Source: a virus (Duplodnaviria; Caudoviricetes). Taken from it: a DNA stretch of 64,000 nt. Positions 1 to 64,000 of this stretch are shown here, piece by piece. The notes below the pieces were generated by a model. That model saw only the letters and a program-made list of their open reading frames with translations, was not told the origin of the DNA and made no database searches. The position numbers were made by a program, and so were the translations under genes. Location of the stretch: positions 128,001 to 192,000 of the IMG/VR virus record IMGVR_UViG_3300035390_000014; one strand, 5' to 3'. How positions within the stretch are numbered: position 1 is the first letter of the stretch; the number at the start of each line of letters is the position of its first letter.

Positions 1-64
1 TAATGGTTAGGACATAAGGTTTTCAACCTTAAAATCGAGGGTTCAATTCCCCGTGGAATCACCA
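1..64 (+). tRNA. trnE: tRNA-Glu(TTC), 5' end cut off by window edge
   Basis: Anticodon arm taagg-ttTTCaa-cctta, T-loop GTTCAATT, ends ACCA. Confidence 0.85.
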
Positions 65-74
65 ATAATTCTTT

Positions 75-89
75 AGAACATATTATAAA
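75..89 (+). promoter_or_regulatory. Phage promoter motif AGAACATA(T/A)TATAAAT; near-perfect copies also at 1554, 7801, 8124, 14421, 17428, 18115, 21630, 29462, 32597, 45635, 48340
   Basis: 12 near-identical intergenic copies, all on + and all upstream of genes, tRNAs or ORF-free structured segments. Confidence 0.75.
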
Positions 90-101
90 ATTACATATAA
101 T

Positions 102-848
102 ATGGAGTACAATATGAATGAATATCTAAAATATTTGCAGGAAAACTTATCAGAACCTCAAGAAGATATTATAGTAAATGAAATGTCATACTTTGTTTCA
201 GGAAGTGTTAAACAAATTTTAAATAGAGTACCAGTGGTTACTAAAAAAGAAATGTTATCCAGATTACAAATTGGAGATATTATGGTGGCTTTTACTGCTA
301 ATAAACCTTTGAGAGATAAATTTGGTGCTAAACAATATGGTAAAATATTAGCAGCATTTCAAGGTAGTCCTTATACATCTAGTAAAGTTGTAGTAGATAA
401 AAATTATGCAGCTGGTTATGGCATTACAACAAATATGAAAGTGCCTTCTGATAATAAAGTTGAAAAAGTTCCATTAGCTCAAGCTATAAGAGATCGATCT
501 GAAATATGTTTGATAAGAGTTAATACCTCAGATGCTATAAAGAAAAAAGCAATGAAGTGGGTTAATTCTAAAATGGGTTTAGCATATGCTGAATCTGATC
601 TTTTAAAAACTACATGGGATAGATTTACTAATAGAAAATTTCTTCCATTTTTTAAGAAAAACAATATGGATCCAAATGAATTAAAAGATTTGCAACACCC
701 TTTATTTTGTAGTACTATTATTTCAATAGCTTATTATGTAGCTGGATATAGAGATAAATTTAATGATCATCATCCTTATGATGTATGGCCAAGAGATTTT
801 ATATTGGATAATAATACAGAAAAAATTTGTAAAATAGATTATAGTTAA
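102..848 (+). CDS. Permuted papain-like (YiiX/YebB-type NlpC/P60) protein, possibly virion-associated
   Basis: LQIGDIMV start, AMKW..SKMGLAY, C-terminal LFCSTII and VWPRDF motifs; the usual catalytic His is not evident (YTSS). Confidence 0.55.
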   Translation: MEYNMNEYLKYLQENLSEPQEDIIVNEMSYFVSGSVKQILNRVPVVTKKEMLSRLQIGDIMVAFTANKPLRDKFGAKQYGKILAAFQGSPYTSSKVVVDKNYAAGYGITTNMKVPSDNKVEKVPLAQAIRDRSEICLIRVNTSDAIKKKAMKWVNSKMGLAYAESDLLKTTWDRFTNRKFLPFFKKNNMDPNELKDLQHPLFCSTIISIAYYVAGYRDKFNDHHPYDVWPRDFILDNNTEKICKIDYS

Positions 849-854
849 AAATAT

Positions 855-937
855 GCGTCGGCTGGGTATAGGTGAACCCAAGAGACTGTAAATCTCCCGC
901 TTCGGCTGTGTAGGTTCAATTCCTACTCGGCGCACCA
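855..937 (+). tRNA. trnY: tRNA-Tyr(GTA)
   Basis: 7-bp acceptor gcgtcgg/tcggcgc, loop CTGTAAA, long variable arm, A73, CCA. Confidence 0.92.
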
Positions 938-940
938 TAT

Positions 941-1024
941 GCACGGACTGAGTATTTGATGAACTCAAGAGAAGGTACCCTCCGCTTTAGAGCTTTGGTG
1001 GTTTGAATCCATCTCCGTGCACCA
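941..1024 (+). tRNA. Atypical tRNA-like gene with degenerate anticodon arm
   Basis: Perfect acceptor gcacgga/tccgtgc + ACCA, D arm gagt/actc, T arm ggtgg-tttgaat-ccatc, variable hairpin; anticodon arm only gag/ctc with loop AAGGTACC (no U33). Confidence 0.65.
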
Positions 1025-1057
1025 TTTATTAATAACAGTGAAACAAGGTGAGACAAA

Positions 1058-1534
1058 ATGAAGATTATTTCTGGTGGTCAGACAGGGGCAGACTTAGCTG
1101 GACTTGATGTAGCAAAAGATCTTGGTATTAAAACAGGCGGATGGGCGCCAAAAGGTTGGAAAACATCAGATGGTCCCAGGCAAAAATTACTTGAAAGTTA
1201 TAACCTACAAGAATCTACATTAGGTTATAGAGGGCGGACTCATGAAAATGTAAAAGATTCAAACGCAACAATTAGGTTGGCAGTTGATTTTACTACACCT
1301 GGTGAAGTATGTACAATGAATGCTATTAATAGTTGTAAAAAACCTTGGATCGATATTGATCTATTATCCCAAAGACCAGTTCAAGAAGTTATTGAATTTT
1401 TGATTTTGGTTAAACCTACCACTTTAAATATTGCTGGTAATACTCAACATACAAAAGGTTATGATATTCATAGATTAACTTATATGTATTTGAAAAAAGT
1501 TTTAAGTGAGTATAAACGAATCTATTTGAAATAA
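1058..1534 (+). CDS. SLOG-superfamily protein (YpsA / putative molybdenum-carrier family)
   Basis: IISGGQTGADLAGLD, GGWAPKG, RT.ENV.DS.AT, LNIAGN motifs. Confidence 0.8.
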   Translation: MKIISGGQTGADLAGLDVAKDLGIKTGGWAPKGWKTSDGPRQKLLESYNLQESTLGYRGRTHENVKDSNATIRLAVDFTTPGEVCTMNAINSCKKPWIDIDLLSQRPVQEVIEFLILVKPTTLNIAGNTQHTKGYDIHRLTYMYLKKVLSEYKRIYLK

Positions 1535-1577
1535 GAAATTATTTCAAATCATTGTAACATATTATAAATAATATATA

Positions 1578-1641
1578 GGCTGGTCGATCGCATGACCGTT
1601 CCGATAGGTAAGAGCAAAGGTCGTTAATATTGCCGCCAGTC
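1578..1641 (+). ncRNA. Candidate small multi-hairpin RNA or structured leader
   Basis: Closing stem ggctgg/ccagtc, hairpins gttc/gagc and gcaa/ttgc, GC-rich island 8 nt after promoter motif at 1554. Confidence 0.3.
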
Positions 1642-1664
1642 AAACTAAAATAGGAAAATTATTT

Positions 1665-2018
1665 ATGAGACAATGGATGGTTGATCCAAAGTGTATGTGT
1701 CAAAAGCATTTATGTGGCTGTCATGTCGAACATCATATGTTTGTTGGTAGTATGAAAAAGAAAATAAAGATGGATGGTTATTTAAAAAATAATTTGTTAG
1801 AACCTAGATCTTTATTTGAAAGACATAAAGTTCTTTCAGAAGAAATGACAAGACGAGGAATGAATCATAAAAGTCCTCTTGAAGAAAATGAATGTGAATG
1901 TATTTGTTATTTAGATGAATATCAACAAAATTGGGAAATTGATAAAGAATCAGCTTTAAAGGATTTACTAAGTAGATGTCCTGAATGTAAAAAACGATAT
2001 AAGGAAAATTGTAAATGA
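1665..2018 (+). CDS. Pyrimidine-dimer DNA glycosylase / endonuclease V-like protein
   Basis: MRQWMVDP..C.KHL.G.H.E.HM N-terminus; H..L..EM.RRGMNHKSPL. Confidence 0.7.
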   Translation: MRQWMVDPKCMCQKHLCGCHVEHHMFVGSMKKKIKMDGYLKNNLLEPRSLFERHKVLSEEMTRRGMNHKSPLEENECECICYLDEYQQNWEIDKESALKDLLSRCPECKKRYKENCK

Positions 2019-2476
2019 AAATCTATACAGCAGGTCCAATCTCTGGACAGAGTTATGATCAAGTAATGACTAGATATAGAGGTCAGGTTAAAGCTCTTCA
2101 AGAAATGGGGTATGATGTTATTTGTCCTATGACTGGAAAAGAATATCTTAGAACTGAAATTGAACTTAAAGCTCATGGACTTGACCAACACCCAGTATCT
2201 ACTAATCATGCTATTAAAGAAAGAGATAGATGGATGGTTGGATCAGTTGATGTTGTATTAGTTGATTTTACCGAATGTGCTGGAGTTGTTTCTATTGGTT
2301 CATGTATGGAATTAGCTTGGGCTGATGAACTTAAAAAACATTCAATTGTTGTTATGGAAGAAGGTAATATTCATCAACATTGTTTTATTCTTGAATGTGC
2401 TGATATAGTATTCCCAACAATGGAGCAAGCATATAGATATTTACTTCATCTTTCAATGGGAATTACAATGGAATGA
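2015..2476 (+). CDS. Nucleoside 2-deoxyribosyltransferase-like protein
   Basis: IYTAGPI, RDRWMV..VDVVLV, SIGSCMELAWA motifs. Confidence 0.75.
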   Translation: MKIYTAGPISGQSYDQVMTRYRGQVKALQEMGYDVICPMTGKEYLRTEIELKAHGLDQHPVSTNHAIKERDRWMVGSVDVVLVDFTECAGVVSIGSCMELAWADELKKHSIVVMEEGNIHQHCFILECADIVFPTMEQAYRYLLHLSMGITME

Positions 2477-2629
2477 AAACTGAATTTGATGTAATGTATA
2501 GACCAAGATGCATTGCTTTAGGTCTTAATATTGGTAATAATCATATAGTAAAAAAGAAATGGAAGAATATTTTTTTTGAACTTGATGTATTATTTTGGAC
2601 TTTTGGTTTAGAGTTTAAGTGGAGTTAAT

Positions 2630-2884
2630 ATGGAATTTATAAATTGGTTATCTTTAGGCTCAGGTTTAATATCAGCAATATGTTGGTATTATGCAAGTGT
2701 TGTTAAAGTTAGTCATAAACAAGAAGTTGAGTGGCGAAAAAAACATGGTATAAGTAATTTTAGTGGCATTGAGTTAGATGGAAGCGACATATCTGGATCT
2801 TTCAGAGTTCAGAGACAATATAACTGTGTTGCTTCTATTTTTGCAGGAATTGCAATTATACTTCAAGGACTTGTAAATATATAA
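2630..2884 (+). CDS. Small two-TM membrane protein
   Basis: Two hydrophobic segments; RBS GGAG upstream. Confidence 0.55.
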   Translation: MEFINWLSLGSGLISAICWYYASVVKVSHKQEVEWRKKHGISNFSGIELDGSDISGSFRVQRQYNCVASIFAGIAIILQGLVNI

Positions 2885-2892
2885 TAAAATAT

Positions 2893-2980
2893 GGTAGGAA
2901 TGTTGAAATTGGTAAACATGCGAGGTTGTGATCCTCGTGCCTTAAGTGGTTTGCGGGTTCGAATCCCGTTTCCTACCCCA
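2893..2980 (+). tRNA. trnH: tRNA-His(GTG) with encoded G-1:C73 and an unusual long variable arm
   Basis: G-gtaggaa/ttcctac-C-CCA, anticodon arm cgagg-ttGTGat-cctcg, about 15-nt variable region tgccttaagtggttt. Confidence 0.85.
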
Positions 2981-2998
2981 AAATTAAAATGAGGTATT

Positions 2999-3649
2999 AT
3001 GAAAAAATATATTATTTATAGAATTACTAATACTATAAATAATATGATTTATATTGGAGTCCATCAAACATTTGATTTAAATGATGATTATATGGGGTCT
3101 GGTAAATATCTTATTAATGCTATTAATAAGTATGGCATAGAAAATTTTAGTAAAGAAATAATGCAAATATTTAATTCATCTAAACAAATGTATGAAATGG
3201 AAAGTTTATCAGTTGATGAAAATTTTGTTAAACGAAAAGATACTTATAATTTAAAAGTTGGTGGATTTGGCGGGTTTGATCATGTAAATCAAAACTCAGA
3301 TATGCAACGAGAGAAAGTATATTTAGCTCTTAAAAAAATGAAAGAATTAGCTAAAGATCATGAATGGACTAAACAAAGATCTGATAAAATATCTAATTCT
3401 ATGAAACAACAATATAAAGATGGTAAAAGAAAACCACTAGATCCTTATTCTTTTTTAGGTAGAACTCATACAGATGAATCAAAAGAAAAAATAGGTCAAA
3501 TGAACTCTTTTCATCAATTAGGAAAAAAGAATTCTCAATATGGTACTTACTGGATATATAATAATAATTTAAAACAAAATAAAAAAATACCAAAAGATGA
3601 ATTTGATATGTGGAAATCTAAAGGTTGGTTAAGAGGTAGAAAATTTTAA
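2999..3649 (+). CDS. GIY-YIG (Seg-like) free-standing homing endonuclease
   Basis: YIIYRITN..NNMIYIG, Y.GSG, YNL..GG, NUMOD3-like HT.ESKEKI, NSQYGT.WI. Confidence 0.88.
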   Translation: MKKYIIYRITNTINNMIYIGVHQTFDLNDDYMGSGKYLINAINKYGIENFSKEIMQIFNSSKQMYEMESLSVDENFVKRKDTYNLKVGGFGGFDHVNQNSDMQREKVYLALKKMKELAKDHEWTKQRSDKISNSMKQQYKDGKRKPLDPYSFLGRTHTDESKEKIGQMNSFHQLGKKNSQYGTYWIYNNNLKQNKKIPKDEFDMWKSKGWLRGRKF

Positions 3650-3666
3650 ATTAAAAGGAATATATA

Positions 3667-4251
3667 ATGGCAATATTTGAAATAGAATTTAATAAAACTA
3701 TGGGCCATGAAGGTGGTTATAGTTATGATCCAGATGATGTTGGAGGTGAAACTTATAAAGGAATCGCTAGAAGATATCATAAGGGGTGGAGTGGATGGAA
3801 TATTGTTGATTCTTTAAATGATAATTTAGATTTCCCTAACTGTTTAAATAGAAATGAAGAATTACAATTTAAAGTTAAATCATTTTATAAACAACATTTC
3901 TGGGATCGCTTTCAAGGAGATTTAATTCATGATCAAAGTATTGCTGGTGAGTTATTTGATACTGGTGTAAATATGGGTCTTAAGCGAGCAGTTAAATTTT
4001 TACAGAGATCATTGAATTATTTAAATCGTAATGGTAATCTTTTTCCTGATATGGTTGATGATGGAGTCTTGGGTCGTGGTACATTAAAATGTTTAAATTA
4101 TTATTTAAATAGAGATAATCCAGAGATACTTCTTAAAATAATGAATGTATTACAGGGACAACATTACTTAAATTATATGAGTAAAAGTCCAAGACAGGAG
4201 AAGTATTGTAGAGGTTGGTTTAATAGAGTAACTTTATCAAAAGGTTATTAA
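3667..4251 (+). CDS. Glycoside hydrolase family 108 muramidase (endolysin) with C-terminal PG-binding domain
   Basis: HEGGYS.DPDD.GGET.KGI catalytic motif, FDTGVNMG, LQR.LN, DG..G..T, GWFNRV. Confidence 0.9.
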   Translation: MAIFEIEFNKTMGHEGGYSYDPDDVGGETYKGIARRYHKGWSGWNIVDSLNDNLDFPNCLNRNEELQFKVKSFYKQHFWDRFQGDLIHDQSIAGELFDTGVNMGLKRAVKFLQRSLNYLNRNGNLFPDMVDDGVLGRGTLKCLNYYLNRDNPEILLKIMNVLQGQHYLNYMSKSPRQEKYCRGWFNRVTLSKGY

Positions 4252-4500
4252 AAAAGATACAAAAAAAAGACAATATATAAATTATATAAATTATATTGTC
4301 TTCAAAAAGAAATTACTTTCTTTTTATGAGGAGGTTAAATTCCTTATAAAGGAAACCCGATCTATGCTGAAATAGCACATCATACCATCAAACTTTTTAG
4401 AGTTATAATTTAAGACCATAAGTATTGGGTAAGATTACAATCGACCATGCAAAAAATATATAGAAAGGAAATCAGGACAAAACTTTCTACATATGGTTAT

Positions 4501-4512
4501 TAATATATATAG
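4501..4512 (-). promoter_or_regulatory. Second recurrent motif CTATATATATTA; + copies at 6039, 9430 (TTATATATATTA), 15683; - copies at 4501, 21569, 48787
   Basis: Six intergenic copies; at 21569 and 48787 the orientation matches downstream minus-strand genes. Confidence 0.55.
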
Positions 4513-4551
4513 AATTAAATCTTATTATGGAAGAAGGAAACAGGTGAAAAT

Positions 4552-5106
4552 ATGTCAGAATTGCTAAAGTTAATGAAAGACGATTTGCATAAAGCAATGA
4601 AACGTGAAGTAGAATTTCGTAAAGATGGAATTAAATCCGGACTCATATATGAAACTTGTATGGCTGTTAAAGATGTCGTTAGAGCTATAATATCTATGTA
4701 TCCAGAAATAAAAATTAAACCTGATAATGCAACAGATGATGATACAATTAAACTTCTTAAAAAATTTATAACTTTAGAAAAAGTTAGAGAATTATATCTA
4801 CAACATCATTTATCTGGAAGTATGGTTACTGGACTATCAGCAAGTAAGTTAAATGTTTTACAAAAAAGTACAATAACTGATCTTGGTGATAAACTTACTT
4901 CACCAAAAATTAAAATAGCTCAAACTTATCTTCCTGATACAGCTACTTTTACTGCTGATGATATTCATGAGTGGATTAAAAGAAATATTAATTGGGATAA
5001 CTACAAAAATAAAATGCAAGCTATGGGTCCAATTATGAAACATTTTGTTGGAGCTGATGGTAATATAGTTAGAAGAATCATTGAAGGGTATACTAAATAT
5101 GAGTGA
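4552..5106 (+). CDS. GatB/YqeY-like protein
   Basis: MSELLKLMKDDL.KAMK start; C-terminal KMQAMGPIMK...ADGNIVRRII. Confidence 0.65.
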   Translation: MSELLKLMKDDLHKAMKREVEFRKDGIKSGLIYETCMAVKDVVRAIISMYPEIKIKPDNATDDDTIKLLKKFITLEKVRELYLQHHLSGSMVTGLSASKLNVLQKSTITDLGDKLTSPKIKIAQTYLPDTATFTADDIHEWIKRNINWDNYKNKMQAMGPIMKHFVGADGNIVRRIIEGYTKYE

Positions 5107-5293
5107 TTTATTTAATGATCTATATCAATTGGAATTATATATAAAAAGAAAGATTGAAGCTTTTGAAAATTCAAATAAATGTACGGTTGCATCAATTGAT
5201 TATAAATCTTATTTGTTTGATGCATCAGAAGATAGTTTATGTCCAACATTAGGTAGAACAGTTAGTGTATCAATCAAAAGAAAGATAAGTTAA
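5099..5293 (+). CDS. Hypothetical protein
   Basis: ATG overlaps the end of the upstream gene; start moved from 5081. Confidence 0.5.
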   Translation: MSDLFNDLYQLELYIKRKIEAFENSNKCTVASIDYKSYLFDASEDSLCPTLGRTVSVSIKRKIS

Positions 5294-5301
5294 AATAATA
5301 T

Positions 5302-5377
5302 CGAGGATGTGGTGTAATCTGGTAACACGTACGCTTTGGGAGCGTGAGTCGCAGTTCGAATCTGACATCCTCGACCA
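5302..5377 (+). tRNA. trnP: tRNA-Pro(TGG)
   Basis: cgaggat/atcctcg, loop TTTGGGA, A73, CCA. Confidence 0.9.
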
Positions 5378-5388
5378 AAACCATTTTA

Positions 5389-5462
5389 CGGGAAGCGATC
5401 AAGGAGACAAGTATGCTTTGGAAGTATGCGATAGGCTGGTTCGATCCCAGTCTTCCCGACCA
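5389..5462 (+). tRNA. trnP: Second tRNA-Pro(TGG) with atypical D arm
   Basis: cgggaag/cttcccg + ACCA, loop TTTGGAA, T arm gctgg-ttcgatc-ccagt; poorly pairing D arm. Confidence 0.75.
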
Positions 5463-5477
5463 ATTTAAAGGTGACAT

Positions 5478-5660
5478 ATGAGAGATCCTAAGCGAATAAA
5501 AAGAATTCTAAAAGCAATAGAAATTATTTGGATAAATAGTCCTGATTTACGTTTAACTCAAATAATAATGAATGCTTTAAAAAGCAATAACGATCCATAT
5601 TATATTGAAGATGATGATTTGGAAAAAGCTCTTAATGAGTATATGAAGGATATGCAATGA
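5478..5660 (+). CDS. Conserved phage hypothetical protein
   Basis: MRDPKRI..IL..I...W...PDLRL.Q motif; RBS present. Confidence 0.65.
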   Translation: MRDPKRIKRILKAIEIIWINSPDLRLTQIIMNALKSNNDPYYIEDDDLEKALNEYMKDMQ

Positions 5661-6028
5661 ATAAAATAAAAAAAATCTATTATGCTCACCCCGTAAGTTT
5701 GTATAATACTCCACAAGAAGAAAGAGATTTAGCAACCCTTAAATATCTATGGCCAGATGCAGTAATTTATAATCCTAATTCACATCATGATCAACAAGGT
5801 TATAAAGAATGGGGATTTAATTGGTTTCTTGATAGAGTTAGTGATTGTGATTTACTTGTATTTAGATCTTTTCCTGATGGCAAAATAGGTGCTGGTGTTT
5901 GGAAAGAAGTAAACTGGGCTAATGTAGAATGTGCTATTCCTGTAATAGAAATACCAATGTTAATGGAATCTCGAGTATTAAGTGTTGATGATACCAGAGA
6001 ATATTTAAAACATACTGGTAAGAGATAA
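5657..6028 (+). CDS. Nucleoside deoxyribosyltransferase-fold protein
   Basis: IYYAHP, V..CDLLVF, GAGVWKEV.WA. Confidence 0.6.
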   Translation: MNKIKKIYYAHPVSLYNTPQEERDLATLKYLWPDAVIYNPNSHHDQQGYKEWGFNWFLDRVSDCDLLVFRSFPDGKIGAGVWKEVNWANVECAIPVIEIPMLMESRVLSVDDTREYLKHTGKR

Positions 6029-6036
6029 TTTCCTTT

Positions 6037-6090
6037 AACTATATATATTAATATACATAACATAGTATAAAGTATTTGTATATTAATTTT
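6037..6090 (+). repeat. About 50-bp regulatory direct repeat, second copy at 15681-15730
   Basis: actatatatattaatatacataa...aagtatttgtatattaatt in both intergenic regions, each followed by AAAGGAG. Confidence 0.8.
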
Positions 6091-6101
6091 ATTTAAAAGG
6101 A

Positions 6102-6500
6102 GTGAAAATGGAAGAAAAAACATCAGTAGGTATTTCAAAAGTTAAAGAGTGGAAAGGTTCAAGTGTCTGGTATAAAGTTAACTGTGCATGTATGGCTGGA
6201 GAATGCGATTCATTAATTCAAATGTCTTTTGATAAAGATTTTGGACATATTGATGTTGAGTTTTATAAAACCATTATGTGGGGTGATTATTATCAGAAAA
6301 AATGGTGGTGGCAAAGAGGTTGGTTAAGAATTAAAATGGCTACTAAAATTATCTTTAAAGGTTATACTGAACATGAAGGATCTTTTATGATTGAAGGTAT
6401 AGATCATTTAAATTCTTTTATTACAGCTCTTGAGGAAGGAAGAGGGAAACTGAAGCAATTTCAAATTGACTTTGAAAAGGAGAATAAAAGTGACTCTTGA
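6102..6500 (+). CDS. Hypothetical protein
   Basis: ORF with AAGGAG RBS. Confidence 0.65.
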   Translation: MKMEEKTSVGISKVKEWKGSSVWYKVNCACMAGECDSLIQMSFDKDFGHIDVEFYKTIMWGDYYQKKWWWQRGWLRIKMATKIIFKGYTEHEGSFMIEGIDHLNSFITALEEGRGKLKQFQIDFEKENKSDS

Positions 6501-7089
6501 TTATAAAGATCCAGATGAAATAGTAAAAGGTAAAGATTTGAAAGAAGGTGATTGTGTTAGATCAAGATCATGGTCAGAAACAAAAGATGGTAATGATATG
6601 GGTATTATTTTATCAACAACATTTCATGATACCGAACGTGGTAAAAAATTAAAAAAGTTTTATGGTGATGAACCAGCATATGAAATATATGATATTAATT
6701 GTCCATGTGATAGTTCATTATTAACCAGATTAGATCCCGAAGCAGAGTTTAAAGTTATTCGTTCAAGAAAGGATATACTTTATACTTTCAGAACAATTGA
6801 TTATCAACTTCTTCAACGTTCAAGATCTTTAATGGCTGAAAGTATTGAATTAGGAAAGGTTCAAGATGAAGCTGTTGAGCGTATGAATGACAGGTGTGAT
6901 AAAATAAAGAAAGAATTGGAAAAAGATTTTACTTGTAAACATGCTCATGCAAATATTGATAAAATATTTTGTGATACACCAGATATTAATAGTTGTCCAG
7001 ACGGATATCAAAAATTGTATACAGCAGAAAATTGCCCAGAATTAAAAAAAATAGAAAAACCTTTTGATAAAGGTATAGAAATAATTTAA
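6490..7089 (+). CDS. Hypothetical protein (GTG start at 6490 inferred)
   Basis: AAGGAG upstream of GTG at 6490. Confidence 0.6.
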   Translation: MTLDYKDPDEIVKGKDLKEGDCVRSRSWSETKDGNDMGIILSTTFHDTERGKKLKKFYGDEPAYEIYDINCPCDSSLLTRLDPEAEFKVIRSRKDILYTFRTIDYQLLQRSRSLMAESIELGKVQDEAVERMNDRCDKIKKELEKDFTCKHAHANIDKIFCDTPDINSCPDGYQKLYTAENCPELKKIEKPFDKGIEII

Positions 7090-7246
7090 CAAATGTGTGC
7101 AACACTGACGGAATCTTTAAGGTCTGGAACTTTGCAACTTCCCACCTTTTGTAAGATTTTGTGTATTACGGCGATACCAAAGATGGAAGTCGGTAATAGG
7201 TAGACGTACCGTTTGGGTTGGATCCCATGGAGCACATAACAATTTT

Positions 7247-7320
7247 AGCGCTATAGCTCAATGGTAGAGCATCCGGCTGATAACCGGGCGACGAAAGTTC
7301 AACTCTTTCTAGTGCTACCA
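7247..7320 (+). tRNA. trnI: tRNA-Ile(GAT)
   Basis: agcgcta/tagtgct, anticodon arm with loop CTGATAA, A73, CCA. Confidence 0.9.
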
Positions 7321-7336
7321 AACCTTAAAAGGAACT

Positions 7337-7795
7337 GTGATGGAATTTTTTAAATTTCGAGCGAATAAGATATTATTGGGTTCATTTTTATTAATCTATT
7401 TAATTGGTTATACAGCAGCAATATGTTCTGCAAATATTGATGTAGTTTATGTATATAAAGTATGTCCTGTATTTAATGTATATACAACTCACTTTATTGA
7501 TGATGAAACAGGATCAAATAAAGGTATTATAAATGTAATAAGACCAGAAGATAGAGATACTAATGTCGTAAAACATGAACTAATTCATGCTAAACAATGT
7601 TATAGGACTTTCTATTTAGGAACAATCTTTGCTTACTTCAATAAATCATACTTAGCTAAATGTGAGGCAGAAGCATATTCTATTGAGATTAATAATGAAT
7701 TTGGAGTAGTTGAATATGCTAAACTGATACAAGATTGCTATGCTCCTAATGTGCCAATTGAAAAAATTGAAGGTTATATAAGAAACTATTTATAA
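7337..7795 (+). CDS. Secreted/membrane protein with HExxH zincin-like motif
   Basis: N-terminal hydrophobic segment; VVKHELIHAKQ...CEAEAY. Confidence 0.55.
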   Translation: MMEFFKFRANKILLGSFLLIYLIGYTAAICSANIDVVYVYKVCPVFNVYTTHFIDDETGSNKGIINVIRPEDRDTNVVKHELIHAKQCYRTFYLGTIFAYFNKSYLAKCEAEAYSIEINNEFGVVEYAKLIQDCYAPNVPIEKIEGYIRNYL

Positions 7796-7818
7796 CATAT
7801 AGAACATAATATAAATGA

Positions 7819-8124
7819 ATGATGTGTATAGGAGAATTAGTTATGACTTGGGATTGGGAAAAATTAATAGATGAACAACAAAAAAAAGAACAAGAAAAAC
7901 AGAAATCCAAACCAATAAAAAAATCAATATCTACTAAAATTCTAACATGGTTTGAAAATAACATGATTGTATTTTATTTATTATTGGCATTGTTAATTAT
8001 AGGATTTGTATTTTCAATGTTTTGGATTACTAAAACTGGCAGTTATTGGCTATTCTATGAGGACATGGTCCAGGATACAATTAAAGAAATGGTAAAACCA
8101 GAGTACTTAATTCATCTTAAATAA
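7819..8124 (+). CDS. Single-TM membrane protein
   Basis: Hydrophobic stretch MIVFYLLLALLIIGFVFSMFWI. Confidence 0.6.
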   Translation: MMCIGELVMTWDWEKLIDEQQKKEQEKQKSKPIKKSISTKILTWFENNMIVFYLLLALLIIGFVFSMFWITKTGSYWLFYEDMVQDTIKEMVKPEYLIHLK

Positions 8125-8160
8125 GAACATAATATAAATCCTAATCAAGGAGATTATATT

Positions 8161-8784
8161 ATGACTGAAATATTTAATGATAATGAAGGTAATTCTTCAT
8201 CAATGAATTTAGTTTGGTTATTATCATTAATAACAATCGTAGGAACTTGGATATTATTATCAATAAAAACTGGTACATTGCAACATGTTACTGGTGGTGA
8301 TGCTTTATGGTTTACATCTTTATTTAGCGGAAAGATAGTTCAAAATTTTTATGAAAAGAGAAAACCATCACCAATACCAGTACCAGGTGTCAAATCTGGA
8401 ATAATTCAAGATAGTGAAGGCAACATAAGTCTTTCTAGAATAGTATGGATATTAGCTGTATTAGGAATAGTAGGAACTTGGGCATTTATATCTTTTAAGT
8501 TAGCATTATTACAACATTTTTCAACTGGTGATGCTGCTTGGTTTACTGCTTTATTTGGTAGTAAGGTTGGTGGAACTGTCATTGAAAGGAGTAATTATGC
8601 TTCTTACGGTGAAGGCGACTATGATGATTCAGATGGTTTTGAAAGATCAATGGGAGATGGAGAAATGGGATCTGCCGATAAAGATAAATTGATTATCCAA
8701 CTTCAAGAAACGATTAAAGTCCAAACAGATTTTAATAAAAATTTAGTTGAAACAATACATCCTAAAGATAAAGAGGAATTATAA
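8161..8784 (+). CDS. Holin-like membrane protein with internally duplicated 2-TM domain
   Basis: DNEGNSSSMNLVWLL..GTW...GDALWFTSLFSGK repeats as DSEGNISLSRIVWIL..GTW...GDAAWFTALFGSK; acidic tail. Confidence 0.5.
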   Translation: MTEIFNDNEGNSSSMNLVWLLSLITIVGTWILLSIKTGTLQHVTGGDALWFTSLFSGKIVQNFYEKRKPSPIPVPGVKSGIIQDSEGNISLSRIVWILAVLGIVGTWAFISFKLALLQHFSTGDAAWFTALFGSKVGGTVIERSNYASYGEGDYDDSDGFERSMGDGEMGSADKDKLIIQLQETIKVQTDFNKNLVETIHPKDKEEL

Positions 8785-9323
8785 TGACTAAAAAACTATT
8801 ATATGAAACTTATCTTGAAAAAACAGGTGATAGAATTTCTTTTGAAGAATGGATATTATCAGAATCTAAAGTGAAGAAATTAGGTTCTTATTGGGATGCA
8901 ATGAAACGATATGGAATTGTTGGATTAGCTTCTTATATATCTGGAAATAAAAGTATAACTGATAGTGCAACTGGTGGAGTATTATCAGTTCCTCTTAGTA
9001 TGGTATTATCTGCTGGATATAAAAAAACATCATCTATTTGTGCATCTAGATGTAAAAATCAATTATGTAAACAAAAATGTTATTTAAATTCATGTGGTAT
9101 AGTAATAAAAGAAATACATGATGCAATGAAAGATGTTAAATCTAAAACAAAAGATTCAAAAAAAATATTAAAAAAATTAGACAAACAACTAGTTAAATGG
9201 GTTAAAAGATATAACCAACATAGAAGTAAAATTAAAGAACTAGTTGATGAAGAACAGAAACCAGATAATAATTCAGTTGCAAGTATGGCTAAATATTATG
9301 TAGGTAACCAGGATGATTTATAA
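8784..9323 (+). CDS. Hypothetical, probable virion head protein
   Basis: N-terminal YLE/LSE motif, Cys-rich middle, basic coiled coil. Confidence 0.5.
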   Translation: MTKKLLYETYLEKTGDRISFEEWILSESKVKKLGSYWDAMKRYGIVGLASYISGNKSITDSATGGVLSVPLSMVLSAGYKKTSSICASRCKNQLCKQKCYLNSCGIVIKEIHDAMKDVKSKTKDSKKILKKLDKQLVKWVKRYNQHRSKIKELVDEEQKPDNNSVASMAKYYVGNQDDL

Positions 9324-9328
9324 ATAAT

Positions 9329-9402
9329 GGGGACATCGTATAGCGGGAATACATTGCCCTTGCACGGCAAAAACCAGAGTTCGATTCTCTGTGTCTCCAC
9401 CA
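9329..9402 (+). tRNA. trnA: tRNA-Ala(TGC)
   Basis: ggggaca/tgtctcc with G3:U70, loop CTTGCAC, A73, CCA. Confidence 0.92.
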
Positions 9403-9472
9403 TTATTAATTCATTATAAAAAACAATTATTATATATATTAATAACTATAATGCAACACATTAATTTGTATT

Positions 9473-9610
9473 TTATAAAAGGTTAAGAACGGAAAGATTA
9501 TACATAAAATAACTCAGGTGGTAGAGTATTTGCCTCAAAAGCAAACTGTCGTTGGTTCAATTCCAACTTTTAACAAAACCTAATCTTTTATATTACTTAA
9601 CCTTTTATAA
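9473..9610 (+). ncRNA. Scaffold RNA Y1 (Y-RNA-like): tRNA-like cargo in D-anticodon-T order, anticodon CAA, acceptor end fused to scaffold
   Basis: 15-bp outer stem ttataaaaggttaag/cttaaccttttataa, AACG/ATATTA loop, inner stem gaaagatta/taatctttt; arms actc/gagt, tttgc-ctCAAaa-gcaaa, gttgg-ttcaatt-ccaac. Confidence 0.85.
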
Positions 9611-9622
9611 GATACAAATTTA

Positions 9623-9761
9623 AATGAGAGAACGAAAAATGATTACAGATTATTACTATGATTAAGTAAAGGTCGCAGGTTCGAGTCCTGTCATAAGGGA
9701 AACTTTATGTAACTCAGTTGGTAGAGATTATATCAACAATCATTTTTATATTACTCTCATT
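9623..9761 (+). ncRNA. Scaffold RNA Y2: permuted cargo (anticodon-T-acceptor-D), acceptor capped by GAAA tetraloop
   Basis: aatgagag/ctctcatt, AACG/ATATTA, aaaaatgatt/aatcattttt; ttact-atGATta-agtaa, gcagg-ttcgagt-cctgt, cataagg-GAAA-ctttatg, D arm actc-agttggta-gag. Confidence 0.88.
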
Positions 9762-9768
9762 ACATTTT

Positions 9769-9863
9769 TGTAGATCGCCGGTGGGTGACTATGCACCTTG
9801 GAAAACATAACTTTAGATGACTGGTAATTATCCGGTATATATCTAATTTCCCGGGGATCTACA
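9769..9863 (+). ncRNA. Unassigned structured RNA inside the array
   Basis: Terminal stem tgtagatc/gatctaca plus ccgg/ccgg; hairpins ggtg/cacc, ttagat/atctaa, actgg/ccggt. Confidence 0.55.
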
Positions 9864-9872
9864 ATACAATTT

Positions 9873-10002
9873 GCCCTCATTGAGAGCGTTTCTACCAAGG
9901 AGCCATAATGTTGAATCTAGATAGATGTTATGGAAATTGATTAGAGCGAGAGGTATTCTCATTGGTCTTAGGATCAGATAGGTTCGAGTCCTATTGGGGG
10001 CT
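9873..10002 (+). ncRNA. tRNA-like RNA whose D arm is replaced by a roughly 80-nt extended hairpin
   Basis: Acceptor gccctca/tgggggc, T arm atagg-ttcgagt-cctat, nested stems tgagag/ttctca, cgtttcta/tagagcg, ccataa/ttatgg; hairpin with loop CTTAGG; no CCA. Confidence 0.65.
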
Positions 10003-10011
10003 GAATAATTT

Positions 10012-10161
10012 TAATGGAAGAACGGAAAATAATTACAGTAGTCCATTAGGAGGACGTGTTTGGAGGTTCGAATCCTTCTTTCCCCACCACACATTTATGG
10101 GGAAATAGGCAAACTGGTACAGCCGCGTAATACAACAATTATTTTTAAATTACTTCCATTA
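10012..10161 (+). ncRNA. Scaffold RNA Y3: permuted tRNA-Leu(UAG)-like cargo with A73-CCA in the acceptor linker
   Basis: taatggaag/cttccatta, AACG/AAATTA, gaaaataatt/aattattttt; gtcc-atTAGga-ggac, ggagg-ttcgaat-ccttc, tttcccc-A-CCA-cacatttat-ggggaaa, D arm ggc-aaactggtaca-gcc. Confidence 0.88.
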
Positions 10162-10240
10162 CTTTTTTATGCCGGGTGATACGTATGTTTATCCATACGC
10201 CGGCTCCATTATTATAATAATAAAAAACAGGGAGATTAGG

Positions 10241-10717
10241 ATGAAAATGAAAACAAGTTTAATTTATGGTTTAATTTTGGTAATGGTTTCTATGTTAGCA
10301 ATTTCATGTAGTCAAAGGAAATTGGTAACAACTCCTGTTTTTAAAATGACTATTGCTGAAGTAAAAGTTGCAGCTCCTGAACCTGCAACAGTAACTGATA
10401 TCAGAGAAAGCATAATGTTTAAATATGATAGCTCTGTTATTGAAGAAATTGAAATGAAAAAGGTTGAAGAAATTGCTGGAGTAATGGCACTTTATTCTGA
10501 TACAGACCTAGTCCTTAAAGGTTATGCAAGTTCAGAAGGTACAACCGAATATAATACTGAACTTTCTTTAGCAAGGGCTGAAGTTGTAAAAGCTGAATTA
10601 CTAAGCCTGGGTGTTTCAGAAGATCGCATTCTTATACTAGGTCATGGAGCAACCAATGAATTTGGTGAGCTTCTAGATTTAAACAGAAGAGTCCTTGTTT
10701 TAAGCATGGATGAATAA
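10241..10717 (+). CDS. OmpA-family peptidoglycan-binding lipoprotein (start moved from 10169)
   Basis: Signal peptide with lipobox LAISC; IMFKYDSS, LKGYASSEG..EYN.ELS.ARA, GHG, LNRRV; RBS before 10241. Confidence 0.85.
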   Translation: MKMKTSLIYGLILVMVSMLAISCSQRKLVTTPVFKMTIAEVKVAAPEPATVTDIRESIMFKYDSSVIEEIEMKKVEEIAGVMALYSDTDLVLKGYASSEGTTEYNTELSLARAEVVKAELLSLGVSEDRILILGHGATNEFGELLDLNRRVLVLSMDE

Positions 10718-10725
10718 CAATATTT

Positions 10726-10810
10726 AAGTCAGAACGAAAAGAGATTACAGTAAAAATTAATGCTTCCAAACAGCAATACAATACAACAATTTCTTTTGAA
10801 TTACTGACTT
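10726..10810 (+). ncRNA. Scaffold RNA Y4: minimal form carrying one anticodon-like hairpin
   Basis: aagtcag/ctgactt, AACG/GAATTA, aaaagagatt/aatttctttt, cargo tgct-tccaaac-agca. Confidence 0.85.
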
Positions 10811-10824
10811 TACATTTTTAAACT

Positions 10825-11090
10825 ATATGAGGTTTGTCGTTTTGAAATATGAAACGAATACTTTAATCAGGATTTGTATTTTGCTATTTTATTGCCCTGG
10901 ATAATACCGGCCCCCAATGGGACTGCCTGGTTACTGGGCCTGCATAACCCACGCGCGTGGTTGGCACTTTAGATCCTGAAAAAGTAAAAAATAGCTGAAA
11001 ACGTGGAGACTATCCACTACTAGATTTGACAACCTAGAAACTAGTACACAGTAAGCTGAGATTGTCAGTCTTAGAATCTGTGCCTCATAT
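10825..11090 (+). ncRNA. Unassigned structured RNA of about 265 nt
   Basis: 8-bp closing stem atatgagg/cctcatat; GC-rich interior with hairpins ccacgc/gcgtgg, gtgga/tccac, tactag/ctagta; no ORF in the track. Confidence 0.5.
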
Positions 11091-11102
11091 TACAATTTTT
11101 AG

Positions 11103-11249
11103 AGAGTTAGAACGAAAAAATATTCCAGATATACAATATAGGTTCAATCCCTATTTTGGGCTCCAAGCATGCCCATGCTGACAATTGGCTGTCAACTTGT
11201 CTTAAACAACAGGTGTAATAAATAAAATATTTTTTAAATTACTAACTCT
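11103..11249 (+). ncRNA. Scaffold RNA Y5: permuted cargo (T-acceptor-D-anticodon) with U73-CCA in the linker
   Basis: agagttag/ctaactct, AACG/AAATTA, aaaaaatatt/aatatttttt; atagg-ttcaatc-cctat, tttgggc-T-CCA-agcat-gcccatg, tgac/gtca, acttgt-cttaaaca-acaggt. Confidence 0.85.
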
Positions 11250-11256
11250 TTTATTT

Positions 11257-11301
11257 AAAATATTCGTCATAACCTTAACCAGTTATGACGAATATTTTTT
11301 T
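11257..11301 (+). terminator. 17-bp hairpin plus T-tract between RNA array and vWA gene
   Basis: aaaatattcgtcataac / gttatgacgaatatttt followed by further Ts. Confidence 0.7.
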
Positions 11302-11350
11302 GCCGACAATAGGAACGAATCATTTTAAACGTGAAAAGGAGAAAATCCGA

Positions 11351-12958
11351 ATGGTTAATTTACCTGTTCGAATTGAAGAAAAATTTGTTAACGCAAATTT
11401 AAGAAAAATTGGGCAAGACATTGAAACAACTATGTCTTTATTTGGCACTGATATGAACAGAGCTACACATTATAACACCAAAGAAGAGTTAGCAGCTATG
11501 AGCGAAAAAGAACATAGAAATATGTTTTCTATTGATCGTTCAATCTATGGCTGTATTGCTTGTCTACCTGGTACAACTGATATTTCTAAAATGAAAGTTG
11601 TTACCAATCTTTTAGGTATCTCATGGGAGCATGGATCTGATTTTCAAGTCACTACTCCTATTCTTACAATAGAACAGGAAAGATTAATCATTGATCATCT
11701 GGTATCAACACTTCCTCCAAATAGAATGATAAATTTGTTTGCTTCTTTTGAGGATAGTCGAGTTAACAATACCCGTATGAGAAAAACAGTTCTTCCTTTT
11801 ATTCTTAACTCAGGTAGTCTTGGGTGGTGGGCAGTTAAGTATAGAAGTAAATTGAAAACTGTATTATCTCATTGTTGGGGTAAAAAGATGACAAGTGTTA
11901 TTGTTTCTATCATTGGGAAAAGAGCAAAGACCCAAAAAGAAAATGATATCCTTGATTCCTTTATTGGTAAGTATATTGTTATCGTTGAGAAGACTAAACG
12001 TAAGGCTATATTTGAATGTCTACGTTTTATCTTTTCTGTTGGTGATAATTTTACCAACCATCTTTTTGTAAATTTCCATGCTTCAAAAACTGATTTCTCA
12101 AAAGCAAAAGGTTTGCCAAAAGAAGTAATTGAAGGTATAAGAGCGGCTTATCACCCAACTCTGGATAAAGCTGAAACCTTAAAAGTTGCTGAGTCGTCAA
12201 TGACTAACAAGGAAAAACGTTTGGTCCAAAACCAGGCTGTTAAAACTGGAGTTAAAATTGAATGGGACCCTAAGACACAACCATTGGTCGAACTCTTTAT
12301 ATACGGGTTTAAAATGGGGTTCACCAATGCAATACATGATGCTATTCTACAAAAATCTGATAGAGCTGGTCAAGCATTGCCATTTACCTATGATAAAGTT
12401 GGGATCATTTGTGACGATAGTTTTTCAATGAGTGGTTCTGAAGATCAGAAACTGAAAGCATTGGCTATAAGTTATGCTACAGTTGAAACATTGAAAGGTG
12501 TTGGTTCTACGACTCTGGTGGCATCTACTTCTGGTAGACGTCCATCATATACCAATAGTCCAATGGGTGAATCAAATCTGGCAAAACCTTTACTTAAATT
12601 GTTAAAGAGAGATGTAGATGTTATCTTTGTTGTATCTGATGGTTATGAAAATGCACCAGAAGGTAGATTTGGAGAAGTGTTGAAAATTGCCAGGGATAAA
12701 GCTGGAGTAACAACCCCAGTATATCATTTTAATCCAGTTGGAGCTGCTGAAAGTAAAGTTGCTGTAAAAAGATTATCTAATGATGTTCCGGTGACTCCGG
12801 TGACTAATCCAGAGAAAATGGGTCTTTCATTATTTAAGACAATGATAGCAGCTGATCCAAAACAAGGGATTGTTAGATTGTTTAACATGGTTCTTCCAGA
12901 ATTGGAAAAGACTAAACTATTATACTCTCGGGTTAACCTAGAAGCTATAAGCGAATAA
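11351..12958 (+). CDS. Helical N-terminal region plus C-terminal vWA domain; Ro60/TROVE-like (inferred); start moved from 11285
   Basis: MIDAS motif DDSFSMSGS, VFVVSDGYEN, VYHFNPV; long predicted-helical N-terminal part; AAGGAG before ATG 11351; vWA solid, TROVE relationship inferred. Confidence 0.6.
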   Translation: MVNLPVRIEEKFVNANLRKIGQDIETTMSLFGTDMNRATHYNTKEELAAMSEKEHRNMFSIDRSIYGCIACLPGTTDISKMKVVTNLLGISWEHGSDFQVTTPILTIEQERLIIDHLVSTLPPNRMINLFASFEDSRVNNTRMRKTVLPFILNSGSLGWWAVKYRSKLKTVLSHCWGKKMTSVIVSIIGKRAKTQKENDILDSFIGKYIVIVEKTKRKAIFECLRFIFSVGDNFTNHLFVNFHASKTDFSKAKGLPKEVIEGIRAAYHPTLDKAETLKVAESSMTNKEKRLVQNQAVKTGVKIEWDPKTQPLVELFIYGFKMGFTNAIHDAILQKSDRAGQALPFTYDKVGIICDDSFSMSGSEDQKLKALAISYATVETLKGVGSTTLVASTSGRRPSYTNSPMGESNLAKPLLKLLKRDVDVIFVVSDGYENAPEGRFGEVLKIARDKAGVTTPVYHFNPVGAAESKVAVKRLSNDVPVTPVTNPEKMGLSLFKTMIAADPKQGIVRLFNMVLPELEKTKLLYSRVNLEAISE

Positions 12959-12968
12959 GGAGAATAAA

Positions 12969-13994
12969 ATGGAAATTACAATTGCAGAAGTGTTGAAAGG
13001 ATGTACTCCTGGTCGTATGCAAAGCGCTGGGTATATGCAGATGGTTCCATTACTATCTGAACCTGATATGATTGATAAAAGATTTGGAGCATTTACTGGA
13101 ATACTATCAAGTACCCATGATTATGGAACAGTTCATTTAGAAAATAAAGAAGACTTTCCAACAATCATGCCCATGGGAACTGCTATTTTAACTACACAAA
13201 GTGCTCAGAATCATGCTCTTGGTAAAGTTAAATTAATGACCAGAATGTCCGAATCAAATATTGATACAGCAGCTTGTATCCAGGATACTCAGGGTGGGAT
13301 CATTAGAAGCGGTGTTCATAGTTTATCAATCCTCCCATATTCAATTCGTGAGAAAGCGTTGGAAATAAAGGATAAGAGAGGTTATAGTAAACTATGGCCT
13401 GCTATCAAAGTATTTAATGAGGAAGTTGGGATTGAAGAAGGTAACTACCGTTCCATGGGTCATCTTGAACATTACCTGGAAACATTTGGTGATAAGCTTG
13501 ACGAGTTCATTGGTCAGTTTGAAATTGTTCCAAATCAAGTCGGAGCAATTATTTTGTTAAATGGTCAAATTGCTGGTGTTGAAAGAGCACCCAATTATGA
13601 TTTCTGGAAAGAATTGTGGAAACCATTGATTCGTGAATGTTATGGTTCTGCATCTTTGGTATTTGCTAAGAAAGGTGAGAAACCTTCACCACCACTTGGA
13701 AGAATGCCGATTAATGATCACTTGGTTAAAAACATTGATGATCTTGAAACTGAATATAATAAGGCTGAAAAACATGAAGAAGATACTGTAAAGAATCTTA
13801 TTCGGAATTTTATTCAGCAACCATTTACTGCCACTCGGGAAGAAAATGAACCCAATGGTACTATTTGTGTGGATCATCTTAGTGGTGGTCAATTCACTGG
13901 ACAGATTGTTAGAGACAGCGCATTTGTTGTTTATGCCAGTCTGGTTCCAGATAAGAATGCTCGATTTAATACAGCAGCAGCATTTACAATTTAA
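12969..13994 (+). CDS. ARPP-like (ARG/Rhodanese-Phosphatase-associated) protein, tightly linked to the vWA gene
   Basis: GRMQSAGYMQMVPL, HDYGTV.LEN, QNHAL, AACIQDTQGG, QVGAIILLNGQIAGVERAP recalled from vWA-associated bacterial proteins; 10 nt after upstream stop. Confidence 0.5.
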   Translation: MEITIAEVLKGCTPGRMQSAGYMQMVPLLSEPDMIDKRFGAFTGILSSTHDYGTVHLENKEDFPTIMPMGTAILTTQSAQNHALGKVKLMTRMSESNIDTAACIQDTQGGIIRSGVHSLSILPYSIREKALEIKDKRGYSKLWPAIKVFNEEVGIEEGNYRSMGHLEHYLETFGDKLDEFIGQFEIVPNQVGAIILLNGQIAGVERAPNYDFWKELWKPLIRECYGSASLVFAKKGEKPSPPLGRMPINDHLVKNIDDLETEYNKAEKHEEDTVKNLIRNFIQQPFTATREENEPNGTICVDHLSGGQFTGQIVRDSAFVVYASLVPDKNARFNTAAAFTI

Positions 13995-13996
13995 TA

Positions 13997-14145
13997 ATAT
14001 GCCTACCTAACACAGTAATTGGTGAGGGTGAAAGCGTCCCGTGGAGGGAACAATGCTAATTGTCGGCAGGGTTCGACCCCCGATAAAAGCGACCGGAGCG
14101 AGCATAAAGCGGAGGTCATAAACGCAGATCATGCAAAAGGCATAT
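13997..14145 (+). ncRNA. Unassigned GC-rich structured RNA downstream of the ARPP-like gene
   Basis: Closing stem atatgcct/aggcatat; hairpins ggg-tgaaagcgt-ccc, acaat-gcta-attgt, ggg-ttcga-ccc, gacc/ggtc; followed by a terminator. Confidence 0.65.
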
Positions 14146-14198
14146 AGTTGGGGTGGTGATATTAATTTATCATCATCCCAACTAACTATTTTTTTTTT
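14145..14198 (+). terminator. Intrinsic terminator
   Basis: tagttggg..gat / atc..cccaacta then a T-tract. Confidence 0.75.
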
Positions 14199-14226
14199 GT
14201 ATTCTTTTTTATAAAAAAGGTGATGT

Positions 14227-14406
14227 ATGAAATATTTTGAAGATGATGGTAAACCAGTTAAATGTCATAAATGTGGAAGTGAAAAAATTAAATTAACAAC
14301 TAAAGATATGATTGATAATATGGTATGTGAAGTTGAATATTCATGTGGTGATTGTGGAACATATCTTGCATATTGGTCATATGGATATTTTGAAACGGAT
14401 TGTTAA
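14227..14406 (+). CDS. Small Zn-ribbon protein (59 aa, below the ORF-track cutoff)
   Basis: Hand translation MKYFEDDGKPVKCHKCGS...CEVEYSCGDCG; RBS AGGTG. Confidence 0.6.
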   Translation: MKYFEDDGKPVKCHKCGSEKIKLTTKDMIDNMVCEVEYSCGDCGTYLAYWSYGYFETDC

Positions 14407-14436
14407 TTTTAAATACAAATAGAACATATTATAAAT

Positions 14437-14512
14437 GGTCCCATAGCTCAGTGTGTAGAGCATCTGGCTTACATCCAGAATGTCCCTAGTTCAAATCTAG
14501 GTGGGATCACCA
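14437..14512 (+). tRNA. trnV: tRNA-Val(TAC)
   Basis: ggtccca/tgggatc, loop CTTACAT, A73, CCA; begins right after the promoter motif. Confidence 0.92.
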
Positions 14513-14533
14513 AAACCAATAAGGAAAAATGAA

Positions 14534-14974
14534 ATGATTGAATCTAAACTAGTGAAAATTAAGAAATTACATAAAGATGCTATTATACCAAAATATCAAA
14601 CAATAGGTTCTGCTGGATTTGATTTAAGTTCTATTATTGATTGTAAACTTTTTCCAAATCAACAAGAGTTAATCCCAACAGGACTTTCCGTTGAAATCCC
14701 ATTAGGGACTGAATTACAAATTAGACCTAGAAGTGGACTTGCTAAAAATTCTATGATATCAATAACTAATTCACCAGGTACATTAGATTCAGACTATAGA
14801 GGTCCTATAGGAATCATTCTTATAAATCATAGTCCTTTTGTTTTTGAAATAAAGAAAGGTGATAGAGTAGCTCAAGCAGTATTATGTCCAGTGTATCAAG
14901 CTAACTTTGAAGTTGTTGATGAACTCTCAAACACAGACCGTGGAGAAAACGGTTATGGAAGCACTGGTAAATAA
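14534..14974 (+). CDS. dut: dUTPase (trimeric); start moved from 14501, which lies inside tRNA-Val
   Basis: SAGFDL, IPTG, QIRPRSGLA, PGTLDSDYRG, GDRVAQ, RGENGYGSTG motifs. Confidence 0.95.
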   Translation: MIESKLVKIKKLHKDAIIPKYQTIGSAGFDLSSIIDCKLFPNQQELIPTGLSVEIPLGTELQIRPRSGLAKNSMISITNSPGTLDSDYRGPIGIILINHSPFVFEIKKGDRVAQAVLCPVYQANFEVVDELSNTDRGENGYGSTGK

Positions 14975-15048
14975 CACTCTTTTTTAGAACAAATTATAAA
15001 TGGTTATAGGCCCGAATTAAATTTATAATTTGTTTAAGGGAGCGTTAA

Positions 15049-15357
15049 ATGGCTAAAATTGGTAAAAAACGTCTAACTGGAACTAAGTTAAGAGATTACA
15101 ATTTTATTCACTCACAAAAAAGAGCAAGACAAAGATATAATTTAGTTATATCTAGATCTAATTATGAACAGCTCTGTACGGAGATAAAACAAAAAAAATT
15201 TGTATCTCTAACGCGCACCTATAAAAAGAGTTATCAAGAAGTATACAAAGTTAAGTTTAAAAATACAACCTTGTATGTATTATATAAAGAAGATGGTAAT
15301 AGAATAACAACAATGTTACCTTTTCAAAGATTTGAAAGATTAAAAAAAGAAGCATAA
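15049..15357 (+). CDS. Basic hypothetical protein
   Basis: ORF with GGGAG RBS. Confidence 0.55.
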   Translation: MAKIGKKRLTGTKLRDYNFIHSQKRARQRYNLVISRSNYEQLCTEIKQKKFVSLTRTYKKSYQEVYKVKFKNTTLYVLYKEDGNRITTMLPFQRFERLKKEA

Positions 15358-15363
15358 TTAAAT

Positions 15364-15446
15364 GCAGAAGTCGGTCAACGGTAGATCACCTGCCTTCCAA
15401 GCAGGCGCTTTAAGCATTGCGGGTTCGATTCCCGTCTTCTGCTCCA
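15364..15446 (+). tRNA. trnG: tRNA-Gly(TCC) with long variable arm
   Basis: gcagaag/cttctgc, U73, CCA, cctgc-ctTCCaa-gcagg; 13-nt variable region cgctttaagcatt. Confidence 0.88.
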
Positions 15447-15465
15447 AAATAAAGATGAGGTCGAT

Positions 15466-15678
15466 ATGAAATTTGAATTAATTGGTGATGAACTAAGATC
15501 ATTTCAACAATGGAATAGTGAACATAAGAAAGTATGTAAATTAATAAACGGTGAAAATCAGCCTGCTATTGGCGGTCGTCTAACATTTTCATTTACTCCA
15601 ACTGGTTTAGGTCCAGCGATCAGTGTAAAATGCGCTTGTGGTGAGATGCATAATTGCACTAATTATGATTCCTGGTAG
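15466..15678 (+). CDS. Conserved phage small protein
   Basis: AIGGRLTFSFTPTGLG..VKCACG. Confidence 0.6.
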   Translation: MKFELIGDELRSFQQWNSEHKKVCKLINGENQPAIGGRLTFSFTPTGLGPAISVKCACGEMHNCTNYDSW

Positions 15679-15742
15679 TAAACTATATATATTAATATAC
15701 ATAATATAATAAGTATTTGTATATTAATTAAAGGAGATTAAT

Positions 15743-16654
15743 ATGAAAAGACAAGCGTTAGTAGATCAATTCAAAAAGGTTGGATTGGTGCTAAAAATTA
15801 CCAATGGTCCGATTGGTAGAACAACAAATGATGATATCTTTCAAATGGACGTTGGTCGTAAGGTCACTGGAACAAGACGTATTGAATGGTTTGAAATCTG
15901 GCCTGGTCATGATGATAACAAAATTCAAATTCTTGATATTGACAATAAACTTAATCAGGTTCTTCTTTTGGTTCATGAACCTGAAAGAATTTTTGAAACA
16001 GAAGAGAAAAAGCAAACTGGAAAATGGAGAGATACTCCAGAAGAAAGAAAACAATGGTTTGAAAACAATAGAGTTAAATATCGTGAAACTGAAACTCATT
16101 TCTATATCATTGAAAAATCTCCATCTTTTGTTAGGCATTTTCTCATGGGTGTTGATGAACGTCAACTTTTTGTTGCTCAACTCATTAATGGAACAACATC
16201 TATTAATGAGGCAAGAAAACAATTAGGAAGTAGTGTTAAGTTTCATGAAGGTGTTAGAAAAATGTCACCTAAACGTCAAGGTGAATGGTTCTTTCTTAGA
16301 GCAACCAGAAAACAAGAAGACTTGATTGATTTGTTAATTCAAAAAAATAAAGCATGGATTGTTAAAAAAGCCAATATTGGTGCTTATTCAGGTAAGCCAA
16401 GAGGTAATCCACATGTTGCTGATGAATTAGTTGTAATTAATGTTCATCCTGAATCTCTTGAAAGACTTGGTTGGTCTAAAAATAAACGTAAGAGAAATCC
16501 TAGAAGAGGAATTCCTATTAGAACAACCCAGGTTTATGTTCGTGGTGCCATTAGGCATATTGATCATAAAACTATTAAGTATTCTCATTGGTATCAGGTT
16601 GTTCTTAACAACGAAGGTAATACTGAAAGTGCTACTCAAAGCTGGATAGATTAA
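15743..16654 (+). CDS. Hypothetical protein
   Basis: 303-aa ORF after regulatory repeat and AAAGGAG. Confidence 0.75.
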   Translation: MKRQALVDQFKKVGLVLKITNGPIGRTTNDDIFQMDVGRKVTGTRRIEWFEIWPGHDDNKIQILDIDNKLNQVLLLVHEPERIFETEEKKQTGKWRDTPEERKQWFENNRVKYRETETHFYIIEKSPSFVRHFLMGVDERQLFVAQLINGTTSINEARKQLGSSVKFHEGVRKMSPKRQGEWFFLRATRKQEDLIDLLIQKNKAWIVKKANIGAYSGKPRGNPHVADELVVINVHPESLERLGWSKNKRKRNPRRGIPIRTTQVYVRGAIRHIDHKTIKYSHWYQVVLNNEGNTESATQSWID

Positions 16655-16662
16655 ATTAAATA

Positions 16663-16737
16663 GGTGGTATGGTCCGAGAGGCTAGGCACTGGATTGCAAA
16701 TCCAGATACGTGGGTTCGACTCCCTCTACCACCTCCA
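16663..16737 (+). tRNA. trnC: tRNA-Cys(GCA)
   Basis: ggtggta/taccacc, U73, CCA, loop TTGCAAA. Confidence 0.92.
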
Positions 16738-16749
16738 ATTAAAAGGTGA

Positions 16750-17349
16750 ATGATGAAATCTCAAGTAATGGAATCGTTGGATTTAAAGATTACTGGACAT
16801 TTGAATTTATTTAAACTAACGTATGAGAATAAGAATGGGGATATAAAACCTTGGTTATTGGCATCCAGAAAAAGTGTGCCTAAAGTAATGTCAAGAGATT
16901 TTTCTCCGGATGCAGTTGTTATAATGGCTATGGTGAAAGAAACGCTTGAGTATGTTATTCTTAGAGAGTATCGACCAAGTGTTGATGGGGTAATGATTGA
17001 ATTTCCAGCCGGGAAAATTGATCCTGGTGAATCAATTGAGGATGCTGTTAGAAGAGAATTAAAAGAAGAAACAGGGTTTGACTTAGTAGGAATAACACAT
17101 CAAAGTCCGCCCTTATATTCATCCTCAGGAATGACAGATGAATCAATAGTGTTTGTTAAATGTATGTGTGAAGGCGAACTCTCAATAGACGGTCTTGAGG
17201 AATCAGAAGAGATTCAACCTTTTACATGTAGTCCTCTTTATCTTCAAGAACTCCTACATGAAGAAAATGTTTTCTATGATGTTAGGTTGTGGATGGCACT
17301 TAATACTATTGATATACCAAGGAACATTACAGGGGTTAGAAATAGATAA
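16750..17349 (+). CDS. Nudix hydrolase (ADP-ribose pyrophosphatase-like)
   Basis: Nudix box GKIDPGESIEDAVRRELKEETG; EFPAG, SSGMTDE. Confidence 0.9.
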   Translation: MMKSQVMESLDLKITGHLNLFKLTYENKNGDIKPWLLASRKSVPKVMSRDFSPDAVVIMAMVKETLEYVILREYRPSVDGVMIEFPAGKIDPGESIEDAVRRELKEETGFDLVGITHQSPPLYSSSGMTDESIVFVKCMCEGELSIDGLEESEEIQPFTCSPLYLQELLHEENVFYDVRLWMALNTIDIPRNITGVRNR

Positions 17350-17526
17350 AAAAGAATAAAAAAGGGTTGCTCATTTAGGACTCTTTTTTTTTTGTATAAA
17401 TTTTGTGAGATAGAAACATAAACATATAGAACATATTATAAATGATAGAGTCGACTATAAAATAAATAAATTACCATATCTGAGTTGGTCGCAGATTCAA
17501 GGTATTAAATTAAGGAAATAAGTAAC

Positions 17527-17727
17527 ATGGCACAAGGAACAGTAAAATGGTTTAACGACGAAAAGGGTTTTGGATTCATTGAAAGAGATGGAGCTCCAGA
17601 TGTATTTGTACATTATTCAGAAATTCAGAGTAATGGTTTTAAAAAATTAGAAGAAGGCGATAAGGTCTCTTTTGATGTAGAAGAAGGTACAAAAGGTCCA
17701 CAGGCTAAGAATGTAATCAAATCTTAA
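17527..17727 (+). CDS. cspA: Cold-shock protein
   Basis: GTVKWFN.EKGFGFI (RNP1), VFVHYS (RNP2), KGPQAKNV. Confidence 0.97.
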
Positions 17728-17736
17728 AGGTGAATC

Positions 17737-17982
17737 ATGGGTGATTGGAGTGTTCCAATATCAATAATAGCGTTATATATTGCTATGTTTATATTTGCAA
17801 TATTGTGGTTTGAAGAAATTTTAAAAATTAAATTTTATTGTCAACTTTATTTAACAATAACTTGTACTGCAATACTTTGGTGTTTTTATTTAGGAAGCAA
17901 AAGTTATACAATAATTTATTCTTCAAATAAAGATGAAGCAGGTGTTAAACGATTTATAGAATTTCCAATCATCTGGATGTAA
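17737..17982 (+). CDS. Membrane protein
   Basis: Two hydrophobic segments. Confidence 0.5.
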   Translation: MGDWSVPISIIALYIAMFIFAILWFEEILKIKFYCQLYLTITCTAILWCFYLGSKSYTIIYSSNKDEAGVKRFIEFPIIWM

Positions 17983-17994
17983 TATGTAATATAC

Positions 17995-18086
17995 AACCAC
18001 GTTGAGGGATGAAAGATTCCCAAAGTTGAAATCCTTAGGGAGACGAGATATCAATGAACCCTTTGAAGTAAGTAAACTACGTGGTT
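17995..18086 (+). ncRNA. Candidate structured RNA
   Basis: 8-bp closing stem aaccacgt/acgtggtt, hairpins ggga/tccc and caaag/ctttg. Confidence 0.4.
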
Positions 18087-18152
18087 TACACATTAGAAAT
18101 TTTCTTTGACATATAGAACATATTATAAATGATGAATTTATATAGGTGATAT

Positions 18153-18650
18153 ATGTATGAATGTTATAAATGTGGAAGAGAATTTAGTAAAGCTGAGGGG
18201 TTATCCAAACATGTAAAATCATGTGTTGGTAAAAGGTATTGTAAACAGTGTGGCATAGAAACAAAAAATCCAAAATTTTGCTCATCTAGTTGCGCTGAAA
18301 CTTATAACAATACTCAGTATTTATTAGAAACAAAAAAAGAAGAGGCAGTATCTTATGAACTATCTGCTAAACCTTATTTTGAATTATCAATACATGACAG
18401 AAAAGAAATTTTATGGCTTGAACAAAAGCACAAATGTTTGACTTGTGAATTTGATTTGTATGATCCTATAAATGTACCATATGAAATATATCATGTAGAT
18501 GGTAATGATACTAATAAACAAAGATCTAATGAACAATTGTTATGTTGCAATTGTTATAATATGAAACCAAATTATAGATTCAAAGGTATAAAGCATACTA
18601 AAGAATCTAAAAAAATAAAGAAAAAGATGTTAACAATTATGCCCCTATAG
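18153..18650 (+). CDS. Zn-finger / degenerate HNH protein
   Basis: CYKC..H...C, CKQC...FCSSSC, CLTC...HVDGN..N...N..LLCCNC. Confidence 0.7.
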   Translation: MYECYKCGREFSKAEGLSKHVKSCVGKRYCKQCGIETKNPKFCSSSCAETYNNTQYLLETKKEEAVSYELSAKPYFELSIHDRKEILWLEQKHKCLTCEFDLYDPINVPYEIYHVDGNDTNKQRSNEQLLCCNCYNMKPNYRFKGIKHTKESKKIKKKMLTIMPL

Positions 18651-18715
18651 CTCAGCGAAAAGAGCATGAGGTTTCTACCCTCTGTGCGCAGGTTTGATTC
18701 CTGCTAGGGGTTCCA
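18641..18715 (+). tRNA. trnR: tRNA-Arg(TCT), overlapping the last codons of the upstream ORF
   Basis: gccccta/taggggt, loop TTTCTAC, T arm gcagg-tttgatt-cctgc, CCA. Confidence 0.85.
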
Positions 18716-18732
18716 TTTTTAAAAGGTAGATT

Positions 18733-18936
18733 ATGAATAAGATAACAGTTTTATATTGGATAGGATATAATTATTCAGATATAAATATAGACCATGAACA
18801 ATCATATGACTATTCAGAAAAAACAAAAAATGAACTTATCAATCTATTTTTAGGTCACGGTCATCATGTAATGTTACAACAACGAGATGAAACATTATTA
18901 ATATCAATAGATGATCGTCAATTTAAACAAAGATAA
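18733..18936 (+). CDS. Hypothetical protein
   Basis: ORF with RBS. Confidence 0.5.
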   Translation: MNKITVLYWIGYNYSDINIDHEQSYDYSEKTKNELINLFLGHGHHVMLQQRDETLLISIDDRQFKQR

Positions 18937-19075
18937 AAGGAGGTCAACATGAAAAAAATGTATTGGAAAGGTAACTGGGCATAGGTAAATAGACCACCCT
19001 AATACAAAGTATAATTTATATTAACGACTAAAATCTAGTTAAAACAAATTATATTTATTATTAGGAGAACTACAA

Positions 19076-19405
19076 ATGACTTTCAAAGAATTAAAAAACA
19101 GTATCAAAAAACAATTAAAAGAAACAGCTAACACTATTCGTATTTTAAAAGCAGCAAGAAAACCTCATGTCTATAATAGCAACCCTGCATTATATGATAA
19201 GTTAGGTGATCTAGATTCACTCAGGTATAGTATAAGACATAAACACATTGCTTATTGCATGTTTTTCAATGGAACTGAATATGGTGATATTGAAAGAAAA
19301 TGTAATGAGAGTCCATACATTGGTAGAATTGATCAGTATAAAAAAGAATGGTCTTATATTGTGGAGGCGAATCAAGATGCAAAAACTGTACGTGATAGTG
19401 CGTAA
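19076..19405 (+). CDS. Hypothetical protein, often paired with PTH2-like genes
   Basis: AGGAG RBS; RHKHIAYCM..G..Y..IE. Confidence 0.6.
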   Translation: MTFKELKNSIKKQLKETANTIRILKAARKPHVYNSNPALYDKLGDLDSLRYSIRHKHIAYCMFFNGTEYGDIERKCNESPYIGRIDQYKKEWSYIVEANQDAKTVRDSA

Positions 19406-19667
19406 GGATCTAAGTCCTTCACAAATAGCTGTTCAAGCAGGTCACGCAGTAGCAGAATATTTAGTTAATGATTCAAAGACTTGGAAAAATGAGATCCTAA
19501 TTTATTTGGGAGTTCCTGGTCTTAGACAGTTACATAGATGGATGATGAAACTTGATAATCAAGATGTTAAATATACTGCATGGCGAGAACCTGATATTAA
19601 TAATGAAGTGACAGCAATAGCAAGCACTGGTTCAAGTGAATTTTTTAAAACATTGAACCTATTATAA
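19377..19667 (+). CDS. Peptidyl-tRNA hydrolase type 2-like protein (start moved from 19248)
   Basis: KLYVIVRKDL...AVQAGHAVAE, EPD...VTAIA; GGAGG before ATG 19377. Confidence 0.75.
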   Translation: MQKLYVIVRKDLSPSQIAVQAGHAVAEYLVNDSKTWKNEILIYLGVPGLRQLHRWMMKLDNQDVKYTAWREPDINNEVTAIASTGSSEFFKTLNLL

Positions 19668-19743
19668 GCCGGTGTAGCTTATTGGGAGAGCCGAGAACTC
19701 TAAATTCTTGATTGAGTAAGTTCGATCCTTACCATCGGCACCA
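19668..19743 (+). tRNA. Amber suppressor tRNA, anticodon CTA
   Basis: gccggtg/catcggc, A73, CCA, D arm gctt/gagc, gagaa-ctCTAaa-ttctt (anticodon 19700-19702), T arm gtaag-ttcgatc-cttac. Confidence 0.88.
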
Positions 19744-19771
19744 AAATAATAATCATCCTGGGGATTAAAAT

Positions 19772-20407
19772 ATGTATTATACACTTTATAAAACTACCAA
19801 TATATTAAATGGGAAATTTTATATTGGGTGTCATAAAACAAATGATCTCCATGATGATTATATTGGTTCAGGCAAATATTTAACTAATTCTATTAATAAA
19901 TATGGTATAGAAAATTTTATCAAAGAAATAATGCAATTATTTTTTTCATCTGAACAAATGTATGAGATGGAAAGTTTATTAGTTGATGAAAAATTTGTTG
20001 AAAGAAAAGATACTTATAATTTAAAAGTTGGTGGTGAAGGCGGTTTTGATTATATTAATGAAAATGGATTAAAATGTAAAACTCCTTTTATGTCTGATGC
20101 ATTTATTAATGCTAGAGAAAAAGTAATATTAAAAAGAAAAACCGATCTTGAATATGCTAAACAACATTATAAAAAAACAAGAGAAGGTTTAAAAAAATAT
20201 TATAAAACTAATTATAATGCATTTAAAAATCAACAACATACTGAAGAAACAAAAAAGAAAATAGGTTTAAACACCTCTTTTCATCAAAAGGGTAAAAAAA
20301 ATTCTCAGTATGGGACAATGTGGATAACCGATGGTATTAATAATAAAAAAATAAAAAAAGTTTCTATGATTCCAGAAGGTTGGAATAAAGGTAGAAAATT
20401 GAAATAA
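19772..20407 (+). CDS. GIY-YIG homing endonuclease, paralog of 2999-3649
   Basis: YTLYKTTN..NGKFYIG, shared DNA blocks such as aaaagatacttataatttaaaagttggtgg. Confidence 0.88.
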   Translation: MYYTLYKTTNILNGKFYIGCHKTNDLHDDYIGSGKYLTNSINKYGIENFIKEIMQLFFSSEQMYEMESLLVDEKFVERKDTYNLKVGGEGGFDYINENGLKCKTPFMSDAFINAREKVILKRKTDLEYAKQHYKKTREGLKKYYKTNYNAFKNQQHTEETKKKIGLNTSFHQKGKKNSQYGTMWITDGINNKKIKKVSMIPEGWNKGRKLK

Positions 20408-20486
20408 GTCCCTGTATACCCTCTGATTACGAACCAGATGAAAGGTTAACGGACACATGGAGGTTCGAATCCTCTCAGGGATACCA
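20408..20486 (+). tRNA. Atypical tRNA-Arg(ACG)-like gene lacking a canonical D arm
   Basis: gtccctg/cagggat + ACCA, T arm ggagg-ttcgaat-cctct, tctga-ttACGaa-ccaga only 7 nt after the acceptor strand, 20-nt segment 3' of the anticodon arm. Confidence 0.7.
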
Positions 20487-20608
20487 AAAGTAAGCACCGG
20501 AGTTATCGGTGAAAAGATTGCTGGTGGAAGTCAACATGTTCATGCGATGGGGTTTAATTGGAGGGTATCTACGAATGCCCTCCAATTATTCCGTTGGAAA
20601 ATTTATAC

Positions 20609-20652
20609 AAAAAAAAGAGACTTACCACATATGTAATGTGTGCTCTTTTTTT
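20609..20652. terminator. Bidirectional terminator at +/- convergence
   Basis: A-tract, gag...ctc-bounded hairpin, T-tract. Confidence 0.55.
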
Positions 20653-20655
20653 GTA

Positions 20656-20850
20656 TTAATTTAATTTATATTTTAATTCTTTAACTTTTCTATTAAATTC
20701 ATCAACTTTACTTTCATATTTTTTTCTGGCTTCTTTCATTCTATGATCTGATGATGTTGTGAGACCTAAAAATATAGCTGTATTTAAATTAAGTTTAATT
20801 AAATCCAATTCAATTTGCATCTCATTAATTTTTTCAATAATATTTGACAT
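20656..20850 (-). CDS. Coiled-coil hypothetical protein
   Basis: ORF track; minus-strand islet. Confidence 0.55.
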   Translation of the reverse strand: MSNIIEKINEMQIELDLIKLNLNTAIFLGLTTSSDHRMKEARKKYESKVDEFNRKVKELKYKLN

Positions 20851-20950
20851 AATGACTTATTTTTCCTTCTTTTCAGATTTCTTTTCTTCATCTTCATCAA
20901 TTTTCTTCAAAAACCAATAACAATTAACAAATAAATTTTTAGATATTTGT

Positions 20951-21217
20951 TCATCTGTTATGTCTTCCGCCATTATTATTCTCCTTTAAATTCAAAGGTT
21001 GTAACAAAGATAATGTCTTAGCGGATATATAAACATTGATATAACCCATTACCTTTGTCACACCCTTATTAAGATTGCTAAGATGAACCTTAGTAAGAGT
21101 GTGACCGACATTAGTTTTCCTTCCCCAATGCCTTCGGAAGTTTAAAAATTTTATTTTTTCTTTGCGAGATATATCAATCCCCAAAGAACCAGCCCGACCA
21201 TAACTATGTATGGCCAA
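20951..21217 (-). CDS. Hypothetical protein
   Basis: ORF track. Confidence 0.5.
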   Translation of the reverse strand: MAIHSYGRAGSLGIDISRKEKIKFLNFRRHWGRKTNVGHTLTKVHLSNLNKGVTKVMGYINVYISAKTLSLLQPLNLKENNNGGRHNR

Positions 21218-21253
21218 TAATTACAGAAAAATAACATATTTTTTCTCCATAAA

Positions 21254-21499
21254 TTAATAATTAATAGTATAAGTATAACCAAATTCATTATACTTAGATA
21301 CATCCACATCCTTTATTGCTCCAGCCTTTTTTAGAACTATTATAGCTCTAAAAATATGCATAACAGGAACATTAGGAAGTAACTCAGTCACATCTTGATC
21401 CCGAAAGAAAAATGGGAACCCATTCCAATTATAATCTGTTTTAGAATGACGATCTTGAAGAGTTCTAACTGCTGCCAGGACTTGAATAAATAAATTCAT
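21254..21499 (-). CDS. Hypothetical protein, possibly winged-helix
   Basis: AGGAG RBS; downstream of motif at 21569. Confidence 0.55.
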   Translation of the reverse strand: MNLFIQVLAAVRTLQDRHSKTDYNWNGFPFFFRDQDVTELLPNVPVMHIFRAIIVLKKAGAIKDVDVSKYNEFGYTYTINY

Positions 21500-21661
21500 G
21501 TTATTCTCCTATAAAAAATTATATATACCGGAATATCTGAGTGATAATCCTTATATGCTATTACTCAATAATATATATAGTAAATCCATCTAAATGGGAT
21601 CCCTAAATAAGAAACTATTTTCAACAAAAGGAACATATTATAAATTAAAGGAGAATGATTT

Positions 21662-22132
21662 ATGAGCGAAACAATTATTGTAGCACCACATTCAGACGAC
21701 GAAATTATTGGATGTTTTCAAATTTTGGACAACCCAGATATAAAACCTATTATTATTTACACAGAAGATATGGACAAAGAAAGACAAAATGAATGTAGAG
21801 GAATAAGAGAACATTTCTCAATTAAAGGTCAAATGTTTCTCCATAGTATCCCACCTCAATTTTTAAATACATTAAATACATTTTATTTTCCAGGTCCTGA
21901 TGAAATTCACCCAGCTCATAGAACTCAAGCAGCTATAGGTGAAGCGTTGGCAAGACAAGGGTTGAATGTTATTTTTTATTCTACAAATATGAATGTTCCT
22001 TTTATTGAGGAAGAAACATTTCCAGATAGAAAAAAAGAAATGTTAGATAAAATTTATCCTAGTCAATCTGATTTATGGAAGTATGACCATAAGTACTTTT
22101 TGTTTCGTGGATTTATGAAATGGATCTTCTAA
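21662..22132 (+). CDS. PIG-L/LmbE-family deacetylase
   Basis: IIVAPHSDDEIIG and HPAHR zinc motifs. Confidence 0.85.
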   Translation: MSETIIVAPHSDDEIIGCFQILDNPDIKPIIIYTEDMDKERQNECRGIREHFSIKGQMFLHSIPPQFLNTLNTFYFPGPDEIHPAHRTQAAIGEALARQGLNVIFYSTNMNVPFIEEETFPDRKKEMLDKIYPSQSDLWKYDHKYFLFRGFMKWIF

Positions 22133-22362
22133 GTAATATAGTTGGTTGTATATCATTAATAACAACTGTCATTGGAATGTATTATGTTTCTAAAAAAATA
22201 AAAACTGGTTTTATATATTATAGTATAAGTTTAATTGCTCAATTGATTTTATTTATACTAATATCTAATTGGTTTTTAGTTTTACAAATGGTAGTATTAT
22301 TATCATCTAATGTATATATTTATTGGAAATGGAGAAAAGACGATGTCATTAGTAATAATTGA
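22120..22362 (+). CDS. Small PnuC-like multi-TM protein
   Basis: Three TM helices, ..NVYIYWKW end. Confidence 0.45.
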   Translation: MDLLSNIVGCISLITTVIGMYYVSKKIKTGFIYYSISLIAQLILFILISNWFLVLQMVVLLSSNVYIYWKWRKDDVISNN

Positions 22363-22636
22363 AGATGATATATTAGAGAAATGTATTGATAAATGGGGTG
22401 CTAATTTTCAGGTTGAATTAGCAGTAGAAGAGATTGGTGAATTAATTGAACAATTAGGTTCAACTCTTAAATCAATTAATCAATATAAAAGAGATAGAAT
22501 TGGGTTAGAAAGATTAATGGAAGAATTTGCTGATGTATTTTTAATGATGCAGCAAATGAGAGCAATTGATCAAAAATTATTTGATGATATTTCTGAATAT
22601 AAAGTGGAGAGATTAAAGGAGAGATTAGAAAAATGA
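22343..22636 (+). CDS. MazG-like nucleotide pyrophosphohydrolase (start moved from 22310)
   Basis: Q...AVEEIGELI and EEFADV acidic motifs. Confidence 0.75.
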   Translation: MSLVIIEDDILEKCIDKWGANFQVELAVEEIGELIEQLGSTLKSINQYKRDRIGLERLMEEFADVFLMMQQMRAIDQKLFDDISEYKVERLKERLEK

Positions 22637-22860
22637 AAGATCTTAGTTTTGTATTGAGTATTGGTAGTAGTGAAGATGGGGAAATAGCAAGTAGACAATT
22701 AACTGTTGAATGGAATAAAGAATTAGAAACTAATATGAAAGTATATCATAATTTAGATCTTAAAAATTCTATTAGTGGGATACTTTTAGATCAAATAAAA
22801 GAATCAATTACTTTAGAATTAATAGAAGAATTAATAGATGATGCCTTAGAGGTGAATTAA
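22633..22860 (+). CDS. Hypothetical protein
   Basis: ATGA overlap with upstream gene. Confidence 0.55.
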   Translation: MKDLSFVLSIGSSEDGEIASRQLTVEWNKELETNMKVYHNLDLKNSISGILLDQIKESITLELIEELIDDALEVN

Positions 22861-23835
22861 ATGAGTAGATTAATTTATGTTCCTCAATATCCAGCTAACA
22901 TGCGCTATCAGGAATGGTGGCTTTCTGAGTTCACTAAAGAGTTTGAAAAAGAATATGATGAAGTAGAAATTCTTGGACTAAATTGGTTGGTACAAAATAT
23001 GGATTATGTTAGTAGTGAATATGATACAGCCATGTTTTCTCCAATTAATAAAGCTGCTAGATTTGAAACATCACAAATGGATGACTATATGGCTCTTGAT
23101 ATACGTGATGATGATACCCTATTTCTCTCTGACATAAGCTTTCCTGGGTTGTTTTGTAATGTCCTATACCATAAGACGTGTCCAAAAATGTACGCGTTCT
23201 GCCACGCCACATCGCTTAATAAGTATGATTATTTTGCACCTATGCGTAAACATAAAAAGAAAATTGAATTAAATCACGCTCAGTTATTTGATGGTATTTT
23301 CTTTGGAAGTTATTATAGTATAAATAAAACTAAATGGTCTGAAAAAGGTATTAAGTGTCATAGAGTAACACTACCAGCGCCTCCAGAAGATTTAATTAAA
23401 CCAGTCCATGTCAGTGATTATAGAGATATTGATATTGTTTCTGTTTGTAGACCTTCTATTCAAAAGGTAAATAAAAAACTTGAGAAAAAAGTTGAACAAG
23501 CTTTAGGTATTAAAATACATAGAGAAGAAGTTAATACTTGGGAACAGTATAATATTTTACTAGCCAGATCAAAAGTATTACTAATTTCGACAAAAGAAGA
23601 CACTTTTAACTACACGATCATGGATGCTATTAGATGTGGTTGTATTCCGTTGGTTCCTAATACATTATGTTTCCCTGAAATTGTTCCATTGTATTGGCGA
23701 TATAGTCATGCAGGAAATTTAATTTTAAAATTGCAACATATATTTAATGATAAAACATTTATTTTACCAGAAATGATTTGTCAAGATGAAGTTGATAATT
23801 TTTTTAAAAATATAATTAAAATAATGAAGAGGTAA
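22861..23835 (+). CDS. GT-B glycosyltransferase, candidate DNA-modifying enzyme
   Basis: LARSKVLLISTKEDTFNYTIMDAIRCGCIPLVP GT4-like motif. Confidence 0.75.
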   Translation: MSRLIYVPQYPANMRYQEWWLSEFTKEFEKEYDEVEILGLNWLVQNMDYVSSEYDTAMFSPINKAARFETSQMDDYMALDIRDDDTLFLSDISFPGLFCNVLYHKTCPKMYAFCHATSLNKYDYFAPMRKHKKKIELNHAQLFDGIFFGSYYSINKTKWSEKGIKCHRVTLPAPPEDLIKPVHVSDYRDIDIVSVCRPSIQKVNKKLEKKVEQALGIKIHREEVNTWEQYNILLARSKVLLISTKEDTFNYTIMDAIRCGCIPLVPNTLCFPEIVPLYWRYSHAGNLILKLQHIFNDKTFILPEMICQDEVDNFFKNIIKIMKR

Positions 23836-23839
23836 ACAT

Positions 23840-24694
23840 ATGTTATGTGATTATGGTTGTGGTAAAGAGGCTACTCACCAATTTAAAAACGGTAAGTGGT
23901 GTTGTTCTAAACTATCAGTACATTGAGCTAAAATAGTTTCTATTAGGTCAATAGAAATAAAGAAAACTGCTAATACTCAAAAACATAAAGATAAAATGAG
24001 TAAAGTAATTAAAAAAATATGGAAAGACCCAAATCATATTTATAATGATAAAGAACATCAGAAAAAGAGAAATAAAATCTTAAGTAAAGCTCATTCTAAA
24101 CCAGAAACAAAAAAACTTAGATCAAAAATAATGAAAGAAAAATGGAAAGATAAAAATTCTGGATTGAATAACTCTAAAAGAAGTGAAGGAGCTTCAGAAT
24201 CAATGATAAAAGTTTGGAGTTCTCTTAGTGAAGAAGAAAGAAATCAGTGGTGTATTAACTGTTCTGTAGGATGGACTGAAGAAAAAAGGATAGAAAAATC
24301 TAAAGTTGCTAAACAAAAATGGTCAGAAGATGATTATAGAATTAAAATGAAAGATGGTAGACATAACTCTCCAAATAAGGAAGAAGAACAACTAGAAGAA
24401 TTATTAAATAATTTATTTCCCAATGAATATAAATTTGTAGGAAATTTTGATTTATTTATAAATGGTAAAAATCCAGATTTTGTAAATATTTTAAGTAAAA
24501 AAGTTATAGAATATTTTGGTTCTTATTGGCATAGTGAATTAATGACAGGTGAAAAAGAATATATTCATGAAAATAAAAGAATAAATCATTTTATAAATAG
24601 TGGATATAATTGTTTAATTATTTGGGATTTTGAATTTAAAAATAAGAAAGAACTTATTAAAAAATTAAAAAAATTTAATCAGGAGATATTATAA
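23840..24694 (+). CDS. Homing-endonuclease-like protein with in-frame TGA at 23924-23926 (track shows only 23996-24694)
   Basis: Hand translation MLCDYGCGKEATHQFKNGKWCCSKLSVH*AK... continues in frame into 23996; C-terminal Vsr/DUF559-like PDF...IEYFG.YWH domain. Confidence 0.65.
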
Positions 24695-25200
24695 TGCCTT
24701 TTCGGACTTTTTTTGACTGGTGTTTTGATGGAAACATTAAAAATGAAATACCTAGTGGTGAAGGGGTTCCTGAGATTTTAAAATATAATTCACCAATTCA
24801 TTCAGATTTTTTGATGAAATCTTTTGTTACAAATGGTAAGTTGAATCATTACTTAAATAAATATCTTAATAATATTGGAGTTAGATATATTAGTAAAGAA
24901 GATTTATTTTATTTTTATAAACAATGTGTAATTGATTTTAAAATTAAAAGAGGTGATATTCATTATGTTGGGTGGTCAAAAAATGATATCTTATTTACTA
25001 AATTATCAAAGAAAAGACCTTTATTAAAGAAAGATGAAATACAAATATTATGTGAAATAATTGATAAATCAGATGATAAGGATTCTATATATAGGTCACT
25101 TGGTATTGATAAAAAAGAAGTAGAGAAAAAGAAAATAAAAAAGAAAGTCACCAAGATAAGTAGTAAGAATTTTATTGCTCAAAATTTTGGAATAATGTAG
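24694..25200 (+). CDS. Hypothetical, possibly clamp-loader small subunit (T4 gp62-like)
   Basis: Size and position near the polymerase; weak resemblance only. Confidence 0.3.
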   Translation: MPFRTFFDWCFDGNIKNEIPSGEGVPEILKYNSPIHSDFLMKSFVTNGKLNHYLNKYLNNIGVRYISKEDLFYFYKQCVIDFKIKRGDIHYVGWSKNDILFTKLSKKRPLLKKDEIQILCEIIDKSDDKDSIYRSLGIDKKEVEKKKIKKKVTKISSKNFIAQNFGIM

Positions 25201-25209
25201 GAGATTTTT

Positions 25210-25398
25210 ATGAATTGTCATAATTGTAAAGCAAGTATGAAAAAAATGGGACAAACCAATACCTGGATACAAAAACATTTTTACTGGTGCCCAGAATGTG
25301 GAACATTTGCAATAGAAGAACACGACATTAAACTCCAACCAGATACTATATGGTATAAACCAGGTTATTTATTAGAATTTAATAAGGGGAAGAAATGA
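25210..25398 (+). CDS. Small Zn-ribbon protein
   Basis: CHNC ... CPECG. Confidence 0.6.
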   Translation: MNCHNCKASMKKMGQTNTWIQKHFYWCPECGTFAIEEHDIKLQPDTIWYKPGYLLEFNKGKK

Positions 25399-28300
25399 AA
25401 ATAATGCAATCATTTGCAGATTGTTTAGGTTGTAAATTAATTGATGCAGATTCATGCATTATGGATACTAATTCAAGAGCTGATTTAACCCAGGTTGATG
25501 TTGTTTTTGTTGCCGAAAATCCAGGTAAGGATGAAATTAAACAAGAGAAACCAATGGTTGGTAGATCAGGAAAAACATTCAGAAAATTTTTTGACCAATA
25601 TATTAAAAAAGATTATAAATGGCTATTAACCAATGCTGTTATGTGTTTAACATTAGATGAAAAAGGTAATACAGGAACTCCTGATGACGAAACAATTGAA
25701 AGATGTAAAGTAAATTGTTTTAATATAATTAAAACTTGTAAACCAAAATTGATAGTACTTCTTGGGACTAGTCCAATGAAAGCATTTGGTATTGCTGAAA
25801 ATGGAGTAACCAAAAGACGTGGTCAATTTTTTAAATGGGAAGGGTTTGATGTTCTATTAACAATTCATCCAAGTTATGTTAATAGGGATAGAAAAGAAAG
25901 AGAACCTATATTTGAAGAAGATATAAAAACTGCGGCTGAGTTTCTTAGTTCTGATGAAGTGGGAAGTTTTGATCTTACTCCAAAAACAGCATTTACTAAT
26001 GATAGTTTAGCAGTTGGTAATAAAGGAATCTATAGATATCAAATACCAAAAAAGTTTTACACAGAAGACTATAGATTGGTTGATATACAATTCCTGAGTC
26101 GAGCTGAGAAGGTCTTATACATTTTTAGGGATAAGGATAACAATAAAGTATATCACACTGAAAATGATGACTATTACTGTTATCAATCACCTGCTGATGT
26201 TGAGGCAAGAAAGATTGTGTCTTATGATAAATTAGATATTGTTAAATTGCCTTATAAAGATAAAATAAAATTAAATAGTGATATAACATATGAAGGTGAT
26301 TTAAGAATAACTGTTAAACATGCCTTTGATTACTATGCCCAAAACAAAGGTGAAGCAAAAAGAATATCATCTAATATTATGTTTTGTGATATTGAAATTG
26401 ATGTTGGAATTAACAATCAAACATTTCCTCAACCAAGTGAAGCATTGTATCCAGTTGATTTAATCACAAGCATATTTCAAACACCTAAAAAGAAAATTTG
26501 TTATATATTGGATAATGGGTCAGAAGAAATTAAACCAATTGAAGATGTTGAATTTAAAATCTTTAAAAATGAAAAGAATTTAATTTTAGCATGGATTAGA
26601 GATTTTAAATTTTATGATCCTGATTTTATGTCTGGTTGGAATTTTATTGGTTTTGATATGGAATATATGTTCAACAGAATGAAGAGACTTAAAATTCCAA
26701 TTTCAACTATGTCAAAATTTAAAGAGTTTTATTGTGATGGTGAAAGATTTTTATGTAAGTTACCTGGTTGTATTGTATTGGATCAGATGCATCTTTATAA
26801 AATGTTTACCTTTACTAAAATGGAAAATTATAAATTAGACTTTATTGCTTACCATGAATTAAAAAGAAATAAATTGGAGTTGCCTGCAAAGTTTAATAAA
26901 ATGTATTGGGAGCATTTGAATACTCTAATTGAATACAATGTTTTAGATACTGTATTGCTTGAAGAGTTGGAGAATAAAGTAAACCATATTAATCTTTTAA
27001 ATGAGTTGAGGACTATTTGTACTGCAAGTTTTGAAGCAGCTGCTTCACCTCAAAATCAGGTCGATTCAATTGTTGTTAATTTTTTAAGAGAAAAAGGTCT
27101 TTCATCTAAGAATGCTGAAACCCATGCTAAAAAGAAATACCCTGGAGCATTTGTATTAACTCCAGACCCAGGCATTTATGATACAGCAGTTGACTTTGAT
27201 TTTAAATCTCTATATCCATCTCTTATTAGAACTTATAACATTGGACTAAACAACTTTATAATGAGAACAAAAGAACCCATATTAGGTTATGATCTTGCAT
27301 ATAATAGAGATTTACTTCCGGATAAAATTTCAATGATAATGGATCCAATGTTTTCAAATAAAGAAGTTGTAATGAATAAAGAAGATATCTTTAAACAAAT
27401 TGAAGATGAAGAATTGATTCATACAGTTAATGGTTGTTTCTATACTAACCATGAAAAAGAACTTTCTTGGTATAGTTTAATTCTGGAGAATCTTCTTAAT
27501 TCCAGAACCAATTATAAAAACTTAATGTTTAAAGCTAAAGATGAAGGCAACAAAGAATTAAAGGAATTGTATTTTACTAAGCAGTTAGTATATAAGGTTG
27601 TCGCAAATACACTTTATGGTGTCATTGCTAATAAATCATTTAGATTCTTTAATTTAGCTTGTGCAGCAGCTATCACATTAAGTGGGCAAGAGGCATTGAA
27701 AGCTTCTGTTATTGAAGGTAATAATTATATGTCTCATTTAAAAACTGGTGATGCATTAGTTAGAGAACCAATAGCAAGTAAAGTTGAAATGTATCATGAT
27801 CCTGAATCACCAACTGGAGCATTTCCAACAAGAGAATTTGATTATATAATAACAGGAGATACCGATTCAATTTTTTGTTGTTTTGAAGCATTTAAAGGTG
27901 ATAAATCAGATGAAGTAATACATGGACATTGTGGAAAAATTCAAGATTATTTGAATGGTGAAATAATGAAAGAAATAGTTGAAGCTCATAATGTTAGATT
28001 TGAAGAATGTAAATTAGTTTTAAAAAATGAGTTGATTATTTCAAGAGGATTATTTCTTGCTAAAAAGAGATATGCTATTCATGTAACTAATAATGAAGGC
28101 GTTAAATGTGATGAAGTTAATTACATGGGAATTGAAGTTAAAAGGTCCGACTTTCCAAGTCATTCAAAAGTGTTTCTAAAAGAGTTACTTGATATTGTTT
28201 TAAAACAAGAGAATATAACAGTACCAAAACTTTTTAAATTTGTTCATAGTAAAGAAAAAGAGTTTAGAAAATTAATTTTACAAGGAAGTAAAACAGTAGG

Positions 28301-28670
28301 CCGTCCAGTTTCTTTTGGTAAAGAGCTAAAGAAATATAAAACTATACCTCAAGGGGTAAGAGCTATGTTAGCTTTTAATGATATCTCATATACAGCACAT
28401 TACCCTGGTTCGAGGGGATATATGTTTAGGGTTAGAGGGATTGATTATACTAAGGCGCCACAGGAAGTAATTGATAATTACGAAAAGAATTTTATTGTTA
28501 AAGGTAGAAAGTTAGAGGTTATAGCTATACCTGATGAAGAAGATTTTTTGCCAGATTATTATATTCCTGATGTTACAGGTAATCTTGATTTTGCTTATAC
28601 AGCAAGATATAAATTAATGTTGGATCCATTAATTAAAGTCCAACAGGCACAAAGGATATTAACTATATGA
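25395..28670 (+). CDS. Family B DNA polymerase with N-terminal family-4-like uracil-DNA glycosylase domain
   Basis: UDG: CLGC, VFVAENPG..E, VGRSG, IHPSY; exonuclease DIE, GWN..GFD, YN..D; polymerase DFKSLYPS, K..AN..YG, GDTDS. Confidence 0.95.
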   Translation: MKIMQSFADCLGCKLIDADSCIMDTNSRADLTQVDVVFVAENPGKDEIKQEKPMVGRSGKTFRKFFDQYIKKDYKWLLTNAVMCLTLDEKGNTGTPDDETIERCKVNCFNIIKTCKPKLIVLLGTSPMKAFGIAENGVTKRRGQFFKWEGFDVLLTIHPSYVNRDRKEREPIFEEDIKTAAEFLSSDEVGSFDLTPKTAFTNDSLAVGNKGIYRYQIPKKFYTEDYRLVDIQFLSRAEKVLYIFRDKDNNKVYHTENDDYYCYQSPADVEARKIVSYDKLDIVKLPYKDKIKLNSDITYEGDLRITVKHAFDYYAQNKGEAKRISSNIMFCDIEIDVGINNQTFPQPSEALYPVDLITSIFQTPKKKICYILDNGSEEIKPIEDVEFKIFKNEKNLILAWIRDFKFYDPDFMSGWNFIGFDMEYMFNRMKRLKIPISTMSKFKEFYCDGERFLCKLPGCIVLDQMHLYKMFTFTKMENYKLDFIAYHELKRNKLELPAKFNKMYWEHLNTLIEYNVLDTVLLEELENKVNHINLLNELRTICTASFEAAASPQNQVDSIVVNFLREKGLSSKNAETHAKKKYPGAFVLTPDPGIYDTAVDFDFKSLYPSLIRTYNIGLNNFIMRTKEPILGYDLAYNRDLLPDKISMIMDPMFSNKEVVMNKEDIFKQIEDEELIHTVNGCFYTNHEKELSWYSLILENLLNSRTNYKNLMFKAKDEGNKELKELYFTKQLVYKVVANTLYGVIANKSFRFFNLACAAAITLSGQEALKASVIEGNNYMSHLKTGDALVREPIASKVEMYHDPESPTGAFPTREFDYIITGDTDSIFCCFEAFKGDKSDEVIHGHCGKIQDYLNGEIMKEIVEAHNVRFEECKLVLKNELIISRGLFLAKKRYAIHVTNNEGVKCDEVNYMGIEVKRSDFPSHSKVFLKELLDIVLKQENITVPKLFKFVHSKEKEFRKLILQGSKTVGRPVSFGKELKKYKTIPQGVRAMLAFNDISYTAHYPGSRGYMFRVRGIDYTKAPQEVIDNYEKNFIVKGRKLEVIAIPDEEDFLPDYYIPDVTGNLDFAYTARYKLMLDPLIKVQQAQRILTI

Positions 28671-29281
28671 AAGAAATAAGAGATTATGATTGGTATAGTA
28701 ACGAATGGCCATTTTTATTTCAAGTTGAAGATTTAAAAAGAGATTTAAAAACTAATGGAGTTTTGGGTCATTGTAAAAATAAAAATTGTAAACATTCTGT
28801 GGAAAATGATGGATGGTATTTGTTAAATAATGCTGATCTTTATTATAGAAATTGGGGATTAATAAGAAATTGGGATACTTATAATTTTTATTGTAGTCAA
28901 GAATGTAAAGAAGAATGTCCTATATATGGTAAAACAGCTTCCGCATTAATTAAACAATATGGATTAATTATAACTGATAATGATGAAGATGCTGATGAAT
29001 GGGGAAGTGAACCTTATACTTCATCAGAAAAACAAGAGTGGAGAATAAATGTTTTTGAAAGAGAAAATGGGAAGTGTCAATTTTGTGGAGGAAAAGCAAT
29101 ACATGTTCACCATGAAAAACCTGTTAAAACTCACCCAATATTTGCATTAGATCCTGATAATGGTATATGTGCTTGTATTAAATGTCATTATAAATATGGA
29201 CATAAAACAGGAACCCCATGCTCTACTGGAAATTTAGCTCAAACAATTTGTAAAAAAATTGTGAAGGAGGTATCATTATGA
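28667..29281 (+). CDS. HNH endonuclease
   Basis: CQFCGG...HVHH....DNG...C.KCH..H. Confidence 0.8.
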   Translation: MKEIRDYDWYSNEWPFLFQVEDLKRDLKTNGVLGHCKNKNCKHSVENDGWYLLNNADLYYRNWGLIRNWDTYNFYCSQECKEECPIYGKTASALIKQYGLIITDNDEDADEWGSEPYTSSEKQEWRINVFERENGKCQFCGGKAIHVHHEKPVKTHPIFALDPDNGICACIKCHYKYGHKTGTPCSTGNLAQTICKKIVKEVSL

Positions 29282-29489
29282 AAAGAGATTATTCAAATTT
29301 TATTGATGAAACTTATATACATAATGAAGACTTAGTACCATGTATAAAAGAGGAAATTAAAAAAACTATTAAGGAAGATCCTATAGATGATGCAGTTGAA
29401 AATATTATGGAATTAATATTTGAAACTAGATATGAATGGTAGGAAATAATTTAACATAATAAGAACATATTATAAATTAAAGGAGAGCT

Positions 29490-30146
29490 ATGGAAACCGT
29501 TAAGCTAATCGAATGTATTAACACATGGCAGGGAGAAGGTGTAGATACCGGACAAAGAATGTTGTTGTGTAGATTTAAGTATTGTAATAGAAAATGTTCT
29601 TGGTGTGATACTCTTGTTAAAATGAGAGCAGTCCAGGAAGCTGAATTTAAATTGGCCAAACTTCAAGAAATTATAGATGAAGAACGCACTGGTTTAATGA
29701 TAACAGGTGGTGAACCAACATTTTCAAGTCAGTTGCAACAAACAATTTCCATGTTAAATACTTTAGATTATCCTGTTGCTAATGTAGAAACAAATGGTTT
29801 AGGGTTGTTGGAATTGATTAAGGAAGTTAGTCATGATAAAAATGTTCATTATAGTTTTTCACCAAAATTATTCAATGATCAAGATATTGAAGATGCACTT
29901 GACTTAGCAGAAATACTTAGTTCTAACCCTAATGTATTTCTAAAAATTGTATTTGGATATGAAAAATTAACTATAGAATTTATTGAAGATGTTATTAAAT
30001 TCTTTCCTGCAAATAGGATTTATTTAATGCCTCTTGGTAAAGATAGAGATCAAATGTTTGGTAATGCTCCAGACGTATTTGATGCAGCAGAAAAGTATAA
30101 AACTAACATTAGTAGTCGTATGCATCTTGTATATGATTTTGTGTAG
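29490..30146 (+). CDS. queE: 7-carboxy-7-deazaguanine synthase-like radical SAM enzyme
   Basis: TWQGEG..TG, CNRKCSWCDT, ITGGEP, VETNG, SPK, YLMP, RMHL. Confidence 0.85.
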   Translation: METVKLIECINTWQGEGVDTGQRMLLCRFKYCNRKCSWCDTLVKMRAVQEAEFKLAKLQEIIDEERTGLMITGGEPTFSSQLQQTISMLNTLDYPVANVETNGLGLLELIKEVSHDKNVHYSFSPKLFNDQDIEDALDLAEILSSNPNVFLKIVFGYEKLTIEFIEDVIKFFPANRIYLMPLGKDRDQMFGNAPDVFDAAEKYKTNISSRMHLVYDFV

Positions 30147-30152
30147 TTTGTT

Positions 30153-30398
30153 ATGAAAAATAAAAAATTAATCGACTGGTTAAGTGAATACCCAGATGAT
30201 TATGATATTAATTTTTCTCAATATACCTCAATAATTGACGAAGATACTGATGAAGAATATTTCATAGTTTTAGATGATCCAATTGTTGGTATATTGAAAA
30301 ATGATGATACTAAAGAAATTCGTTTATTCACAAGATCAAGTAAAGAGAGAGTTGTAAAACAAATAGAATCTGGTGAAAACTGGAAAAAATTAATTTAA
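30153..30398 (+). CDS. Hypothetical protein
   Basis: ORF 6 nt after the QueE TAG. Confidence 0.55.
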   Translation: MKNKKLIDWLSEYPDDYDINFSQYTSIIDEDTDEEYFIVLDDPIVGILKNDDTKEIRLFTRSSKERVVKQIESGENWKKLI

Positions 30399-30410
30399 GG
30401 GGAACTAAAA

Positions 30411-30737
30411 ATGGGTATGATTCCAATCGCAGTAGGTGACAATGTAATTTGTAAGGCAATCGCTGAAAGTATGAAAACAGATGGTGGTCTTTATATTCCA
30501 TCAACTGCACAGAAACAGCTACCACAGAAAAATGCAGTAGTTGTATCAGTTGGTGAAAAATGTGAATCTATTTTTAAAACAGGAGACACAGTAGTTGTAC
30601 ATCAGCAAGCTGGACAAGCAATGGTATATGGTAAAGATGTTTATATGGTTTTTAAAGAACCAGAAATTTATGGTATTGTAGATAGAGCTGAGATGACCGA
30701 AGCAGAGGCTATTGACGAAACTATGAAACGTAGATAA
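30411..30737 (+). CDS. groES: Co-chaperonin GroES/Cpn10
   Basis: GD.VI, T.GGLYIP.TA, VVSVG, GD.V, E.EIYGIV. Confidence 0.85.
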   Translation: MGMIPIAVGDNVICKAIAESMKTDGGLYIPSTAQKQLPQKNAVVVSVGEKCESIFKTGDTVVVHQQAGQAMVYGKDVYMVFKEPEIYGIVDRAEMTEAEAIDETMKRR

Positions 30738-30795
30738 ATAAAAATGGGGAAGTGTTATAGATATTTAATAACACTTCCCTTTTAAGGAGAATAAA

Positions 30796-31143
30796 ATGGG
30801 TGAAAAACCATATATAGAAACTAAGCGAATTATGATTGATAGAAAATATAATCCTAAGTATGGTGACGATAAAATTTGTAAATGTGGTCATCCATATTAT
30901 AGACATTTTGATAGTTATGAAAATATGAACCCTTGTGGTTGTAAATATTGTGATTGTTTTACATTTGAATTAAAAATAAATGTTGTTAATTATTTAGTTC
31001 ATATTACTGATACTGGTAGACGAACGATTGAATGTGAAACGAAAGAACAAGTTTACGATGCCCTTGGTGAAACATCATTAGGAGCATTATATGAAGTAAC
31101 TAGTCCTACTGGTAAAGATATAGAAGAATTTATTCCATTTTAA
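30796..31143 (+). CDS. Cys-rich hypothetical protein
   Basis: CKCGHPYYRHFD...CGCKYCDC. Confidence 0.6.
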   Translation: MGEKPYIETKRIMIDRKYNPKYGDDKICKCGHPYYRHFDSYENMNPCGCKYCDCFTFELKINVVNYLVHITDTGRRTIECETKEQVYDALGETSLGALYEVTSPTGKDIEEFIPF

Positions 31144-31153
31144 GGAGAAAAAA

Positions 31154-31819
31154 ATGATTTTAGTGAAACCAAGTTTTGAGATTAGAACTGATCTCGATGG
31201 TATGAAAATGCTTAGAAACATTGAAGAAGCTGGTAGAGTATGTTATAAATCAGAAGATAAAATTACTGATGAATCTGCTGAAAAATTTGTGAGAGGAATT
31301 ATAAAAAGTGGTCATCATTCAGTGATTGAACATGAATCATTGAGCGTTAAATTTATTTGCGACCGTGGTGTTACTCATGAAATGGTAAGACATAGACTTG
31401 CTGCTTATTCTCAAGAAAGTACTAGATATTGTAACTATGGTAAAGATAAATTTAAAAATCAAGTTACTTATATTATTCCGGTTTGGTCAAATATTCCAGA
31501 AGGAGTGTACAACGATACATATATTTGTAAAACAGGCGGTGAACAAATATGGTTTAATGCTATGCTTAATTTAGAACAAGATTATTTAAATCTTTTAAAT
31601 GTAGGTTGGGTTCCTCAACAGGCTAGATCTATTCTTCCAAACTCATTAAAAACTGAAATTGTAATGACATGTAACGTTAGAGAGTGGAGACATGTATTCA
31701 ATTTAAGAACTTCAATGGCCGCTCACCCTCAAATTGTTGAAGTTATGAAACCACTACAACAAAAACTTCAAGAGATGGTCCCAGTAATTTTTGATCAGGA
31801 AAAGAAAGTTAATAAATAG
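31154..31819 (+). CDS. thyX: Flavin-dependent thymidylate synthase
   Basis: GH.SVIEH, THEMVRHR..AYSQESTRY, QARS.LP. Confidence 0.93.
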   Translation: MILVKPSFEIRTDLDGMKMLRNIEEAGRVCYKSEDKITDESAEKFVRGIIKSGHHSVIEHESLSVKFICDRGVTHEMVRHRLAAYSQESTRYCNYGKDKFKNQVTYIIPVWSNIPEGVYNDTYICKTGGEQIWFNAMLNLEQDYLNLLNVGWVPQQARSILPNSLKTEIVMTCNVREWRHVFNLRTSMAAHPQIVEVMKPLQQKLQEMVPVIFDQEKKVNK

Positions 31820-31828
31820 AGGTAACTA

Positions 31829-32572
31829 ATGGAAATTATATCCAAAGACATTAAAATAAATAAAGATCTTTTTGATCAAACTTATCCTTTACTAGATAAG
31901 TTTAAAACTTTAGCTCCAGGCACATTTAAACATTCCCAAAATGTAGTTAATATGTGTGAAACTGTAGCTGTTGAATTAGGACTTAATGTCGATGTTTTAA
32001 AAGCAGCAGCTTTATATCACGATATAGGTAAGATGAATAATCCTACATATTTCGCTGAAAATCAAGGTGATGATAATATTCATGATACATTAGACCCACA
32101 TGTTTCATATCAAATTATTTCGAGACATGTAGGTGATAGTGTTTTATATCTTATTCAAATAACTGATTTACCTTTTGAAGTTATAGATATTGTTTCCCAA
32201 CATCATGGAAATACTGTTTTGCAAGCTTTCCATAATAAATCTAAAACTGAACCGGAAGATAAATTTAGATATAAATGTTCTAAACCAGAATCAGCAGAGG
32301 CATTAATTCTAATGTTATGTGATTCAGTTGAAGCAACAACAAGAGCTATGTATAATGCTGGAAATGGTAATGAAGATTTTATCAATAAAGCAATAGACGG
32401 TACTATATCTAGATTGATGGATGATCAACAATTAGACAATATGAAAATTGGCACGTTAAATACTACTAAAAAAATTCTTGTTAAAGAACTTGAAAGTATT
32501 TATCATAAACGAGTATCATATGAAGATGAAACACCAACAATAGCTGAAGCACGGATAGAAGAAAATAAATAG
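31829..32572 (+). CDS. Stand-alone HD(IG) domain of PgpH / 7TM-HD type
   Basis: APGTF.HS..V, ALYHDIGK..NP.YF.ENQ, I..HV, QHHG.T, LML.DSVEA. Confidence 0.85.
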   Translation: MEIISKDIKINKDLFDQTYPLLDKFKTLAPGTFKHSQNVVNMCETVAVELGLNVDVLKAAALYHDIGKMNNPTYFAENQGDDNIHDTLDPHVSYQIISRHVGDSVLYLIQITDLPFEVIDIVSQHHGNTVLQAFHNKSKTEPEDKFRYKCSKPESAEALILMLCDSVEATTRAMYNAGNGNEDFINKAIDGTISRLMDDQQLDNMKIGTLNTTKKILVKELESIYHKRVSYEDETPTIAEARIEENK

Positions 32573-32640
32573 ATGTAGAAATTATTATGAAATTCAGTAA
32601 CATATTATAAATATAATATAAGCGAAAGAGTGAGGAAATT

Positions 32641-34035
32641 ATGTCAGATAGTAACTATGTATTAGCGGGATTTGAAACTTTAGCTACATACTTTAAAAAT
32701 TTTTCAGTTAGAAATTTACAAGGTAATTGGGATGATAATTTCACACCAGAAATTATGTCAAACTTTTTATCCCAGACATGTCATGGTTTCCTGCATTCTT
32801 TTGGTCAAAATTTTACAGGGAAAAAGAAATATGATAAATATGTAGCTACAGAGGCAGCATTATTTAGAGACTGTAGGGCATTTGGTATTTTTAATGATTG
32901 TAATTTTATAGCTGATAGTGGCGGTTTTCAAGCTTCTATTGGTCGTATTGATGAACATGAAACTGATAGACTTGTCGACTTATATCATGAGTTTTTGACC
33001 AATGAACATGATTGTATTGACAAAGCTTTTATTCTCGATTTACCTCCGGGTCCTGGTTGTAAACTATTTAAGAATTTCGATGATGTTTATTATGGAAATG
33101 AGAGAACTTATAATCTTGCAAAAAATCTTCCAGATGAAGCAAGAGAAAAAGTTATTTATATTCACCACTTTAGAACTCCAAAACTATGGGATATATTCAC
33201 TGATCTATTAAATTCGGATGGGATGTTTGATGCATTTCAACATTTCGGTACTGGTGGTATTGTAGCTAATATGTCTTCTGATACTGCTATACCATGTATT
33301 ATATATGTATTGCCATTAATTCCTGTATTGAAAAAAGCTAAAGAAGCTGGTCGAAAAGAACTTGACTTTCATATTTTGGGCGGTGCTAATTTTAGAGATA
33401 TCTTCTTCTATGAAATTTTTCAAAAGATTGTTAAAGAAACACATGATATTGAATTAAGAATTAGTTATGATAGCTCTGGTGTATTTAAAGGATTGATGCG
33501 TGGTCGAACAATGCATATTTTGGATGATCAAAATATTGTAAGAAAAATAGATGTTCGGTCTAATTGTCTTGATAAAGGATATATCACCAATGATAAAATG
33601 AATGTTGAAGATATTATTAAATATAAAATGGATGATATGTCTGATAGATTCAACTTAAAAAAATTAGATCCATTTCAAATATACTGTCCTGATTCAGGTA
33701 CCTTCCCAGATAACTTTAGAATGTATGCTGCTATGTTAGTATTAAGGACATATGCAGATGTTCAATTAATGTTAAGACAAAAAGCACATGATCTATATCC
33801 AGTTTATCAATCAGGTGATTTACAAGAATTTACCCAACAATGTTTGACCGTAACTCAAAATGTTAACCAGGGTAAAATAACTAGAAAACAAAAAGCTAAA
33901 ACTAACTCATTAATTAATTCAATAAAAATGCTTGTTAACTTGGATGAAGATTATTGTAAATATATTGTTAATAAACATTTGGCAAAGGATGAGTTCACTG
34001 ATTTAAATCATACAACAAGATTACTAACGGTGTAA
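32641..34035 (+). CDS. tRNA-guanine-transglycosylase-like (DpdA-like) protein
   Basis: TGT signature ADSGGFQ, ILDLP, FHILG and YDSS; QueE-like gene nearby. Confidence 0.65.
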   Translation: MSDSNYVLAGFETLATYFKNFSVRNLQGNWDDNFTPEIMSNFLSQTCHGFLHSFGQNFTGKKKYDKYVATEAALFRDCRAFGIFNDCNFIADSGGFQASIGRIDEHETDRLVDLYHEFLTNEHDCIDKAFILDLPPGPGCKLFKNFDDVYYGNERTYNLAKNLPDEAREKVIYIHHFRTPKLWDIFTDLLNSDGMFDAFQHFGTGGIVANMSSDTAIPCIIYVLPLIPVLKKAKEAGRKELDFHILGGANFRDIFFYEIFQKIVKETHDIELRISYDSSGVFKGLMRGRTMHILDDQNIVRKIDVRSNCLDKGYITNDKMNVEDIIKYKMDDMSDRFNLKKLDPFQIYCPDSGTFPDNFRMYAAMLVLRTYADVQLMLRQKAHDLYPVYQSGDLQEFTQQCLTVTQNVNQGKITRKQKAKTNSLINSIKMLVNLDEDYCKYIVNKHLAKDEFTDLNHTTRLLTV

Positions 34036-34037
34036 TT

Positions 34038-34397
34038 ATGGATAGAACACAGCCATTAGAACCAGGCGATGTTGTATGTGATCAATGTAATGGTACAGGA
34101 GAACCTGGTAATAATAAAATTGATCCTGATGATAAACTTAGTATGGTTCCATGGTATTGTGATAAATGTGGCGGAACTGGGAAACTTGATTGGATAGAAA
34201 ACATAACTGGAAGAAGATCAAGAATGTTTTCAATTAATTGGGAGAAAGAGTTTTCAACAGATTATACTTATAGAAGCGTTGAAGAGCAAAAAATGTTTGA
34301 AAAAGCAGCACAAAAAATTGCTGATGATATTGACCGAGATATTATAAAAAGGATTACAGATGGAGTTGAAACTGGAAGCTGGGGAAATAATTTGTGA
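34038..34397 (+). CDS. DnaJ-type zinc-finger small protein
   Basis: CDQCNGTG ... CDKCGGTGKLDWIENITG. Confidence 0.7.
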   Translation: MDRTQPLEPGDVVCDQCNGTGEPGNNKIDPDDKLSMVPWYCDKCGGTGKLDWIENITGRRSRMFSINWEKEFSTDYTYRSVEEQKMFEKAAQKIADDIDRDIIKRITDGVETGSWGNNL

Positions 34398-34704
34398 TAA
34401 ATGCGATGGCAAAACATTTATTCAATATACTGAAAAACGAGGTAATGGTTTCTATCCAATGAAAATGGTTTGTCCTAAATGTAAAGGTCATGGTAAATTA
34501 GATTGGGTAGAAAATATAACTGGAACTAAAAAAGAAGAAAAAGATCCATACCCAAGTCTTGCAAATCATTTCATGACCTGGGGTTGGAGTGAACCAGAAC
34601 CAACTAAAAAAACATACCAAGATATTAAATGGGATATAAATCCAAGGTTTAAAAAGCAATTAGAAAGACGTATGATAAAAGATTTAAACAAATCACGGAG
34701 GTGA
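34360..34704 (+). CDS. DnaJ-type zinc-finger small protein (tandem paralog)
   Basis: CDKCDG ... CPKCKGHGKLDWVENITG. Confidence 0.7.
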   Translation: MELKLEAGEIICDKCDGKTFIQYTEKRGNGFYPMKMVCPKCKGHGKLDWVENITGTKKEEKDPYPSLANHFMTWGWSEPEPTKKTYQDIKWDINPRFKKQLERRMIKDLNKSRR

Positions 34705-34707
34705 TGT

Positions 34708-36279
34708 TTGATAACAGAAACATTTCTAAATTCATGTTATAGTGTTGTTATAAACAAGACTATAAAAATTAAAAAAAATAAAGCATTATATAGAGATATC
34801 CTTTTAGTTTTAAATTTCCATGAATCTAAAGAACAGCTTGAAATTCCTATGGGAGTAAAAACTAAATTTGATTGTTTAAAGAAAATATGTCAAATGAAGT
34901 TGGATGACAAGTCAACTCAAAATTCTATTGATAGTTTGATGTATAGTAAAAAATATCAAGGACTGGGAGATTTTTTAGAATTTAAAAGAACTGAAGTAAT
35001 AAATGATACTAGTGCTGTTGACATAGTTAAACAAATTAGACTTAAAAAGACTTATAATTCTCTATTTGATAATTATGATAATTTAAGTACATTTGTTAAT
35101 CAATTTAGAGATGGTTCATTTGATAGTTTAGATGATTTAGCTTTGGATTATGAAAATATCATTCAACAAATGTATCTAAATATGATGAATGAAAAAAGAG
35201 GAGTTTCAATTGAGTCCTCAGCTTCATTAGATTTAGCAGCAGATGATTATACACATGTATTGGATTTAATTGTTAAAAAATATGAAAGAAAAAATACAAC
35301 TCCAACTGGTTATGCAATTCTTGATAATGAAGTTTTAAATGGAGGTGGTGAACCGTCTCGTATCTACATAATTGCTGGAGCACCTGGATCAGGTAAATCA
35401 ACTTTCTTAAATAATATAATTGTTAATGCGGCAACTCAAAGTGTTGATTTATTTGAAGAGAAGAGAGATCCAGTCGAAGCAAAGGTAGAAGGTATTGAAA
35501 ATGTTTATATTTATATAACCCTTGAAAATACTATTGAGGAATCTCTATTAAGAACATATCAACCATTATTTAAAAAAGATAAAAATGATGTATTAAGAGA
35601 TATATCAAATGGAGTTGATATAAAGAAAAAAATAAATGATAAGTTGAAAGCTTGTAAATCAACTATCATAATGAAGTATTTCCCTGCTATGAGCGTATCA
35701 TCGTTAGATTTAATGGCTGTTGTTGATGATGCCATTGCTGAATATGGTAAAGGCACCATAAAGGGTTTATACGTTGATTATTTGGATTTAATGAAATGTG
35801 ATACTAAATATGATATGTATAGACTTGAGCTTGGTCATATCACATTATCAATGAAAACATTAGCAGTTGAATATAATATACCTGTGTGGCTTCCTACTCA
35901 ATTGGGTAGAGGTGCATATAGAGTTCAAAATGCAGGAGAGTTGAGTTTGGATCAAATTACAGAATCAGTTAAAAAGGTTGAGCATGCTGATTTTGTTTTA
36001 TTGATGACAAGAGATCCAGTTAATGACAATAGAGTATATGGAAAAGTCGGTAAGAATAGAAGTGGTGTAAGTAATGTTAGTTTAGAGTTTGATGTTAATT
36101 TTGCACATTTTAGATTTAATAGTGTTAGAAAAATTAACAATCCAGCAGCTCCAGATGCAATATCAAATCAACAACAAGCAAATAATTTTGTACCTATCCC
36201 AATATCAAATAAACCATTGATTACTAAACCATCAAGTACTATTCCTAAAAGTTTTGGTGGGATGGGTGAAATTTTTTAA
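34708..36279 (+). CDS. Replicative DnaB-like (T4 gp41-like) helicase, TTG start
   Basis: Walker A GAPGSGKS, ITLEN, VDYLDLM, PTQLGR, GKNRSG. Confidence 0.9.
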   Translation: MITETFLNSCYSVVINKTIKIKKNKALYRDILLVLNFHESKEQLEIPMGVKTKFDCLKKICQMKLDDKSTQNSIDSLMYSKKYQGLGDFLEFKRTEVINDTSAVDIVKQIRLKKTYNSLFDNYDNLSTFVNQFRDGSFDSLDDLALDYENIIQQMYLNMMNEKRGVSIESSASLDLAADDYTHVLDLIVKKYERKNTTPTGYAILDNEVLNGGGEPSRIYIIAGAPGSGKSTFLNNIIVNAATQSVDLFEEKRDPVEAKVEGIENVYIYITLENTIEESLLRTYQPLFKKDKNDVLRDISNGVDIKKKINDKLKACKSTIIMKYFPAMSVSSLDLMAVVDDAIAEYGKGTIKGLYVDYLDLMKCDTKYDMYRLELGHITLSMKTLAVEYNIPVWLPTQLGRGAYRVQNAGELSLDQITESVKKVEHADFVLLMTRDPVNDNRVYGKVGKNRSGVSNVSLEFDVNFAHFRFNSVRKINNPAAPDAISNQQQANNFVPIPISNKPLITKPSSTIPKSFGGMGEIF

Positions 36280-36380
36280 GAAACAAACTCACTTCAAGAA
36301 GACTTCCCATATAGAACATATAATAAAGTTAATCAGTTAAAAACATTTATTTGTATTATACACTATAAGGAGGAGTTATT

Positions 36381-37313
36381 ATGAATAAGAGAGTTAATTA
36401 TATGGAGCTTTTAAAAGAATCTGTTGCTGATCGTGCTCATGACACCACAAAATCAGTAGATGTAAAAGGCCCATTTTTGGATCCAATTCTTGGTTATGAC
36501 GGTGGCGGAGAGCTTACTACCTTTAAAGATGCTTCATCTATTTTAGAAAGATATTATTTCAATCAAGATGCTGACAAAGGTGTTTCTGTTACTAATGAAG
36601 ATGCCACTATCCCACAAGTTGGTGATAACAAAGGTGCTTTAAAAGATGTTCCAGAAGACGTTGATAAATCTAAAGCAGATGCTAAAAAAGCAACTGAATT
36701 AAAAGAAGATGAATTGATGGAAGACGACCTTCTTGAAGATGATGTTGAAAATGCAGTTATTGAAAGATTAATTGCTGAGATGGAAGAAGATGAAGGTCTT
36801 CTTTTTGAAGATGAAGAAATGTTAGAAGGAGAGAGTGCACCTCAAGACCCAGCTGCTAAATTTCATAAAACATCTGGTTTAGATGGTGATGATGAATCTA
36901 TTGTTGATGGCGACGATCATGATGGTGGAGAAGGTGCTGTTAAAAAAGCTACTTTCCCTGCTGGTTCTGACGGTGTTGGTAAAGGCATCAAAGCCGCTAT
37001 GAAAGAAGATTTAGATATATTTGACGATCTTCTTCAAATGGAAGCAGAAGATGCCGAGGCAGGTATTGTTCCTGGTGGAAAAGAAAAACCAGAAGACGAT
37101 GAAGACGATGTGGTTGATGTTGATAAAGAAATGAAAGACGTCAAAGAATCTGGTTCGCCAATTGGTAACCCAGGTACTGCTGACGAATTTGAAAATCTTG
37201 AAGAAGCATTTGATATCTTTACAGAGGCAATGGAAGATGATGATGACGATGATGACGATGATGATGACGATGAAAAACCAGCTAAACTTGGTGATAAAGA
37301 TATAGTAGTTTAA
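36381..37313 (+). CDS. Highly acidic protein, probable prohead scaffold/core
   Basis: D/E-rich with poly-Asp tail, repeated L/M-x-E sites, upstream of portal. Confidence 0.5.
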   Translation: MNKRVNYMELLKESVADRAHDTTKSVDVKGPFLDPILGYDGGGELTTFKDASSILERYYFNQDADKGVSVTNEDATIPQVGDNKGALKDVPEDVDKSKADAKKATELKEDELMEDDLLEDDVENAVIERLIAEMEEDEGLLFEDEEMLEGESAPQDPAAKFHKTSGLDGDDESIVDGDDHDGGEGAVKKATFPAGSDGVGKGIKAAMKEDLDIFDDLLQMEAEDAEAGIVPGGKEKPEDDEDDVVDVDKEMKDVKESGSPIGNPGTADEFENLEEAFDIFTEAMEDDDDDDDDDDDDEKPAKLGDKDIVV

Positions 37314-37382
37314 ATAATTTAATACATGTGAGTGTGTATATCATGCTCACATGTATTAAAATCCGTAAGAAAAGGAATTATT

Positions 37383-37673
37383 ATGAAAGAGAAAATAATA
37401 AAAGTAAAAACTGTTAATAAAATGCTTCTTATAAAAGGAAAATTATCAAGAACTCCTTTAGAAGCAATTATTAAAAGCGAAACTGAGTTAAAACTCTTAA
37501 AAGCTTCAATGATACATCAATGTATTGATTTTGTGGTAGAAGATTATATTAAACCAGAACCAATTAAAAAATCAATAGAAAAACCAATTGCTACAAAGAA
37601 AAAAATAGAAAAGAAAAAAATAGAAAACCCTACAACTATACTTGAGAAATTATCAATTGAAACTGACGAATAA
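37383..37673 (+). CDS. Hypothetical protein (start moved from 37332)
   Basis: AAAGGAA RBS before ATG 37383. Confidence 0.55.
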   Translation: MKEKIIKVKTVNKMLLIKGKLSRTPLEAIIKSETELKLLKASMIHQCIDFVVEDYIKPEPIKKSIEKPIATKKKIEKKKIENPTTILEKLSIETDE

Positions 37674-37695
37674 TTTTTAATCACAGGAAAAATAA

Positions 37696-37998
37696 ATGAA
37701 AAAGATTATTAAAATTTTACAAACGAATGTCGAACCACTATTGATTGTGGATGAAGATGATTCAGAATTAAATGAATATATTCAAAATCTTTCTAATCTA
37801 TTATCAGTAGGACATGTAACTATATTAGAAACAAGTTCTTCAAGTCATATTGTTAGACCACAAAAAATTATTTCTATAAGTGTTACTGAAGAAGGAACAA
37901 GAAAAAGAAAATATACTAAAAAGAAAGATATAAAAGAAGAACCAAAAGAAATTTCTATTGAAACTAAAATACATGAGGATATAATAACAGATGGATAA
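37696..37998 (+). CDS. Hypothetical protein
   Basis: ORF with RBS. Confidence 0.6.
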   Translation: MKKIIKILQTNVEPLLIVDEDDSELNEYIQNLSNLLSVGHVTILETSSSSHIVRPQKIISISVTEEGTRKRKYTKKKDIKEEPKEISIETKIHEDIITDG

Positions 37999-38440
37999 TA
38001 TAAATCCTACAGCTATCATTGGTATATTATCGGCAACCTTTATATTATTTATTTTTATAAAAAATATATTTAGACAAAGCCCTGATCAATATAAAAAAAG
38101 ACAATCTTATGTTGACAAACATGAACAATATATGAAAGTTCTTGATTACTATATGGAAAAAGCATTTGATATAATTTATAAAGATAGAATTTTAGTATAT
38201 TCAATTTCTGGAACTAAACCCGATGAAGAAGACATAAAAAAACATTCAATTGATTTTGCAAAATTGACATTGAAATTATTAGGTACTACTCTTGCAGAAG
38301 AGTATATTTATTTATACGGCGATGAAGATACATTTGTGTTTACTATTATAGAATATTTTAACACTAAAGCAGAGCATGACGAAATTAAACAAGCATCCAT
38401 AAATAATATAATGGAAGGTTCAGATGACCAAATTATATGA
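37991..38440 (+). CDS. Membrane-anchored protein
   Basis: N-terminal TM helix. Confidence 0.6.
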   Translation: MDNINPTAIIGILSATFILFIFIKNIFRQSPDQYKKRQSYVDKHEQYMKVLDYYMEKAFDIIYKDRILVYSISGTKPDEEDIKKHSIDFAKLTLKLLGTTLAEEYIYLYGDEDTFVFTIIEYFNTKAEHDEIKQASINNIMEGSDDQII

Positions 38441-38657
38441 GCAATTTTTTAATGAAGTAAAAAAACCTTCTATAACCTATGTCGATAAAAATGATAAAAT
38501 CGACAGAGAAGTTGGTAGGTTATCTGTTCAAGTTTCTAGAGATAAAGAGGATGCTTTACATAAGAGAATGAAATTTCATAGAGACAAATATAAATATTAT
38601 AAAAAACAAATCATGGACAAATATAGCTCGAAAGTTAAATCTCAAGCAAGGAAATAA
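38424..38657 (+). CDS. Small basic probable head protein
   Basis: N-terminal FFNE motif; immediately before portal. Confidence 0.5.
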   Translation: MTKLYEQFFNEVKKPSITYVDKNDKIDREVGRLSVQVSRDKEDALHKRMKFHRDKYKYYKKQIMDKYSSKVKSQARK

Positions 38658-38659
38658 AT

Positions 38660-40558
38660 ATGGCTGGATTAAAAGATAATTTTGAATTATTAAAGAGAAC
38701 CATTATTGGTACTAAGACTACTAATATTGATGCCAAACTAGATCAAGCGGTTACAGATATAACTAACTTTAAATCTCAAAGTGGTAGAAATGGTTATATT
38801 GATTTAGTCAGAAATTTAATATCTAAATCTACCGGTTCATTTAATATTGATTCCTCTTCTAAAGGTATGTTTGGTCAAGGATCAACCTCACCCGCTATGT
38901 TTGGTCAACAAAAAAGAATGCAACGATATAAAACTTATGCAGGAACAATTTCAACTATTGATTATTGTTATAGAGCATTGGATGTATTAACAGATAATAT
39001 ATGTTCGCCAGATGATATAACAAAAACAACATTAGAAATTAAACCTAAAAAGTTTTTAGAAGATGAAACCCCAACTGAATCTAAAACGGTTCAAGTAAAA
39101 GGGTTAGTTCATAAATTAAAGATAGAAGAACATTTACCTTTAATAGTAAGAAATACTCTTTTGTTTGGAGATTTCTTTTGTGAAATAGCATCACCAAAAA
39201 CGGCTTTAACTAGTTCATCGTATTTAGCAGAACAACAACATTTATTTGAGTCTGGTGTCATAGAAGAATTTGCTGTTCCAATTAAAGGAAAAGATGATTG
39301 GAAAATAAGAATGAATTATGAAGGCTTTGTAGAACTAGGAACTGAAGTTTTAATTGAAGCTGGTGAAACAGATAAAACTGATGGAAAAAAAGATGCATCA
39401 GATGTTGTTTTATTATTTCATGATCCATCAAGAATTGTAAAACTACAAAGTGAACTATATCCAATTTGTTTTGGGTATTTAGTATTTCCAAAAGCTAATG
39501 TAGTTCCTCATTTATCAATGCAAGATCAAGCGGTCAATGACATATGTAATTCAATATTAAAAAATCTTTCTAAAAAAGTTCCTCAAATTGCTGAATTTAA
39601 TGGTAAAGAATTAAAAGATATTGTTGCTTCAATGGTGGCAAGTGGCCAGGATCAATCTAAAGCAACTAGTATTAGATATGTTTCGCCGGATAGAATCCAA
39701 CATTTCATGAGACCATCAACTAAATATGAGCCTTATGGCGAATCTATATTTGATGCTTGTCAGTTCACAGCTAAATGTTTAGTTGCAATGGAAACAGCAT
39801 TAGCAGTTCAACGTCTTGCTAAATCAACAGAAAAAAGAAAGATTGCTGTTGAAATTGGTTTACCAAGAGATGCAAGAAAAATGATTGAAAAATTAAAAGA
39901 GGAACTTAGAAAGAGGAAAGTAACTCTGGATAATTTTGGAACTGTTGATACTATACCTTCTATGATAACAACATTTGAGGATGTTTATATTCCTCAAAAA
40001 GATGGTAAGCCATTTGTTGATATTAGTACATTCAATGAAGGTAATGTTGATATCAGAAGTAAGGTTGACGAGTTGAAATTTCTAAGAGATAGTGTTGTTG
40101 CCTCATTGGGGGTTCCACCTAGTTTTATTAACATTGAGGAAAATCTATCTAATAAAGCAGCTCTAACAGAAGAAAATATTCTTTTTGCTAGAACAATTGT
40201 TAGTCATCAAAAATATATAACACATCAAATGAATAAACTTATACAAAAAGTTTATGATATAATTAGTCCAGAAGAAGCCTTATCAATACTTGATAATGTT
40301 TTGATAGCTCTACCAAGTCCTAAATCTCTTCAATATGAAAGAGAAGCAAGATATTTAAGTGAGTTGGCAAATCTTATTGAAACTCTTGAAAGAGTTGGTA
40401 TACCAAGAGAATACACTAAAAAGAAATATCTATCTAACATAGATTGGGAAGACTTGAAAAATTATGAGGTTGGTGAAAAAATTGAGAAAGAATTAGGAAC
40501 CGAGAAAGAGGATGATCCAATGGCTGGAGGTATGGCTGGAATGGGTGGTGGTTACTAA
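38660..40558 (+). CDS. Portal protein (T4 gp20-like)
   Basis: GD.F.E, YGESI, ETAL.V.RLA...R...V, ED..IP, L.VP.SF.., LTEE.I.FAR; head-gene context. Confidence 0.85.
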   Translation: MAGLKDNFELLKRTIIGTKTTNIDAKLDQAVTDITNFKSQSGRNGYIDLVRNLISKSTGSFNIDSSSKGMFGQGSTSPAMFGQQKRMQRYKTYAGTISTIDYCYRALDVLTDNICSPDDITKTTLEIKPKKFLEDETPTESKTVQVKGLVHKLKIEEHLPLIVRNTLLFGDFFCEIASPKTALTSSSYLAEQQHLFESGVIEEFAVPIKGKDDWKIRMNYEGFVELGTEVLIEAGETDKTDGKKDASDVVLLFHDPSRIVKLQSELYPICFGYLVFPKANVVPHLSMQDQAVNDICNSILKNLSKKVPQIAEFNGKELKDIVASMVASGQDQSKATSIRYVSPDRIQHFMRPSTKYEPYGESIFDACQFTAKCLVAMETALAVQRLAKSTEKRKIAVEIGLPRDARKMIEKLKEELRKRKVTLDNFGTVDTIPSMITTFEDVYIPQKDGKPFVDISTFNEGNVDIRSKVDELKFLRDSVVASLGVPPSFINIEENLSNKAALTEENILFARTIVSHQKYITHQMNKLIQKVYDIISPEEALSILDNVLIALPSPKSLQYEREARYLSELANLIETLERVGIPREYTKKKYLSNIDWEDLKNYEVGEKIEKELGTEKEDDPMAGGMAGMGGGY

Positions 40559-40609
40559 GAATTTTTTAAGAACAAATAAATAAATAATACCTTATAGGAG
40601 GAAACTATC

Positions 40610-40795
40610 ATGCAACAAAAAGTATGTCCAATATGCGAGGCTCAGGAGATGTTTGCTAAAACAGATATTGCTCCAGCACAAGCTAAAATTGTAGAATGGA
40701 CTTGTGGTTTTTGTGGTCATAAAGAAACCGATACAATTCAAATGACTGAATTAGGTGGATATGTAACTGAGACAGAAAGATTAGATCATATATAA
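40610..40795 (+). CDS. Zn-finger miniprotein 1
   Basis: CPIC ... WTCGFCGHKETDTI. Confidence 0.7.
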   Translation: MQQKVCPICEAQEMFAKTDIAPAQAKIVEWTCGFCGHKETDTIQMTELGGYVTETERLDHI

Positions 40796-40842
40796 ACCAT
40801 AAAAAAATAAAATTATTTAAATTATTTACGGAGGAATATAAC

Positions 40843-41061
40843 ATGGCACTTACACCAAAAATTTGTCCAGTATGCCAAGGCGCTGCAGGAATGCCTTATA
40901 TGAAAGGTGTTGTAACACAGAAATTTGATATGACTACTAAGGTTCCAGAGATTACTGAATGGACTTGTCCATATTGTGGTCATAAAGAAACCGACACAAT
41001 TGAGTTCGCCCAATCAGGCGGAAATTATAACAGCGGTATTGTTCAGGGTCCAGTTGCCTAA
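40843..41061 (+). CDS. Zn-finger miniprotein 2
   Basis: CPVC ... WTCPYCGHKETDTI ... NSGIVQGPVA. Confidence 0.7.
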   Translation: MALTPKICPVCQGAAGMPYMKGVVTQKFDMTTKVPEITEWTCPYCGHKETDTIEFAQSGGNYNSGIVQGPVA

Positions 41062-41143
41062 TTCTAAGGTTGGGGGTTAAACTTTCCATGATGGAAAATC
41101 ATTTTTAGCTCCCTTCCTAATCATTCAGTTTGGAGGAAAGATT

Positions 41144-41428
41144 ATGTCTTTTAAACTTTGTACTTCTTGTAGTAATGAGAATTGCGGCACAGCTACGAAT
41201 TATATGACTGGTACGATAACACAACCATTTGACCCTACTAATGATGATCCTCAGATTACTGATTTTGTTTGTCCGTATTGTGGATATACAGAAACTGAAA
41301 TTCTACCTTCTCCACCTGTTATGTCTAATTTTAATAGTGGGATTGGAAGATTAATAGAACCAGTAACACTTGATGTTAGTTATTGGGGAGTTTATAATAG
41401 CGGAATAGTTCAGGGTCCATTAGCTTAG
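41144..41428 (+). CDS. Zn-finger miniprotein 3
   Basis: CTSC ... FVCPYCG ... NSGIVQGPLA. Confidence 0.7.
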   Translation: MSFKLCTSCSNENCGTATNYMTGTITQPFDPTNDDPQITDFVCPYCGYTETEILPSPPVMSNFNSGIGRLIEPVTLDVSYWGVYNSGIVQGPLA

Positions 41429-41436
41429 GTGGTAAT

Positions 41437-42186
41437 ATGAAAAAATATGATATTAATAAAATGTTAGAAGAATGGGGTAGTACTGGTTTATCCGGTGTTG
41501 GTCCATTTCCAGGACAAGATAATGACCCGGAGGATGTTGACAGTCTTTCCGCTGATTCTGGTTCGTCAAATTCTTCTGATTTAACCACTCATTTTCAAGG
41601 TCCATCCGACCCAGAAAATAGACCAGGCCCTGACCAAAAGAAATTGCCTATTAAAGAAGCACCAGGTGATGTAATGTCTACATCAAGTCCAGCTCCACCA
41701 GTAAAAGAAAAACCACCTACTCAACCAAAACCGCCGCCTATGAAAACACCAGATATGCAAGCTCCTCCAGGTGGTATGGGTGCTCCTCCAGGTGGTATGG
41801 GTGGAGAACCTGGTATGGAAGATCCTTCTATGATGGGTATGGGTATGGGAATGCCTGGTCCAGCAGATTCTGGGGAAGTTGGTAGAATATATGAACTTAA
41901 AAAAATATATTCTAGATTAGTATCAATGCAATCATATTTAGCTGGAACAACTGATGTTAATTTAATTAAACTTAGAAACTATGTTTCACAAACAATGGAT
42001 TTATTCAGAACATTGATTTCTAATATTGCTTTATATAAAGATAGATTAGATGAAATAATTATTGTTTTTTATAAAGTTGTTGATAATGTGTATGTTATTT
42101 TATCTAAATATTATAAAGATAAAGACAGTGGTAAAATGGTTCAGGCAGTTGAAGGTAAACTTATTAATAATCCATTTGAAATATAA
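41437..42186 (+). CDS. Pro/Met/Gly-rich protein with helical C-terminus, probable head component
   Basis: N-terminal MLEE, tandem APPGGMG (21-bp repeat). Confidence 0.6.
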   Translation: MKKYDINKMLEEWGSTGLSGVGPFPGQDNDPEDVDSLSADSGSSNSSDLTTHFQGPSDPENRPGPDQKKLPIKEAPGDVMSTSSPAPPVKEKPPTQPKPPPMKTPDMQAPPGGMGAPPGGMGGEPGMEDPSMMGMGMGMPGPADSGEVGRIYELKKIYSRLVSMQSYLAGTTDVNLIKLRNYVSQTMDLFRTLISNIALYKDRLDEIIIVFYKVVDNVYVILSKYYKDKDSGKMVQAVEGKLINNPFEI

Positions 42187-42196
42187 AGGAAATTAT

Positions 42197-43699
42197 ATGA
42201 ATACTGTCAAAATGATAAGTATTATAAATGAGAAATATAAACTAAATTCATTTTTAGGGGTAGATATTATAAAGCAGTATTTAAAAGATAAAGCAGATAT
42301 TGATATGGTATGTGTAACATATCAATTATATGTGCATAATAATATGTATCATGAATTAAGAAAAAATGAATTTGACAATGGTGAAGTAGTTTGTGAGATT
42401 GGTTACCTAGTTAATATTCTTCAAATAATAAAAAATTACGAAGATGGTGTAGAAGATTTATCTACTGGATTAATAATGTTAGATGATGACCAATGGAAAA
42501 CTGTTCATAGTGTTATTGAAAATGCAAATTCTATTGATATAAATAATATTGAAATATTTGGATTTTCATCTCTTTATATTACATTTTTATATTTATTTTT
42601 ATATGCAGCTATTATAAAAAGAAGAAATCCAAATATTAAAATTGTATTTGGTGGGTATCATGTGACCCTTAGTGAAAGAATAAGAAAGTTATTATTAAAA
42701 ACTAATATAGTTGATATAACAATATCTGGTGATGGTTGTAAACCAATGTTAGATATAGCTCAAGGAAAAATAACAGAAGGTGATTATTTTGGAAAGTTTG
42801 AACAAACTCCATCATTACCGCATTATACTAAAATACGAAGAAGAATAGGACCACCAAATTTTTCTACTTTATCATCTGTGGGTTGTAAATTTAATTGTTA
42901 TTTTTGTGCTAGTTCTAGAGAATTTATAGAATGTGATTTAGATTATCTAAAAAAATATATAGAAAGAGAAAATAAAATATACCGCATTAATCATATTAGC
43001 TTTGCCGATGATTGCATCAATCCCACAATCTCGAGAGCAATAGCACTTTGTAATGTTATGAAAAATTTCCCAAGTATAACTTGGAATGCACATTTTGTGT
43101 GTTCTCAATACAATGATAAATTATTAGAAGCATTAGTAGATAGTGGTTGCACTGAATTATTTTTAGGAACTGAAGCATTTTCTGATGATATTTTAGATGT
43201 TATAAATAAAAATTGTAATAAGAAAAAATATTTAGAAACTATTCATAAATTATGTGATGCCGGTATAAAAGTTGTTCTTGGAATTATATGTGGATTACCA
43301 TCAGAAACAGATGAAAAATTTCAAGAAACATTAGATGTTGTAATTAACTTAGTTAAAAACTATGAAGACTTAATTACAATAGCTCCAGTTTGTATTAAAA
43401 TGTTTCCAGGTTCTGAAATGTATAAAAAACCAGACAAGTTTGGTATATCATTTACCTATTGGAGTAAAGATATTATAAATAAATATTGGAAATATAAGAT
43501 AGAAGAAGAATTTCCTGAATTATTACCATTAATTGAAACTATACCTTTTTTGTTTTCTATAGAAGGAGTTTCTGGGAATGATCGTTTTGAAAGACAGGCA
43601 AGATTTTTGCCATTTAAAAAGAATTTATTAATTTATGGTAATGGTGAAAGTCTATCTCTATATAACAATGTAAATGAATTAAAACCAATAACATTGTAA
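42197..43699 (+). CDS. B12-binding-domain radical SAM enzyme (start moved from 42062)
   Basis: KIVFGG.H, GC...CYFC (CKFNCYFC), FADD, G.EAFSD; AAAGGA RBS. Confidence 0.85.
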   Translation: MNTVKMISIINEKYKLNSFLGVDIIKQYLKDKADIDMVCVTYQLYVHNNMYHELRKNEFDNGEVVCEIGYLVNILQIIKNYEDGVEDLSTGLIMLDDDQWKTVHSVIENANSIDINNIEIFGFSSLYITFLYLFLYAAIIKRRNPNIKIVFGGYHVTLSERIRKLLLKTNIVDITISGDGCKPMLDIAQGKITEGDYFGKFEQTPSLPHYTKIRRRIGPPNFSTLSSVGCKFNCYFCASSREFIECDLDYLKKYIERENKIYRINHISFADDCINPTISRAIALCNVMKNFPSITWNAHFVCSQYNDKLLEALVDSGCTELFLGTEAFSDDILDVINKNCNKKKYLETIHKLCDAGIKVVLGIICGLPSETDEKFQETLDVVINLVKNYEDLITIAPVCIKMFPGSEMYKKPDKFGISFTYWSKDIINKYWKYKIEEEFPELLPLIETIPFLFSIEGVSGNDRFERQARFLPFKKNLLIYGNGESLSLYNNVNELKPITL

Positions 43700-43715
43700 A
43701 TGAATTAAAACCAAT
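43669..43715 (+). repeat. 21-bp direct repeat at the 3' end of the radical SAM gene
   Basis: tgtaaatgaattaaaaccaat at 43669-43689 and 43695-43715. Confidence 0.9.
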
Positions 43716-43735
43716 TTAAATAATAGGAGTATATA

Positions 43736-44392
43736 ATGAGCTCTTTTATATTAGAAAGCGCTATATTACAGGAAGCTAAGATAGTTAAAGAAACTCCTGG
43801 TAAAGCAATATTTCGTTGTACCATTCAAACTGCGGATGATATTAATGCAAATAAAAGAATGTATCCAAGAATGGTTCTTGAAAATGGTATGCAAAACTGT
43901 GCCCCAAGAATGAGATCAAGAGCATTCTTATCTGAATTAGATCATCCGATTCCTCAAGGTGGAGCGTTTGACCAAATAAGACAAACTACAGTTCAATTAA
44001 AAGAAGTATCTCATATTATTAGAGATTATGAATGGAAAGGTAATCACCTAGTAGCTGAGATGGAAACAACCTCAACTCCAAATGGTGGAATACTTTGTGG
44101 TCTATTAAGAGACAATTCTGGAATTGGATTTTCTATGCGTGGATTAGCAGAGTTAGAAAGACTTCAAGAATATAATATGGTTAAAGGTCCTTTAACTATT
44201 ATTGCATTTGATGCAGTTTCCCAACCTTCACATAAAGCGGCCGTAGTTAACTTTAGTGAAATGCAATTTGAATCTTCAATGTTAATGGAAAGTGTTGGAC
44301 AAATATGTGTAAATGGTAGATGTTTCTTACCAGACTATTTTGATAAATTAGTAGAATCTAGGATAGTTACATTTTTTGATAAATGGGTGTAG
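43736..44392 (+). CDS. Prohead core protease (T4 gp21-like)
   Basis: NANKRMYP, ELDHP, VSH, GFSMRG, FDAV..PS. Confidence 0.92.
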   Translation: MSSFILESAILQEAKIVKETPGKAIFRCTIQTADDINANKRMYPRMVLENGMQNCAPRMRSRAFLSELDHPIPQGGAFDQIRQTTVQLKEVSHIIRDYEWKGNHLVAEMETTSTPNGGILCGLLRDNSGIGFSMRGLAELERLQEYNMVKGPLTIIAFDAVSQPSHKAAVVNFSEMQFESSMLMESVGQICVNGRCFLPDYFDKLVESRIVTFFDKWV

Positions 44393-44395
44393 ACA

Positions 44396-44809
44396 ATGAG
44401 TAAATTAATTGATATCTATCTTGAATCTTTAAACGAAGGTGTACTTAGCACTGCAGCAAAATATTGGGCACCTAAAGTTGGAAGAGTAGCCAAAACTACT
44501 GGTAAATTTTATGGAAAAGCAGCAATAAAACATGCTCCTGCTGCTGCTTATGCTGTTGGAAAAACTGCACAAACAGTTGCCAAACCAATAGTAAATGCTG
44601 GAAAAAGTGCTGGTAAAGCTATTGGACATGGAGCTGTTAATGCTGTTAGATCAGCTGGAAATAGCATGGCTAATTCAATAAAAAAACGCTGGGCTAAACA
44701 TATGAAAGATAGAAAAAGTAATAAGAATATGAGAAACCTTCATAAAAATATTGCCAGAAATAAAGCTTTGGCCAAATCTAATGCTAATAATGTAAAAAAG
44801 ATAAAGTAA
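44396..44809 (+). CDS. Basic Ala/Lys-rich probable internal head protein
   Basis: IYLESLNEG pro-sequence; in frame with the protease TAG. Confidence 0.55.
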   Translation: MSKLIDIYLESLNEGVLSTAAKYWAPKVGRVAKTTGKFYGKAAIKHAPAAAYAVGKTAQTVAKPIVNAGKSAGKAIGHGAVNAVRSAGNSMANSIKKRWAKHMKDRKSNKNMRNLHKNIARNKALAKSNANNVKKIK

Positions 44810-44817
44810 GGAGATAT

Positions 44818-45114
44818 ATGAATATAATCGAATGTAAAGAAATGCAGAGAATTAAAAAACATGAATTGATACCAACTGTTATAGATCACATTTTTACTAT
44901 ATGTAAAGAAGATAAAAATTTTACTATTCAAGAAAGAATTGGAAAAATAGATAGTAGATTAACTCAAGCAAACACTCAAATTTCAAAACATAAAAAACTA
45001 TTGAATCAATCTAATAAGATTAAAAAAGAATTATTAGAGAAGATAAAAGCGATAGACGATGAAAGTTTTAAAATTAAATATAAAGTATTAGAAACTTTAG
45101 GAAGTGATATATGA
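44818..45114 (+). CDS. Coiled-coil hypothetical protein
   Basis: AGGAG RBS. Confidence 0.6.
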   Translation: MNIIECKEMQRIKKHELIPTVIDHIFTICKEDKNFTIQERIGKIDSRLTQANTQISKHKKLLNQSNKIKKELLEKIKAIDDESFKIKYKVLETLGSDI

Positions 45115-45524
45115 ATATTATTGAAACTAAAATCCCTGATATAAATATAGAAAATATAGATCAATCTAAAGTTAACTTAGCAGAAAAAATAATTAATAAC
45201 ATTAATCCTTTATTCGATGATTTGAGACAAGAAAAAATAAATGATTTTAAGTTTAAAGTAAATGAATTTAAACAAATTAAATCAACTGTATTATCTAATA
45301 AAAGTGAGATTGAAACCTTATTTGTACATTACAAAAGAAAACAAAAAGTTAAAAAATTATTGGAAAGAATTGATAAGTTAGTTTCTTTAGGTATTGTTAA
45401 CGAAGGTCAAACAAAGCAAGAAACTATAATTTTATTAAAAATTATTGACAAGTTACCAACTGATAAGTTAAACTTTCATCTAAAAGAAACCATGAACACA
45501 ATATCAAAACGATTTCCAACTTAA
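45111..45524 (+). CDS. Hypothetical protein
   Basis: ATGA overlap with upstream gene. Confidence 0.6.
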   Translation: MNIIETKIPDINIENIDQSKVNLAEKIINNINPLFDDLRQEKINDFKFKVNEFKQIKSTVLSNKSEIETLFVHYKRKQKVKKLLERIDKLVSLGIVNEGQTKQETIILLKIIDKLPTDKLNFHLKETMNTISKRFPT

Positions 45525-45552
45525 TAAGTAAAAGTATCAAAATAGTATCAAC

Positions 45553-45600
45553 TCTGAGTTTGTTTCTTAAATGTCTTGAGAAACAAACTCAGAGTTTTTT
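45553..45600 (+). terminator. Intrinsic terminator before the capsid promoter
   Basis: aactctgagtttgtttct / agaaacaaactcagagtt plus T-tract. Confidence 0.85.
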
Positions 45601-45703
45601 TCCGTTGGGAAATGTTCTAACTAGTAAAGTAAATAGAACATAATATAAATTCTTACTTGGATTATTATGTTAATTTATTATATCTACCATAGGAGGTATT
45701 ATT

Positions 45704-47155
45704 ATGAAAGAACTTCTACAAGAAGTGTACCAAACAACTAAGAAAATTTCTGGTGTGGATCCTTCCAAACCTGGAAATATGAAACAAGTCCTTGTCGATG
45801 ACGTTGCCTTCAATACTTATGTTACAGGTTTAGCTGAGTCTATTGAAAACAAAAAAGACAGAGAACAATTTACACTATTAGCAGAAAACACAAGAGTGAA
45901 CTTACTTGAAAATTCAATGTTTCAGATCAACCCTTACGAAACTTTGACTCTTCCTATTCTTAGAGTTTTCTATCCAAAACTTATTGCCAAAGAACTTATT
46001 ACGGTTTCTCCTATGGACAAACCTGAAACTATTAAAGCATTTTTGAAAGCTACTTTCAGTCCTTCTAATAGTTCTACTAAATATCCTTCTCCTGTAACTG
46101 GACAAGATATTTCTAGTGGTCCTGTTGTTGGTACTCCAGTATCTGCTTCAATGCCTGTTCCTTCTGACGCTTTCGATATTTTAGCAGTTGCTGGTGTTTC
46201 TAGTGACGAAGCTCATCTTGAAAGAGATTATGAAATTACAGCTGTTTCTGATGATGGTACTGCTTGGACAGAAGTATCTATTGTACCTGCAGTTGAAGGA
46301 CATTTTTCTTCAAGTGTAACTGTTAATTCTACTTCAGATGTTATTTCTGGTAAAGTTAATTATCTTGACGGACTTGTTGATGTATCTAGTACTACTGGTA
46401 CAGTTAAGTTCATCAAATACAAAGTTACTTTTTCACTAGAAGAAAATAAAATCAATCCTTCTGTTCAATTAAGTGTAGACAAAGTTCGTCTATATGCGAA
46501 AGACAGACAGATCAGTGCAAACTGGACTATTAACATGGAACAAGACATGAGAGCTCTATTTGATCTTTCTATGCAAGCTGAAATTGTTAATGTCCTTGGA
46601 CAACAAATCGCTCTTGATATTGATAGAGAGATTATCAATGCATTGATTACTGCTAATGCAAGATTGAATACTTCCGACCATGTTGGAACATTCGCTAGAA
46701 CAGCTCCATCTGGATACACTTGGGGTGACAAATATTGGCATGAAAATATCATCCCAGTATTGAATAAACTATCTGCACAGGTTTACACTGATACTAACAT
46801 GGAAGCTGCAAATGTTATTGCTGCTAACCCTCTTGACGTAGCTATTCTTGAAGATCTCCAGGGATTCAACTATACTGGTACTTCTTCTGTAGATGGTAAC
46901 ATGGGTTATAGAAGCGCAACAGTTGCTGGTGGAAAATGGAAAGTATTGACTTCAGCAGTAATTCCTCAAGGAACTATGTTGATGGTTTATAAACCAGTTG
47001 AAGAACTAAAGAGTGTATATATCTATGCTCCGTATGTTCCTGCTGTCCTTCACCCATATCCACTGGGAGCTACACCTTCTCTAACAATCCTTAGCAGATA
47101 TGCTACTGCATTGATTAGAAGTAATGGTATCTGTGCTTGTACAATTACTGCATAA
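45704..47155 (+). CDS. Major capsid protein (T4 gp23-like)
   Basis: LP.LR..YP.LIA.ELI.V.PM, WTI..EQD.R, IALDIDREII, YAPYVP, SRYA; own promoter and AGGAGG RBS. Confidence 0.9.
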   Translation: MKELLQEVYQTTKKISGVDPSKPGNMKQVLVDDVAFNTYVTGLAESIENKKDREQFTLLAENTRVNLLENSMFQINPYETLTLPILRVFYPKLIAKELITVSPMDKPETIKAFLKATFSPSNSSTKYPSPVTGQDISSGPVVGTPVSASMPVPSDAFDILAVAGVSSDEAHLERDYEITAVSDDGTAWTEVSIVPAVEGHFSSSVTVNSTSDVISGKVNYLDGLVDVSSTTGTVKFIKYKVTFSLEENKINPSVQLSVDKVRLYAKDRQISANWTINMEQDMRALFDLSMQAEIVNVLGQQIALDIDREIINALITANARLNTSDHVGTFARTAPSGYTWGDKYWHENIIPVLNKLSAQVYTDTNMEAANVIAANPLDVAILEDLQGFNYTGTSSVDGNMGYRSATVAGGKWKVLTSAVIPQGTMLMVYKPVEELKSVYIYAPYVPAVLHPYPLGATPSLTILSRYATALIRSNGICACTITA

Positions 47156-47181
47156 TAAAGTAATAAAATATTATTATAATA

Positions 47182-47220
47182 TAACTCCCTTAGCTATTGA
47201 TTTAGTTAAGGGAGTTTTTT
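47182..47220 (+). terminator. Terminator after the capsid gene
   Basis: aactcccttag / ttaagggagtt plus T-tract. Confidence 0.85.
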
Positions 47221-47279
47221 CCGTATGCATAAGAACCTATTTTATTATAAAAGAACATATATTAAAAAGGAGATTATAA

Positions 47280-48353
47280 ATGGGAAAACATATTATTAAG
47301 GATATTGAATTTGTAGAATGCCCATATTGTGAAAAAGGGAAAGATAATCAATTTCAAATGATTCATTGGACACATTTAAAAAAAATACATGGGAAAAAAA
47401 TTGATGATGTTTTAATTGAATTTCCTGGAATTCCAACAATGACAAAAAAAGAATCTGATAGAAGAAGAATTGCCGCTAAAAAAGGGACTAAAGAAAGTAG
47501 CAAAACACATTCTAAATTAAAAACTATTAAATGTATACACTGTAAGAATGAAATTCAAGTAAAAAATAATACATCAAATACACAAGCATGTAAAGAATGT
47601 TTAGAAAAAGGATTAGAAAATCCTGATGGAAAAACTAAACAAGTAGCAAATATTAATAGACAAAAAACATTAAGAAAAAAATATGGAGTTAATAATGCTG
47701 CAAATATTCCAGGTGTTACAGAAAAGAAAATAGAAACATGTGAAAATAAATATGGTGGTGTTGGATTTGCTAGTGATCAATTAAAAGAAAAAACAATAAA
47801 TACTATTAAAGAAAAATATGGTGTTGATAATATAATGAAATCTAATCCTGGTAAAAAAGGTTATATCAAAACATGTAATAAAAAATACAATGTTGATAAT
47901 ACAGTACACCTACCAGAAATAGCAGAAAAAATATCTAAAACTAAAAAAGAATATTTTAAAACTCACGATCACCATCATAAAGGTAAAACATACGAAGAAA
48001 TTATGGGTCAACCCAGAGCTGCTGAAAGAATAGAAGAACTTCGTGTATCCGGAGCAATTGGTCAATCATTAACCCCATTCATATCAGCGCCACAATTAAA
48101 ACTATTTGAATTAGTAAAACAAATATATCCAGAAGCTATAATGGAATATCCAATAGATATTTTTTGTATTGACATAGCTATAGAAGATTTAAGAATTGCT
48201 ATAGAGTATGATGGTAGTTATTGGCATGATAAAGAAAGAGATGATTATAGAGATTATGTCTTAAAAGAAAAAGGTTGGTCTACAATAAGATTTGAAGATT
48301 ATGTTCCATCTAAAGAAGAACTAATATTAGAAATCAATAAGAACATATTATAA
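47280..48353 (+). CDS. Free-standing homing-endonuclease-like protein with C-terminal DUF559/Vsr-like PD-(D/E)xK domain
   Basis: Repeats KKYGV.N, IDIA...RIAIEYDG.YWH. Confidence 0.75.
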   Translation: MGKHIIKDIEFVECPYCEKGKDNQFQMIHWTHLKKIHGKKIDDVLIEFPGIPTMTKKESDRRRIAAKKGTKESSKTHSKLKTIKCIHCKNEIQVKNNTSNTQACKECLEKGLENPDGKTKQVANINRQKTLRKKYGVNNAANIPGVTEKKIETCENKYGGVGFASDQLKEKTINTIKEKYGVDNIMKSNPGKKGYIKTCNKKYNVDNTVHLPEIAEKISKTKKEYFKTHDHHHKGKTYEEIMGQPRAAERIEELRVSGAIGQSLTPFISAPQLKLFELVKQIYPEAIMEYPIDIFCIDIAIEDLRIAIEYDGSYWHDKERDDYRDYVLKEKGWSTIRFEDYVPSKEELILEINKNIL

Positions 48354-48360
48354 ATTAAAG

Positions 48361-48453
48361 ATATGCCGGGCTCTGACTATGTAAATTCTTCTCTCTCATA
48401 AGTCGAGCAAGTAAAAAGGACCACATGTTATCGGGGACGTGTGGTCCTTTTTT
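48361..48453 (+). ncRNA. Candidate small RNA with own promoter (48340) and terminator
   Basis: Hairpin gctc-t-gac-tatg / cata-a-gtc-gagc with pyrimidine-rich loop, then aaaaaggaccacatgt / acgtgtggtccttttt; no ORF. Confidence 0.5.
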
Positions 48454-48475
48454 CCGTAGGCACATAATGATTACA

Positions 48476-48514
48476 AAAAAAATACCCAATCTATAAAAGA
48501 CTGGGTATTTTTTT
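48476..48514. terminator. Bidirectional terminator at the +/- block junction
   Basis: A-tract, aatacccaatct / agactgggtatt, T-tract. Confidence 0.75.
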
Positions 48515-49062
48515 GCGGAGTTTAAACCACCTTTACATAATACACCCCCGACATTACTTCCTCGTTAGTGTTACATAAATCTTTTTTTTGATTTATTTAT
48601 TAAAAGGACATCCCTTACAGCATTCATTGCCTTTGTTACAATCAAAGCATTCAGATGGATATTTGCATATTTCGCACCAATAAGCTTTTGTAAAGATTCC
48701 TTGTACCAGATGTTCGTGAATAAATTTCCACATAATCAAGTCTCCTTATAAAGTTAAGTTGCAATAATCTCTTACCTATGACTTAATAATATATATAGAA
48801 TATTTAATTATATTGGATTCTATTCAGACATAAATAAATTCTGATAAGCAGATTTATGAATCTCTCCACTATTACCACCGATCATTTTTTGTTTTGCCTT
48901 TTCATCTTTTTCTAAATACTTATAAGCATCTTTATGAAACTCACCAGTATTGTTTCCTATTATTATTTCCTTTACTTTAGAAAACATTATAATATCTCCT
49001 TTAAAATATAAACAACATAAATAATTGATTCAATTGATAAAATTAAAAACCACCAATCACGT

Positions 49063-49272
49063 CTATTTAACAGCTTCTTTTTTGGCGTCTGTTGCTTCGA
49101 ACTGCTTGACGTAATTTTTTGCCTCTTGGTTTCCACACCCAGATACGATTGGTCTCGCACTGGTGTATTCACTGATCGGACTTCGCAAACCTTTAATATC
49201 TTTAGCATAAAACACCGCCCATGAATAACAGTCATCTCCACCAAATTTTACTGCTCTATATTTTTTCGCCAT
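49063..49272 (-). CDS. Hypothetical protein (start moved to MAKKY at 49272)
   Basis: TAATG overlap with the RNase H stop. Confidence 0.55.
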   Translation of the reverse strand: MAKKYRAVKFGGDDCYSWAVFYAKDIKGLRSPISEYTSARPIVSGCGNQEAKNYVKQFEATDAKKEAVK

Positions 49273-49679
49273 TACAATATTCCTTTTTGAGCAAGAGAAT
49301 CGGCTATAGTATTTTGTTCTCTTGGTACCCATTGAATAGTTACATATTTTTTTGAGGTTAACCATTCATATAATTGAACAGCGTTAACCCATAAAGGTTT
49401 AAGATTATTGGATTTACATTTCCATTGACCTGTAACCTGCATGATTACCAATTTTGAATCACCATAGATATCAATGTGAGTTATCTTCTTATCCTTCACA
49501 AGATATTTCAACAACTCAATCAATCCCATATATTCAGCATAGTTATTAGTTCTATCCTCACTTGCTGTTCTTGATTCATGGTCCACTATATTTTCTTCGG
49601 TATCCAGGATTGCCCAACCACATTGAGCTAATCCTGGATTCCCTTTAGAAGACCCATCAAAGTATCCTTTACAATGCAT
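49272..49679 (-). CDS. rnhA: Ribonuclease HI
   Basis: FDGSSKGNPG, TNNYAEY.GL, GDSKLV, WVPREQN..AD.LA. Confidence 0.93.
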   Translation of the reverse strand: MHCKGYFDGSSKGNPGLAQCGWAILDTEENIVDHESRTASEDRTNNYAEYMGLIELLKYLVKDKKITHIDIYGDSKLVIMQVTGQWKCKSNNLKPLWVNAVQLYEWLTSKKYVTIQWVPREQNTIADSLAQKGIL

Positions 49680-49727
49680 ATTTCTCCTTAAACGTGCGAT
49701 GTAGGGATCACTAGATCCAGTCCCACA

Positions 49728-49910
49728 TTATTCGTTTTTTACAAACTTGTTATTAAATTCTATTCCATAAGGAATAATTATAATACAACATACTCCACCA
49801 ACTATAAATCCTGCACCAACTGATACTATGTTTCCAATCCCAATACCAAAACATACTCCAGCTCCTATAGCACAGAACCAGAACAAACATAGTAATCCTT
49901 CTTTACCCAT
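49728..49910 (-). CDS. Small membrane protein
   Basis: Gly-rich hydrophobic hairpin; resembles 53255-53443. Confidence 0.55.
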   Translation of the reverse strand: MGKEGLLCLFWFCAIGAGVCFGIGIGNIVSVGAGFIVGGVCCIIIIPYGIEFNNKFVKNE

Positions 49911-50121
49911 TTGGTTTTTCCTCTATTTTTATTTTTGGATTAAATCTAAGAAATGCTATACCATTGATACATACCCATACCCTTCCATCAGATCCAATTT
50001 GAATACCTAAATCTCCATTGAATATCTTATCGTCTGGAAGATTCTCAATTGATATAACCCCTTGACTATGTGTTTCATTCATCTCTTTAAAGACAATTGG
50101 AGCTCCAGATAAATCACTCAT
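49903..50121 (-). CDS. Hypothetical protein
   Basis: GDLGIQIGSDGRVWVCING..FLRF. Confidence 0.55.
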   Translation of the reverse strand: MSDLSGAPIVFKEMNETHSQGVISIENLPDDKIFNGDLGIQIGSDGRVWVCINGIAFLRFNPKIKIEEKPNG

Positions 50122-50443
50122 AGGTTTTCCTCATATAATCTGATGCCTTAACAACATCAAGAGATGGCCATAACCGTTTGCAATATCCAAGTTCAGGGAT
50201 ATCCCAATGACCCATACTTCCACCAGGTCCTTCTCTTTTGGCTTCTACACCATAATCAATTGCCATTTTGCGAATCATCTCAGACCCACCACTATGGTCT
50301 TCCCGACTCTCACCTTTTGTCACAACTGTCCATGACATACACTCAGCATCACATTGTTTTGGATATCCAGTTTTTCCCATAATAAATGGGCACTTTTTTG
50401 TTGAGCAAAGATCAGTTGGTATTAATGGAACTTTTTTATTCAT
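50114..50443 (-). CDS. Cys-rich hypothetical protein
   Basis: CPF..C..ECMSW..GYC. Confidence 0.55.
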   Translation of the reverse strand: MNKKVPLIPTDLCSTKKCPFIMGKTGYPKQCDAECMSWTVVTKGESREDHSGGSEMIRKMAIDYGVEAKREGPGGSMGHWDIPELGYCKRLWPSLDVVKASDYMRKTYE

Positions 50444-50446
50444 TTT

Positions 50447-50899
50447 TTATCCTCTTGTTTTTTCAATTCCATATGGATATTGAACCTCAGGTCTGTTTGG
50501 TTTTTCATCGAACTTTTCCCAAGGAAATGTCACCCAGTCATTACATGTTTCCACCCAATAATCAGGTGTGATAACTGAGCGATCCTTAACAAACAATACT
50601 GCAGTTATTGGTTTAAACCCTAACCATATACCAATATCTTTTAATGTTTTGCCAGTATCGGCAATGTCATCAACAAATAAAACTCTTTCAAGTTCATCTT
50701 TATTTAATTCATGAAGCAATCCCTTATCAAGATATTTAAGATCAAGATGATGACTCATATGAACTGCAATTGGTAATCCACCTCTTTTAGGTCCATAAAC
50801 AAAATCCAATTCTCCATGAATTGCATGACCCTCAATATAATTAACCATTTTATCAAGCATATGATCATAATCGTTATATGTTACAATTCTATTTTCCAC
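50447..50899 (-). CDS. Type I phosphoribosyltransferase
   Basis: GPKRGGLP, PRPP-binding LFVDDIADTGKTL, WV.FPWE. Confidence 0.88.
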   Translation of the reverse strand: MENRIVTYNDYDHMLDKMVNYIEGHAIHGELDFVYGPKRGGLPIAVHMSHHLDLKYLDKGLLHELNKDELERVLFVDDIADTGKTLKDIGIWLGFKPITAVLFVKDRSVITPDYWVETCNDWVTFPWEKFDEKPNRPEVQYPYGIEKTRG

Positions 50900-51068
50900 T
50901 AAACCTCTCCTTCTTTAGCAGCTTTTAACATTTTCTCTGCAAGTTCCGGACTACTGTCAATTCTATGTCTCATTTCCCAACAGTTATCGCATTCTTTAGT
51001 TCCCAAGTATGATGTATCTTTTCCACACCATTTACATTTATATGTTTGCTCTGGCATTATTATTTCTC

Positions 51069-51449
51069 CTATCTTATTTTTTTAGTTGCAGCCATTCTAA
51101 TCGTTTTATATATAGTTGGAATATCTAAATCTTTGTTAAAATTAGATCTATATCCAAATCCTGCAGAAGGACCTTTTATTTTCTTTACAAGATCAACAGA
51201 TGATGATGTTAATTTTATCATCACCTTACCAATTGTTTTTTTATCTTTTCCCAAATAATTAGATAATTCATTAACAGTTAAACATAATTTTTGTTGATTT
51301 AAAATCCAAAGAATTTCTTCACCAATAGTTTGAAACATTCTTTTTGGGGCTTTTATAACAAGCCCTGATTGAGTTTGTAACATACCTCTACCATATAATC
51401 TTTTTTCAAGTTTAAGCACTTCTGATGATTTTCTCATTTTACCATCCAT
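51069..51449 (-). CDS. Winged-helix DNA-binding protein
   Basis: LTVNELSNYLGKDKKTIGKVM HTH pattern. Confidence 0.5.
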   Translation of the reverse strand: MDGKMRKSSEVLKLEKRLYGRGMLQTQSGLVIKAPKRMFQTIGEEILWILNQQKLCLTVNELSNYLGKDKKTIGKVMIKLTSSSVDLVKKIKGPSAGFGYRSNFNKDLDIPTIYKTIRMAATKKIR

Positions 51450-51840
51450 TATCCCAATGAATAAAAGTTGTTATATCCGGCATATTACTTTTATACCGAA
51501 TCTCATTATCAACTATCAAATCAATTTTAAAATTATTACATAAGATTCCTTTTGACTCCCACCAATAGAAATCATCACACCACCAATAACCCTTTTCATC
51601 CTGGTTCATTGGAACTCGAGAATTAAATCTCAAATAATCAACGACTGATAAAACATTGCAACCTTGATAATGTATTCTTTCAAAATAACCAAGTTTTATC
51701 AGTTCAGCTCTGATTTGTTCTTCTGGTGGACCAGATATAATAAAAACCTCAACTCCACTATTAACAAGAGCTTTCATTTGTGGTTTAAATACTTCTGGAC
51801 TAGTATTTATTGTTCCATGGATATCAAAAGCTATTTTCAT
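51439..51840 (-). CDS. HAD-like protein
   Basis: IAFDIHGTI, IISG, SKG..C...IDLIVDN. Confidence 0.6.
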   Translation of the reverse strand: MKIAFDIHGTINTSPEVFKPQMKALVNSGVEVFIISGPPEEQIRAELIKLGYFERIHYQGCNVLSVVDYLRFNSRVPMNQDEKGYWWCDDFYWWESKGILCNNFKIDLIVDNEIRYKSNMPDITTFIHWDNGW

Positions 51841-51843
51841 AGT

Positions 51844-52104
51844 TTAACCCCCGTTAACTTCAGTCATTCCAAACATATGTTGAGTATCACAATAGGGGCA
51901 TGTCAATATTTTATCTCCCATAGCAACAGTTGGTTGTTTACTTCCGCAGGTAACAATACCAGCTTTATCAACATAAACAAATTTCCTCATGGGAGTTACA
52001 AATTTAAAATTCTCTGTAGGTTCAGTTAATTTTATTTTGGAGGCATCAAAAGTTTTGTAACAGAAATCGCAATTAAAAGTACCAACGGCATCTTCAAATT
52101 TCAT
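51844..52104 (-). CDS. Zn-ribbon protein
   Basis: CDFC ... CPYC. Confidence 0.55.
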   Translation of the reverse strand: MKFEDAVGTFNCDFCYKTFDASKIKLTEPTENFKFVTPMRKFVYVDKAGIVTCGSKQPTVAMGDKILTCPYCDTQHMFGMTEVNGG

Positions 52105-52107
52105 TTT

Positions 52108-52323
52108 TTACCCCTTTACAGATAAATGAACATCACTATTAGTTCCACCAGTTACAACAAGTGTTTTGTTATCTCTCAAAACACAAATCAACCCAGCTAT
52201 TTGACCTCTTACTCCAGCACCCATTGTATCACCAGATGCAATAAGCGGTTTAGCGGAGCTACTTGGTTTAGCCATAAAATAATCAACAATCATTTGTTTT
52301 AATTCTTCTCTTGTCATTGTCAT
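52108..52323 (-). CDS. Hypothetical protein
   Basis: ATGA overlap with the nadE stop. Confidence 0.5.
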   Translation of the reverse strand: MTMTREELKQMIVDYFMAKPSSSAKPLIASGDTMGAGVRGQIAGLICVLRDNKTLVVTGGTNSDVHLSVKG

Positions 52324-53252
52324 CTTCTGTCTGCTCCTCCATCTATAAAATCAATTTTATTTGGAAATCTTGGATTTATACCATGTACTGACTCAAGTAA
52401 ATTTTTTCTTGAAATACTATAAGGATTTTCTCTTTTGTAATGAGTATTTTCATACATAGTCAATACCTGAGAAATTTGACCACCACGTTTAACAATATCT
52501 GGAAATTTTCCATTTGAATACTCTTCCAGAATTTTATCTACTTCTTCATAACTTTCAACATCACCGAATTGATCCAAGTCTGAATCAGTGATACCTAAAC
52601 CATCAGTTGGGACTGCTTCAATAACAGATCTGATAGTTCTTCTTTTATCAGAATTAACTGGACTGAAATTATAATATTGTTTTAAAATACCATATACTTC
52701 AGTTTTCCAGAGATTTTGAATCATTCCATAGTCACCAACATCACCATGGATTGTCCAAAAACCTAACTTATATTCAGTTAGATTATCAGTAGATAAAACA
52801 AGTCCCTGGTTAACATGGGCAAGATGATAAAGTTGAATCATTCTTAACCTAGCTTTAATGTTACCAAGTCTTATTTTATCTGCATAAGTATGAGTTAAAG
52901 CTTCTTCCATTGGCAATTCTATATTATTGATTAAACCATAATATGTACTGGTTAAATCCATAGTTCTAAAATCATTGCAAAATAATTTACCAAGTTTCTC
53001 AGCTCGATCAATTTCCTCCTGGGTATTAACTTCAATTATCAGAGATCGACCTATGAGTTTTATATCTCTATCTAACTGAGTTTTACATCGTTCACATACT
53101 TCTTGTGCCAATAGACCTACTGCAGCGCTATCAGCACCCCCAGAAACACCCAATACCAAACTTTTGATATTAGGATATTCAACCAGGTAACCAACCGTAT
53201 AATCGACTACATTCTCTCTTATACGGTTTAATTCATGACTTGAAGTTATCAT
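52320..53252 (-). CDS. nadE: NH3-dependent NAD synthetase
   Basis: LGVSGGADS, GNIKARLRM, STDNLTE..LGF.T.HGD, KTEV, PTDGL. Confidence 0.93.
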   Translation of the reverse strand: MITSSHELNRIRENVVDYTVGYLVEYPNIKSLVLGVSGGADSAAVGLLAQEVCERCKTQLDRDIKLIGRSLIIEVNTQEEIDRAEKLGKLFCNDFRTMDLTSTYYGLINNIELPMEEALTHTYADKIRLGNIKARLRMIQLYHLAHVNQGLVLSTDNLTEYKLGFWTIHGDVGDYGMIQNLWKTEVYGILKQYYNFSPVNSDKRRTIRSVIEAVPTDGLGITDSDLDQFGDVESYEEVDKILEEYSNGKFPDIVKRGGQISQVLTMYENTHYKRENPYSISRKNLLESVHGINPRFPNKIDFIDGGADRR

Positions 53253-53254
53253 TT

Positions 53255-53443
53255 TTAATCCTCAAATATTTTATCAACATTTTTAGCAAACCAAAATCCA
53301 ACTGGAATAGAAGCAATGGCATATGAACCAAAAACTAACCACCCAACTCCAGATGAAAATATATGACCAAAACCAAAACCCAACCCTATTCCTCCAAATA
53401 CAAGAGAAATATAAAATATCCATATCGCAGATTCTTCATTCAT
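53255..53443 (-). CDS. Small membrane protein (start moved from 53479)
   Basis: AGGAG RBS before ATG 53443. Confidence 0.55.
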   Translation of the reverse strand: MNEESAIWIFYISLVFGGIGLGFGFGHIFSSGVGWLVFGSYAIASIPVGFWFAKNVDKIFED

Positions 53444-53453
53444 TTTTGTTCTC

Positions 53454-53792
53454 CTATATTGGTCTGTATACAACTTCATTCAATCTTACATCTTCAAAAT
53501 CCCATGAGTCTGGCACATATTTATATTCAGTTCCATCGAACCAAATGTCACCTTTTCTCCAGACTCCCATCCACCCAAGATCATCCCGATAATATACAAG
53601 ACATGGAACTCCCATAACAACTTCCCGATTAGGACGAAATTCTTGATATTGGATTGGTTTGGGTGCATATGGATCTTCTTTTTCTGGAAACATTAAATGA
53701 TCATCTTCAGCTATTTCCAATGACTCTCTAGCAATATCACCAGTTAATAGGGAACTCATAATTCCCTTCTGCTTATAAAAATTAGACATCAA
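53454..53792 (-). CDS. Hypothetical protein
   Basis: ORF track. Confidence 0.55.
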   Translation of the reverse strand: MMSNFYKQKGIMSSLLTGDIARESLEIAEDDHLMFPEKEDPYAPKPIQYQEFRPNREVVMGVPCLVYYRDDLGWMGVWRKGDIWFDGTEYKYVPDSWDFEDVRLNEVVYRPI

Positions 53793-54954
53793 ATATTCCT
53801 TTTACATATTCTTCAAATTTAGGATCCAAACACATTGCTTTACCAGATGAATCTGAAACCTTTGCCACAGGGCGACCATTACATTCAGTCATTTTCATAA
53901 CTATTTGTTGAGGAGTTACACCCAAATCATTTGTAAAATTTGTGCCAATACCATAAGATGTTTTGATTTCAGATGAAAACTTTTTAAACAAATCAACAGC
54001 TATTGGGAATGTTAATCCATCACTAAACACAGCAACTTTGGATTTTGGATCTATCCCAAGATGATTATAATGTTTAATTAATGTTTCACACCAGTGATAA
54101 GGACAACCAGAATCATGTCTTGCTCCATCAAACAACTTTGCAAAATACAAATCAAAGTCTCTAATAAAAGCATTAAAACCAACTGTATCAGATAATGCTA
54201 TTCCTAAATCTCCACGATAAACATCTGACCAAGATTGAAAAGCAGCCTTTTGAGAATCCTCAACACGACCTAATTGCTGATGTGCACAAATATACTCATG
54301 GGCCATTGTTCCGGATGGAGTTAATCCATATTCCATGGCAAAATGAATATTAGAAGTTGCCTTTATATATCTGGTTTTAGAAGCCATTTTAAGCAATTCT
54401 TTATGCCATTCATATGAGAATCTTCTCCGAGTTCCAAAGTCAGATATTCTGAAATCTGAATCCTTATGAATATGATTATCCAAATAAGCTATTTTTTCAT
54501 TAAACTTATCTTTGCCTACAAGATAAGTGTTTATTCCTCCATCCCCATTGTGATGATGAAACAATTCACTGACTGTTGCAAGAATTGGAACCTCAAATGG
54601 AATTGTCATTAACCAAGGACCCTCAACAATAATATTAAAACCATTTGAAGTATCAAATCTAACATAGTCATAATTTAATTGAAAATTTCTAAGAAACTCA
54701 ATAAAACCTGGTTTGAAAAATCTGATTGATCTGAGATAATCAATTTCATCGTTTGTAAATTTGAGTTTGCAAAGTTCTTGTATCCAAACTCCAATGTCAT
54801 TAAAGAGCTTACCCCCATCAGTTGTTCTTTCGTTAAATAAAGTTCCATTACGATCTTTAAAATCATATCTAACCCAGGCATTTGGATAATTTTCAAATAC
54901 TGCCTGCATCATTGTTAGTTTATACAAATCTGTATCACATAATGATTTAATCAT
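53782..54954 (-). CDS. pncB: Nicotinate phosphoribosyltransferase
   Basis: DTDLYKLTM, DFGTRRR, TSN, GTMAHE, RHDSG, FSDGL, GIGT, VAKVSD..GK. Confidence 0.95.
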   Translation of the reverse strand: MIKSLCDTDLYKLTMMQAVFENYPNAWVRYDFKDRNGTLFNERTTDGGKLFNDIGVWIQELCKLKFTNDEIDYLRSIRFFKPGFIEFLRNFQLNYDYVRFDTSNGFNIIVEGPWLMTIPFEVPILATVSELFHHHNGDGGINTYLVGKDKFNEKIAYLDNHIHKDSDFRISDFGTRRRFSYEWHKELLKMASKTRYIKATSNIHFAMEYGLTPSGTMAHEYICAHQQLGRVEDSQKAAFQSWSDVYRGDLGIALSDTVGFNAFIRDFDLYFAKLFDGARHDSGCPYHWCETLIKHYNHLGIDPKSKVAVFSDGLTFPIAVDLFKKFSSEIKTSYGIGTNFTNDLGVTPQQIVMKMTECNGRPVAKVSDSSGKAMCLDPKFEEYVKGIFDV

Positions 54955-55626
54955 TTATCTCTCCCATGATTCTTTTTTATGTTCATCTTCTACATTATTT
55001 CCATCCCTGTCCAAGTCTTTCCAACTATTCATTGCATCAATCCTAGAACCTAGAATCATTGCATGTAGTCTTCTCCATAATCCACCCAACATTTCTTTAA
55101 GATATTGATACATCCATTTAAGAGGATTATTAAGTAAAGTCCAAAATGCAGACCATGGCCAATACCCCATCCAGAAAGCTATATGTTTAGTACTTGTTGC
55201 AACAGTTGGGATATTTTCGTATCTCATATGTTCAAAACAAGCACGTTTTTGATTTTCTGGAATAGTCTCAATAGTCACTTTGGGATCGATTTGTCTTTTC
55301 TCTTTAAATTCATTAAACGATCTATCCCAGTTCCTTCGACTTTCAGTTAAATAAAAGATATATTTAACAATACTATATACAACCCCAATTAGAATATAAG
55401 CAAGACCGTATTTAATAAATGATGCTGTATTTAAAGAAATCCAATCTGGTAAACTAAAATCACTACATAGTTGAAGTAGAACAAGAAATGCCACTGTTGA
55501 AGTCAGAGCAAACCCTGGACTTTCATCTTCCAGAAACCAAATCAACAATACATTCCAGACAACAAACGGTACCATAAATGTCCAGCTAAACCAGCCAATA
55601 ACAATCCATTGCATCCAATCCATCAC
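54955..55626 (-). CDS. Membrane protein
   Basis: Three or four TM helices, WMGYWPWS. Confidence 0.65.
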   Translation of the reverse strand: MMDWMQWIVIGWFSWTFMVPFVVWNVLLIWFLEDESPGFALTSTVAFLVLLQLCSDFSLPDWISLNTASFIKYGLAYILIGVVYSIVKYIFYLTESRRNWDRSFNEFKEKRQIDPKVTIETIPENQKRACFEHMRYENIPTVATSTKHIAFWMGYWPWSAFWTLLNNPLKWMYQYLKEMLGGLWRRLHAMILGSRIDAMNSWKDLDRDGNNVEDEHKKESWER

Positions 55627-55961
55627 ATTTTCTCCTTATTTTTTAATTCATATTTAATTACTGCTTCATTTGCCATATTCCAATAAAATGCATCTTTACC
55701 TTTGTTTTGAAGATACAACTTTGATATCCAATAATCAACTTCTTCTGAAAAGTTGTTATGGTCTTCTTGTGGAATAAATGTAAAAAGAAAATCATCTTTT
55801 CCATTTGGATGAATATCAGCTTCAACTCCATGTGTATAACATAAAGATCCACCAACATAACAACCATTAGATGCTGTACCATTATAAATCCCTTTAAGAA
55901 TTTTCAATACTTCTTCTTCTGAGATTTCACAATCATCTTCTCGAAAATCATTAATTATCAT
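55623..55961 (-). CDS. Hypothetical protein
   Basis: Coupled ORF. Confidence 0.55.
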   Translation of the reverse strand: MIINDFREDDCEISEEEVLKILKGIYNGTASNGCYVGGSLCYTHGVEADIHPNGKDDFLFTFIPQEDHNNFSEEVDYWISKLYLQNKGKDAFYWNMANEAVIKYELKNKEKM

Positions 55962-57664
55962 TACTTCATTCCTATGCTATAAAGTTTATTATCAGTAAAG
56001 AACCTTGTTGAAACTCCACGTTTGCAAAGCTTCATTGATGAACTTAATTCTTTATCTTTAATCACTTTAACCTTTGATGAACTTGGGTTATCACTGAAGA
56101 TTTCCATTTGATCATCATAAATTAAAATAACTATACCATTATCAAGCGTTACAAAATTGACTTCATTCATATCAATAGTGTTTATAAATCGAGTAGTATA
56201 CATCGCACAGGTAACAGTCCCAGTCATAATCATAAGTTTATATTCTTTATCCTTTTGATTAAAAACTGAAAATACTGCAACACCACTATCATATTTGGCA
56301 TCTAATACTTTATAGTCATCAAGTTCATCAACTCTAATTCTTATAAGGCGACTATGAACTTTATCAGGCAATGGGACTGTTACATGCTTTGCCCCAAGCA
56401 AATCCTCAACAATTACATTTTTAAATAATTGACTTGAATTTTCTGATATTGACCATACCTTTTTACTAACCAAAAGTATATTGGTTATATGAGATGATTC
56501 TGCAAATCTTGTTTCTATAAGGTCTCCTTTATTTTTAATGTAAATAGTATTATCAACAATCATCATTTTTTCAGCAGCCATTTCAGATCCAGGATAAACT
56601 TTGATGCTGGGCGCTAAAGATTTCAATTCAATTTCACCATCATTGATTTTAACAAGCGTTGGGATTTGTCTTAAAGGTGTATGAACCACTTCAACATTTT
56701 CACCAACTCTATGTATCATTGAATTGCCAATGTAAATAGATTTCTTAGTTCTGGTGACAGAAATTCCATTTAAATTATTATGATCTAAAATAGTATCATC
56801 GTAATTACTATGCTCTTCAATTTTAAAGTTATCAGTTGATGTTACGACAATATATTGAACTGTAACATTAACTTCTCCAGCTCTTGACGGAGGTAATTCT
56901 CTTTTACCTTTTTCAAATAGATTAATAAACCAATCCATATAATTAGTTGGTATCCTGCTAAAGTCCCTAACTGATTTTGCAAAAGTTGTATTTTTATTGA
57001 ACACGGAAATATTCGCTCTCATTCTCTTTTCCATGTCATGTCGTTTGAAGTCTTGATGCTTTCCTTTAAAAGGATGAATACCAATAAACAATTGACAAGC
57101 TATAATGGCGAATGAATACCAATCGGTTAATTCATTAAATGTTTTTGCAGTCCAATCTCTAATGGATGGCATTATCACTGTGGCGGGAAATGATTTGGTT
57201 TGATATGAATTAACATCAATGAAATAAGCATCCATAAAATTCTTTTCATCAACCAAATAATTCAATTCATTACCATCTACCTGAATACATTTAGCGGCAT
57301 GTATTTCTTTTATTGTATCTTGCATCCTGGAGATTAAAGCAATGATTGTGTCGTTTGAAATGTTATTTTGGTTTATAAACGTGTTTGTAAACAGTTTACA
57401 TAAAGGGGTAACGTTATCAATGAAATCCATTGTAAAACCAACCCTAACCCCCTTAGAGTCGCTAATTATATCTTTAGGGATTAATACCTTGGGATGTTTT
57501 ATCTCTTGAAGTTCATAAATCTTTCCGTCGGGAATCATCTCAGAAGGGTTATGATATATTTTATATATTGTTTTGTTCCTTCTATATATCTTAGCTTCTC
57601 CGCCCGATGTTACAAAGTCGTTACCAACGATTTTGACTTTTTGTCCTTTGATAGTATAATCCAT
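55961..57664 (-). CDS. Protein-kinase-like protein with C-terminal beta-rich extension
   Basis: GGEAKIY, YKIY, DGNELNYLV, FID.NS, DWYSFAI....LF.GIHPF. Confidence 0.8.
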   Translation of the reverse strand: MDYTIKGQKVKIVGNDFVTSGGEAKIYRRNKTIYKIYHNPSEMIPDGKIYELQEIKHPKVLIPKDIISDSKGVRVGFTMDFIDNVTPLCKLFTNTFINQNNISNDTIIALISRMQDTIKEIHAAKCIQVDGNELNYLVDEKNFMDAYFIDVNSYQTKSFPATVIMPSIRDWTAKTFNELTDWYSFAIIACQLFIGIHPFKGKHQDFKRHDMEKRMRANISVFNKNTTFAKSVRDFSRIPTNYMDWFINLFEKGKRELPPSRAGEVNVTVQYIVVTSTDNFKIEEHSNYDDTILDHNNLNGISVTRTKKSIYIGNSMIHRVGENVEVVHTPLRQIPTLVKINDGEIELKSLAPSIKVYPGSEMAAEKMMIVDNTIYIKNKGDLIETRFAESSHITNILLVSKKVWSISENSSQLFKNVIVEDLLGAKHVTVPLPDKVHSRLIRIRVDELDDYKVLDAKYDSGVAVFSVFNQKDKEYKLMIMTGTVTCAMYTTRFINTIDMNEVNFVTLDNGIVILIYDDQMEIFSDNPSSSKVKVIKDKELSSSMKLCKRGVSTRFFTDNKLYSIGMK

Positions 57665-58555
57665 TTACCAATCCTCATGAAAACAACCTATAGAAAGGTC
57701 ATCATCATTTATAAAACCTTTCTTAAGATATTCTTTCATTACCTTTTTAACACGTCTACTTAAAAAGGCACCCTTAGTCAATTTGAAATTCATCATTGAT
57801 GAAACGACATCTTTATAATTGAGTTCATTTTCTTCTGGTGTTAATGTTTGCTCAATAATCTTTGGCATCTCAGTTATAGAACCTTTCGGACTATCATTCA
57901 TAACTACATATCTTAATTCATTGTATAATTTCTTATACTGAATTTCTCGATTAAATACGAATGACTCAACTCCATCACTTGCTATAAAGAGATCCTGTAC
58001 TTCGTCTTCATGTATATGAATATCAAAACAATCCATACTTTGCCCTCTTAAATATTCACCTTTTTCAGTTTCAAAGAAAGCAGCCACATTAGAATTTTTA
58101 TAATTTTCAAACCCATCAATTTGATATCTCAAATAAGCCGGAGCATTTGGTTTATATATCATTCTTCTGATATTTACGTTACCATTGGGTTGTTTCCAAC
58201 ACAAAACACCATCACCATACATATATACATGATAATATTTACCAAATTTATATGCAATAATTAATGTTGCATCAAGACTATCAACCTTAGTATAAAACCT
58301 AGATTGAGTTTTCAAAGCATCAATAATTATACGTTCTCCCATTGCGTCAGGATATAAATCTGGAAGACGACTTTGATGCTCTTTTAAATATTTCAATGCT
58401 GTATGACATAAAATCCTTGCCCCAATATCACTATCCTTTGCTTGAGAACAACCATCAGCAAGAATAATATATGGACAAGGATTACTTCCAGATAAGATAT
58501 AATCTTGACATATGTCATGACTATGTCCTATCTTTAAAAAAGTATCAAGATTCAT
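57665..58555 (-). CDS. PP2C-like phosphatase
   Basis: GHSH..CQDY, LADGCS, ATL, GDG, ASDG, DD.SIG. Confidence 0.85.
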   Translation of the reverse strand: MNLDTFLKIGHSHDICQDYILSGSNPCPYIILADGCSQAKDSDIGARILCHTALKYLKEHQSRLPDLYPDAMGERIIIDALKTQSRFYTKVDSLDATLIIAYKFGKYYHVYMYGDGVLCWKQPNGNVNIRRMIYKPNAPAYLRYQIDGFENYKNSNVAAFFETEKGEYLRGQSMDCFDIHIHEDEVQDLFIASDGVESFVFNREIQYKKLYNELRYVVMNDSPKGSITEMPKIIEQTLTPEENELNYKDVVSSMMNFKLTKGAFLSRRVKKVMKEYLKKGFINDDDLSIGCFHEDW

Positions 58556-58665
58556 TGGTGACTCCTTAATAAATTAACCTACTTAAACCCGTCCAAAATG
58601 CTACCCATCCAATAACACCAAAAATTACTTTACCCATGAACGCCCACAAGGTTCTCCATTGTACA

Positions 58666-59121
58666 TCAGTCATTAAGTGCCTTCATTACATCTTTGATAT
58701 TGTATTCATCAATTTGCTGAAAACATTTATCACCGATAACTATTTCAACATCAAATTCAACTCCATTTTCATCAAAATAAGTTATCTTTGCTTCTTGTGG
58801 AGATGCATGAAATTGTTCATTGGTAATATCCCATCCAACCAAATCAGAATATATATCCTCTGCATATTCTCTTTTAAGGTCTACTCCCCTTAACCGAACT
58901 GCTTTCATAATTGCATCATCTGAATATCTATCACCTGACATAACCCACGGAGTTATATAGACTAGAATGTCTTCCCAGATATCACCACATGCTTTATAGT
59001 CTTTTGTTTCTTCTTCGTAATGGTCGCCATCACCAGACATATTCTTTGTGGTTAACATCCAAATATTCTTTGTTTTTGGAACTTTTATTCTTGAGCTTTT
59101 TTTAAATGTAATAGATTTCAT
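58666..59121 (-). CDS. Hypothetical protein; MSGDGDHY motif resembles WENDGDNY in 61719-62159
   Basis: ORF track. Confidence 0.55.
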   Translation of the reverse strand: MKSITFKKSSRIKVPKTKNIWMLTTKNMSGDGDHYEEETKDYKACGDIWEDILVYITPWVMSGDRYSDDAIMKAVRLRGVDLKREYAEDIYSDLVGWDITNEQFHASPQEAKITYFDENGVEFDVEIVIGDKCFQQIDEYNIKDVMKALND

Positions 59122-59123
59122 GG

Positions 59124-59393
59124 TTACTCCTTTTTTTCTTTGTTTGAAAGATTTATATTGAATGTTTCAGATGATGCTCCATCAGTTGGATCTTCATTAA
59201 TCTCACCAAGATGCCATAACAGTGCTTTACCAGCTATGGTAATTTCTTTGTCCTGTGTTGCCAATCCTTGTTGAACAAGATCCCATCCACAATTTGGATA
59301 TGAGAACATTGGTGGAAATTTGCCATATTTAGTAAAAGCAAGACACCCTTTAAGCATTGCAATTTGATCTTTTTGTTTTATAACATCTGTCAT
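59124..59393 (-). CDS. Hypothetical protein
   Basis: ORF with RBS. Confidence 0.55.
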   Translation of the reverse strand: MTDVIKQKDQIAMLKGCLAFTKYGKFPPMFSYPNCGWDLVQQGLATQDKEITIAGKALLWHLGEINEDPTDGASSETFNINLSNKEKKE

Positions 59394-59404
59394 TTTTATT
59401 TTCC

Positions 59405-59686
59405 TTATTTACATGGTAATGGTTTAAGATCACCCCATGTATCTGGTTGATTGGCAATCCAATACATTCTTCCATTTATTTCAATTACCTGGTTTCCGGC
59501 TATACATTTAATCCCATGCAAAACATTTTCTTTATATTCAATAATTTTTGGAGTGGGAATCTCTACAACTTCCTCAGTATAATTTTCATCTACAGAGTTA
59601 TCTCTATGTTTAATAACTTGTGGAATAGCAATTGCAGCAAGAATTCCAATAATTACTATTCCAATTAGATATTCTATAATATTCAT
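59405..59686 (-). CDS. Type IV pilin-like protein without leader peptide
   Basis: MNIIEYLIGIVIIGILAAIAIPQ aligns with mature pilin FTLIELMIVVAIIGILAAIAIPQ, including E5; two C-terminal Cys. Confidence 0.7.
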   Translation of the reverse strand: MNIIEYLIGIVIIGILAAIAIPQVIKHRDNSVDENYTEEVVEIPTPKIIEYKENVLHGIKCIAGNQVIEINGRMYWIANQPDTWGDLKPLPCK

Positions 59687-59743
59687 TTTTACCTCCGGTA
59701 AAATTTGGGGATCCCGATAATATCTGGGACCCCCAAGATTAAA

Positions 59744-60481
59744 TTAGAATGTTAGGTTCTGGGAAGGACCTCCAGTACCAAGGTTCTGACTCTGAGAAGA
59801 AATGGACTGACTAACAAATCCAAATACTTTAGCCGCCTGTGCAGAGGTCATACCACCAACATCAACAAATTGATCAAGACCAATATCCTTGACAAAAGCA
59901 TCAAGGTAATCTCTAATCTCAGATGCATAAGATGATTTGGTATCATAGAATCCAATAACAATGATCTTAACAGATTCAAGAATTTCTTTCATCTTAATTT
60001 CTTCAATCTTATCAACTATGGATTGAGCTCCAAGAGTTGAAGCATTGTCCATACCATCAGTATAAACAAATACTATTCCATTGGTACCGATATCAGATTT
60101 ATCCAGGACTTCTGCATATTTCTGAATTGCAGCAAGACCATTGAACACAGCATCATAAAGACATGTAGACCCACCAATTGACTGGGAGGGTTTGTAATCA
60201 TCTTCATCAATTTCCATAACCGGTTTAAATCCATGATCTTCTTCAATCCTGGACCCGAACTTTGTATAGTGAATCATCAGTTTATCAGCACGAGGACTTT
60301 TCTTACATGCCTGATTTACCAATTTCTTTCCATCACACATAATACCACGTACACCATTTGTTGAAGGACTTACATCCTCGGCAATTGATACCAGTGTGTA
60401 TTCATCTTCAGGGTTTGCCATATCTTCAGGGTCAACTCCAGAAAAACCAAAAGCATTATTCTCAGGTATTTCAAATTTCAT
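59744..60481 (-). CDS. vWA-domain protein (TerY-like)
   Basis: EDVSPS, T.LYDAV, VYTDGMDNAS. Confidence 0.8.
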   Translation of the reverse strand: MKFEIPENNAFGFSGVDPEDMANPEDEYTLVSIAEDVSPSTNGVRGIMCDGKKLVNQACKKSPRADKLMIHYTKFGSRIEEDHGFKPVMEIDEDDYKPSQSIGGSTCLYDAVFNGLAAIQKYAEVLDKSDIGTNGIVFVYTDGMDNASTLGAQSIVDKIEEIKMKEILESVKIIVIGFYDTKSSYASEIRDYLDAFVKDIGLDQFVDVGGMTSAQAAKVFGFVSQSISSQSQNLGTGGPSQNLTF

Positions 60482-60493
60482 ATTTATATCTCC

Positions 60494-61297
60494 TTATGCA
60501 AGAAATTTATCGCTCGTTGTAATGTTGCCACCAGCTGCTTTAAAATCAGCAATGAAAGAATCACCAAGATTTTCAAATCCGGTTACATTTGACATTGTAT
60601 CTTCAAGAAGATAAAGTTTCTTGATATACACTGGATCAGAGAAGTTTTCCATGATATCCCTGACTGTATTGGCAACACAATGACTTTTGGCTTGACCAGC
60701 AATTCCAACAATATCAGCTTCCTCAAGAGGTTCGATAAGACCTTTATTATTCAATCCAGTTGTTGAATCTTCTGGATCTACGACCTCAGCTTTAACAGCA
60801 GAGTAATGTTCAGTCTTAAAGTTAGACCCTTTTGTAATTGGTCTAAAACTTCTATAGGTTTCTCTTTCCCATTTATGAATTGCAGCCATAATGGTAGGAG
60901 TCATCGCCCATCCAGGAGTTCCAATAAGACAATGGTAAGGCCAAATTACAAGAGGGTATCTTCCACCATCTTCAAGTGCTTGGGTATAATGAAGTGCCCA
61001 TAATCTCAAATTTGGATCCATTGGAATGATATCACCATTGTCAACATCTGCATATGTAATCAAATCAAATGGATTAACCGGGGCACCATCTTTTCTAATC
61101 CAAAACATGGGGTGGAAAATCTGATACTGACTATGACTATCAAAAGTCACATAAATCTTTTTGAGCCTTTCCATCAATCTTTCAATCATCGTGGCTGTTC
61201 TAATGGAGTCTTCAACTGCACCTGGAACAAAGAGTGTTCCCCAATCTGCATTACAAAAGTCTTCCTGCGGGTCAATAATCAATAATCTTGCGTCCAT
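60494..61297 (-). CDS. pncA: Nicotinamidase / isochorismatase-family hydrolase
   Basis: IIDPQ.DF, D.H, WP.HC..GTPG, KG, G.A.SHCV..T. Confidence 0.8.
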   Translation of the reverse strand: MDARLLIIDPQEDFCNADWGTLFVPGAVEDSIRTATMIERLMERLKKIYVTFDSHSQYQIFHPMFWIRKDGAPVNPFDLITYADVDNGDIIPMDPNLRLWALHYTQALEDGGRYPLVIWPYHCLIGTPGWAMTPTIMAAIHKWERETYRSFRPITKGSNFKTEHYSAVKAEVVDPEDSTTGLNNKGLIEPLEEADIVGIAGQAKSHCVANTVRDIMENFSDPVYIKKLYLLEDTMSNVTGFENLGDSFIADFKAAGGNITTSDKFLA

Positions 61298-61310
61298 TTT
61301 TAAATCTCCT

Positions 61311-61703
61311 TTAAACTTGTTTTTTCAAGTTTAATTTAATTAATAATTCTAACTTTTCATTAGTTCTATGATAGTTTGTATTCAGATTTATATAAGCATC
61401 ATCATACCCACCACCGCCACAATCAAATTCACAAATAAGAAATAAATTTAATAAAGCATACATACCACCCATCTTCCTACTATCACCAGAATATTGAGCA
61501 ATATAATATACTCCATCTTCCTTTAATTCTTTAATTGCATCATAAAGTTCAACTCCAGCTTCTTCAACAATATCATCAATATCTTCTTCAAGACTACATG
61601 CATACTCTTTTAAATATTGTTGATAAGATTTTTTGTCTTCTTTACAATAGGTAAATGTAAAATAATCAGGTATATAAAAAACTCGAGCAGTTGCTCCACT
61701 CAT
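61311..61703 (-). CDS. Hypothetical protein
   Basis: AGGAG RBS. Confidence 0.55.
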   Translation of the reverse strand: MSGATARVFYIPDYFTFTYCKEDKKSYQQYLKEYACSLEEDIDDIVEEAGVELYDAIKELKEDGVYYIAQYSGDSRKMGGMYALLNLFLICEFDCGGGGYDDAYINLNTNYHRTNEKLELLIKLNLKKQV

Positions 61704-61718
61704 TTTTTCTCCTTTAAA

Positions 61719-62159
61719 TTAAGCTATCTTTTCTAATTTTACATCACATGGTGAATAATAAATAAACCCATTTTCAAACACCCTTGAATAATAATATTCA
61801 GAACTTCCCATTAACACATAATTGAGATCCATAACAATATCAAGGATCTCTTCTGGTTCAGTTTCTCCTTTATTTATTAAAGGTTTATCAGAGGCATATT
61901 TTATTACAATATCCTGTGCTTTATCTTCATTACCTTCATTGAAATTACCAATTCCACCATCACCATTATTACATGAAACAAAGATATCTTTACACATTTG
62001 AAGTACAGCTAATGCATAATCTTTATTGTCAACTGTTATGGTTCTGGTTCTATAGTTATCACCATCATTTTCCCATGAAGTGATACTAATAGTATAACCC
62101 TTTTTTACTGCAAGTATTTCATCCAATATCAATACCTCCAAATAATTCATCAATACCAA
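61719..62159 (-). CDS. Hypothetical protein
   Basis: SWENDGDNYRT motif. Confidence 0.6.
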   Translation of the reverse strand: MVLMNYLEVLILDEILAVKKGYTISITSWENDGDNYRTRTITVDNKDYALAVLQMCKDIFVSCNNGDGGIGNFNEGNEDKAQDIVIKYASDKPLINKGETEPEEILDIVMDLNYVLMGSSEYYYSRVFENGFIYYSPCDVKLEKIA

Positions 62160-63942
62160 CTATTTTAATTCCTTTCTTTTTAGCTGATTTTGTTTTGTTA
62201 GATTCCTTTGTGGGGTCAGCAACTACCAATATCTGAGTATCTTTACTAACCTTGTCCATGATCTCATACCCACCTTTCGCTCGCAATAACTCATAGTAGA
62301 CAGATTTCTTCTCAGGAAATTTGCCAGTGAAACATACCTTAATAAAGTCATCATAATTTTGGACAACTTCTTTCTTTTTCTCAGGAAGTAATTTACCAAG
62401 TTCCTCTAAATATTTATAATTTTTATAAATTCCATCAATGATAGCCATTCCTCTTTCTTTTCCAATGTTTGGAAGAGCTTCTAATTCTGTTATGTGCATT
62501 CCTGATAGTTGAAGCAGACTTCTTTCAGCCAAAAGATCTTTACTAAGAGAACGACCAATACCAGGAATATTTAAAGCTGCAAGCAATTGCCACTCAAACA
62601 CTCCAAGACCTTTCACTTTACTAATTTCATAATAAAGATTGTTAGCAGAAGTTTTTCCAAAACGAGGCATTGACTCAATTTGAGCTAATGATAAGTTGAA
62701 AATATCAATGAGATTCTCAACACCCAAGCTATCCATCATCTTTTGAATAGTTGGTTTACCAAGTCTATCAATACCAATTCTAATTACAGCATCAGACAAT
62801 TTATTTAAAAGCTTTCCTGGACACTCACTATTGGAACAAGTCAACTGAGGGTCCACATATGTCAATTCAGACCCGCATACAGGACATGGGGGTATCACAA
62901 TCGGTGTTCTATTGTCACCAGGTTTAGAATCAGAGATATAAGGAATAACATCTCCAGCCCGTTCAACTTTAACATGATCGCCAATATGAAGATCTCTATC
63001 AAGAATATTTTTCCAGTTATGCAAAGAAGGACTTGCAATTGAGGCGCCACTTATTTCAACAGGATCAATTTTTCCAACAGGGGTAATATCATGTTTACCA
63101 GGACTGAACTCAATATCTCTTAACACCGACCATTCAAAAGGATTTTCAAATTTGAATGCAATTGCTGATTTAAGATGATGACTTGTTGCTCCAAGAGATT
63201 TAGCATAATCATTATCTGCAACTCTAACAACAATACCATCAACCGGAAAGTTCATTCCTTTAACATCTTCAACAAGGTTTACCCATAAACTTTCGCCCAT
63301 GGCTTGAAGTTCAGTAAATGTGTAATCAGTATAAACATATTCAAAGTCAACAAATGCAAGAATCTTTACTGGCGTCATATCATCACGACTTAAGATACCA
63401 CCAACAGCATTTCTTTCATTCTTATAATTTTCACCACTTTTTCTGGTGATGGTTCCTTTGATTTCCTGAAACTTTGATTTTGTAAAAAGTATTTCTCCTC
63501 TCACATTATCATTATCATGATTTTTCAAAATATTCATAAAAGCAAGTTTGTCAGTTATATCTTCTCCAATCTCACCATCACCCCTTGTTGCTAGAACTCC
63601 ATCCATTAACTGACCAGACACACCGTCAAGTTTTGGCATGACTCTGAATACTTCTTCTAATGTCCTTGCATTTTTTGAACACCACTTAATAATTTCATTA
63701 TATGAATAAGCTTTATCCAAACTGAGCATCTTAACTGAATGGGTAATCTTGCTGGACGAATCAACTTTTGGTGTACGAACCTCTTTTAAATATTCGTTGT
63801 CAGGTTCAATTTTCAAAAGTCTATTTACAATTTGATCATATTCAGGATCATTTATAAGGGGTTTATTTAAAACCCAATATGAATGGTCATGAGCTTTAAT
63901 TTCATTTTCAATTTGAATTGCTTCTGCAGTCCTTTTTGTCAT
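62119..63942 (-). CDS. ligA: NAD-dependent DNA ligase with BRCT domain
   Basis: H...MLSLDK, KLDG, ATRGDG..GEDIT, VRGE, RNA, DG.V, AFKF, RAGDVIP, Zn finger CPVC..C..C, BRCT. Confidence 0.96.
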   Translation of the reverse strand: MTKRTAEAIQIENEIKAHDHSYWVLNKPLINDPEYDQIVNRLLKIEPDNEYLKEVRTPKVDSSSKITHSVKMLSLDKAYSYNEIIKWCSKNARTLEEVFRVMPKLDGVSGQLMDGVLATRGDGEIGEDITDKLAFMNILKNHDNDNVRGEILFTKSKFQEIKGTITRKSGENYKNERNAVGGILSRDDMTPVKILAFVDFEYVYTDYTFTELQAMGESLWVNLVEDVKGMNFPVDGIVVRVADNDYAKSLGATSHHLKSAIAFKFENPFEWSVLRDIEFSPGKHDITPVGKIDPVEISGASIASPSLHNWKNILDRDLHIGDHVKVERAGDVIPYISDSKPGDNRTPIVIPPCPVCGSELTYVDPQLTCSNSECPGKLLNKLSDAVIRIGIDRLGKPTIQKMMDSLGVENLIDIFNLSLAQIESMPRFGKTSANNLYYEISKVKGLGVFEWQLLAALNIPGIGRSLSKDLLAERSLLQLSGMHITELEALPNIGKERGMAIIDGIYKNYKYLEELGKLLPEKKKEVVQNYDDFIKVCFTGKFPEKKSVYYELLRAKGGYEIMDKVSKDTQILVVADPTKESNKTKSAKKKGIKIVGIDELFGGIDIG

Positions 63943-64000
63943 TCTGTTCTCCTTATATATCTTCTATTGGTATAAACCATGTTTGCCAGGTAGACCCATA

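What the first reader, a model, noticed from the sequence alone, without database searches (positions are those of the whole stretch)
9473..11249. Five Y-RNA-like scaffold RNAs sharing a new conserved protein-binding motif
Seen: elements at 9473, 9623, 10012, 10726 and 11103 share one architecture: outer stem ending in G, 5'-AACG opposite (A/G)(A/U)AUUA-3' closed by a G-C pair, a 9-10 bp A/U-rich inner stem, then ACAG/CCAG-like and ACAAC-like linkers around a variable cargo. Stem sequences differ between copies yet stay complementary (aatgagag/ctctcatt, aagtcag/ctgactt, agagttag/ctaactct; aaaaatgatt/aatcattttt, aaaagagatt/aatttctttt), which is covariation around an invariant loop. Established: Y RNAs pair a Ro60-binding terminal stem with an effector module, and bacterial YrlA uses a tRNA-like effector. 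The canonical Ro60 bulged-C motif is not present here. Inference: a previously undescribed Y-like family bound by the neighbouring vWA protein, delivering interchangeable tRNA-mimic cargos.
Basis: partly seen in the sequence, partly recalled or inferred. Interest (0 to 1): 0.95.

Follow-up and report, generated by a model that had tools for sequence, protein, structure and literature searches.

The report
Phage Ro60-like protein's tRNA-mimic RNAs
Five small RNAs in a giant phage share one conserved two-helix "handle" but carry different tRNA look-alikes; they sit just upstream of a very diverged Ro60-type ring protein and its enzyme-like partner, and look like an undescribed branch of the known Ro60/Y-RNA particle.

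Summary
Five elements (9473-9610, 9623-9761, 10012-10161, 10726-10810, 11103-11249, + strand) share an outer stem, a 5' AACG loop, a 9-10 bp inner stem, an ACAG linker, a variable cargo, the returning inner stem, an (A/G)(A/U)AUUA loop and the returning outer stem. They are the only such elements in the 203-kb phage record.

The stems covary while the loops stay fixed. A covariance model finds 124 copies, all on the gene's strand and almost all upstream of homologs of 11351-12958, in 3-6-copy arrays.

That "vWA protein" has a Ro60 fold (best match a Thermus phage Ro60, Z 17.2), although Pfam, PHROGs and sequence profiles miss it. An ARPP-like gene follows it in 129 of 145 loci, and a complex model places that protein on the vWA metal-binding face.

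Two cargos have YrlA topology (Rfam YrlA 35.8 and 17.3 bits, cut-off 69). One is a standard-order tRNA look-alike that is miscalled tRNA-Leu.

So this is a Ro60/Y-RNA system of a new, diverged lineage, not a new class. Its loop resembles the YrlA loop. RNA-protein binding and expression remain untested. This scan has already noted the same three-part module on other DNA.

The parts
9473..9610 (+). E1: scaffold RNA. 15-bp outer stem, AACG, 9-bp inner stem, standard-order tRNA-like cargo with a 5-bp acceptor stem, AUAUUA loop.
   Evidence: Fold z -4.2; descriptor score 14.5; R1 77.6 bits. The cargo is called tRNA by Rfam (54.2 bits) and tRNA-Leu(CAA) by ARAGORN, but the first two acceptor pairs are non-standard in the Rfam alignment, and I see no long variable arm and no free ends.
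9623..9761 (+). E2: scaffold RNA with YrlA-type cargo (V hairpin, T arm, closed acceptor-like stem, D arm).
   Evidence: Fold z -5.2; Rfam YrlA 35.8 bits, E 1.3e-5, cut-off 69; R1 89.9 bits.
10012..10161 (+). E3: scaffold RNA with YrlA-type cargo.
   Evidence: Fold; Rfam YrlA 17.3 bits and partial tRNA 20.8 bits; R1 104.4 bits.
10726..10810 (+). E4: minimal scaffold RNA. Same handle, 43-nt cargo with one small hairpin and no tRNA-like part.
   Evidence: Fold z -4.2; descriptor 14.5; R1 70.4 bits.
11103..11249 (+). E5: scaffold RNA. CCAG linker, T-arm-like hairpin and three further hairpins.
   Evidence: Fold; descriptor 15; R1 75 bits.
11259..11302 (+). Long hairpin followed by a T run between E5 and the Ro60-like gene; a likely intrinsic terminator or attenuator.
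   Evidence: Read from the sequence. Its position is conserved in L159, L161 and L163. The simple terminator scan did not call it.
11351..12958 (+). Ro60-like protein, 535 aa: helical-repeat ring plus vWA domain with an intact MIDAS motif (D355, S357, S359 invariant or nearly so).
   Evidence: AF2 pLDDT 87.7; Foldseek top 13 PDB hits all Ro60; VIA Z 17.2 over 401 residues to 9kop; invariant columns; no Pfam, PHROGs or PDB-sequence hit.
12969..13994 (+). ARPP-like protein, 341 aa; the conserved partner gene.
   Evidence: Pfam ARPP-1 at 8.6e-18 and ARPP-2 at 9.7e-9. Directly downstream of the Ro60-like gene in 77 of 80 viral and 52 of 65 genome loci. Complex model ipSAE 0.64 against best control 0.00.
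11308..11368 (+). Possible copy of the handle in the Ro60-like mRNA leader (AAUAGG-AACG-stem, RBS and AUG, stem-AAUUUA-CCUGUU). Speculative autoregulatory site.
   Evidence: Descriptor hit with mismatches. The minimum-energy fold reproduces it, but z = 0. GGAAC at about -50 is kept in L159, L161, L163 and L017. The 3' half is coding sequence.

Best explanation
The five elements are the Y RNAs of a diverged Ro60 particle encoded by a giant phage. Each RNA pairs its 5' and 3' ends into a two-helix handle. The asymmetric internal loop of the handle (5' G-AACG, 3' RWAUUA) is the docking site for the Ro60-like ring protein encoded just downstream, as the conserved stem of Y RNAs and YrlA docks on Ro60/Rsr. 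The far end of the handle carries an exchangeable effector module, mostly a tRNA look-alike. E2 and E3 have the permuted YrlA form, E1 has a standard-order tRNA body joined through a shortened acceptor stem, E4 is minimal, and E5 is mixed. The ring protein's vWA/MIDAS face holds the ARPP-like enzyme-type partner. The particle would therefore bring a tRNA-shaped RNA, or factors that recognise tRNA shape, together with Ro60's RNA-end-binding ring and the ARPP activity. This would happen inside a genome region dense in phage tRNA genes. The likely role is tRNA/RNA surveillance, repair or protection during infection. Shown here: the RNA architecture, covariation, co-occurrence with the gene pair, and the Ro60 fold. 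Supported by a model only: the Ro60-like/ARPP contact. Inferred: RNA-protein binding, transcription as discrete RNAs, and the biological role.
For: Five copies, and only five, in the 203-kb record. Stems covary around fixed loops. With the real loop the descriptor gives 83 + strand hits in 80 related phage loci, against 10-24 for scrambled loops and 4 on the - strand; 77 of the 83 end within 3.5 kb upstream of the gene. Model R1 gives 124 hits at E<=0.1, all on the + strand, in arrays of 3-6 per locus, and none in canonical YrlA loci. Yinghuangia loci have GC-rich stems with the same loops (AACUG and CGAACUG or CGACCUU) just upstream of the gene. Ro60 fold. Two distant homologs are named TROVE domain-containing by UniRef. 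Sub-threshold YrlA matches for E2 and E3. ARPP adjacency in 129 of 145 loci. Complex model: score 0.64 against best control 0.00, a mark reached by 58 of 80 solved complexes and 2 of 110 mismatched pairs (roughly, since my own alignment was used). The three runs share at least 88% of contacts and the partner's pLDDT is at least 82. The interface includes MIDAS residues 357-359 and the near-invariant 432-437. Known biology: Y RNAs bind Ro60 through the terminal stem and carry an effector module, and YrlA mimics tRNA (PMC4201824, bioRxiv 10.1101/312249). Phage phiLo Ro60 binds two upstream Y-like RNAs (PMC12135203).
Against: No experiment or RNA-seq shows that these RNAs are made or bound; only sediment DNA runs hold the stretch. 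No sequence method links the protein to Ro60, so homology rests on a predicted fold. The global Foldseek TM-score is only 0.38, although VIA aligns about 400 residues. The published YrlA motif GNCGAAN0-1G is not matched exactly, and R1 does not hit canonical YrlA loci. E1-type cargos keep a full anticodon arm, unlike YrlA. An OmpA-like gene and other structured RNAs interrupt the array, so it may not be one transcription unit.
Confidence: 0.72

Rival explanations
1. The handles are processing signals, not protein-docking sites. The elements would be precursors from which a nuclease (host RNase III or RNase P type, or the ARPP-like protein) releases the tRNA-like cargos as working tRNAs, permuted tRNAs or tRNA fragments. 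The Ro60-like protein would act only on the products.
For: E1-type cargos score as tRNA (54.2 bits; many tRNA-model hits directly upstream of the gene in relatives). The locus lies in a tRNA gene array. M. smegmatis YrlA is cleaved by RNase P (bioRxiv 10.1101/312249).
Against: In E1 the first two acceptor pairs are non-standard in the Rfam alignment, which leaves about 5 pairs, and I see no discriminator/CCA context. E1 has a Leu anticodon without the class II long arm. E4 and the Yinghuangia copies have no tRNA part, yet keep the same loops. A loop conserved on both strands across proteins only 25% identical fits a protein-binding site that co-evolves with the adjacent protein.
Confidence: 0.12
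2. The RNAs act on their own as decoys or sponges for host tRNA-targeting defence nucleases or tRNA-binding factors. The handle would only stabilise them, and linkage to the Ro60-like/ARPP pair would reflect a shared regulon rather than binding.
For: The anticodon-like loops differ between copies and loci. Jumbo phages invest heavily in tRNA replacement and RNA repair (PMC7824862).
Against: A purely stabilising stem would not need an invariant asymmetric loop kept from AT-rich phages to GC-rich Actinobacteria. The same-strand, immediately upstream position in 124 of 124 hits, next to a Ro60-fold protein, matches the known Ro60-Y RNA gene arrangement (PMC4201824, PMC12135203).
Confidence: 0.1
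3. The elements are chance or selfish repeats with no function.
For: None beyond the AT-rich context, which favours spurious hairpins.
Against: Scrambled-loop controls give 0-1 hits against 5. Compensatory changes occur in 15 of 16 pairs. The elements are conserved in about 150 loci.
Confidence: 0.01

Closest known systems
Bacterial and phage YrlA/YrlB Y RNAs with Ro60 (Rsr): Salmonella rsr-yrlBA-rtcBA, mycobacteriophages (Chen et al. 2014, PMC4201824; Rfam RF02553)
   Same: The RNA ends pair into a long stem with an asymmetric internal loop. The distal module mimics tRNA (T arm, closed acceptor-like stem, D arm in E2 and E3). A tRNA-less sibling (E4) resembles YrlB. The RNAs are encoded beside a Ro60-fold protein. 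The loops are alike: 5' GAA-Y-G and 3' AAA(C/U)U(U)R.
   Different: The best Rfam score is 35.8 bits against a cut-off of 69. The motif GNCGAAN0-1G is not matched exactly. Here both loop strands are conserved, whereas in YrlA only the 5' strand is reported conserved. Arrays hold 3-6 RNAs rather than 1-2. Many cargos are standard-order tRNA bodies with a complete anticodon arm. The protein is invisible to Pfam TROVE. The partner is ARPP rather than RtcB/RtcA.
Thermus phage phiLo Ro60 with Yrl1/Yrl2 (PMC12135203; PDB 9kop, 9l5y)
   Same: A phage-encoded Ro60 with Y-like RNAs encoded upstream of the gene. It is the best structural match of the window's protein (Z 17.2, 401 residues).
   Different: Sequence identity is about 10%. 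phiLo has two RNAs, defined by a CGAA motif in a bulge. No ARPP partner is reported, and PNPase is the effector shown there.
Deinococcus radiodurans Rsr-Yrn1-PNPase (RYPER) and metazoan Ro60-Y RNA
   Same: A ring protein plus a modular RNA that tethers an effector.
   Different: The metazoan bulged-C helix (GGUCCGA) is absent. No PNPase link is seen here. The predicted tethered enzyme sits on the vWA MIDAS face rather than on the RNA.
ARPP-containing conflict systems (Iyer et al. 2022, PMC9503650)
   Same: The downstream gene matches Pfam ARPP-1 and ARPP-2.
   Different: That paper lists ARPP with ARG/rhodanese-phosphatase, HIRAN, WYL and deacetylase partners. It does not list a Ro60/TROVE pairing.

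Membership tests
Rfam YrlA (RF02553) | Covariance-model score at or above the gathering cut-off (69 bits) | tested here: not met
   E2 35.8 bits and E3 17.3 bits; E1, E4 and E5 have no match. No YrlA match at the cut-off in 26 related loci.
Rfam YrlA (RF02553) | tRNA-like module in the order (V) - T arm - closed acceptor-like stem - D arm | tested here: met
   Met for E2 and E3 (alignment; fold). Not met for E1 (standard tRNA order), E4 (no tRNA part) or E5 (T arm only).
Rfam YrlA (RF02553) | 5' motif GNCGAAN0-1G (Chen 2014) | tested here: not met
   The copies read G-AACG-A/G (GAACGAA or GAACGGA). CGAA is present in E2, E4 and E5, but the spacing and flanking G differ. It is similar, not identical.
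Y RNA (general) | 5' and 3' ends pair into a stem that holds the Ro60 site, with a distal effector module | tested here: met
   Folds and covariation of both helices.
Y RNA (general) | Bound by Ro60 in vivo | not testable with these tools
   Only genomic linkage is available: 124 of 124 model hits on the gene's strand.
Y RNA (general) | Expressed as a discrete small RNA | not testable with these tools
   No RNA run holds the stretch. A terminator-like hairpin follows E5.
Ro60 / TROVE proteins | Pfam TROVE (PF05731) or sequence-profile similarity to solved Ro60 | tested here: not met
   0 of 60 family members hit TROVE. The profile against PDB sequences finds no Ro60. Two distant homologs carry a UniRef TROVE name.
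Ro60 / TROVE proteins | Helical-repeat ring closed by a C-terminal vWA domain with MIDAS | tested here: met
   AF2 model pLDDT 87.7. Foldseek top 13 PDB hits are Ro60. VIA Z 12-17 over about 400 residues. D355, S359 and D430 are invariant and S357 nearly so.
ARPP (PF20208 / PF22549) | Pfam score above the cut-off | tested here: met
   65.1 and 35.1 bits against a cut-off of 27.

The most novel reading that the evidence does not exclude
This is a distinct three-part ribonucleoprotein system, widespread in giant phages and some Planctomycetota, Myxococcota and Actinobacteria. It comprises a Ro60-like ring, an ARPP enzyme docked on the ring's MIDAS face, and a magazine of 3-6 handle RNAs that each present a different tRNA mimic with its own anticodon-like loop. 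The system would work as a tRNA-directed counter-defence or repair machine. The mimics would bait or sense host anticodon nucleases or tRNA-modifying toxins, or guide the particle to damaged tRNAs, and ARPP would process the damaged or modified ribose end.
Probability: 0.3. Interest if true: 0.85.

Novelty: new variant of a known kind. Interest (0 to 1): 0.7.

Why it matters
Ro60/Y-RNA particles are conserved from bacteria to humans, yet what the tRNA-like module of bacterial Y RNAs recruits is still unknown. This lineage offers several new handles on that question.

- It has a strictly coupled candidate effector (ARPP, itself of unknown activity) predicted to sit on the Ro60 MIDAS site, whose role is also unknown.
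- It has natural series of 3-6 RNAs with one constant handle and swapped tRNA-like heads. That amounts to a ready-made structure-function panel.
- Its loop motif is conserved on both strands, which makes clean binding mutants easy to design.

There is also a practical point. Current annotation misses the protein (no Pfam or PHROGs hit) and miscalls some of the RNAs as tRNA genes, which inflates phage tRNA counts.

Tried and rejected
- **Sequence links to Ro60.** Pfam and PHROGs on the 535-aa protein, Pfam on 60 homologs, and phmmer and an HMM profile against PDB sequences all found nothing. Only the fold search made the link.
- **Rfam on related loci.** At gathering thresholds, 26 related loci gave only tRNA hits and no YrlA.
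- **Annotated phages.** GenBank phages hold a single unannotated 462-kb metagenomic record with a homolog.
- **First descriptor.** My first, loose version was no better than scrambled controls and was replaced by a scored one.
- **Leader mimic (11308-11368).** The fold is no more stable than shuffles (z = 0), L161 does not fold that way, and the 3' half is coding sequence. I keep it only as a speculative note.
- **Type III toxin-antitoxin reading.** I considered an RNA repeat array, terminator and protein gene arrangement. I dropped it because the units are 85-150-nt structured RNAs with different cores and the protein has a Ro60 fold.
- **Literature.** Burroughs and Aravind 2016 and two Wolin-lab reviews are not held, so I cannot exclude that a divergent TROVE clade is mentioned there.
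Full report
**Setting.** The window is bases 128001-192000 of a 202,719-bp IMG/VR virus record, estimated at about 65% complete, so the source is a giant phage from sediment metagenomes. The first 20 kb of the window are dense in tRNA genes interleaved with small ORFs.

**The observation.**
- The five elements exist as described.
- On its own, each folds into an outer stem (6-15 bp), a 4-nt 5' loop AACG, a 9-10 bp A/U-rich inner stem, a multiloop with the cargo, the returning inner stem, a 6-nt 3' loop (A/G)(A/U)AUUA, and the returning outer stem. E1, E2 and E4 fold clearly better than shuffles (z -4.2 to -5.2); E3 and E5 do so less (z -2.4 and -2.1).
- A scored descriptor run over both strands of the whole record finds exactly these five at score >=14.5. 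Eight scrambled 4-mers in place of AACG give 0-1 hits, although they occur as often or up to four times as often.
- A covariance model built later finds the same five at 70-104 bits and nothing else above 17.4 bits in the record.
- Refined extents are 9473-9610, 9623-9761, 10012-10161, 10726-10810 and 11103-11249.

**Covariation.** I aligned 16 same-register copies: the five here plus eleven from related phages.
- 98% of stem cells form standard pairs, and 15 of 16 pairs show changes on both sides.
- AACG is invariant and ACAG is kept in 15 of 16 copies.
- The 3' loop reads A/G, A/U, A, U/C/A, U, A/G.
- None of 500 column shuffles reach the observed pairing or covariation, and slid partners pair at only 45-55%.
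- These copies were picked by a descriptor that demands pairing, so the scrambled-loop controls are the cleaner test.

**The neighbouring protein.**
- ORF 11351-12958 (535 aa, good RBS) has no Pfam, PHROGs or PDB-sequence match. Neither do 59 homologs or their profile.
- An AlphaFold2 model built on a 60-sequence alignment is confident (pLDDT 87.7, pTM 0.81).
- Foldseek's 13 best PDB hits are all Ro60.
- VIA-align gives Z 17.2 over 401 residues to Thermus phage phiLo Ro60. It gives Z 12-14 to Xenopus and human Ro60 and to Deinococcus Rsr, covering residues 22-519.
- The vWA MIDAS residues are invariant or nearly so in the family.
- Two distant homologs carry UniRef's TROVE name.
- So the "vWA protein" is a very diverged Ro60.

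**Linkage across genomes.**
- Homologs at 25-47% identity occur in 80 IMG/VR loci, many from contigs over 100 kb and several up to 436 kb.
- They also occur in 65 GTDB genome loci, mainly Planctomycetota and Myxococcota, plus the actinobacterium Yinghuangia.
- With the loop AAC(U)0-2G, the descriptor gives 83 + strand hits in the viral loci, against 10-24 for six scrambled loops and 4 on the - strand. Of the 83, 77 end within 3.5 kb upstream of the gene.
- Model R1 (built from alignment A3) gives 124 hits at E<=0.1 in 76 sources. All are on the gene's strand and nearly all are upstream. They typically form arrays of 3-6, for example L017, L020, L161, L163, L024 and L064. At least 36 of 42 viral loci searched have a hit.
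- Close relatives at 54-78% identity keep 4-5 copies in the same order.
- GC-rich Yinghuangia copies (CCGGGG-AACUG...CGAACUG-CCCCGG in L123; the 3' loop reads CGACCUU in L127) keep the loops with completely different stems.
- Planctomycete and GC-rich phage copies show variants such as ACUG, AACUUG and ACUAG.

**Relation to YrlA.**
- E2 and E3 have the V-T-AS-D layout of YrlA and match RF02553 below its cut-off: 35.8 and 17.3 bits against 69.
- The Rfam YrlA consensus has the same plan: a 6-bp stem, 5' loop AUGCu, a 7-bp stem, and 3' loop aAaAcUuG. Its loops resemble those here (5' GAA-Y-G, 3' AAA-Y-U-R).
- The published motif GNCGAAN0-1G (PMC4201824) and the CGAA motif (PMC12135203) overlap with GAACGAA but do not coincide with it.
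- Genomes carrying this module also carry sub-threshold YrlA-like RNAs elsewhere (41-51 bits). Their neighbouring genes were not checked for a canonical Rsr.
- R1 does not hit those loci. The two RNA families are therefore related in design but separate, and appear to coexist.

**Cargos.**
- E1, like many copies in relatives, carries a standard-order tRNA body with D, anticodon and T arms. It is joined through a shortened acceptor stem (in E1 the first two of the seven pairs are non-standard in the Rfam alignment) and the conserved linkers ACAG and ACAAC.
- ARAGORN and Rfam call E1's cargo tRNA-Leu(CAA). It has no class II arm and no free ends, so it is most likely a mimic.
- E4 has no tRNA part. 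E5 has a T-arm-like hairpin.
- Anticodon-like loops differ between copies and loci.

**Partner gene.**
- ORF 12969-13994 matches Pfam ARPP-1 and ARPP-2.
- An ARPP-like gene directly follows the Ro60-like gene in 77 of 80 viral and 52 of 65 genome loci.
- The ARPP paper lists no TROVE pairing (PMC9503650).
- A complex model scores 0.64 against a best control of 0.00. That mark was reached by 58 of 80 solved complexes and 2 of 110 mismatched pairs (roughly, because my own alignment was used). The three runs agree in at least 88% of contacts and the partner's pLDDT is at least 82.
- The interface covers MIDAS residues 357-359 and the near-invariant 432-437. This supports binding but does not prove it.

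**Mechanism.** The most likely reading (0.72) is a Ro60/Y-RNA particle of a new lineage. The handle loop docks on the ring, the tRNA-like head recruits or imitates tRNA-recognising factors, and ARPP is held on the vWA face. The context of tRNA arrays, and the known link of Rsr-YrlA to RNA repair operons, point to tRNA/RNA surveillance, repair or protection during infection. RNA binding, expression and role are inferred.

**Rivals.**
- Handles as processing signals that release tRNA-like products: 0.12.
- Free-standing decoys linked to the gene pair only by regulation: 0.10.
- Chance repeats: 0.01.

**Novelty.** Ro60 with tRNA-like Y RNAs in phages is known (PMC4201824, PMC7824862, PMC12135203). 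I found no description, in the papers I could search, of these features:
- this protein clade;
- its dedicated RNA family with a loop conserved on both strands;
- multi-copy arrays;
- acceptor-joined tRNA heads;
- the ARPP pairing.

Three key papers are not held. Earlier notes of this scan describe the same module on other DNA and reached the same reading. I checked the shared claims independently here.

Noticed in passing
window 9768-9865: A strongly structured closed hairpin RNA (UGUAGAUC...GAUCUACA, -35.6 kcal/mol, z -4.9) lies between E2 and E3. It has no Rfam match and no blastn match in the related loci.
   Followed up: partly
window 9883-10005: A roughly 120-nt tRNA-like RNA with a 7-bp acceptor pairing (GCCCUCA/UGGGGGC), a T arm and a large insertion. 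Neither ARAGORN nor Rfam calls it. Its middle part is conserved in L159, L161 and L162.
   Followed up: partly
window 10815-11100: A GC-rich structured RNA of about 265 nt inside the AT-rich array, between E4 and E5. Its ends are conserved in L159-L162 (80-90% identity). No Rfam match.
   Followed up: partly
window 10244-10717: An OmpA-family gene (Pfam 1.4e-14) that looks like a lipoprotein sits in the middle of the RNA array, preceded by a GC hairpin at 10171-10204. The close relative L159 lacks room for this gene between the corresponding RNAs.
   Followed up: no
window 11308-11368: The leader and start of the Ro60-like gene can fold into a weak copy of the handle that encloses the RBS and AUG. 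GGAAC about 50 nt before the start is kept in homologs down to 37% identity. This could be an autoregulatory mimic, but the evidence is weak.
   Followed up: partly
window 9503-9575: The cargo of E1 is reported as tRNA-Leu(CAA) by ARAGORN and as tRNA by Rfam. Such embedded mimics would inflate tRNA counts in giant-phage annotations. Many tRNA-model hits directly upstream of the gene in relatives may be of this kind.
   Followed up: partly
window 19668-19743: A tRNA with a CUA anticodon (amber suppressor; ARAGORN labels it Pyl). It hints at TAG recoding in part of this phage's genes.
   Followed up: no
L150-L158 (Novipirellula, Stieleria and Yinghuangia genomes): The bacterial genomes that carry the Ro60-like/ARPP module also hold sub-threshold canonical YrlA-like RNAs (41-51 bits) at other places. 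Two Ro60-type systems seem to coexist.
   Followed up: partly
window 14501-14974, and L159/L161/L163: dUTPase and a cold-shock-domain gene follow the module in the same order in close relatives. A tRNA-Val gene sits between ARPP and dUTPase in the window.
   Followed up: no

What the first reader, a model, noticed from the sequence alone, without database searches (positions are those of the whole stretch)
9873..10002. tRNA-like RNA with its D arm replaced by a long nested hairpin
Seen: 7-bp acceptor and canonical T arm flank about 80 nt of nested stems, then a UAG-containing hairpin with a 6-nt loop and no variable loop; no encoded CCA. Inference: the reverse design to the Y elements (cargo inserted into a tRNA body), possibly another mimic of the same system.
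Basis: partly seen in the sequence, partly recalled or inferred. Interest (0 to 1): 0.6.

Follow-up and report, generated by a model that had tools for sequence, protein, structure and literature searches.

The report
Phage tRNA-shaped RNA with self-pairing tip
A large bacterial virus and its relatives carry an uncatalogued RNA that keeps the frame of a transfer RNA but cannot read codons. It grows a long hairpin whose tip always matches itself, so two copies probably pair; the design resembles phage T4's long-unexplained 'species 1' RNA.

Summary
The D arm is not replaced: a 4-bp D stem, A14-G15 and G18G19 remain, and a roughly 65-nt rod is inserted into the D loop. The UAG hairpin is a 6-bp stem with a UUAG tetraloop, not an anticodon; most homologs have GUUGAUCW there. 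I found nine homologs (eight syntenic, upstream of a Ro60-fold gene) and looser relatives in unrelated phages, with covariation support. All ten core copies carry a 6-nt palindrome in the rod's tip loop, in four versions. Even its two adjacent central bases covary, which cannot be pairing within one strand, so a kissing-loop homodimer is inferred. The intron and decoding readings fail. It is not a Y RNA, and three complete phages with relatives lack Ro60. The closest known RNA is T4 rnaC (species 1): same architecture, no sequence-level match, and its tip pairs with the anticodon-position loop instead. The scan has noted rnaC-like designs on other DNA; sequence look-ups found no note on this family. 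Verdict: new variant of a known kind. Dimerisation and function are untested.

The parts
9873..9879 (+). Acceptor stem, 5' strand
   Evidence: Pairs 7/7 with 9995-10001; 4 of 7 pairs show two-sided changes across homologs
9880..9886 (+). 1-nt linker (U 9880), D stem 5' strand (9881-9884), then A14-G15 equivalents (9885-9886)
   Evidence: Most core and distant members parse with a 0-1 nt linker, a 4-5 bp D stem and then A; that A is invariant in alignment A1
9887..9951 (+). Rod inserted in the D loop: short CGU helix, YCAA/UUGR helix, conserved GGAG/AAA internal loop, about 10-bp apical stem and tip loop
   Evidence: Fold; YCAA/UUGR helix 94% paired; apical stem has 4 two-sided pairs
9913..9923 (+). 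11-nt tip loop holding the palindrome UCUAGA (9916-9921; 8-nt AUCUAGAU 9915-9922): inferred intermolecular kissing site
   Evidence: Only 6-nt palindrome in the RNA and unpaired in the fold. Homologs have UCUAGA, CUCGAG, CUAUAG or GCUAGC here; these columns are 100% complementary, including the adjacent central pair
9952..9961 (+). G18G19 equivalents (9952-9953), 4-nt spacer, D stem 3' strand (9958-9961)
   Evidence: GG lies 2-5 nt before the D stem 3' strand in most members; absent in L125 and L452
9962..9977 (+). Anticodon-position hairpin, short subtype: 6 bp plus UUAG tetraloop, joined to the T arm with no variable loop
   Evidence: The same 16-nt geometry with other tetraloops occurs in L226 and in the L123 paralog; the long subtype has 7-8 bp plus GUUGAUCW
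9978..9994 (+). Canonical T arm (5 bp, loop UUCGAGU)
   Evidence: 100% paired in 9 copies, 3 two-sided pairs
9995..10002 (+). Acceptor 3' strand and discriminator U (10002); CCA not encoded here
   Evidence: discriminator varies (A, U, G) and CCA is encoded in 4 of 9 homologs
9623..9770 (+). Context: upstream Y-like RNA
   Evidence: Weak Rfam YrlA match 9646-9761, 35.8 bits, below the gathering score of 69; scaffold motif at 9630
10012..10168 (+). Context: downstream Y-like RNA, about 10 nt after the element
   Evidence: Scaffold motif at 10020 and 10148; conserved in syntenic loci
11285..12958 (+). Context: Ro60-fold ORF downstream of the RNA cluster, followed by an ARPP-family ORF (12969-13994)
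   Evidence: No Pfam hit; the top 13 Foldseek hits of its model are Ro60/Rsr/TROVE structures; ARPP-1 E=9e-18

Best explanation
A stable, non-decoding phage RNA of the T4 rnaC (species 1) design. Shown by comparison: it keeps a tRNA acceptor stem, T arm, D stem and G18G19, lacks a usable anticodon arm and variable loop, and carries a roughly 25-bp rod in the D loop whose tip is kept self-complementary. Inferred: (1) it is cut from the cluster transcript by host RNase P and 3' trimming, and receives CCA; (2) two copies join tip to tip through the palindrome, as a kissing loop or an extended duplex; (3) the dimer presents two tRNA 'top halves' and acts as a bivalent decoy or scaffold for proteins that read the tRNA elbow and acceptor end, such as tRNA-targeting defence nucleases or sensors, or processing enzymes. 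My odds: real conserved RNA about 0.93; non-decoding about 0.9; self-pairing of the tip about 0.65; decoy or scaffold role about 0.3.
For: Nine homologs found by synteny and by a flank pattern, with covariation support. Tip palindrome in 10 of 10 core copies in four versions; the two adjacent central bases change together (UA, CG, AU), which a single strand cannot pair. Background palindrome rate is 0.02 at a fixed position and 0.13 anywhere in 12 nt, so three independent switches have roughly 1e-5 to 2e-3 chance (my arithmetic). Distant relatives were found without regard to the tip, yet five have palindromic hairpins (centres UGCGCA, AGCGCU) starting at positions 40-43. The second loop also keeps self-complementarity through a double change, GAUC to GGCC, in L227. 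No conserved aminoacylation identity (pair 3:70 and base 73 vary, no G3-U70). The genome already has tRNA-Leu(UAG) and a tmRNA. T4 rnaC has the same layout and is expressed with unknown function (PMC9697503, PMC3014915). Palindromic and kissing contacts are established motifs of natural RNA dimers (PMC12990946).
Against: No expression, processing or dimer data. Homologs are few and related, so the independent palindrome switches number about three. Loop self-duplex energies alone are not individually significant (3 of 9 below p=0.05). In distant members the palindrome is partly forced by a perfect hairpin. L289 and L320 lack a palindrome at position 39-47 (L320 has one at 32 in a shorter RNA). 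The window copy has lost the GUUGAUCW loop and the CCA. The decoy role has no direct support.
Confidence: 0.55

Rival explanations
1. A dedicated part of the Ro60-like/Y-RNA system, binding the Ro60-fold protein or its ARPP partner.
For: Inside the Y-like cluster upstream of the Ro60-fold gene in 8 related loci. The start of the D loop reads A-R-C-G in most core copies, like the 5' half of the neighbours' scaffold motif; L125 and L227 match that half.
Against: The 3' half of the scaffold motif and YrlA's GNCGAA are absent in all 12 copies tested. L221 lies outside a Y cluster; L122 keeps the cluster without the element. No Ro60/TROVE in three complete phages with relatives.
Confidence: 0.15
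2. Mainly processing punctuation: the tRNA-like top half gives RNase P and RNase Z sites that release the flanking Y-like RNAs from one transcript, as mascRNA does for MALAT1 (from my own knowledge).
For: Canonical 7-bp acceptor and T arm, with a gap of only about 10 nt to the next RNA; a 7-bp acceptor is the RNase P determinant in M. smegmatis YrlA (PMC4201824).
Against: Does not explain the conserved rod, internal loop or covarying palindrome. Its position in the cluster varies and it can be absent (L122, L226). Not exclusive of the best explanation.
Confidence: 0.12
3. As in T4 rnaC, the rod tip pairs with the anticodon-position loop of the same molecule, and the palindrome is secondary.
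For: In the long subtype the tip's 5' flank (RUYAAY) can pair 3-6 bp with GUUGAU (6/6 in L222). AAY precedes the palindrome in the long-subtype copies and is lost in both short-subtype copies (window GAA, L226 GAU). T4 has a perfect 6-bp tip-to-loop match (p=0.0065).
Against: The palindrome varies while the loop stays constant, so the two do not covary. Tip-to-loop pairing is not significant in any family member (p 0.06-0.94). The window copy lacks the loop. It may be a second contact in the long subtype only.
Confidence: 0.1
4. The window copy is a decaying pseudogene of the family.
For: It has lost the GUUGAUCW loop (the gap equals one 7-nt stem strand), has no CCA, and its z-score is only -1.06.
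Against: All helices are intact with compensatory changes. The same 16-nt hairpin geometry occurs in L226 and the L123 paralog. The tip palindrome is extended to 8 nt.
Confidence: 0.06
5. A tRNA with a D-loop intron that is spliced to a working tRNA.
For: ARAGORN at relaxed threshold calls an intron-bearing tRNA-Arg here; some in-silico cuts give tRNA-Thr or tRNA-Leu calls.
Against: 616 trial excisions per copy give no call in 5 of 12 copies and inconsistent anticodons in the rest. No conserved bulge-helix-bulge. The residual body lacks the 8-9 linker, a 7-nt anticodon loop and a variable loop. The Thr call needs a broken D stem, a C-A mismatch and C37.
Confidence: 0.02

Closest known systems
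Phage T4 rnaC (species 1 RNA, NC_000866 70908-71046; function unknown, PMC3014915, PMC9697503)
   Same: About 130-140 nt, in a phage tRNA cluster; acceptor stem, D stem directly after it, A14, long nested rod in the D loop, GG, long hairpin at the anticodon position, no variable loop, T arm; CCA not encoded; 6-nt pairing loop at the rod tip.
   Different: No sequence-level membership: the rnaC model finds nothing in this genome and gives at most 10.4 bits on a family member; the family model gives rnaC 18 bits, like ordinary tRNAs. The rnaC tip (UUGACG) is invariant and complements the other loop (CGUCAA); here the tip is a variable palindrome. rnaC has an A-rich linker of about 8 nt and an acceptor with two U-U mismatches.
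Bacterial and phage Y RNAs of the YrlA type (Rfam RF02553; PMC4201824)
   Same: tRNA mimic with T arm and D-loop features, encoded next to a Ro60-fold gene.
   Different: Not circularly permuted, no Ro60-binding stem or GNCGAA motif, no Rfam match; relatives occur without Ro60.
Canonical tRNA (RF00005), including tRNA-Leu(UAG), and archaeal tRNAs with D-loop introns
   Same: Acceptor, T arm, D stem, A14, G18G19.
   Different: No 8-9 linker in most copies, no 7-nt anticodon loop, no variable loop, no conserved bulge-helix-bulge; not called at default thresholds.
tmRNA tRNA-like domain
   Same: Acceptor plus T arm framing a large interior.
   Different: No G3-U70 and no tag ORF; has a D stem; the phage has a separate tmRNA at genome 109075-109464.
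RNAs that dimerise through palindromic or kissing loops (OLE, ARRPOF, HYER1/5, ROOL, GOLLD: PMC12990946; HIV-1 DIS from my own knowledge)
   Same: 6-nt self-complementary loop flanked by purines at a hairpin tip.
   Different: Unrelated in sequence and size; no Rfam match; dimerisation here is inferred only.

Membership tests
T4 rnaC (species 1 RNA) | tRNA frame (acceptor, D stem, GG, T arm) with a long rod in the D loop and no variable loop | tested here: met
T4 rnaC (species 1 RNA) | Sequence/structure similarity detectable by covariance model | tested here: not met
   rnaC model (4 sequences): no hit in the genome, 10.4 bits at best on a member; family model scores rnaC 18 bits. The model is shallow, so remote ancestry is not excluded.
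T4 rnaC (species 1 RNA) | Rod tip complementary to the anticodon-position loop (UUGACG with CGUCAA) | tested here: not met
   Not significant in any member; the tip is self-complementary instead
T4 rnaC (species 1 RNA) | Accumulates as a stable RNA cut from the tRNA-cluster transcript | not testable with these tools
   No RNA data
YrlA / bacterial Y RNA | Encoded adjacent to a Ro60 homolog | tested here: met
   1.3 kb upstream of a Ro60-fold ORF; not true of distant relatives
YrlA / bacterial Y RNA | Ro60-binding terminal stem with GNCGAA motif (or the local scaffold motif) | tested here: not met
YrlA / bacterial Y RNA | Permuted tRNA domain with the acceptor closed as an internal hairpin; Rfam RF02553 match | tested here: not met
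   RNA ends form the acceptor as in tRNA; no match at E up to 5
Canonical tRNA-Leu(UAG) | 5-bp anticodon stem, 7-nt loop with U33, long variable arm, A73 | tested here: not met
   6 bp plus tetraloop, no variable loop, U73; UAG not conserved
Intron-containing tRNA | Removal of the insert restores a canonical tRNA with a conserved anticodon; bulge-helix-bulge or group I core | tested here: not met
   no Rfam intron match
tmRNA | G3-U70, D loop without stem, tag ORF | tested here: not met
Kissing-loop homodimer RNAs | Self-complementary hexamer in an exposed loop, conserved by covariation | tested here: met
Kissing-loop homodimer RNAs | Dimer observed physically | not testable with these tools
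   Only a cofold estimate: dimer -89.0 against 2 x -37.2 kcal/mol, with no shuffled control

The most novel reading that the evidence does not exclude
An undescribed family of phage tRNA-framed RNAs that must pair with themselves, forming dimers (or chains and rings when the second palindromic loop is present) that display several tRNA elbows and CCA ends. It would be the self-pairing counterpart of T4 rnaC, which would suggest that rnaC's two complementary loops also pair between molecules, and that rnaC-type RNAs are multivalent decoys against host proteins that target tRNA.
Probability: 0.3. Interest if true: 0.8.

Novelty: new variant of a known kind. Interest (0 to 1): 0.6.

Why it matters
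T4's species 1 RNA has been known for about fifty years without a function. A separate family with the same frame but a covarying self-complementary tip points to RNA-RNA assembly as the conserved property of this design and gives a cheap test (native gel, tip swaps). Relatives sit unannotated in cultured phages (Pantoea AAM37 and PSKM, Xanthomonas DIBBI, and a short form in Salmonella kutterviruses), so deletion and host-range tests are possible. Natural RNA oligomers are rarely reported (PMC12990946).

Tried and rejected
Rfam, at gathering and relaxed thresholds, on the window and on homologs: no family. BLASTn of the region against GenBank phages: only T-arm fragments. Exact and UAG-centred pattern scans of viral contigs: no second short-subtype copy of this sequence. 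Pattern scan of GTDB genomes: none of 69 hits scores as a member. Phages with distant Ro60-fold relatives (26-38% identity) lack the element near that gene, and five searched whole show no strong match. Minus-strand fold: weaker, rejected. Sigma-70 promoter scan: below chance, and the terminator scan did not list the hairpin at 11259-11302. Intron excision, bulge-helix-bulge, Leu(UAG), Thr(GGU), Arg(UCU) and tmRNA readings: rejected. Pairing of the tip palindrome with the anticodon-position loop within one molecule: not significant. DNA of the closest relative (88% protein identity) upstream of the Ro60-fold gene was not available. Literature searches found no description of this family; the library lacks most older subscription papers, including the 1970s T4 work. 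Caveats: model scores of the nine training sequences are circular, and the GUUGAUCW loop of the distant relatives was part of the search pattern.

Full report
Setting. The window is part of a 202.7-kb phage contig with a nearly full tRNA set, including an ordinary tRNA-Leu(UAG), and a tmRNA. The finding lies in a cluster of structured RNAs (about 9470-11250). Five units share a scaffold motif (5' halves at 9487, 9630, 10020, 10732, 11110), one with a weak YrlA match. Downstream is a 557-aa ORF without Pfam hit whose model matches Ro60/Rsr structures best, followed by an ARPP-family gene.

Observation. The acceptor stem, T arm, nested stems, missing variable loop and missing CCA are as described. 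Neither ARAGORN nor Rfam calls the element at default settings. Alone it is not more stable than shuffles (z = -1.06), so the case rests on homologs.

Homologs. Contigs encoding close relatives of the Ro60-fold protein carry the element in the same cluster (L120, L123, L124 partial, L125, L225, L226, L227). A pattern flanking the rod tip found four metagenome hits, all full-length members; they add L222 (in the cluster) and L221 (behind tRNA-Phe, no Y-like neighbours). L122 keeps the cluster but lacks the element. On nine aligned copies 85.7% of cells pair and 21 of 42 pairs have two-sided changes; no shuffle reaches this and slid controls give 36-53%. A covariance model also picked up sequences not used to build it: L124 (55 bits), a 78-nt paralog in L123 (49 bits), and looser relatives in unrelated phages (L289, L320, L255, L447, L452; 30-47 bits). 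Ordinary tRNAs reach about 33 bits, so the weakest of these rest on hand parsing. Some are cultured and unannotated: Pantoea phages AAM37 and PSKM, Xanthomonas phage DIBBI, and a short form in Salmonella kutterviruses.

Corrected anatomy. The D arm is not replaced. Members parse as: acceptor, 0-1 nt, a 4-5-bp D stem, A14 (usually followed by a purine), the rod, usually GG, 2-5 nt, the D stem 3' strand, a hairpin, 0-2 nt, the T arm. The rod therefore sits in the D loop at positions 16-17, and the G18G19 needed for the elbow contact with the T loop is kept (the contact itself is inferred). The hairpin at the anticodon position has two forms: 7-8 bp with loop GUUGAUCW, or 6 bp with a tetraloop (window UUAG, L226 GUUU, L123 paralog UAGC). 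UAG is thus not an anticodon. The discriminator and pair 3:70 vary, and CCA is encoded in four of nine homologs, so no charging identity is evident.

The tip palindrome. In all ten core copies the tip loop holds a 6-nt palindrome: UCUAGA (window, L120, L123, L226), CUCGAG (L125, L221, L225), CUAUAG (L222, L124), GCUAGC (L227). Treated as pairs, these columns are 100% complementary with two-sided changes at all three positions, including the two adjacent central bases (L227 is misaligned there). Adjacent bases cannot pair within one strand, and a DNA-binding protein would not accept four different sites, so pairing between two RNA copies is the simplest reading (inference). Background is 0.02 per fixed position and 0.13 per 12-nt stretch. 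With about three independent switches this gives roughly 1e-5 to 2e-3. Five distant relatives have palindromic hairpins starting at positions 40-43, although there the hairpin forces part of the symmetry. The second loop of the long subtype is also self-complementary (GAUC; GGCC in L227).

Alternatives. Intron: 616 trial excisions per copy yield no tRNA in five of twelve copies and scattered anticodons in the rest, with no conserved bulge-helix-bulge. Y-RNA component: the scaffold's 3' half and GNCGAA are absent, and three complete phages with relatives encode neither TROVE nor this Ro60-fold family (the TROVE control rang in 2 of 14 genomes). Tip-to-loop pairing in cis is not significant in any member, though a 3-6-bp AAY-GUU contact may exist in the long subtype: AAY is lost in both short-subtype copies.

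Comparison with the known. An earlier scan note led me to T4 rnaC. Fetched and folded here, rnaC has the same layout. In four variants the tip UUGACG and the other loop CGUCAA are invariant and complementary. The D-loop GG and T-loop UUC switch together to CG and UGC in two of them, supporting a tRNA elbow. rnaC is expressed late and has no known function (PMC9697503, PMC3014915); it is cut from the tRNA-cluster transcript (PMC2330249). Reciprocal covariance searches show no membership. So the element is built like rnaC but is not shown to belong to its family, and it differs in using a self-complementary tip. Palindromic and kissing contacts are established in natural RNA dimers (PMC12990946).

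Mechanism. Shown: conserved tRNA frame, D-loop rod, covarying palindrome, no decoding features. Inferred: release from the cluster transcript by RNase P and 3' trimming with CCA addition (by analogy with tRNA and M. smegmatis YrlA); tip-to-tip dimer; two tRNA top halves displayed as a bivalent decoy or scaffold. The last step is a commitment without direct evidence.

Verdict. A real, uncatalogued RNA family; a new variant of the rnaC-type tRNA-framed phage RNAs. The scan has noted this general design in other phages, but sequence look-ups found no note on this family. Interest 0.6.

Noticed in passing
window 9770-9863 (+): Another structured RNA directly upstream (three-way junction, z = -4.08); a homolog sharing the GGGUG...AUGCACC hairpin lies at about L123:3563-3657. 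No Rfam match.
   Followed up: partly
window 10171-10208 (+): 38-nt mini-helix ending in CCA right after a Y-like RNA; conserved in L120, L122, L123, L124, L222 and L226.
   Followed up: no
window 9503-9575 (+): ARAGORN's tRNA-Leu(CAA) is the cargo of a Y-like scaffold without a true acceptor stem; its anticodon differs in relatives (UAU in L122 and L123).
   Followed up: partly
window 10169-10717 (+): OmpA-family ORF inserted in the RNA cluster; present in the closest relative, absent in the other syntenic loci.
   Followed up: no
window 940-1024, 5389-5462, 20408-20486; genome 126380-126488: Further tRNA-framed RNAs (acceptor, T arm, CCA) with non-standard interiors, missed at default thresholds; the 20408 one has a homolog at L125:15267-15347.
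   Followed up: partly
window 19668-19743 (+): tRNA with CUA anticodon, also present in L125, although TAG ends 13 of 118 long open frames in the genome.
   Followed up: partly
window 2894-2980 and 15364-15446 (+): tRNA-His and tRNA-Gly are 87 and 83 nt, longer than usual for these class I tRNAs; the Gly one has an inserted variable arm.
   Followed up: no
window 10825-11090 (+): GC-rich gene-free stretch with conserved blocks in all syntenic loci; probably another RNA.
   Followed up: no
window 11259-11302 (+): Long hairpin with a U run between the RNA cluster and the Ro60-fold gene; an equivalent hairpin with different sequence occurs in each relative. Terminator-like.
   Followed up: no
L450:1407-1546 (T4 rnaC), L453-L455: rnaC shows a coupled change GG/UUC to CG/UGC between D loop and T loop, and invariant complementary loops UUGACG and CGUCAA.
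   Followed up: yes
L123:3333-3410: 78-nt paralog with a short D-loop hairpin and no palindrome, in tandem with the full-length copy.
   Followed up: partly
L225:1939-2086: This copy has a 12-nt one-sided insertion in the rod that holds an extra UGAUCA palindrome.
   Followed up: no
L451:2223-2308, L330, L446, L242: Kutterviruses (L451, L330) and similar contigs carry an unannotated 86-nt tRNA-framed RNA with an 8-bp stem and GUUGAUCA loop but no rod, inside a larger structured region between tRNA genes.
   Followed up: partly
window 76, 7802, 8125, 14422, 17429, 18116, 19655, 21631 (+): Recurrent GAACATATTATAA-type motif before tRNAs and genes, probably a phage promoter; a different conserved AT-rich block (9412-9445) precedes the RNA cluster.
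   Followed up: partly

What the first reader, a model, noticed from the sequence alone, without database searches (positions are those of the whole stretch)
10062..11180. Discriminator plus CCA hidden in the acceptor linkers of Y3 and Y5
Seen: Y3 tttcccc-A-CCA-cacatttat-ggggaaa and Y5 tttgggc-T-CCA-agcat-gcccatg; Y2 instead has a sealed GAAA tetraloop. Established: permuted tRNA genes and two-piece tmRNAs mature by RNase P cutting and 3' trimming of such linkers. Inference: Y3 and Y5 could become two-piece, aminoacylatable tRNA domains tethered to a protein scaffold, while Y2 is a permanently uncharged mimic.
Basis: partly seen in the sequence, partly recalled or inferred. Interest (0 to 1): 0.8.

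Follow-up and report, generated by a model that had tools for sequence, protein, structure and literature searches.

The report
Phage Y RNAs with built-in CCA ends
Two of five tRNA-mimicking small RNAs beside a Ro60-like gene of a giant phage carry a ready-made tRNA 3' end (N-CCA) inside the loop that closes their acceptor stem; related phages keep this feature, so these RNAs are probably cut open like tRNA precursors, though no cutting or charging has been shown.

Summary
Y3 has acceptor 3' strand, A, CCA, a 9-nt linker, then the acceptor 5' strand (10079-10105). Y5 has the same layout with U, CCA and a 5-nt linker (11155-11177). Y2 is closed by GAAA.

All five RNAs share one conserved two-helix handle. 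They lie upstream of a 535-aa protein whose predicted fold matches only Ro60/Rsr, followed by an ARPP-family gene.

The CCA is not chance. In 160 related loci I found 93 clean circularly permuted tRNA modules. Of these, 55 have CCA exactly after the discriminator, and CCA occurs only twice at any other linker position. The 55 carry 36 different acceptor stems. The rest of the linker is A/U-rich and usually ends in U before G+1. Modules without CCA are mostly tight or GNRA-sealed loops.

Best reading: one RNase P cut plus 3' trimming gives a two-piece Y-like RNA with a free CCA end. This has been shown experimentally for M. smegmatis YrlA (Chen et al. 2014). Cleavage here is inferred. Charging, and LeuRS in particular, is speculative. 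RNA contigs of a distant relative still bridge the linker.

I class it as a new variant of a known kind. The scan has noted this RNA family on other DNA before (e1-4043237, e1-5356825).

The parts
9471..9612 (+). Y1: handle carrying a normal-order tRNA-like body (ARAGORN 'tRNA-Leu CAA' 9503-9575) joined through its acceptor stem; no CCA
   Evidence: MFE -34.8, z -4.5; the only tRNA call in the genome without encoded CCA
9623..9761 (+). Y2: YrlA-like RNA; 7-bp acceptor hairpin 9692-9709 sealed by a GAAA tetraloop
   Evidence: Rfam YrlA 35.8 bits, E 1.3e-5, below the gathering score of 69; z -5.0
10012..10161 (+). Y3: handle plus circularly permuted tRNA module; the handle joins at the anticodon-stem position and there is a small extra hairpin 10041-10055
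   Evidence: 41 consensus pairs, 19 with compensatory changes
10086..10098 (+). Y3 acceptor linker: discriminator A, CCA 10087-10089, A/U-rich 9-nt spacer ending in U. Predicted RNase P cut between 10098 and 10099; predicted mature 3' end at 10089
   Evidence: CCA invariant in 7 of 7 orthologs while the rest of the linker varies and has indels
10726..10810 (+). Y4: handle only, with no tRNA-like module
   Evidence: z -3.6
11103..11249 (+). Y5: handle plus a complete permuted tRNA body (T arm, acceptor, D arm, 5-bp anticodon-type arm with loop CUUAAAC); the handle leaves from the variable-arm position
11162..11170 (+). Y5 acceptor linker: discriminator U, CCA 11163-11165, spacer AGCAU. Predicted RNase P cut between 11170 and 11171; predicted mature 3' end at 11165
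   Evidence: CCA in 5 of 6 orthologs; ACA in L008
11262..11300 (+). A/T-rich hairpin followed by a T run, probably the terminator of the Y array
   Evidence: read from the sequence; not picked up by the consensus scan
11351..12958 (+). 535-aa Ro60-like ring protein (helical repeat ring plus vWA domain with a DxSxS motif)
   Evidence: pLDDT 86.7; the top 13 Foldseek hits are all Ro60/Rsr/TROVE; no Pfam TROVE match
12969..13994 (+). ARPP-1/ARPP-2 family protein, the gene immediately downstream of the Ro60-like gene
   Evidence: PF20208, E 8.6e-18; PF22549, E 9.7e-9

Best explanation
Y3 and Y5 are Y-RNA-like partners of a diverged phage Ro60-type protein. Their effector module is a circularly permuted tRNA whose acceptor stem is closed by a tRNA-gene-style 3' end: discriminator, CCA, then a short unstructured A/U-rich trailer ending in U before G+1. 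The most likely pathway is that host RNase P cuts once, 5' of G+1 (after 10098 in Y3, after 11170 in Y5). The 9- or 5-nt trailer left on the other strand is then trimmed by 3' exonucleases back to CCA, and a CCA-adding enzyme can repair over-trimming. The product would be a two-piece RNA (about 75+61 nt for Y3, 62+77 nt for Y5), held together by the handle and the acceptor stem and exposing a genuine tRNA 3' end on the Ro-like particle. Shown here: the layout, its conservation, the covarying structure, and the Ro60-like fold of the neighbouring gene. Inferred: the cut, the trimming, binding to the protein, and any use of the free CCA end (charging, or recognition by tRNA-binding factors or tRNA-targeting nucleases).
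For: (1) Position-specific conservation. 55 of 93 clean modules, and 48 of 77 with perfect 7-bp stems, have CCA directly after the discriminator; CCA occurs at any other linker offset only twice; the 55 carry 36 different acceptor 3' strands. About 2.5 of 109 would be expected by chance. (2) Orthologs. CCA is invariant in 7 of 7 Y3 copies while 4 of 7 acceptor pairs show double compensatory changes and the linker has substitutions and indels. (3) Substrate-like flanks. U at -1 in 46 of 55 N-CCA modules against 11 of 38 others; G at +1 in 43 of 55; after CCA the linker is T158 A151 C33 G10. The T loop and the GG in the D loop are canonical. (4) Two classes. Modules without CCA mostly have 4-6-nt or GNRA-sealed loops such as GAAA, GCAA, GTAA and GC-GAAA-GC. 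(5) This phage encodes CCA on all 25 canonical tRNA genes and on its tmRNA. Across loci, N-CCA modules go with CCA-encoding tRNA genes (26:8 against 44:46, p 0.008). (6) The modules are not recent copies of the phage's tRNAs. (7) Precedent. M. smegmatis YrlA is cut by RNase P in vitro and in vivo, gains a CCA tail, and both halves co-purify with Rsr (PMC4201824). (8) The two pieces are predicted to stay paired (ddG -17.6 and -11.3 kcal/mol). (9) The phage has a PolyA_pol/CCA-adding-type gene. (10) Modules lie on the strand of the Ro-like gene and upstream of it: 79 upstream, 15 downstream, 5 on the opposite strand, median 1.25 kb upstream.
Against: There are no end-mapping data for this phage. 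In a distant relative (L133, about 26% protein identity), RNA-library contigs from four peat metatranscriptome studies run straight across its G-CCA-AAATT linker. So uncut molecules exist there; contigs cannot say what share is cut. Some orthologs have lost the CCA (L008 ACA, L114 TCA, L124 CCC), so it is not indispensable. Linkers of only 5-9 nt join the CCA to position -1, and it is untested whether RNase P accepts so tight a loop. The counts are not phylogenetically independent.
Confidence: 0.55

Rival explanations
1. The loop stays closed. N-CCA is kept because an intact, tethered copy of the tRNA 3' end is what a partner recognises, for example the Ro-like/ARPP particle, a CCA-adding enzyme, RNase P acting as a binder, or a host tRNA-targeting defence nuclease that the RNA decoys.
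For: RNA-library contigs bridge the N-CCA linker of L133 in four runs. Most described YrlA RNAs are closed (10.1101/312249). The linkers are short, mostly 7-13 nt including N-CCA.
Against: A single-stranded, G-poor trailer ending in U before G+1 looks like a tRNA-gene trailer and leader, not a designed loop. Where sealing is evidently wanted, the family uses GNRA or 4-6-nt loops instead. M. smegmatis YrlA shows that such hairpins are opened in vivo.
Confidence: 0.25
2. The CCA is a relic without function. Permuted modules arise from tandem tRNA-gene duplications, which automatically place N-CCA plus the intergenic spacer between the two acceptor strands.
For: This phage's tRNA genes all encode CCA, and N-CCA modules correlate with CCA-encoding tRNA genes in the same locus. 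Occasional single-base decay of the CCA is seen.
Against: The modules are not similar to any current tRNA of the phage. The CCA persists while acceptor stems turn over completely (36 stems) and linkers gain indels. Its information content (1.0, 0.65 and 0.75 bits at the three positions) exceeds that of most acceptor positions.
Confidence: 0.08
3. Y3 and Y5 are precursors of real decoding tRNAs. The handle is removed and the ends are ligated, as for circularly permuted tRNA genes of red algae, or the nicked two-piece tRNA itself works on the ribosome.
For: Y5-type modules have a full 5-bp anticodon-type arm with U33 and a purine at 37, and 50 modules have this arm. N-CCA is encoded. The window loops read as Leu anticodons (UAA, UAG, CAA).
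Against: The anticodon triplet changes among close orthologs (UAA, AAC, AAU, UAU, CAA) and often starts with A. The phage already has class II tRNA-Leu(UAA) and tRNA-Leu(UAG) genes. The handle is conserved, covaries and stays beside the Ro-like gene. It has no bulge-helix-bulge shape.
Confidence: 0.07

Closest known systems
M. smegmatis YrlA (Chen et al. 2014, RNA 20:1715, PMC4201824)
   Same: A Y RNA with a tRNA-like module and a 7-bp acceptor hairpin. RNase P opens the hairpin, the upstream half ends in CCA, and both halves stay on the Ro60 ortholog. The authors already raised possible aminoacylation.
   Different: There the CA of the CCA is added after transcription and the case was treated as an exception. 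Here the full N-CCA plus an A/U trailer is written in the gene and recurs in 55 distinct modules. The protein partner is a far more diverged Ro60 branch with an ARPP neighbour. Many modules also keep an anticodon-type arm. Processing has not been shown here.
Salmonella/Deinococcus YrlA-type Y RNAs (Rfam RF02553; Wang et al. 2018, 10.1101/312249)
   Same: A stem formed by the 5' and 3' ends plus a permuted tRNA-like T arm, acceptor and D arm, encoded next to a Ro60 gene. Y2 matches the model at E 1.3e-5.
   Different: These have a 6-bp acceptor closed by a small loop, no CCA and no anticodon loop. The window RNAs score below the Rfam gathering score (35.8 and 17.3 against 69 bits). The handle motif GAACGRAAA resembles GNCGAAN0-1G but does not equal it.
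Two-piece (circularly permuted) tmRNA genes of alpha-proteobacteria and cyanobacteria (Rfam RF04321; my knowledge of Keiler et al. 2000)
   Same: The gene order is T arm, acceptor 3' strand, CCA, intervening segment, acceptor 5' strand. Maturation excises the segment and gives a two-piece, chargeable tRNA-like domain.
   Different: There is no mRNA-like tag frame and no pseudoknots. The Rfam match is only 16.4 bits (gathering score 47). The phage has an ordinary one-piece tmRNA elsewhere.
Circularly permuted tRNA genes of Cyanidioschyzon merolae and some archaea (Soma et al. 2007; cited in 10.1101/312249)
   Same: The 3' half lies upstream of the 5' half, and the acceptor is closed by a linker that RNase P and a 3' nuclease open.
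   Different: Those use a bulge-helix-bulge motif and splicing ligation to form a circular intermediate and yield normal decoding tRNAs. Here the termini form a conserved protein-type handle and the anticodons are not conserved.

Membership tests
YrlA-type Y RNA (Rfam RF02553) | Score at or above the Rfam gathering threshold (69 bits) | tested here: not met
   Y2 35.8 bits (E 1.3e-5), Y3 17.3 bits (E 3), Y5 no match
YrlA-type Y RNA (Rfam RF02553) | Terminal stem formed by the 5' and 3' ends, carrying a permuted tRNA-like T arm, acceptor hairpin and D arm | tested here: met
   (handle, T arm, acceptor and D arm with compensatory changes)
YrlA-type Y RNA (Rfam RF02553) | Encoded next to a Ro60/Rsr gene | tested here: met
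   Met at fold level only. The AF2 model (pLDDT 86.7) hits Ro60/Rsr/TROVE structures at ranks 1-13. Pfam TROVE is not matched. Modules lie upstream on the same strand in relatives.
YrlA-type Y RNA (Rfam RF02553) | Conserved Ro-binding motif GNCGAAN0-1G in the 5' strand of the stem (PMC4201824) | tested here: inconclusive
   The window has GAACGRAAA, and relatives have GACUGNAA or GAAAACGNAAAG. This is similar to the published motif but not the same.
YrlA-type Y RNA (Rfam RF02553) | Physical binding to the Ro60 ortholog | not testable with these tools
   Needs co-immunoprecipitation or a gel shift.
RNase P-opened, CCA-tailed two-piece Y RNA (M. smegmatis type) | Seven-base-pair acceptor stem stacked on a 5-bp T stem | tested here: met
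   Y3 has 7/7 pairs. Y5 has 6/7 counting one G-U, with one U-U. Of the 93 clean modules, 77 have perfect 7-bp stems.
RNase P-opened, CCA-tailed two-piece Y RNA (M. smegmatis type) | CCA following the discriminator on the upstream half | tested here: met
   It is encoded in the gene. In M. smegmatis the CA is added later.
RNase P-opened, CCA-tailed two-piece Y RNA (M. smegmatis type) | Cleavage at G+1 in vivo or in vitro | not testable with these tools
   Only contig-level RNA data for a distant relative were available. These bridge the linker and cannot quantify cutting.
Circularly permuted tRNA gene (decoding tRNA precursor) | Bulge-helix-bulge motif at the joined termini for splicing-type excision | tested here: not met
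   The consensus handle is a 9-bp stem, then a 4 x 6-nt internal loop, then a 10-bp helix, which is not a 3-4-3 bulge-helix-bulge.
Circularly permuted tRNA gene (decoding tRNA precursor) | Anticodon conserved among orthologs | tested here: not met
   Y5 orthologs: UAA, AAC, AAU, UAA, CAA, UAU. Y3 orthologs: UAG, UUG, UCC, and one 6-nt loop.
Two-piece tmRNA (Rfam RF04321) | Rfam gathering score, and a tag reading frame | tested here: not met
   16.4 bits against 47 at 10062-10107. ARAGORN finds no tmRNA here but finds a one-piece tmRNA elsewhere in the genome.

The most novel reading that the evidence does not exclude
The handle-bearing modules are class II-like tRNAs in which the Ro-binding handle takes the place of the long variable arm. 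After RNase P opening they are aminoacylated by a host synthetase that does not read the anticodon (Leu- or Ser-type). The phage's Ro-like/ARPP particle then carries a charged tRNA end. This could serve as bait or sensor for host defences that attack tRNA ends or anticodon loops, or as a donor in a non-ribosomal reaction.
Probability: 0.2. Interest if true: 0.85.

Novelty: new variant of a known kind. Interest (0 to 1): 0.6.

Why it matters
What the tRNA-like domain of bacterial Y RNAs does is still open. The published view is that most are sealed mimics without a CCA end, with M. smegmatis as an odd exception. Here a large, mostly phage-borne branch writes a complete tRNA 3' end into the gene and keeps it under selection, next to sealed paralogs in the same array. 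That suggests a free, or at least authentic, CCA end is a working part of these particles. It also gives precise and cheap predictions: two cut sites per RNA and defined half sizes, with Y2 as a built-in negative control. Finally, it shows that huge phages carry arrays of tRNA look-alikes that ordinary tRNA finders miss or miscall, as with Y1, which ARAGORN calls tRNA-Leu.

Tried and rejected
- **Protein searches by sequence.** The 535-aa protein gave no Pfam, PHROG or PDB sequence match. Pfam also gave nothing for distant homologs that their sources name TROVE. The fold search settled the question.
- **Single-protein locus scan.** A scan of viral contigs with the single protein found no relative. 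Scans with the alignment worked.
- **RNA runs for the window.** No RNA holder was listed.
- **RNA contigs for relative L133.** Only Logan contigs were available, so starts, ends and levels cannot be read. In run X2 the spacer 2487-2530 has no cover, and contigs carry adapter letters at 2486, 2531 and 2982. In run X1 adapter letters follow 2999, near a terminator. I take this only as a hint that the library holds processed RNA. I do not count it as evidence about the linker.
- **Families not found.** No RtcB, class I (Leu-type) or class IIb (Ser-type) synthetase family was found in the record. The record is about 65% complete, so this says nothing.
- **Recent duplication from the phage's own tRNAs.** Rejected: only generic tRNA similarity was found.
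- **LeuRS identity.** Not supported: discriminators and anticodon-type loops vary among orthologs.
- **Tandem ordinary tRNA genes as an artefact of my scan.** 16 such hits were identified and removed.
- **Cultured phage with this protein.** Only one uncultured 462-kb phage record was found (LR756500.1).
- **Failures and gaps.** One script timed out. Sim et al. 2020 and Burroughs & Aravind 2016 are not held in the library. The consensus promoter/terminator scan was uninformative.
Full report
**What is in the window.** The window is bases 128001-192000 of a 202.7-kb IMG/VR virus record. The record has 30% G+C and is estimated 65% complete. It carries 25 canonical tRNA genes and a tmRNA.

Between 9471 and 11249, five RNAs on the + strand share one base, which I call the handle. 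It consists of:
- a terminal stem;
- an internal loop, GAAC on the 5' strand against AAUUAC on the 3' strand;
- a 10-bp A/U helix;
- a conserved ACAG.

The handle motif occurs four times against 0.28 expected, and nowhere else in the record. All five RNAs fold better than shuffled sequence (z -2.5 to -5.0).

The five differ in what the handle carries:
- Y1 (9471-9612) carries a normal-order tRNA-like body joined through its acceptor stem.
- Y2 (9623-9761) matches Rfam YrlA at 35.8 bits (E 1.3e-5, below the gathering score of 69).
- Y3 (10012-10161) and Y5 (11103-11249) carry circularly permuted tRNA modules.
- Y4 (10726-10810) is the handle alone.

An A/T-rich hairpin followed by a T run (11262-11300) comes after Y5.

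**The neighbouring genes.** The next gene (11351-12958, 535 aa) has no Pfam, PHROG or PDB sequence match. Its AlphaFold model, built from a 58-sequence alignment, has pLDDT 86.7 and pTM 0.79. The model matches only Ro60-type structures at Foldseek ranks 1-13: Xenopus and human Ro60, Deinococcus Rsr, a TROVE domain, and Thermus phage phiLo Ro60, with probability 1.00 over the full length. The gene after it is an ARPP-1/ARPP-2 family member.

**The observation.** It is exactly as described.

| RNA | Acceptor 3' strand | Discriminator | CCA | Spacer | Acceptor 5' strand |
|---|---|---|---|---|---|
| Y3 | TTTCCCC 10079-10085 | A 10086 | 10087-10089 | CACATTTAT 10090-10098 | GGGGAAA 10099-10105 |
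| Y5 | TTTGGGC 11155-11161 | T 11162 | 11163-11165 | AGCAT 11166-11170 | GCCCATG 11171-11177 |

In both, a T arm lies directly upstream and a D arm directly downstream. Y2 has CATAAGG-GAAA-CTTTATG (9692-9709).

**Is the CCA more than chance?** The Ro-like protein has 95 homologs in the first search. With an alignment of them I fetched 160 loci from metagenomes and viral contigs, covering 25-79% protein identity.

I scanned these for a fixed layout: a T arm with loop NTCRANN, a 7-nt strand, a linker of 3-25 nt, a complementary 7-nt strand (at least 6 pairs), and a D arm. The scan found 139 modules on the strand of the protein gene and 6 on the other strand. In the 87 loci with full flanks, 79 modules lie upstream of the gene, 15 downstream and 5 on the opposite strand, with a median of 1.25 kb upstream.

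After removing duplicates and 16 hits that overlap ordinary, mostly tandem, tRNA genes, 93 modules remain. Among these:
- 55 have CCA exactly after the discriminator, and 48 of the 77 with perfect stems do.
- CCA occurs at any other linker offset only twice.
- About 2.5 of the 109 modules counted before the overlap filter would have it by chance, from linker composition.
- The 55 carry 36 different acceptor 3' strands, so the stems have turned over while the CCA stayed.
- After the CCA the linker is T158 A151 C33 G10.
- The linker ends in U in 46 of 55 modules, against 11 of 38 modules without CCA.
- The next base is G in 43 of 55.
- The total linker is mostly 7-13 nt.

Modules without CCA are mostly 4-6-nt loops or GNRA-sealed extensions such as GAAA, GCAA, GTAA and GC-GAAA-GC. 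A few look like decayed CCA (ACA, TCA, CCC).

Among close orthologs:
- **Y3:** CCA is invariant in 7 of 7 copies. Four of the seven acceptor pairs show double compensatory changes, and the linker has substitutions and indels. Of 41 consensus pairs, 19 show compensatory changes.
- **Y5:** 5 of 6 orthologs keep CCA, and L008 has ACA. The handle, T arm and acceptor are again supported, with 10 of 28 pairs compensatory.

**Context that bears on the mechanism.**
- Every canonical tRNA gene of this phage (25 of 25) and its tmRNA encode CCA. The only tRNA call without it is the Y1 body.
- Across loci, N-CCA modules go with CCA-encoding tRNA genes: 26:8 against 44:46, odds ratio 3.4, p 0.008.
- The modules are not recent copies of the phage's tRNAs; only generic similarity was found.
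- The phage encodes a PolyA_pol/CCA-adding-type enzyme (102 bits).
- Predicted two-piece products would be 75+61 nt (Y3) and 62+77 nt (Y5). They would stay paired, with ddG -17.6 and -11.3 kcal/mol relative to the separately folded pieces.

**Architecture.**
- **Y5-type.** A complete anticodon-type arm follows the D arm: a 5-bp stem and a 7-nt loop with U33 and a purine at 37. Fifty distinct modules have this arm. The handle therefore leaves the body where class II tRNAs carry their long variable arm. The D arm is of the 3-bp, 11-nt-loop type typical of class II tRNAs, a comparison from my own knowledge. The same wiring is seen down to 26% protein identity.
- **Y3-type.** The handle joins at the anticodon-stem position as in YrlA, with an extra 3-4-bp hairpin.
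- **Anticodon-type triplets.** They are not conserved among orthologs. Y5 orthologs read UAA, AAC, AAU, UAA, CAA and UAU. Y3 orthologs read UAG, UUG and UCC, and one has a 6-nt loop. The phage also has ordinary class II tRNA-Leu(UAA) and tRNA-Leu(UAG) genes.

These points argue against decoding tRNAs and against a specific LeuRS identity. Y5 has U73, while E. coli LeuRS requires A73 (my knowledge).

**What is known.**
- Chen et al. 2014 (PMC4201824) showed that M. smegmatis YrlA has a 7-bp acceptor stem, is cut by RNase P RNA in vitro at the tRNA-like site and in vivo, that the upstream half gains a CA to end in CCA, and that both halves co-precipitate with Rsr. The authors noted that it could potentially be aminoacylated.
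- Salmonella and Deinococcus Y RNAs are not cut. Wang et al. 2018 (10.1101/312249) describe YrlA as lacking a free CCA end and an anticodon loop, with most members likely sealed.
- The preference of bacterial RNase P for U at -1 and its pairing with the 3' RCCA are established knowledge (see PMC1874595 for the CCA contact).
- I found no paper describing gene-encoded N-CCA linkers in Y-like RNAs or this phage branch.
- A jumbo-phage survey mentions only that some carry a ROT/TROVE protein with a tRNA-like partner (PMC7824862).

**RNA data.** No RNA run was listed for the window. For the distant relative L133 (a peat phage; module with G-CCA-AAATT at 2578-2586), contigs from four metatranscriptome studies cover the array and bridge the linker. 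Uncut RNA therefore exists there. Contigs cannot give the share that is cut, and this is not the window's phage.

**Verdict.**
- The best-supported mechanism is tRNA-type opening: one RNase P cut, exonucleolytic trimming to the encoded CCA, and CCA repair if needed. It would give a two-piece Y-like RNA on a Ro60-like particle (confidence 0.55).
- Sealed paralogs such as Y2 sit in the same array.
- Cleavage, protein binding and any charging are inferred.
- Rivals: a closed loop in which N-CCA is a recognition element (0.25), a relic of tandem duplication (0.08), and true tRNA precursors (0.07).
- Relative to M. smegmatis YrlA this is a new variant of a known kind.
- The same RNA family has been noted by this scan on other DNA, including permuted modules with CCA (e1-4043237) and modules opened in the variable arm (e1-5356825). 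Those notes agree with what I tested here.

Noticed in passing
window 9873-10002: A tRNA-like gene between Y2 and Y3: 7-bp acceptor (GCCCTCA/TGGGGGC), T arm at 9978-9994 and an insert of about 90 nt. It has no CCA here, but the L013 ortholog has ACCA. ARAGORN and Rfam do not call it.
   Followed up: partly
window 9768-9864: A strongly folding branched hairpin of about 97 nt (MFE -35.4 kcal/mol, z -4.7) directly after Y2. Its function is unknown.
   Followed up: no
window 10880-11095: A G+C-rich stretch just upstream of Y5. Its 3' end (ATCTGTGCCTCAT) is conserved in L005, L008 and L025, so it may be another small RNA or a processing element.
   Followed up: no
window 10241-10717: An OmpA-family lipoprotein gene (Pfam E 1.4e-14) sits inside the Y-RNA array, between Y3 and Y4.
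   Followed up: no
window 20408-20489: An odd tRNA-like element with a 7-bp acceptor, a canonical T arm and an encoded ACCA, but an irregular D/anticodon region. ARAGORN and Rfam both miss it.
   Followed up: no
G000:C1:109075-109464 (outside the window): A phage-encoded one-piece tmRNA (ARAGORN tag ADNFADDYALAIAA). All 25 canonical tRNA genes of the phage, and this tmRNA, encode CCA.
   Followed up: partly
window 19668-19743: A suppressor-type tRNA with anticodon CUA, which ARAGORN labels Pyl. It hints at UAG reassignment or read-through in this phage.
   Followed up: no
G000:C1:100139-100486 (outside the window): A PolyA_pol/CCA-adding-type nucleotidyltransferase gene (PF01743, 102 bits) in a 436-aa open frame.
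   Followed up: no
L133:2348-2486: In a peat-phage relative, a normal-order tRNA-like RNA carries the handle inside its body. One RNA-library contig ends, followed by adapter letters, 1-2 nt past its discriminator (A-CA).
   Followed up: partly
related loci, e.g. L115:3493, L144:2575, L015:3123, L120:3461: The anticodon-type loops CUCUUAA (Lys-like CUU) and CUAUUAA (anticodon AUU, unusual for real tRNAs) recur in modules from distantly related loci. This suggests the loops are recognised by something other than the ribosome.
   Followed up: no
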